20,000 bases of DNA, taken from an uncultured bacterium (GTDB taxonomy: Bacteria > B130-G9). Where the stretch lies: assembly GCA_965372715.1 (NCBI GenBank), contig CBDVDH010000010.1:55699-75698 (forward strand). The letters are read 5' to 3'. The notes under the pieces are model-generated. The model searched no databases. It was given only the letters and a program-made list of their open reading frames with translations, and was not told where the DNA came from. Below are positions 1-20,000 of the stretch, piece after piece. How positions within the stretch are numbered: position 1 is the first letter of the stretch; each line of letters starts with the position of its first letter. The translations under genes and the position numbers were made by a program.

Positions 1-1124
1 ATCGTCGAGGCGTCAGGGGCGCCCGGGGCATCCTCTGTGTTGCCCACATGGTCCGTGGCTCTCGTGTAGAAATCATATACGCCATTGCCCGAGCCGAGCG
101 TTACGGCAAAGCTGCCGTTCTGAGCAGTCGAGCTGTCTATCATGCTGTAGCCGCCGCCGTCGGACTGCATCCAGAGATCGACTCTGTCCACTCCCGAATT
201 ATCGTCCGATGATGTGTAGTCAACCGTTATGCTATTGGTCTGCGACCGGCCCGGCGCGGAACAACTCGACGAAGGCGGAGTGTAGTCGTCATAGACGAAC
301 GGCCCGTTCAGCTGCCCAGCATCCGGATACCTATCCGTTCCGCCTCGTCCGTCGTCGGCCGTGAAGTAGTAAGTCGCGAGTCCCTCCTCCGGGATCGTTC
401 CCGCCCAGACATAGGTTCCATTGTCCGGATCGCCTGAATCCAAGAACATTATGCGCGGTGCATCGTTGACATAGACGAGAAGTGGCGACGGCGCGTCGCC
501 GTCAGGATCGTAGTAGTCGATGTAGAAGCTGAAGTCCGTGTCGGTCCGACCAAACGCGGGGTCAAACGAGGGATTGGAGAGCACGGGAGGCGCGTTACAG
601 TCATCAAGCATCACATCCTCTATCCTCTCCTGAAGCTCCAGCGCGCAGTCTTCGCGGCAACCCCCAGAATGATACCAGCCAATCACCACGTCGCAGCCGA
701 TCGCCCACTCCTTGGGTATACCACCACCGCCGTCGTTATAAGCGTTTCGCCCTTCATTATAGGTGTCGAGGCCAAAGTCAAACTCGTAGCCGTGGCTATC
801 CTTGTAGCCCTGCACAGCTGCTGCGCTGTCACCCCAAAGGTCCAGAGCAAGAATCTCGACTGGGTCGCCACTAGCCTGAAAATACTCATAGATATAAGTG
901 TTAAACGCTGCCAGCGTGTATTCGCAGTGGCTTCACCCTATGCCGAATAAGCTGAGAACTACAATCTTGTCTTCGTATTGTTCGTGCAGCCAAACATCGT
1001 TTCCGTCCAGGTCTTGGTACCTAATGTCGGGCGCAGCATCGCCTTCTCCCGGCGCGCCCCAGGCAAGTGCGCTGGCGAAGATAAACGCTACCAGCAGGAT
1101 TGACAAAAGGATATTCCGATGCAT
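1..1124 (-). CDS. Putative secreted selenoprotein: signal peptide + TlpA/AhpC-TSA (thioredoxin-fold) domain with UxxC motif + Ig-like beta-sandwich domains; 3' end beyond window
   Basis: ATG at 1124 after SD AAGGAGGT. Signal peptide MHRNILLSILLVAFIFASALAWG, then redoxin start 'GDAAPDIRYQDLDGNDVWL..YEDKIVVLSLFGIG'. TGA at 935-933 is followed in frame by SHC. Manual translation stays open to base 1 (EYTLAAFN...EILALDLWGDSAAAVQGYKDSHGYEFDFGLD...GIPKEWAIG...NAPPVLSNPSFDP...YYDPDGDAP...DYTPPSS...SDDNSGVDRVDLW...YDFYTRATDHVGNTE). Confidence 0.85.
905..917 (-). promoter_or_regulatory. Candidate bacterial SECIS hairpin
   Basis: mRNA ACGCU-GGC-AGCGU: 5-bp stem, G-initiated apical loop, loop 20 nt downstream of the UGA. 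Fits the general bacterial SECIS model, but the stem is short. Confidence 0.55.
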
Positions 1125-1207
1125 TGCTTACCTCCTTTTTAGGTTTCGCATCGCTGTCACAGCCGCTGAGCCCCTTGTGGCTCTACGAGCGGCACAAATA
1201 GCCCAAG

Positions 1208-1289
1208 TGGGGAGAGGAGGGTTCGAACCTCCGAAGGCTACGCCAACAGGTTTACAGCCTGCCCCCTTTGACCACTTGGGTATCTCCCC
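1208..1289 (-). tRNA. tRNA-Tyr (GTA)
   Basis: GGGGAGATACCCAAGTGGTCAAAGGGGGCAGGCT-GTA-AACCTGTTGGCGTAGCCTTCGGAGGTTCGAACCCTCCTCTCCCCA. Acceptor stem GGGGAGA/TCTCCCC, long variable arm, GTTCGAA T-loop; CCA not encoded. Confidence 0.97.
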
Positions 1290-1322
1290 ACAAAAAATAG
1301 CACAACGCTCATTGCAAAGTCA

Positions 1323-1394
1323 AGCTGGCGAAGGGAGTCGAACCCCCGACCGGCTGATTACAAATCAGCTGCTCTACCACTGAGCTACGCCAGC
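1323..1394 (-). tRNA. tRNA-Thr (TGT)
   Basis: GCTGGCGTAGCTCAGTGGTAGAGCAGCTGATT-TGT-AATCAGCCGGTCGGGGGTTCGACTCCCTTCGCCAGCT. Canonical cloverleaf; CCA not encoded. Confidence 0.97.
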
Positions 1395-1418
1395 CCAGTA
1401 TCAATAATCTCTCCACGT

Positions 1419-1448
1419 AAAATAACTGCTCCCACCTATCAAGGTCAA
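1419..1448 (-). promoter_or_regulatory. Putative sigma70 promoter for the tRNA pair
   Basis: TTGACC (1448-1443), 18 nt spacer, TATTTT (1424-1419), about 25 nt upstream of tRNA-Thr. Confidence 0.5.
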
Positions 1449-1502
1449 GAGGCAAAACACAGAGGAGTTTACGCGAGGCGGATATAGGGAGGGACAGCTC
1501 GT

Positions 1503-1641
1503 GTAGGGGTGCTGCTTGCCGCACCCTTAATACACGTTCCGTTGTGATGTCAACCCAGGGCGGAGCAAGCGCCGCCCCTACAAGCCGCCCTTCGTATGTC
1601 CGGTCAAATCAGAGGAGGGCAGGCACGGTGACCTGCCCCAC
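1503..1641. repeat. GTAG-type REP doublet (REPIN) plus an adjacent REP of a second sequence class
   Basis: GTAGGGGTGCTGCTTGCCGCACCC (1503-1526) and inverted GGGCGGAGCAAGCGCCGCCCCTAC (1558-1581). Further palindrome GGGCAGGCACGGTGACCTGCCCCAC (1617-1641). Confidence 0.8.
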
Positions 1642-1658
1642 AAGCCCGGCCGCTCTAG

Positions 1659-2138
1659 TCAACCCCGCTGCGCCACAGTCGCCACCGCAAAGGCCGCGAT
1701 GCCCTCTTTTGCGCCCAAGAAACCCAGCCCCTCGGTGGTCGAGGCCTTGACGCTGACGCACGGCAGGGGAATGCGCAGGGCGCCGGCTATCGCTTCCCGC
1801 ATCCGGGCATAGTGGGGGCCAAGCTTCGGCTCCTGCGCGATAATCACGCTGTCAATGAATTCGGGAACGTAGCCGGCCTTTTCTATCGTCTCACGGACCT
1901 TCGCCAAGAGGTCGAGGCTGAAGGCGTCCTTGTAACGAGCGTCGGTGTCTGGGAATTGCTGGCCGATGTCCGGCAGACAGGCTGCACCCAAGAGGGCGTC
2001 GGAGATGGCGTGGCAGAGGCAGTCCCCGTCAGAGTGCCCCAGAAGACCCTTTTGGTATGGAACCTCGACGCCGCCCAGCACCAGCTTGCGGCCGAAAGCG
2101 AGCCGATGACAATCAAAACCTATTCCGAACCGAACCAT
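1659..2138 (-). CDS. ispF: 2-C-methyl-D-erythritol 2,4-cyclodiphosphate synthase
   Basis: RFGIGFDCHRL, LVLGGV, GLLGHSDGD..CHAISDALLGA, DIGQQFPDTD, VSVKASTTEGLGF motifs; overlaps the ispD end. Confidence 0.97.
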   Translation of the reverse strand: MVRFGIGFDCHRLAFGRKLVLGGVEVPYQKGLLGHSDGDCLCHAISDALLGAACLPDIGQQFPDTDARYKDAFSLDLLAKVRETIEKAGYVPEFIDSVIIAQEPKLGPHYARMREAIAGALRIPLPCVSVKASTTEGLGFLGAKEGIAAFAVATVAQRG

Positions 2139-2845
2139 TCCCCGCTCCTCGCGCTCAAGAGGGCGTTTGCGATCGCAAGATCATCCTGGAACGTGACCTT
2201 CAGGTTCGCCGGATGGCCTCGCAGAATCCTGATCTTGCCTCCTATCGCCTCAACCAGCGCAGCGTCGTCAGTGGCGACCAGTCCCTCAGCCCTGGCATGT
2301 TCGTGAGCCTTCAGCAGCCACTCTTTCTTGAAGACCTGCGGCGTCTGGACCTCGTAAAGGTTTTCTCTCAAGACCGTTTGCTGCACGATCCCATCAGCCG
2401 TCGCGCGCTTCAAGGTATCGGTAACAGGGACCCCGTAAATCGCTCCTGCGCAATCGCCGAGCCCCTCGATTGCCGAGGCCACCCATTCACTCCGCAACAT
2501 AGGCCGCACAGCATCGTGGATCACGACGATCTCCACCCTTTCGTCGCACGCGTGCAAACCGTTGAACACTGAATCCTGGCGACGCGGGCCGCCAAGGACG
2601 GTCCTGGTCAACTTTGGGAATCGCCCCGCGGGAGCAAGCGACTCGAAGCGCTTTCTGCCCCCTTTGGAGAGCACAAGAACTATCTCTGACACGCCCTCGC
2701 AGCTCTGAAAGGCCTGAACCGAATACAAGACCATCGGGACCCCGCAGACCTCAACGAAAGGTTTCTCAACGCCCGAACCCATCCTAGCGCCCAAGCCGCC
2801 CGCAACTACTATCGCTGAAACGAACATCTGACTGTCCTTCATCAT
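2120..2845 (-). CDS. ispD: 2-C-methyl-D-erythritol 4-phosphate cytidylyltransferase
   Basis: AIVVAGGLGARMG..KPF, GGPRRQDSV.NGL, VVIHDAVRP, PVTDTLK, QTPQVF, TDDAALVE, NLKVT..DDL. Start uncertain (ATG at 2845, 2842 or 2827). Confidence 0.96.
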   Translation of the reverse strand: MMKDSQMFVSAIVVAGGLGARMGSGVEKPFVEVCGVPMVLYSVQAFQSCEGVSEIVLVLSKGGRKRFESLAPAGRFPKLTRTVLGGPRRQDSVFNGLHACDERVEIVVIHDAVRPMLRSEWVASAIEGLGDCAGAIYGVPVTDTLKRATADGIVQQTVLRENLYEVQTPQVFKKEWLLKAHEHARAEGLVATDDAALVEAIGGKIRILRGHPANLKVTFQDDLAIANALLSARSGEWFGSE

Positions 2846-2905
2846 CGTCGTTCCATAACAGGCCGACACAAGGATGCTGTGTCACAATTCTGCAGACGGT
2901 TCTGC

Positions 2906-2973
2906 GTAGGGGTGTTCGCAGCGCGGCGAACCGCACCCGTTAGGTTTTCGGGCGGAGCAAGCGCCGCCCCTAC
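2906..2973. repeat. GTAG-type REP doublet (REPIN)
   Basis: GTAGGGGTG-TTCGCAGCGCGGCGAA-CCGCACCC followed by GGGCGGAGCAAGCGCCGCCCCTAC; the right arm is identical to 1558-1581. Confidence 0.8.
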
Positions 2974-3052
2974 AGAGCCTTCCCGTCGTTCTGGGGCCGC
3001 GCTCTAGAGACCCGCCGGTTGCAGAGGAATACCCTCCCTGCCGCTGGTCAGT

Positions 3053-4117
<1,065 letters not shown>

Positions 4118-4423
4118 CTCACTCAACCTCCTGTAAGAAAGCTGCACGTTCCCTTGACCGGCCCATTCATCTGAAAAACGCAGGACTGCCACCCAATACG
4201 CTTGTGTAACGCCATCACGTTCCGCTCGACAGATAAGCGTGAAGGGCTCTTGCCCTTGCTGCGGGCCGGTTCAAATGTGCCACAAACTAAAAGAATAAAT
4301 AATATGCCACGAAATCAACGAGGGGCTCAGTACTTTTGATCCTCGCCCATCATTCACCATGCACTAAGCATCCCAAATATCAGATCGCTTTCAACCCGCA
4401 GTCTTGTGCTCAATAAATGTAAC

Positions 4424-5611
4424 TCATTTGGGCCCTACTGGTTCCATCTCCTCGATTCTTTTCTTTTTTCTCTCTTGGGGCTTGCCGCGACGCTTCGGCC
4501 TGCCCGGACACTTCATCGGCTCCCGCGTCTTGAGCCCCAAATAAAGAGGAATCCTTATCTCGTCGCCTATCTTCAGCGTATTTGGGTCCAGGTCTTTGTT
4601 GAAGTCCCTTATCTTCCGCCAGTTGTTCGGGTTGCCGGTATACCACCTGGAAATAGCAAAGAGAGTCTCGCCATTACACCTAATGTTGTGCAGTATGTAG
4701 CCCTCTCTCAAGGCAGCGCTCGCTATATCCACGAGCTCCCCTGCGAGTCTATCCGTCAGACTTGCGCATTCCTTTAGCTTGCCCTTCTCGAGTAGTTGCT
4801 TGGCCCCTGTAATACCTCTCTCCCATGCTCCCAGGTCGGACCGTAGCCCATCAATAACGCTCCTCTTCGCGGCGCCGGTCGAAGCCTCGAATACTCGCCT
4901 TGCGGCGGACACATACTGCTTCTCGAGCGACGTAATCGACGCTCTCAGGTCCTGCTTCCTCAGATCGCTGGCCTTCCTGATCTCTGCCTGAGCGGCCCCA
5001 GAACTAAGCAGTCTGAAGCTCTTGAATACTCCGTGAATCTCATCCTTGACCAACTCGTAGAGCAAGTCGGAAGTCCGGCAGACAATCGCAAAGCCACTAG
5101 ACCCGGCCGTTATGAGCCAAATCCTGTAGATGAACCTATCCGATTCAACCTGTTGGTGGTAACCCACCTCGAGCGCCTCACCCCAGTGCATTGTCAGTTT
5201 GCGCCGTTCAATCTGGCGCATCGGATAGACCTGGCGAGTTACCGAGGCAATCATCTTCTCATACTTCTCAGGATTGCTCAGATTGCGCTTCGGATTGAAA
5301 CTGAACACAGCGACCTTGCCGAACGTTGCGTTGTCCTTGCCCCGGAACGTAACAAGAGTGCCTCGCATATACCACGGGGCCTGAGTAGCTGCCCATCCCA
5401 AAGGGACCACGAACCGAAAACCGTAACCCTCGTTTACATAGGTCCGATGAATGAAAATCCCCGGATCTGAACGGACCCGAACGGGAAAAGAAGCCCCGCA
5501 GCCAACCAACCACAAGCAGAAGAACAACAAGAAAACAGCCCGGGCAAAAAAGTCCGACCTCGCAACGCCATCAAAGCCCGTTGAACTACCGTCTGCGCTA
5601 GTCTGACGCAT
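4424..5611 (-). CDS. Putative lipoprotein with PsbP-like N-terminal region and C-terminal LysM domain
   Basis: Hydrophobic stretch ending in lipobox LVG-C. 'YVNEGYGFRFVVPLGW' is PsbP/DcrB-like. LysM-like 'HNIRCNGETLFAISRWYTGNPNNWRKIRDFNKDLDPNTLKIGDEIRIP'. Overlaps the kinase stop. Confidence 0.75.
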   Translation of the reverse strand: MRQTSADGSSTGFDGVARSDFFARAVFLLFFCLWLVGCGASFPVRVRSDPGIFIHRTYVNEGYGFRFVVPLGWAATQAPWYMRGTLVTFRGKDNATFGKVAVFSFNPKRNLSNPEKYEKMIASVTRQVYPMRQIERRKLTMHWGEALEVGYHQQVESDRFIYRIWLITAGSSGFAIVCRTSDLLYELVKDEIHGVFKSFRLLSSGAAQAEIRKASDLRKQDLRASITSLEKQYVSAARRVFEASTGAAKRSVIDGLRSDLGAWERGITGAKQLLEKGKLKECASLTDRLAGELVDIASAALREGYILHNIRCNGETLFAISRWYTGNPNNWRKIRDFNKDLDPNTLKIGDEIRIPLYLGLKTREPMKCPGRPKRRGKPQERKKKRIEEMEPVGPK

Positions 5612-7532
5612 TCCCCAGCTGCCCTATAACTTGGTCTCTCTTTCTCTTCAAGTCTCTGTTGTCCGGACACGCCCTGACGCCCTCCGAGAAAACCTTCGCC
5701 GCTCGCTGCAGGTTACCCATCTTGTGATAAGTTACGCCCAAATTGATGTAAGCGTCACATACAAGAGACGAACCCGAGCCTATCACAACCTTGAACTCCT
5801 CGGCCGCTTTTGAATAGCTCTTGAGCGAAAGGTACGCATGACCCAGGTTGAAATGAGCGAGCGGAAGGTCCGGCTTGATCGAGAGTGCTTTCCTATAGTT
5901 GGAGAGCGCTCGTTGATAGTCGCTCGCACGTGAATGAACCCGACCGGCCTGCAAATACGCCTCGTAGGAATCGGGATGAATCCGAATAGCTTTGCGGAAG
6001 AACTCAAGCGCAGTGTCTGGATCATCCTTCATCCTGTCCTTGCCGACTTCTACACAGCAATCCGAGTAGTCCTTTGCGAGCTCGGGGAGCTCTCCCCGAG
6101 CAAGCTCCATCGCCTTCTCAAACCTGACCAGAGCCTTTCGCCTTTCGCCCTTGTCAGACAACGCCTTGGCCTGCAAAGCCACGTCCCTCGCCAAGTCCAC
6201 GCGGTCCGACCGTACGCTTCTGCGCCCAGGCGCCAATGCGTCCAACCTGGGCTCCGAGAGCTCGCTCGGCACCGGAGCCGTCAACCTGATCCCTCCTCTC
6301 GTCTCCTCCCCTACCAGAGCCAAAATCAAGTACCCCGAAAGGAAAACAACGCCGAGCATCAGCATCAAAAGGAACATGAGCAGCGGCTCACGCTGGAGCG
6401 CTCGAGGAGACCTTGCCGCCCGCAACAGGACGGAAACCGCGCCCTTCAACGTTCCTCTATGCCTACCCAACGGGGAAGCGGAGGGCCCTTTGGCCTCTCC
6501 TTTCTCGGCCGGCTTGCGCTGCGCCGCCTCCAATGCCGTCTCAAACAGCCCTTCCACCTCAGGCTCCCCAATGTGTGAATGCGCTCTGCCGATGCCACCC
6601 TGCGCCTTGGCGTTGTCCGGGTCCAGCTTCAGAACCTGCTGCCAGATCGCCATCGCAGAACGGTATTTGCCCTCATTATAGAGACTGAACGCTCGCCTGT
6701 TAAGCCTTACGACCTCCGCATACGTAACATCCCCGCTAATAAAGGCCTCCATCTCCTTCACAGTCTGGAAGCGCTCGTCCGGTGATTTCTGCATCGCCTT
6801 CACAATCGCATCCTCAATCACCTGAGGAATCCGTTCAACGATGCTGCGAGGCGCCGGCGCCGTCTCCTTCACGTGCCGCTCCATTATCTCAAAAGCGCTA
6901 TTCCCAGAAAATGCGGGCCGACCTGTTGCCATCTCATACAAGAGGGCGCCGAGCGAATAGAGGTCCGAACGCTCATCAATGGGCTCACGCCTGATCTCCT
7001 CCGGCGACAGATACCGAACGCGGCCCAAGACCGAGGTAGCCGTCAGCATCGCGGTCGCGCCAACTATCCTCGATTGGCCAAAATCCGCCACCTTAAGGCC
7101 GCTGTCCTCGCCCAGGAGAACGTTGCTCGGCCTTATGTCCCCGTGCAGCACTCCCATCTTGTGAGCCGACTCTATAGCCTGCAGAATCTGCGAGAACATC
7201 GAAAGCAACCTCTCTGGCGGCACAGGGCCGTCGTCGGTGATAACCTCTCGCAATGACCGCCGCTTCAACATCTCCATTATTATGAAGTAACTGTCATACT
7301 GCTTGACAAAATCATAGATGACCACGATGTTGGGATGGCTAAGCTTGGACTGCGCAAGCGCCTCAACTCGAAAACGCTCACGTACCGACAGGTCCGATGT
7401 CTGGAAGAGCTTTAGCTGCTTGACAGCGACCGGGCGGCCCAGGCTGGGCTGAACAGCACGATAGACTATCGCGCTTGAGCCCTCTCCAATTAGGCCCTTA
7501 ACTTCGTACGAGCCTACCCACTTACCGATCAT
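5598..7532 (-). CDS. Hanks-type Ser/Thr kinase domain (atypical motifs) + TPR + transmembrane helix + extracytoplasmic TPR repeats
   Basis: IGEGSSAIVY, VAVK, RFRVEA, HPNIV, HGDIRPSN, KVADFG, YLSPEE, SDLYSLG..LYEMATG. TM segment LLMFLLMLMLGVVFLSGYLILALV. C-terminal TPRs (AHFNLG.AY, AYINLG..Y). Start reset to ATG 7532 because the longer ORF start lies inside the promoter. Confidence 0.92.
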   Translation of the reverse strand: MIGKWVGSYEVKGLIGEGSSAIVYRAVQPSLGRPVAVKQLKLFQTSDLSVRERFRVEALAQSKLSHPNIVVIYDFVKQYDSYFIIMEMLKRRSLREVITDDGPVPPERLLSMFSQILQAIESAHKMGVLHGDIRPSNVLLGEDSGLKVADFGQSRIVGATAMLTATSVLGRVRYLSPEEIRREPIDERSDLYSLGALLYEMATGRPAFSGNSAFEIMERHVKETAPAPRSIVERIPQVIEDAIVKAMQKSPDERFQTVKEMEAFISGDVTYAEVVRLNRRAFSLYNEGKYRSAMAIWQQVLKLDPDNAKAQGGIGRAHSHIGEPEVEGLFETALEAAQRKPAEKGEAKGPSASPLGRHRGTLKGAVSVLLRAARSPRALQREPLLMFLLMLMLGVVFLSGYLILALVGEETRGGIRLTAPVPSELSEPRLDALAPGRRSVRSDRVDLARDVALQAKALSDKGERRKALVRFEKAMELARGELPELAKDYSDCCVEVGKDRMKDDPDTALEFFRKAIRIHPDSYEAYLQAGRVHSRASDYQRALSNYRKALSIKPDLPLAHFNLGHAYLSLKSYSKAAEEFKVVIGSGSSLVCDAYINLGVTYHKMGNLQRAAKVFSEGVRACPDNRDLKRKRDQVIGQLGNASD

Positions 7533-7672
7533 CTCTGAATCCCTCAACCCACTAAACGAACCAAAAGCTCTTCCCCGCGCCGCCAATCGTAAGCTAAGCG
7601 GACAAGAGAAGCACCCTTGGGTCCATTTTGCAGCATAGACCTTCAGATCGCAAGCACTATTGTCCATTGAAA

Positions 7673-7701
7673 AACCTAACTCACCCAAGAATAAATGTCA
7701 A
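7673..7701 (-). promoter_or_regulatory. Putative sigma70 promoter for the kinase-LysM operon
   Basis: TTGACA (7701-7696), 17 nt spacer, TAGGTT (7678-7673). Confidence 0.55.
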
Positions 7702-7860
7702 TTCCCGGAGCTGTTTTACAGCAGGAAAACCGGCGAAAAGGGGAAAGGGGAATCCACATCCGCGAAGGCAATGGCGGACAGCAAAGAAAGATGGGTGCAA
7801 TGCTCCTTCGTTCGCCGCGCGCCGAACGCCGTCATCCGCTGTCGCCTCGCACGAAAAAGC

Positions 7861-7889
7861 TTGACAAGCAACCGGGGGGGCCGTACAAT
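7861..7889 (+). promoter_or_regulatory. Near-consensus sigma70 promoter for the plus-strand operon
   Basis: TTGACA (7861-7866), 17 nt spacer, TACAAT (7884-7889); SD AGGAGG before ATG 7965. Confidence 0.8.
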
Positions 7890-7964
7890 GCATTCTTGTT
7901 ACGAAAAATACGGTTTAACATTTTGCCTTTTTGTCTCAATCAAATAGAATAGGAGGCGCACAGG

Positions 7965-8450
7965 ATGGGCATCACGTATGCCAATGAAACAATTTGCGTA
8001 ACAGGCGGCAGCCAGGACGACCCATACACGATGGCGGACCTCGATGCGGACGGAACCGTAGGCACTTACATCACGCCGGGCGGGTACGCGAACAAAGAAT
8101 ACTCCGTCAGCAAGGACCTGGTCATCGGCTCGGAGGACGCGGACACGTTCTTTGACCTCTCGGGCAGCATCATCAAGATGGACCCCGGCAAATACCTGAC
8201 CGTCTATACAACGGCCCTTCGCGGTGGCAGCATGGGCCCGACGTTCGCCGAGACTGTCAGTGGCATGGGAACCATTCCGTTCACCGAGGAGAAGACGCAG
8301 AAGTCGAGGCTGGAGCGAATCCGCAAGCTCTACATCGAGCGCATAAACTACCTCGACAACAGGACGGGGGCCTGGGTCGCGTCCGCCGGTGCGCCTCGTG
8401 TGGTCGCCGTGTGCACCAACGACGAGATAGCTGACGGCCCGTATTCATAA
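7965..8450 (+). CDS. Hypothetical protein, paralog 1 of a tandem family
   Basis: Strong SD. N-terminal ~95 aa clearly homologous to the next gene (TI.VTGGS...PYTMA.LD.DGTVG.YIT.GGY.N.EY.VSK.LVIGS....TFFDL..S.I). Confidence 0.85.
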   Translation: MGITYANETICVTGGSQDDPYTMADLDADGTVGTYITPGGYANKEYSVSKDLVIGSEDADTFFDLSGSIIKMDPGKYLTVYTTALRGGSMGPTFAETVSGMGTIPFTEEKTQKSRLERIRKLYIERINYLDNRTGAWVASAGAPRVVAVCTNDEIADGPYS

Positions 8451-8495
8451 GATGAATCGAGCGACGGACGGGACAAAAGGAGAAAGAGGGATAAT

Positions 8496-8666
8496 GTAGG
8501 GGTGCTGCTCGCTGCACCCTCCTCTGGAACGGGGGTCGGTGCCTGCCGGCAATCCCGTAGGGGTGCTGCTTGCTGCACCCTTGATATGCGTTGGGCCGTG
8601 TTGGAAGAGGGCGGGGCAAGCACCGCCCCTACACGGCACATTGCAGGGGCGGCTCACGAGCCGCCC
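8496..8666. repeat. REP cluster: single REP + REPIN doublet + REP of another class
   Basis: GTAGGGGTGCTGCTCGCTGCACCC (8496-8519); GTAGGGGTGCTGCTTGCTGCACCC (8557-8580) paired with GGGCGGGGCAAGCACCGCCCCTAC (8609-8632); GCAGGGGCGGCTCACGAGCCGCCC (8643-8666). Confidence 0.8.
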
Positions 8667-8688
8667 TCAGAACGATAGGAGAACTGAT

Positions 8689-9285
8689 ATGGGCATAGAT
8701 TACAATGCTGGCACGGAGACGATAACCGTCACCGGCGGCAGCTTTGAGGAGCCATACACGATGGCGATCCTGGACACCGATGGCACCGTTGGCGGCTACA
8801 TCACGGCTGGCGGCTATGACAACCGCGAATACACCGTGTCCAAAAACCTGGTGATCGGCTCAAATGAGGGCTCGACCTTCTTTGACCTGGAGCGATCGTT
8901 TATCATTGCCGCAGAAGGATACAGCATAACTTGTTACTCACATGCACTGCGTGGCGGAACAACCCAAGAGACCTGGGCAGCCAGGGTTTTCGGGCCTTGC
9001 CTTCCCATTACTGGCCAAGACAAAGAGTTTAGAATATGCAATGTTACCGAGCTTTATTTTGCTCACGAGTTCATACTTGATGGATGCACGGGGTATTGGC
9101 GGCCGAGAGACCTGCAAAGGCGTTGCTTGGACGCAGTGTCGTTCAAAGCGCCTTCCTCGGGGTTTGGTGAGCTGGCCCCGGATATGGTAGGCCTCTCCCT
9201 TGTTCCTCTAGATGCTTCCGGCGATTCTCAGGGCCAGATTGGTATCCTTCATCCCTCTCGAGTGGTTGTGGCGAGGAGAAGGTAA
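8689..9285 (+). CDS. Hypothetical protein, paralog 2 of the tandem family
   Basis: ATG 8689 (MGIDYNAGTETITVTGG) after SD AGGAG aligns with the paralog 1 start. The longer ORF start (8539) only translates REP DNA. Confidence 0.85.
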   Translation: MGIDYNAGTETITVTGGSFEEPYTMAILDTDGTVGGYITAGGYDNREYTVSKNLVIGSNEGSTFFDLERSFIIAAEGYSITCYSHALRGGTTQETWAARVFGPCLPITGQDKEFRICNVTELYFAHEFILDGCTGYWRPRDLQRRCLDAVSFKAPSSGFGELAPDMVGLSLVPLDASGDSQGQIGILHPSRVVVARRR

Positions 9286-9310
9286 CCCAGCGCATCAGGG
9301 AGAAACGGCA

Positions 9311-9997
9311 GTGGAACAATCCCCAGTTTTCGAGGAACTATCGCCCGGCAGCATCATAGCTTCGGGTGGCACATTTACTAATCCACTGACGGCAGATCAT
9401 CTCTGCGACCAGTTCCCAGATTCGTTTACGGAGGTGAAGCTGCCGCGAGTCGGAAAGGCAATACTCGTAGGCACCGGTCTTAAGATAGGCTTGCCGGGCG
9501 TCTCAACCGCATTCAGGGTCGATGAAAGAGCTTTGGTTTGTGTTAAGGGCTGTAGCATTGACCTGCTGCTGCCGTGCGTGTTTGGCGAGGCATTTGGTCT
9601 TCGGACTTTCAGAGTGGAATTCAGAGATAGGCTCTCGTCCCGCCAGCAGTTTGTTCCGTCAAGTACGCACGAGGCTCGCGGTGTAAGGTTGATTCAGCTG
9701 GAGTATGTGACGGAGTTGAATGACGGTCTGCTCGCTGTGGAACCGGCCGGGGCACTGAATGTGGCTCCGCAGGACCGTGGCACGGGCAATGGTTCACTCC
9801 GAGTGGTTGTGGATGTTTCCGAGGCCAGGTTCTCCACAGGCAACGAGAGCCCTTCTTTTGACCTTCAACTGCCGCCGCTTTGGAACCTCTCGTCAGGGGC
9901 ATCGGTCTTCTACTTTGTCGGATCGAGCATGCGCGTCTTCGGCGGCGCGAGCTCTGGGCGTGGTACTTCCTCAGCGGGCCCGGTAAGCAAAATATGA
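9311..9997 (+). CDS. Hypothetical protein, divergent paralog 3
   Basis: GTG 9311 after GGGAG. 'SIIASGGTFTNPLTADHL...LVGTGLKIGLPGVSTAFRV...VKGCSI' aligns with 'TITVTGGSFEEPYTMAIL...TVSKNLVIGSNEGSTFFDL...AEGYSI'. Confidence 0.65.
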   Translation: MEQSPVFEELSPGSIIASGGTFTNPLTADHLCDQFPDSFTEVKLPRVGKAILVGTGLKIGLPGVSTAFRVDERALVCVKGCSIDLLLPCVFGEAFGLRTFRVEFRDRLSSRQQFVPSSTHEARGVRLIQLEYVTELNDGLLAVEPAGALNVAPQDRGTGNGSLRVVVDVSEARFSTGNESPSFDLQLPPLWNLSSGASVFYFVGSSMRVFGGASSGRGTSSAGPVSKI

Positions 9998-10010
9998 GGA
10001 GCGTTGAGCA

Positions 10011-11666
10011 ATGATCAGAATTGGGATATTAGTCTTAGCGGTTCTGTGCACGTGTTCAGTTACATTAGGCATGGACATCGATTTGGGTAGCATCTGGGGG
10101 CCGTGGAGTGACTGTTACTATTACATGTCTTACCTCCCTGAGAAGAACTTCTTTCTAGGGTTAGAGCTCGAGCGAGACAACCAAACCATCTGCTCTGTGT
10201 TTCAGTATTATACACTACCTTGGTGGGAGGTACGGGATTCCCGGTTTGTGAGGCATCCCATCACGCCTGTAGTTTGCTCGGGCGTTGAGGTCGCGCGAAG
10301 GCCGGGAAGCAACAGTGTGCTTGCCTGTTTGCAGACCTCCGAGGGCCCAGAACTTGGCGTGTGGGAGCTATGGATGCAGGACGATGCGCCGGCCTTCAGG
10401 CAGGTCTGGCCTGGCAACGCCTACGAGCCAGCTGTTTCCCCTGATGGACGCACGCTTCTCTTTGTGGAACGCCTCAACGGAGATAGGCGACGATTGGTGG
10501 TTGTCGACATTGAAACAGGTCAGGTTCTCACCTCGGTGGAATATACTGAGAGGGGGTTCTTTTGGAGGAATTGCTTCAGCTTCTCACGCGACAGCCAAAA
10601 GCTCATCGTAATCAGCTACAACGATTGGGAGTGTTATGGAGGAGGCTTCGGCAGATTCAATCTCAATGGAGACGTGCACGAGACTTGGCCGGTCTGGGGA
10701 CGCAATGCGGTCGTTTATTTCCTGGATGCCAGGAGCCTGAGTTTGTTGGCTGAGTATCGGTGGCCGGAAGGTTCTGTTGGCTCGCTCAGCATCGATCCCC
10801 GCTCATGTAAGGTCTATTCCATACATGGGATACCTGAGCAGGGCATAGATGAGAAGCGAACAGTTTTCGGGGAGGTCTGGGTACCGGAAGAGGGCATAGT
10901 CTGGCGCTCCGATGGGTTTCCCTATGGAGGCCGGACGCAGGTGCTTTATGATGACGCGCAAGGTCTCCTATACATTAATGTCTGGCCTGGGTTCATCTTC
11001 TCCACAATTACCGGTGAATTGTTCCACATATATCTGCGTTGGGCTCGGCCTTATGACCACTTTGTGGGCTTCGACGCGACCAGGTCTCTGTACTGGGAAC
11101 TCTGGGGTGGATATAAGACCTCGACCGTTCTCGGTATAGACCCGTTAACCGACCACTCCGTCGCTTCCACGGGAGTCGGCTACCCCTACTTCGGGCCTGA
11201 TGCCATCTTTGACTACAAGGACGGCGAAGCGATTTTTCTGAGGGATGACGATTATGGGGCGGGTTACGAGGTTACGCACCTTAGAGCTTATGTGGGACGG
11301 GATGACGACTGGCAGCAGCCTACCGTAACTCTCGAGGGTTCTGATGCGCGCCTTTTGGCCTCGGTCACCAATAACTATGACAGGACAATGCACGCCGACT
11401 GGCTGCTCAGTGTGGCGGCGCCCGATGGTGAGCAGCTCTATTGGCCCAATTTCACCAGTGTTATCTCGCCTGAACTGGTCCATATACCTTCTGGCGCAAC
11501 CATAAGCTCCACACTTGAGCTCCCTTGGGACACCGGCAACCTTGCGGATGACGGTCAATACCTTTTCGAGCTCAGGCTGTTGGGACCCGGCACGCTGGAT
11601 GACTTTTGCGACCCCGCGACGCTAACAGCAAATAAGTCAGGTGGGTCCGTCACGTGGAGCCAGTAG
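10011..11666 (+). CDS. Secreted beta-propeller-like protein with C-terminal uncharacterised domain
   Basis: SD GAGGAG; signal peptide MIRIGILVLAVLCTCSVTLG; TolB/YncE-type blade motifs (PAVSPDGRTLLFV, LVVVDIETGQV, FSFSRDSQKLIV, LSIDPRSCKVY, LYDDAQGLLYI). Confidence 0.7.
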   Translation: MIRIGILVLAVLCTCSVTLGMDIDLGSIWGPWSDCYYYMSYLPEKNFFLGLELERDNQTICSVFQYYTLPWWEVRDSRFVRHPITPVVCSGVEVARRPGSNSVLACLQTSEGPELGVWELWMQDDAPAFRQVWPGNAYEPAVSPDGRTLLFVERLNGDRRRLVVVDIETGQVLTSVEYTERGFFWRNCFSFSRDSQKLIVISYNDWECYGGGFGRFNLNGDVHETWPVWGRNAVVYFLDARSLSLLAEYRWPEGSVGSLSIDPRSCKVYSIHGIPEQGIDEKRTVFGEVWVPEEGIVWRSDGFPYGGRTQVLYDDAQGLLYINVWPGFIFSTITGELFHIYLRWARPYDHFVGFDATRSLYWELWGGYKTSTVLGIDPLTDHSVASTGVGYPYFGPDAIFDYKDGEAIFLRDDDYGAGYEVTHLRAYVGRDDDWQQPTVTLEGSDARLLASVTNNYDRTMHADWLLSVAAPDGEQLYWPNFTSVISPELVHIPSGATISSTLELPWDTGNLADDGQYLFELRLLGPGTLDDFCDPATLTANKSGGSVTWSQ

Positions 11667-14434
11667 TTCTAAAATCGTTTCCGCTGAAGCAAGTCACTGG
11701 GATAGACGTCGGCTATGAGCTCACGCTCAGGCCCGTGCCACCAATCGTTGCGGGGCCCACAGGTTTTCAGCTTTACGTATCCCTACGTGCCGACCAGAGC
11801 GCGGAGCGTCTCGAGGTTAGGAACGCCAATCTCTTCATTGGGATCGTGAGTCCGCTTTACCGCCCTGGGCAGTTTAGCATTTTGGACGTCATCAAGGTCC
11901 CTGAGCTCCAGCTGGACCCTGGCGATGAGATAACCGACTACAAGGCGCTTGACATGGATATAGACGCCAACCTGTGGCACAACCTGGTAGGCGGCGCCTA
12001 CCCGATGGTGGCCGCGCTTGTGCGTGAGGGCTTTGACCCGATGAGATTCTTCGACCCCAACCTGATAGTCGCCATGGGTTGGTGCGAGGTCACCGTCAAC
12101 AAGGTCACTGCCCTTGCTACGCCGACGCTTATTGCCCCTCAGCACAACGCAACGGTCTATAACTTCCCGAACGGGTTTTGGCTTGAATGGTCAAGGGTTG
12201 AGGATGCTGACGGGTATAGCATTGAGTTTGAGCTGGAAAACGTCGGTATCGCAATCCAGACGACGGACGCCGACGGGAACTTCATTTCTGGTGATGCTCT
12301 GAGGGCAACACATAGGGAACCGGTCGAAGTACACCCCGAACCCGTCGTGAAGCCAACCCCACCGTCCCTGGTTCCCGTCAGGTGCAAAATTGAATCCAGT
12401 CGTGCTGAGCTTGTGGGTTGCGGGAACTTTACGTGGAGGGTGCGGGCGGTGAGCATTGGCGAGGGCGGAAAGGTTGATGGCGGAGGCTTGTACTCAGAGG
12501 CCTCCAATTTCAGAAAAGAGGTTCAGTTCGCCGATCCCCAAGACCCTGACATACATGCGAGGCTCTACAAAAGATTCGACCTGTCGCAGAGGATTGTCTG
12601 GATAAGCTATGAATACAGCGACCTGACCACTGAGGATATAGCCCGGATGCGCGACTGCAATGCAGAGGTGGTGATGAGGTTGCTGGGCAAGTTCTCGCTT
12701 GCGCCAGACTTCGAGGCATATCGAGGTGCCGTTCTTAGACTGCACGACCAAGACATGCCGGTGTGCATGGCGCTTTCTCTCTCGAACATGATGTTCGGTG
12801 AGAACGCGACAACCTGGGATGAGTTCTACGACTGGGTGACCCGGACCTGCTTGGGCAAAGTACCCTATCGGGAAGCCAAACATGACCCAACTCGCCCTTG
12901 GTGGTTCAGGGAGCAGACCTCCGCGTTCTCGGCCCTCGGCGCCCCCGGATTTAGGGCCTATCTCTGTCATTTTTTGGAACAGATGATACGAGCCGGAGCC
13001 GACATAATACACCTGGACGAGTACTTCCAGGATTACTACCCGGATACCGACCAAAGTGCCGGGTTTGACGAGCACGCCATTTCAGCATTCACCCGGTACC
13101 TTATCGATAAGTTTCCAGATTACACGGCCCAGGATTGGGAACGAGAATTCGGCATAACAGGCGATATCAACAGTTTCAACTACATTGACTACCTCAAGCA
13201 GAGGGGCATACTTACCGAACAGAACGATTGGCCATTGCTGAACGGAGGGAAAGAAGGTAAGAGATTCTGGTGCGACCATCCTGACCTTGTGGCGCAGAAT
13301 CCTCTGTATCGCATCTGGGGCATCGCACGGGGCATGTGGGGGCAAAACCATCCGGACAATTTCCTGTTTCAGCGATTCAGAAATGTCATCCAGGAGGCGA
13401 GGCAATTCGTGCATGAGCTGTCGGGCCGAATCTGCGGCAGAGAGGTTAAGATATGTGTCAACACGACCTCCTCTTGCGTGCCGAACGTTGACTTCCAGAA
13501 CCCCCAGTTCGCCTCGGAGACCGTCCGCCGGCACGATCAGGAGGACAGCGAGGATTGGGCCAAGTGCAGCTACCTTCAGTTGGAGGTGCTTCACCAGCTG
13601 TCCTGTGATCGCAATCATCTGAACGATCTCCTAATAGAGGAGGAGAGCGGAACCCAGCGCCTCAAGCCCTACCGCGGCTTCGAGTCCAGCGCTATTGGCA
13701 CTGTTCAGGAAACTGGCTACCCCTTATCCATGCGGGAGTTTGTGAGGGAGACGTGTGACAACTCGTTGGCCCGGTTGGGGCACAAGGTGCCGGTGGTGCT
13801 GTTCATCGATTACCCGCCCTTCGTGTTTAAAGACATCCCGGTGGAGGACCAAAATGCGTTCTTGGCGATATACGCCAGCCAGTGTTTTGCGGCAGGCGCG
13901 ATATTCACCTGGCCGGTCAGGACCTACCACTATGACGTTTATGACAGAGACAAGGGACTCGTGAAGGAGGCCATACAGGCCTGGACTGCTTTCTACTGCA
14001 ACCACAGGCTGCTGTTCCTGGGGTTCAGGCCGTCCAGGGCGCTTGAAGCACTTGTGGAAGACAGTATAAGGGAAACGTCCCCGGCGGGCCAAACCAGAAA
14101 CCACTATTGCGTTCCAACGGTCAATGAACTGGAGCATGACACAACCCAGGTTGTTATCCACTTGATCAATCATTCATACTCTTGGGAGAACAATGACTGG
14201 CGTTGGTCCGGCGGCGTGGAGTTTGAGATCGATTTCTCGCCGAGGGTCGGCTCATCGAGAGCTGTATCTGCCCCTGATGGATCACTGGTCCCGGTAGCTC
14301 TACATCGGGGCCCTAACGGCCGGACAATTGTTTCGTGCGAGGTTCGCCAATACACAATCGTCCAGCTTGCCAGACCCTATACAGAACTTGCACACGATGT
14401 CACAGTGGGAATTGAAGCCAAGCAGCTGATCTAA
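11654..14434 (+). CDS. Large protein: N-terminal uncharacterised domain, fibronectin-III-like module, glycoside-hydrolase-like (TIM barrel) region
   Basis: 926 aa ORF. Fn3-like 'LATPTLIAP...LEWSRVEDADGYSIE...WRVRAV...YSEASNF'. Barrel-like 'MIRAGADIIHLDE' and 'AFTRYLIDKF...FGI...FNYIDYL'. C-terminal beta domain 'VVIHLINHSY'. Family and substrate cannot be assigned by eye. Confidence 0.65.
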   Translation: MEPVVLKSFPLKQVTGIDVGYELTLRPVPPIVAGPTGFQLYVSLRADQSAERLEVRNANLFIGIVSPLYRPGQFSILDVIKVPELQLDPGDEITDYKALDMDIDANLWHNLVGGAYPMVAALVREGFDPMRFFDPNLIVAMGWCEVTVNKVTALATPTLIAPQHNATVYNFPNGFWLEWSRVEDADGYSIEFELENVGIAIQTTDADGNFISGDALRATHREPVEVHPEPVVKPTPPSLVPVRCKIESSRAELVGCGNFTWRVRAVSIGEGGKVDGGGLYSEASNFRKEVQFADPQDPDIHARLYKRFDLSQRIVWISYEYSDLTTEDIARMRDCNAEVVMRLLGKFSLAPDFEAYRGAVLRLHDQDMPVCMALSLSNMMFGENATTWDEFYDWVTRTCLGKVPYREAKHDPTRPWWFREQTSAFSALGAPGFRAYLCHFLEQMIRAGADIIHLDEYFQDYYPDTDQSAGFDEHAISAFTRYLIDKFPDYTAQDWEREFGITGDINSFNYIDYLKQRGILTEQNDWPLLNGGKEGKRFWCDHPDLVAQNPLYRIWGIARGMWGQNHPDNFLFQRFRNVIQEARQFVHELSGRICGREVKICVNTTSSCVPNVDFQNPQFASETVRRHDQEDSEDWAKCSYLQLEVLHQLSCDRNHLNDLLIEEESGTQRLKPYRGFESSAIGTVQETGYPLSMREFVRETCDNSLARLGHKVPVVLFIDYPPFVFKDIPVEDQNAFLAIYASQCFAAGAIFTWPVRTYHYDVYDRDKGLVKEAIQAWTAFYCNHRLLFLGFRPSRALEALVEDSIRETSPAGQTRNHYCVPTVNELEHDTTQVVIHLINHSYSWENNDWRWSGGVEFEIDFSPRVGSSRAVSAPDGSLVPVALHRGPNGRTIVSCEVRQYTIVQLARPYTELAHDVTVGIEAKQLI

Positions 14435-14589
14435 TGCTGGTGATTCATCTGACAAGCGCCATAAGTGGTTCCTGGTTCATGCGAGACGCTAGTGGCTATC
14501 TCTGGCTTGGTGCCGTCCTGAACTCCGACGGCACATTCGCGTCCGACATCGCCCTCTGGCCTGTCACCTTTCAGGTAGTTACCCGTTGA
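14434..14589 (+). pseudogene. 51-codon ORF, probably a gene fragment carrying the end of the recurrent domain
   Basis: TAATG overlap with the upstream stop; MLVIHLTSAISGSWFMRDASGYLWLGAVLNSDGTFASDIALWPVTFQVVTR. Confidence 0.4.
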
Positions 14590-14751
14590 CAGTTGGCGGT
14601 TGGCAGTAAAGAGTCACCACAGAGACGCAGAGAGCGCAGAGAAAAAAGGGCAGCTGGAGGCGAGCTCGGCACGTGCGAGCCGAGCGGTTACGTTCGCCGG
14701 TAGAAGAAGTTACGGGAGCGGAGGCCCTCCGTCGGAGGCGAGCTCGGCACG
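14585..14751. repeat. Short-period and direct repeats in a convergent intergenic region
   Basis: Heptamers GTTGACA-GTTGGCG-GTTGGCA (14585-14605); CACCACAGAGACGCAGAGAGCGCAGAG (14615-14641); exact 18-bp direct repeat GGAGGCGAGCTCGGCACG at 14656-14673 and 14734-14751. Confidence 0.7.
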
Positions 14752-14823
14752 ATCAACCCCATCGGCGAGATCGTCTATATGCCCTTCGAGCTCGCGCTTG
14801 CCCAGTAGGCTGAGGCGATTTTT

Positions 14824-15420
14824 TCAGGTGGGACTGAGCTCTTGGGCGAAGCGACTGACGAGCTCGAAGTTGCGACCAAAATCAAGGATGAGAAGACCTG
14901 AGATTGGCGTGGAGACTGCTGTCACCTGCCAGCCGCCATCCGCCTCGTCTATCTTCACCGTCACGCGAGAAGCAAAAAACGGCCGCGTGTATGCCTCAAT
15001 ACAGCCGATTTCGAGGTCTTGAACCTTCAACCAGACCCGCTGCGATTTTACCGCGGCAAGCGCCTCACGAAACACCGTCTCGCGCGTGCCAGAGGCGTGC
15101 ATCACGGCCGACTGCGTCAGGAAAAGCACCCGACCCAGAGGAACGCCGAAGCTCTTGCTCAATGCGAGGCAGCGCCTCTTGTCGCGCCTCACAATCGGTA
15201 TAAGGACCACAAGTGAAAGCGCGGCCGAGAAGACCCCGAAAACAACTCCCATCAGCGCAACGTCTGTGAACGAATACTGATGCGCTACAAGGGGCGTGGA
15301 TGAGCCCCGATGAGTTATCTGCGGGCCAACGTAGAGCATCGCAACAACGACGCCAGCCCCGAAGAATACCGCGATCGTCAATGTCAGCGAGACGACTAGC
15401 TTGGTGTATTCCCTTCGCAT
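14824..15420 (-). CDS. Hypothetical membrane protein (two TM helices + small soluble domain)
   Basis: Two long hydrophobic segments at the N-terminus; starts 3 nt after the stop of the upstream gene. Confidence 0.75.
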   Translation of the reverse strand: MRREYTKLVVSLTLTIAVFFGAGVVVAMLYVGPQITHRGSSTPLVAHQYSFTDVALMGVVFGVFSAALSLVVLIPIVRRDKRRCLALSKSFGVPLGRVLFLTQSAVMHASGTRETVFREALAAVKSQRVWLKVQDLEIGCIEAYTRPFFASRVTVKIDEADGGWQVTAVSTPISGLLILDFGRNFELVSRFAQELSPT

Positions 15421-15423
15421 TGA

Positions 15424-16098
15424 CTAGGGCTGGTCGCCGGTCTCAGCAGCGGTGGGCTGCATGCAGCATCGAACCCCGTTGAAGATGTATCTCTGGGTCT
15501 TGCTGAGCGAATAAAGGCTCTTGCAGCTCGAAAACCGCCCGCTCACGAAGCTCCCGCCGCAAATCGTGGCGTCATCCCCCTCGCTCACCGTCCATTCAGA
15601 GACGTTGCCGCTCATGTCAACCACGCCGTAGCCGCTCATGCAGCCCGGGTATGCGCCGGAAAACACAGCCTTGGTGCCGTTCATCATCCACTCGCCCTCC
15701 GTGTTGCACGTATCCGGCTGATACGCATTCCCGTAAGGATACAAGAAACCGCGCGGACCCGAACACGCCGCTCGCCACTCAACTGGTGCGCAGAGTCTCT
15801 TACCCTCCTTCAAGCAGAACGCCTCAGCCTCAATCCACGTAACGTTATAGACCGGCATGCTGCCCAAAACGTTCGGATACTCGAGCACGTCAATGCAGAA
15901 CGCCATAAGCGGCTCCCCAGACGGGGCCAGAACCGAGGGTGTGGATGGAATGAGAACCATCCCCTGAGGGCAACTCAGCGACGCCGCTCTGGGCTGAACC
16001 GCCTCCTCCTGGGCCACGCTCACGAGCGGCGCCGCCGTGAGGCCGAGCAGCAACAGAACCGCAGCAACGTATTGAAGACCCAAAGGAATACTATCCAT
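15424..16098 (-). CDS. Secreted FGE-sulfatase (SUMF1/formylglycine-generating enzyme-like) domain protein
   Basis: Signal peptide; CPQGMVLIP, FCIDVLEYPN, NVTWIEAEAFC..EGKRLC...EW..AC, YPYGN, GVVDMSGNVSEW, GGSF, GVRCC. Confidence 0.9.
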   Translation of the reverse strand: MDSIPLGLQYVAAVLLLLGLTAAPLVSVAQEEAVQPRAASLSCPQGMVLIPSTPSVLAPSGEPLMAFCIDVLEYPNVLGSMPVYNVTWIEAEAFCLKEGKRLCAPVEWRAACSGPRGFLYPYGNAYQPDTCNTEGEWMMNGTKAVFSGAYPGCMSGYGVVDMSGNVSEWTVSEGDDATICGGSFVSGRFSSCKSLYSLSKTQRYIFNGVRCCMQPTAAETGDQP

Positions 16099-16125
16099 GC
16101 CCTGGATTCATCTCATTTTTGAGAG

Positions 16126-16154
16126 ACTCTAAACTTGCAGCCCCAGTTTTGCAA
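16126..16154 (-). promoter_or_regulatory. Putative sigma70 promoter for the FGE-domain gene
   Basis: TTGCAA (16154-16149), 17 nt spacer, TAGAGT (16131-16126). Confidence 0.45.
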
Positions 16155-16314
16155 GCACCGAGCTAGCGGGCCGCCTTCCGCTCAAGGCTGTCGCCAGAAA
16201 TCCATCCAGTGCTTTTCATCCGGGATCGCAGAACGCGGCGATCAGGTCGTGATTGACGAGGAAGCCTCGAATCCTGGGGCGTCCCGCCCCGCCAACTCGA
16301 GTCGAGGCGCCGAT

Positions 16315-17796
16315 TCATCCCATCACGGCGCTCACGAACTCGTCGGGCTCGAGCTTGTAACCGCTGTCCTGGAGGTAGTCCGCGACGCTGCATTTTGACC
16401 ATAGATGGTAGGTCTCGCCGATCAGAAGAGGGGCGATGACCGGTGGCGGCCAGAGCTTCGCCGCTCTTTCGAGCGTCAGGCTGAGGAACAGCGGCGTGAC
16501 GCACGAGCCGAATGCGTGCCGGATAAACGTTGGTGAGAGGAAATCAAAGACAGCTGGTGGGAAAAAGGCGCCAGGTTCGGGCACGCCAAGCCCATAATCT
16601 GCGCAGACCTGCGCGTAGATGTCGTCAAATGATGAAGATGTGTCCCGCCAGATTCTGATTGAAAAATCCGTCCTCACCGCATCGTAAGTGAATGCAATCG
16701 CCTTCGAGCGCCTCATAACCCGTTCGATGCTCTCCGCCTCGCGCTCATCGACCCCAAGAGCGACCTTCAGCACCGGCGCCATTGATGCCGCCAGGGCAGG
16801 AAGTTCAGCCAGAATCTCGCTATAGTAGGGATAAACTGGGTCGCTTCGTATCGTCGGCCATTTGGGAACGAAAGTGTTGACGAGACAGTGACCCATCTCG
16901 TGCACAAGTACTCTAAACCACCAGGCACCGGTTGAGAAATTGCCCACAACACAGAGGTCCTCATCACCATTCAACGCGGATGCATGCGCCGGTGTGGGGC
17001 CCGGTCTGTGGATCAGTCTGATTCGCCTAGTCTGATCGTCGTTGAAGCCCAGCGCCTCGAGAGCCCGGAAGCACTGCTCCGTCGGCGGCTCGGGTCCAAA
17101 GTAGTGATCGACCTCGTCAAGGGCCTTCCTATGATAGTGAAAGAGGTCCTGCATGCCCTGTCCGTCGAGATCAAGCAGCCGGATGAGCCGTTTGCCCGCC
17201 GCGAATATCGCCGACAATAGCCTTTCTGTGTTGTCAGTCATCTGCCACTCATCCCGGAGAAAGAACGAGCAGTATTCGGGAACCGCCATGCCATACTCAG
17301 CGGCGAGGCGCCTCTGCCCCTCCCTTATCAGTGGCTCAATCTGCTCGTTCAGAGCCGCCAGCTGGCTGAATAGCTTCGCTCGGTTTGAGGCCTCAGCCAC
17401 GTCCGCCATGAGGGCGCGAATCTCACCAAGTGGTAGTGATTCGGAGCCGACCTTGAACCTGAAATCCGAGGTGGCCTTCGCAAGTTGGCTATTGAGGTCC
17501 TTCACGGCCGAGTCAATCCGGTGCGATTTCTCCTCGCGCCTCAAATGGTCATTGACCAATTTGCATAGATGAGAGTCGGGATAATCGCGCGACAGCTCTT
17601 TGGCCAGGCCTCTGATTTCGGCGCCCACACGCCAGTCACCGTGCGCACGATACGCTTCGATGGCGGCAGCCATATCGCCCTTATCAGCCGCCTCCCTGGC
17701 CTTGAGGCCGGCCTCCCTGAAAAGGCGCCTCGTCTCAGAATCCCACTTGGCGAAATCGGCCTGGATTTCAGCGTAAGGGCGGCTGTGCCTGCTCAT
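16315..17796 (-). CDS. Gluzincin-type zinc metallopeptidase (M3/M32-like)
   Basis: VLVHEMGH (HExxH) with a downstream Glu ligand in 'YYSEILAEL'; helical character; no signal peptide; ATGA overlap with the upstream gene. Confidence 0.75.
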   Translation of the reverse strand: MSRHSRPYAEIQADFAKWDSETRRLFREAGLKAREAADKGDMAAAIEAYRAHGDWRVGAEIRGLAKELSRDYPDSHLCKLVNDHLRREEKSHRIDSAVKDLNSQLAKATSDFRFKVGSESLPLGEIRALMADVAEASNRAKLFSQLAALNEQIEPLIREGQRRLAAEYGMAVPEYCSFFLRDEWQMTDNTERLLSAIFAAGKRLIRLLDLDGQGMQDLFHYHRKALDEVDHYFGPEPPTEQCFRALEALGFNDDQTRRIRLIHRPGPTPAHASALNGDEDLCVVGNFSTGAWWFRVLVHEMGHCLVNTFVPKWPTIRSDPVYPYYSEILAELPALAASMAPVLKVALGVDEREAESIERVMRRSKAIAFTYDAVRTDFSIRIWRDTSSSFDDIYAQVCADYGLGVPEPGAFFPPAVFDFLSPTFIRHAFGSCVTPLFLSLTLERAAKLWPPPVIAPLLIGETYHLWSKCSVADYLQDSGYKLEPDEFVSAVMG

Positions 17797-18641
17797 CTCC
17801 TGAAAGCCTGCTTACGCCGTTGAGAGCTTCTCAGTGATGCAGGCTGTGGTCCTACAGAGGCGCTTGCGTCACCACTCCCTCTGCACGAACCAGACGTGTA
17901 GTATACCTTGGACGTGATGCGGGCCCTCGAGGGATAGACCCAGATCTGCATCGTATGGTGCCACTGAGATGCATATCCGTCAGCGTAAACGTAACCACGG
18001 CCGCGGTCATCCATCTGCCAGTCGCCCGAAACCTGGGCCGTGTAATCCTGACCATAGGAATACCATGTCCCCCCCACGTAGCACGAAATTGAGACGTAAA
18101 CGTTTATACTGGCCTCTATGAGATGCCAGTATCCATTCTTGTAGGTGAACTTCGCGAAGGCACCGCTGTCCCCTGTCCATGTCCGTTGATATGGCCCCTC
18201 GTAGAAGTGAAACTCGGCCAGAGCGGGTGGACACACCAGGTCTAAGGTTTCGAACTCGGTCAGCGCTAGCGCGACAAGGTAGGGACCCGTGGTGGATGAG
18301 AAGGCCAGAATATCCCCGCGAAAGGCCCCGAAGAAGTGATTGTCCACGGTCGAGCCATCCGCAGCAAAAAGGGAAGATATAAACGGGGCAGGCGTCAAAA
18401 GCGGGTCAGACAGGTCCGGGGAGAGGAATCTGACCGTGCCTGCCTCATCTATGATGGCCAGATACACGTCGGTCAGCATGTCGGGCGCATCCCAGTGCAA
18501 CGAGCCCCATACGCGTAGGTAGCGCTCCAATTCCATCTCTTCGGGATACATTTGAAGGCTCAACTCCGACTCGGCGACCGCTGCGCCCAGAAAAACGCCG
18601 CCCATCAAACAGATGCTCAATACGCAAATGAGTCGCTTCAT
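17793..18641 (-). CDS. Secreted hypothetical protein carrying the recurrent uncharacterised domain
   Basis: ATG 18641 after SD GGAGGG; signal peptide MKRLICVLSICLMGGVFLGAAVA; beta-rich aromatic C-terminal half. Confidence 0.8.
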   Translation of the reverse strand: MKRLICVLSICLMGGVFLGAAVAESELSLQMYPEEMELERYLRVWGSLHWDAPDMLTDVYLAIIDEAGTVRFLSPDLSDPLLTPAPFISSLFAADGSTVDNHFFGAFRGDILAFSSTTGPYLVALALTEFETLDLVCPPALAEFHFYEGPYQRTWTGDSGAFAKFTYKNGYWHLIEASINVYVSISCYVGGTWYSYGQDYTAQVSGDWQMDDRGRGYVYADGYASQWHHTMQIWVYPSRARITSKVYYTSGSCRGSGDASASVGPQPASLRSSQRRKQAFRR

Positions 18642-18795
18642 CGGTCGGCCCTCCAATTCTGTTGTGTATTATTGACCCCCTCAACCCTATCACAGGGGCT
18701 GGCGTCTTGGGAAGCGCATTTCGCCGACAAAGCACAAGCAGGTGCTAAGTGGCCAGAGGTCTCGAACCGCGCCGATTGAGGACGGCAAAGTTCAA

Positions 18796-19212
18796 TTACT
18801 GGCCATTGGCTGTCTGGATTTCTGGTGGGGTTCTCCGCCCTCGATCTGTCTTGTCGAAATCGCTGTCATAGCTGACGATTATAAGATCAGATTTCTGGGC
18901 CGCCGCGTATTGGTAGGCATCGTCGAAGTCAAGCCTAAAACTCTCCACGACATCGCAGACGGAAAGCATGTCCGTCTCATTTAGCCGTTTCACACCAATG
19001 CCCAGTCCGAAGACAATATCGCTCAGAAATTCCTGAAAAGCCTGAACCTGCCGCCTGCGCACAAGGAAAACGCCTATCGAGTGTAGCGAGAAGTCAGAGA
19101 GAAACGACTCGTGCTGGCCTGCGGCGCGCTTCAGGAAAGCGCCGGCCTCAGAGGCTCTGTCCTGATCGAGGAGCACCTCCAAGAAGATGTTAGTATCAAT
19201 CAGGAGCCTCAT
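18796..19212 (-). CDS. vapC: VapC-family PIN domain toxin
   Basis: MRLLIDTNIFLE, SDFSLHSIG, LDFDDAYQYAAA, IVSYDSDFD: PIN acidic residues conserved; overlaps the upstream antitoxin. Confidence 0.9.
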   Translation of the reverse strand: MRLLIDTNIFLEVLLDQDRASEAGAFLKRAAGQHESFLSDFSLHSIGVFLVRRRQVQAFQEFLSDIVFGLGIGVKRLNETDMLSVCDVVESFRLDFDDAYQYAAAQKSDLIIVSYDSDFDKTDRGRRTPPEIQTANGQ

Positions 19213-19432
19213 CCGCCCCTATTCTCCATTCGGAGATCTTGTGTTGTAGCTCAACGGAAGTGTACTTGTCCCGAAGGTCCCTGGCGGCGCCCGCCCAGTT
19301 GAACTTCGCCTTGCCTCGTCGCTTCCTAGCGTTCTTCTCGAACAAGAACTCAGCGAAGTCCCTCACCTCAGATTGAGCCTCAGGAGGCAATTCCTGTATC
19401 AGTTCCTCTACGGACTTGGTCGAATCACTCAT
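19196..19432 (-). CDS. DUF2281-family putative antitoxin
   Basis: ATG 19432 after GGAGAGGAG; IQELPPEAQSEVRDFAEFLFEK...FNWAGAARDLRDKYTSVELQHKISEW; 78 aa, directly upstream of the PIN gene. Confidence 0.85.
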   Translation of the reverse strand: MSDSTKSVEELIQELPPEAQSEVRDFAEFLFEKNARKRRGKAKFNWAGAARDLRDKYTSVELQHKISEWRIGADEAPD

Positions 19433-19705
19433 GCTCCTCTCCTTCATACAAATACCTAGTCTCACGATACAATAGCAGGTCGAGTTGGCTTGATCACTTG
19501 GAACAAGCTGCGATGTGCGATCAGTCTCGGTTCGGGTGTTCTCCGAAGCACATCGTGCGACGCGCAGCCGGATACCTGAAAGGAGCCCATGAGATGAGGT
19601 AGTAGTGAACGAGGCGGACATTCTCACCTCAAATAGGCAAATCATTTCGATACGCGTTGAGAAAGAAAGACCTCGGCGGGGACCTACACTCCCATCTGGG
19701 GATGA

Positions 19706-19876
19706 GGCAGCGCCGTGGGCGGAGGAGGCCTCTGGTTGGCAGGGGCACGCCAGGACGCCGCAATAGCGGGGGGATATGTTTGGTTCGCCGCTCTGACCCC
19801 GCCGGGCCAAATAACGCAGCGCCTCGCCGTTTCGAGCGCGGCGTGGGAGTTTGGTATGAAGGCGGGGACGAATTAG
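19706..19876 (+). pseudogene. Degraded gene fragment encoding the end of the recurrent domain
   Basis: Open frame ...AAIAGGYVWFAALTPPGQITQRLAVSSAAWEFGMKAGTN*, bounded upstream by TGA at 19703; no convincing start. Confidence 0.4.
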
Positions 19877-19931
19877 CGGGAGCTGCAGGGACTCGGACGA
19901 CAGCTTGCCGTGCTGAAACGTGGTAGGTCTC

Positions 19932-20000
19932 GTAGGGGCGGTGCGTGGCCCCCCCATCACGGGATTTGAACGAACAAGAGGGGGGGGGGCAGCCCCCCCC
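19932..20000. repeat. Degenerate or truncated REP doublet at the window end
   Basis: GTAGGGGCGGTGCGTGGCCCCCCC resembles the reverse complement of 8609-8632; the partner arm is reduced to G/C runs. Confidence 0.5.

Follow-up and report, generated by a model that had tools for sequence, protein, structure and literature searches.

Bacterial selenoprotein families include Prx-like thiol:disulfide oxidoreductases, which belong to PF00578 and carry a UxxC or UxxU motif, as tabulated in two reports (PMC13188914, PMC1794560). The predicted protein described here resembles them in its AhpC-TSA-type fold, in having selenocysteine (Sec) as the first residue of UxxC and in coming from the setting of anaerobes with selABCD. 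To our knowledge, the Prx-like and other UxxC redoxin selenoproteins are small single-domain proteins. On their description they are set apart from the present protein, in which the redoxin forms the head of an exported multi-domain protein, 2168 residues long, from another, uncultured phylum. UxxC redoxin selenoproteins are already known; the novelty lies in a giant protein built of head, stalk and tail and in its lineage, which by the names of relatives is Candidatus Coatesbacteria. In the papers searched, this phylum is rarely mentioned and no literature joining it with selenocysteine was found.

The best profile and fold matches of the head are ResA, TlpA and CcmG (DsbE) (PDB 1st9, 4nmu, 1jfu and 2b1k), with which it shares an N-terminal beta-hairpin, a central insert, a CxxC motif at the start of helix 1, a cis-Pro and export. 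In contrast to the present protein, these relatives have Cys instead of Sec, comprise about 140-190 residues, are membrane-anchored and act on known clients. Other TlpA-like redoxins, the Etrx and SdbA proteins, belong to monoderm bacteria, where they are Cys enzymes anchored as lipoproteins or in the membrane; the Etrx proteins serve a methionine sulfoxide reductase. Etrx1 and Etrx2 of Streptococcus pneumoniae and SdbA of S. gordonii (PDB 4hqs, 2yp6/4hqz and 5um7) occur among the fold matches of the head as surface-exposed TlpA-like redoxins. A search of the present genome, which is 95.9% complete, did not recover MsrA (PF01625).

Selenoproteins with signal peptides are also known from outside the cytoplasm: a report on the SAO system describes bacterial SaoC and SaoB, whose database entries are truncated at the UGA (10.1101/2022.07.06.499078). 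SaoC and SaoB, in which Sec occurs in CU motifs, are lipoproteins or substrate-binding proteins of small size, come mostly from Firmicutes and lie in a nine-gene neighbourhood, whereas the gene studied here stands alone between tRNA genes (10.1101/2022.07.06.499078).

Gene structure and redoxin head

The window, the whole 20,000-nucleotide stretch of DNA that was analysed, holds codons 1-374 of the gene on its minus strand (3..1124), and past window base 1 the CDS runs on as far as a TAG at G000:C10:50316-50318, G000 being this genome. When the frame is extended on the contig past the window edge, it forms a CDS of 2168 codons that is free of stops except for a single in-frame TGA at codon 64, after which 2104 codons are open. 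The initial annotation had reported a 63-codon ORF (933..1124, minus strand) ending in VVLSLFGIG before the TGA, with SHC following in frame and 310 further open codons up to the window edge. Re-reading recovered all of this, with 374 residues encoded within the window. The strong Shine-Dalgarno sequence that it had claimed is likewise present as AGGAGGT (1130..1136, minus strand), 5 nt upstream of the ATG, and the GGAGG core precedes the start in 7/7 orthologues.

Following the contig to the C-terminus, as had been proposed, revealed a protein larger than the window showed, with the redoxin head carried on an Ig-like stalk of 15 repeats in 2168 residues. In order from the N-terminus, a predicted signal peptide is followed by a ResA/TlpA-like UxxC redoxin head, an accessory domain and an array of 15 Ig-like repeats; a choice-of-anchor D Ig domain then leads into a tandem tail at the C-terminus. 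A tRNA-Tyr(gta) gene (1207..1289, minus strand) lies immediately upstream and precedes the gene in all eight orthologous loci scanned. Upstream of it, a tRNA-Thr(tgt) gene (1322..1395, minus strand) is found in seven of the eight loci, the eighth beginning at a contig end. The flanks of the selenoprotein gene are tRNA genes only, and no redox partner gene was identified.

The head (residues 28-176; 597..1043, minus strand) was assigned to the ResA/TlpA-like thioredoxin fold by Pfam, profile, AF2 and Foldseek searches. Pfam AhpC-TSA (PF00578) matches it with 29.7 bits against a cut-off of 26, and Pfam Redoxin (PF08534; 20.5 against 26.6) and NCBIfam ResA (39.1 against 170) stay below theirs. 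A profile of the head (A1) searched against the PDB retrieves ResA at E 1.4e-10. The AF2 model reaches a pLDDT of 91.1 with an alignment including 55 distant TlpA-like sequences and an unusable 48.1 with the 7 orthologues alone, so that the confident model leans on distant relatives. Foldseek places this model with the ResA chains 4nmu and 1st9 (TM 0.84-0.86, target-normalised; E about 1e-11; 24-26% identity). In the model, the TGA falls inside the fold, between strands encoded upstream of it and the CxxC helix encoded downstream.

The ResA-like model upholds the TlpA-like fold that the initial annotation had proposed, and the GIP cis-Pro loop (residues 135-137) is there as well: its cis-Pro, CCC codon 137 (714..716, minus strand), is invariant in 62/62 aligned sequences. 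Four extra Cys residues (144, 156, 160 and 176), which the initial annotation suggested as possible structural disulfides, are all invariant in the seven orthologues. In peroxiredoxins proper (AhpC/Bcp), the peroxidatic Cys belongs to a T/S-x-x-C motif. Here that motif is absent, the residue three before U being G, S, G, A, A, A and A in the seven orthologues, and the active site is UxxC. The head is probably an oxidoreductase, most likely one that performs thiol-disulfide exchange.

Stalk, tail and cellular location

The N-terminus, read by eye, contains one Arg, a hydrophobic run of 17 residues and ALA/AWG, which predicts a Sec-type signal peptide covering codons 1 to about 24 (1053..1124, minus strand) with cleavage near ALA/AWG. 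The Sec-pathway signal peptide of the initial annotation stands as far as these features go, since they are present and kept in 7/7 orthologues; its assignment is one made by eye. The protein is not a lipoprotein, because the signal peptide has no Cys.

Behind the head, a second domain (residues 178-275; 300..593, minus strand; NAPPVLSNPSFDP...YYDPDGDAP) recurs in the genome, with 59 tblastn HSPs on 17 contigs. It is followed by the stalk, in which a phmmer self-search delimits 15 tandem Ig-like repeats, each about 100 residues long; the first covers residues 274-373 (6..305, minus strand), and repeats 2-15 are located beyond the window edge. The stalk scores 71.9 bits with Big_13 (PF19077; cut-off 27) and 76.6 with the OmpL47-type domain (NF047446; cut-off 40), and the choice-of-anchor D domain NF012200 scores 57.7 bits against a cut-off of 45. 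A regular cross-link through a single Cys opening the stalk repeats ('SSC') was considered and rejected, only about 6 of the 15 repeats having it.

The C-terminal tail consists of two tandem beta-rich domains. Profile searches matched no named family to it, and in the ESM Atlas residues 1915-2168 fall into unnamed clusters only (scores 0.91-0.93). Neither a C-terminal sorting signal nor a secretion system for the protein was identified.

The same tandem tail, together with a signal peptide, is shared by three sister proteins encoded elsewhere in the genome (C8:8898-18428, C21:17052-23510 and C80:4833-7142). Big_13 repeats and a choice-of-anchor-D-type Ig domain are also found in the sisters on C8 and C21. 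Tail and signal peptide are thus common to the selenoprotein and its sisters, but the heads differ: those of the sisters are a subtilase with beta-propellers, a right-handed beta-helix or FG-GAP repeats, and none contains a TGA. Because stalk and tail are common to proteins with such different heads, we read the selenoprotein as putatively belonging to a set of stalked exo-enzymes specific to this lineage; its redox head would be held away from the cell.

The genome encodes BamA and three CcdA/DsbD-type (DsbD_TM) membrane electron carriers, none of them linked to the selenoprotein gene. These carriers bear on a different topology for the same selenoprotein, in which the N-terminus would be an uncleaved signal anchor as in ResA/TlpA, the Sec head would lie on the inner membrane's outer face, where CcdA/DsbD would keep it reduced, and the stalk would run through or within the periplasm. 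The client would then be periplasmic, for example in cytochrome c or copper-protein maturation. Such a topology agrees with the membrane anchoring of the nearest solved relatives, ResA and TlpA, and with the presence of a c-type cytochrome domain beside the three DsbD_TM/CcdA genes, and with the head adjacent to the membrane its re-reduction would no longer be a difficulty. It fits less well with the small residue at -1/-3 (xWA or AWG) that follows the hydrophobic run in all seven orthologues and, again by eye, suits cleavage. Small Cys-type TlpA-like paralogues (the matches on C13 and C2) could moreover do the housekeeping, and a 15-repeat Ig-like stalk with a tail common to protease- and beta-helix-headed proteins is better suited to exo-enzymes. 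We regard the anchored topology as rather unlikely, if the strongest of the alternatives considered. That the signal peptide is cleaved and that stalk and head lie outside the outer membrane is, taken as one joint claim, given an even chance.

Decoding of UGA codon 64

UGA codon 64 (933..935, minus strand), the proposed Sec codon, occupies the first, nucleophilic position of UxxC, and the resolving Cys of the motif is TGC codon 67 (924..926, minus strand). The UxxC column is TGA in 7/7 genomes and in 14/14 further loci from two collections, which together amount to nine distinct sequences, all nine with TGA. Identity among the TGA-bearing orthologues ranges from 41 to 72%, and their assemblies are independent. 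Each of the six same-family genomes has an orthologue with exactly one internal TGA, in open frames of 733-2193 codons, and a metagenome scan for the family returned Sec forms only.

The interchange of Cys and TGA at this column, which the initial annotation had suggested looking for, was found: the nine distinct orthologues carry TGA, and Cys is present in a Cys-form orthologue, P0158, and in 55/55 of the TlpA-like relatives aligned. P0158 (2127 residues) is continuous, reads CHYC in place of UxxC and shows 54% identity over 363 residues. Only three columns of the 62-sequence alignment are invariant, namely C64 (the U position), C67 and P137. Comparison of orthologues gives a dN/dS of 0.14-0.30 both 5' and 3' of the TGA. 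The conservation of TGA at one column, together with 2104 open codons behind it, is far more than would be expected by chance.

Four sequencing runs were examined, and none gave a contig over 932-955. Run X1, possibly the source sample, covers only 616-766 and 1088-1200, at no less than 99%. Run X3 contains a diverged relative, a loose end of which reads ...GAC TGA GGC TAC TGC, as in the G001 type, and run X16 (RNA) touches 1161-1197 only, overlapping no annotated part of the locus. In the search for runs containing the locus, the largest share of sampled words was 0.26; such small shares are probably due mostly to the two conserved tRNA genes in the searched stretch.

A search of the genome for selA, selB, selC and selD, also suggested by the initial annotation, recovered the whole set above cut-offs, with selA at 567 bits, selB at 315, selD at 371 and tRNA-Sec at 75.6. 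The selD gene itself has one TGA. TGA is a normal stop in this genome, since it ends 766 of the 1660 ORFs of at least 300 codons and is the commonest stop, and the matches to SelA, SelB and EF-Tu have no internal stops.

A genome-wide scan for in-frame TGA codons gave 10113 raw candidates; requiring a coding signal on each side of the TGA left 362, and a stricter cut left 87. Eight candidates were checked with Pfam, so that this is a partial view of the selenoproteome; three of the eight (L048, L049 and L053) are clearly neighbouring gene pairs sharing one frame.

In bacteria, the SECIS element is a stem-loop just downstream of the UGA with a G in its apical loop, the rule used in bSECISearch and established in the fdhF literature. 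A candidate upper stem-loop, ACGC-UGGCA-GCGU (905..917, minus strand), begins 15 nt downstream of the UGA. Numbered from the U of UGA (nt 1), it occupies nt 19-31, with the GG of the loop at nt 24-25. The codons ACG CTG GNA GCG, and with them the hairpin form ACGC-UGGNA-GCGU, are kept in all nine distinct sequences, codons +6, +7 and +9 being the same in each. Across the seven genomes, 8 of 148 columns are codon-invariant (invariant residue with at least four-fold degeneracy), and the three stem codons are among those eight, for which our own arithmetic, C(8,3)/C(148,3), gives about 1e-4. A similar hairpin, with a 5-bp stem and a CGGGU pentaloop, is present in the selD gene of this genome.

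Support for the hairpin is taken from this codon-level conservation because its folding energy is indistinguishable from that of shuffled sequence: for a stem of 4-6 bp, z was -0.70 over 73 nt and between -0.03 and -1.19 over 40-nt pieces. The minimum-energy fold in this genome and in G001 is a competing pairing and not the hairpin. The stem does not vary among orthologues and hence carries no covariation signal. A scan of 700-1450 at E up to 10 gave no match to any Rfam SECIS family and returned only the two tRNAs and chance matches.

An unremarkable hairpin would suit a UGA that is read through by means other than Sec, either by near-cognate suppression with a Trp or Cys tRNA or because UGA is a sense codon throughout the lineage. 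Both variants appear very unlikely in view of the complete Sec machinery, the position of the UGA at the redox-active Cys column and the frozen synonymous sites of the downstream hairpin; the standing of TGA as the commonest stop of long ORFs and the uninterrupted SelA, SelB and EF-Tu matches speak against them as well. UGA codon 64 is therefore predicted, with high confidence, to be decoded as selenocysteine.

That annotation pipelines would split such a gene was rightly foreseen, the public calls being stubs of 63-65 residues and remainders of about 2050 residues, one of which (P0003) is named choice-of-anchor D domain-containing protein. The downstream piece starts at differing places in these calls, and a conserved internal start is absent. 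Gene callers thus give exactly the pieces expected if the locus encoded two products, one an exported peptide of 63 residues and the other, of about 2065 residues, translated from an internal start, but the thioredoxin fold spans the TGA and the called starts cut into it, the downstream piece has no signal peptide and the Cys orthologue P0158 is continuous. Two separate products are accordingly an extremely improbable account. A pseudogene or an assembly error, in which a Cys codon was altered by a nonsense mutation or miscalled during sequencing, would need only the single change from TGC or TGT to TGA and is in practice refuted by the conservation of TGA in nine distinct sequences of 41-72% identity from independent assemblies, by the intact 2104 downstream codons and by purifying selection on both sides of the TGA. 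Taken as a whole, the best explanation is one gene and not two, and we hold with considerable confidence that it encodes the predicted 2168-residue exported selenoprotein.

Proposed mechanism and implications

In the proposed mechanism, SelB and tRNA-Sec would decode UGA codon 64 under the direction of the ACGC-UGGNA-GCGU hairpin 15 nt downstream. With the UGA so early in the gene, a failed Sec insertion would cost only a 63-residue stub. The mature protein would begin at about residue 25 with the ResA/TlpA-type thioredoxin-fold domain, in which Sec would replace the exposed, attacking Cys of CxxC (U64-S-H-C67) and face cis-Pro137. The selenolate would attack a substrate disulfide or another oxidised sulfur species, forming a selenenylsulfide with Cys67 that would then be reduced again. 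Behind the head, one accessory domain, the 15 Ig-like repeats, the choice-of-anchor D Ig domain and the two C-terminal beta-rich domains would form the predicted stalk and tail.

Public calls of the family, in those examined, are either stubs or 'choice-of-anchor D' and 'Ig-like repeat' proteins that have lost their N-terminal part, so that the catalytic head and the export signal are invisible in databases. The frozen synonymous sites downstream of the UGA offer an example of a compact lineage-specific candidate SECIS element, with a stem of 4-6 bp and an NGGNN pentaloop, from which the prediction of selenoproteins in candidate phyla could benefit.

Should the head act extracellularly, the question arises of how a selenenylsulfide is recycled there. 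A speculative reading, which we consider unlikely as a whole, is that these proteins are modular stalked exo-enzymes with a common stalk and tail and swappable heads. The Sec head would be held tens of nanometres out and would act, beside protease and beta-helix heads, on extracellular disulfide- or polysulfide-linked material, possibly insoluble or polymeric; it would be recycled by sulfide-type environmental reductants and not by a cellular electron chain. If this modular extracellular reading is true, the protein would be the first selenoenzyme from a bacterium to work beyond the cell envelope with no reductase dedicated to it.

Predicted selenocysteine at codon 64 of a 2168-residue protein

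On the minus strand, an ORF preceded by AGGAGGT (1130-1136) starts at an ATG (1124-1122) and runs for 63 codons to a stop TGA at 935-933, in the context VVLSLFGIG-TGA-SHC. When this TGA is read as selenocysteine (Sec, U), the frame is open to the window edge (374 residues). The window covers positions 55699-75698 of contig C10 in the source genome (G000). On this contig the frame runs past the window edge and closes with TAG (C10:50316-50318), so that 2104 codons follow the TGA and the product has 2168 residues with exactly one in-frame stop inside. The initial annotation had described the ORF, the TGA with its SHC context, the open frame and the Shine-Dalgarno sequence, all of which were found present, and the contig extension that it proposed carried the same frame into a full-length protein with Ig-like repeats. 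It had also foreseen that pipelines would split the gene, and public downstream pieces are indeed called separately, from start residues that differ among orthologues and all lie inside the redoxin fold; comparison of these calls revealed no conserved internal start. Purifying selection is indicated on both sides of the TGA: in six pairs, some saturated at synonymous sites, dN/dS is 0.14-0.24 upstream (codons 1-64) and 0.14-0.30 downstream (codons 66-190).

A search of 60 related genomes and G000 with residues 1-180 returned some redoxin match in 27 of the 61 genomes, and an orthologue at E <= 2e-33 in all six same-family genomes and in none of the 54 others. Exactly one TGA lies inside each of the six orthologues, whose open frames span 733 (contig end), 1541, 1555, 2168, 2169 and 2193 codons. 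The UxxC column is TGA in 7/7 genomes while the surrounding residues vary (GIGUSHC, STTUPYC, GVDUGYC, AGYUGYC, ATWUGYC in two genomes, and ATWUSHC). All 14 further loci, from a species-genome collection (n=5) and JGI metagenomes (n=9), have TGA in this column; they contributed two new sequences, for a total of nine distinct orthologue sequences with TGA. A Cys form was found in P0158, a database protein of 2127 residues called whole by its source (SIGCHYC, 54% identity over 363 residues). Weaker redoxin matches (24-31% identity), lacking TGA and lying in frames of 726-1062 codons, were seen in related genomes (G001:C29:15128-15556, G004:C90, G004:C269 and G003:C121), and Cys-type redoxin heads may exist on other large proteins of the family.

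Two of the checks suggested by the initial annotation came out positive: Cys and TGA interchange at the UxxC position, and the genome encodes the Sec machinery, with selA (567 bits, cut-off 268), selB (315, cut-off 242), selD (371, cut-off 125) and tRNA-Sec (75.6, cut-off 47) all above their cut-offs. On these sequence grounds, Sec is predicted with high confidence to be inserted at codon 64. Reassignment of TGA to sense is ruled out, as TGA ends 766 of the 1660 ORFs of at least 300 codons.

The redoxin head and its candidate SECIS hairpin

The head matched Pfam AhpC-TSA (residues 28-130, 29.7 bits; cut-off 26), with the Redoxin family below cut-off; ResA was the best NCBIfam model, yet far below its cut-off. 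A profile of 7 orthologues gave Bacillus ResA as first PDB match (E 1.4e-10). Searching 1.84 billion representatives yielded 7260 proteins at E <= 0.001. Among 150 of these that were listed, 55 proteins of 140-235 residues were aligned with the 7 orthologues, the 95 left out being longer, multi-domain or fragmentary. Only C64 (the U position), C67 and P137 are invariant in this alignment. The AF2 model built from it (pLDDT 91.1, pTM 0.81) has a ResA-like topology, and its best Foldseek matches are the ResA chains 4nmu, 1st9 and 2f9s (target-normalised TM 0.84-0.87, 24-26% identity), followed by the Geobacter 'thioredoxin' 3kcm, pneumococcal Etrx2, StoA, SdbA and TlpA. Together, these results support a ResA/TlpA-like fold and active-site geometry. 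Since the U column aligns with the CxxC of the ResA-like fold, Sec would replace its N-terminal Cys, which in ResA and TlpA is the exposed nucleophile. A peroxiredoxin identity was rejected because there is no Thr/Ser three residues before U.

The protein would be exported and cleaved near residue 25; the selenolate of U64 would attack substrate disulfides and then form a Se-S bond with Cys67. Because the UGA comes early, failed decoding would be cheap. Cys144, 156, 160 and 176 are invariant in 7/7 orthologues. The 2235-residue database protein P0019 shows ten tandem weak matches (about 9 bits each) to profile positions 121-181, the head region holding the conserved extra Cys.

Codons +6 to +9 after the UGA read ACG CUG GNA GCG in all nine distinct sequences. 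The resulting hairpin, ACGC-UGGNA-GCGU, occupies nt 19-31 (U of UGA = 1), with the pentaloop GG at nt 24-25 and an extra U-A pair in the five more distant genomes. Across about 680 aligned codons in 7 genomes, 148 columns hold invariant residues of at least four-fold degeneracy; only eight use a single codon throughout, and three of these are +6, +7 and +9. By our arithmetic the chance of all three falling among the eight is 56/529,396, or about 1e-4 in a small sample, the comparison between columns being fair because they share one tree. In the fdhF element of E. coli, the loop G and U that are essential sit near positions 23-24, and the bSECISearch model requires a G among the first positions of the loop, at 16-37 nt from the UGA; the present element would fit both. 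Its stem is short, its energy is no better than that of shuffled sequence, the minimum-energy fold in G000 and G001 is a different pairing, and nothing in Rfam matches it. A comparable hairpin, AGGUC-CGGGU-GACCU, follows the UGA of the G000 selD (nt 14-28). This gene (G000:C97:359-1414) carries one TGA (GAGUAAK) and is itself a selenoprotein gene.

Stalk, tail and genomic context

The module formed by residues 178-275 occurs 59 times across 17 G000 contigs. Next come 15 tandem repeats, each about 100 residues long (274-1804; Big_13 and OmpL47-type models), a choice-of-anchor D / HYDIN-type Ig domain (1801-1912) and two related tail domains (1915-2045 and 2046-2168) without any named family. 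The tandem tail recurs in other large G000 ORFs, ending 0-17 residues from the stop. Three such sister ORFs were scanned for domains: a 3176-residue protein on C8 carries a subtilase and beta-propellers, a 2152-residue protein on C21 a right-handed beta-helix and Big_13 repeats, and a 769-residue protein on C80 FG-GAP repeats. The head-stalk-tail pattern is likewise seen in public relatives. As the tail is common to proteins with differing heads, the Sec protein belongs to a head-stalk-tail family whose heads are exchangeable. Between genomes the head diverges faster than the Ig-like stalk (codons 1-190 against 195-680, loci L023-L029), with pN between G000 and G002 of 0.42 and 0.11, respectively; this gap could stem from more rapid adaptive evolution of the head, or from stalk paralogues undergoing recombination or gene conversion with one another.

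G000 encodes BamA, so an outer membrane is present. We give about an even chance to a head placed outside it, carried by a stalk of some 15 Ig domains. G000 also has three CcdA/DsbD-type genes, and the head might instead adjoin the inner membrane, within reach of CcdA as a possible reductant, an arrangement we consider less likely than the surface placement. No redox partner gene adjoins the Sec-protein gene, and MsrA was not found in G000 (95.9% completeness).

The gene is flanked upstream by tRNA-Thr(tgt) and tRNA-Tyr(gta) (window 1207-1395) and downstream by tRNA-Gly(tcc), tRNA-Thr(ggt), an EF-Tu gene and tRNA-Trp (2353-4182 of the G000:C10 locus L022), which places its 6.5 kb within a usually compact tRNA-Thr/Tyr/Gly/Thr-tuf cluster. 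The upstream pair is conserved at orthologous loci (tRNA-Tyr 8/8, tRNA-Thr 7/8), and co-transcription of the gene with the tRNAs is therefore possible; promoter-like and terminator-like sites at the locus are no commoner than in shuffles. Upstream of the tRNAs, two overlapping minus-strand ORFs (1659-2869; 159 and 249 residues) resemble, by eye, the isoprenoid-synthesis genes ispF and ispD. Orthologous loci are titled as Candidatus Coatesbacteria MAGs or 'uncultured bacterium', and P0003, a truncated public call, is assigned by NCBI to Candidatus Coatesbacteria. The lineage is isolated, as the genomes outside the family are all only 'same domain' kin.

Other candidate selenoproteins and known families

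A probable second exported selenoprotein is L052 (G000:C58:10070-12376, minus strand), a 769-residue secreted BNR/Sortilin-type repeat protein whose single in-frame TGA is codon 153 (GGGUGPDC) and precedes a strong hairpin (z -3.4; 0/200 shuffles fold as well). Its orthologue in G004 keeps the TGA (GGGUGPTC); those in G001 (GMGRSS) and G002 have neither U nor C, so the change there is a loop loss and not a Sec/Cys swap. The ORF L050 (G000:C18:40191-41597, minus strand) is a candidate selenoprotein gene; its 469 residues include a signal peptide and, at the C-terminus, a cytochrome c554-type domain, and codon 52 is an in-frame TGA (APCGUKSKE). Past this TGA a CUUGCU-GGUCG-AGCAGG hairpin can be drawn by eye, and the minimum-energy fold differs. 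At G000:C11:51792-53291, an ORF with NVWCAAGK, which we take to be the HgcA cap-helix signature, ends at TGA and is followed in the same frame by a 2x[4Fe-4S] ferredoxin-like ORF ending in CCGGE; by eye the pair resembles hgcA and hgcB, genes of mercury methylation.

UxxC redoxin selenoproteins with a PF00578 domain are an established predicted family (PMC13188914, PMC1794560), and exported bacterial selenoproteins, SaoB and SaoC, have already been described (10.1101/2022.07.06.499078). The main text of the 2026 review (PMC13188914) contains none of the terms 'surface', 'secreted', 'signal peptide' and 'uncultured', and no paper in the literature searched joins Coatesbacteria and selenocysteine; supplements may list such genes. 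The protein described here carries the known Sec redox module in a very large architecture, predicted to be exported, and in another lineage. We rate the redox module as known, and this architecture, together with the lineage that carries it, as new.
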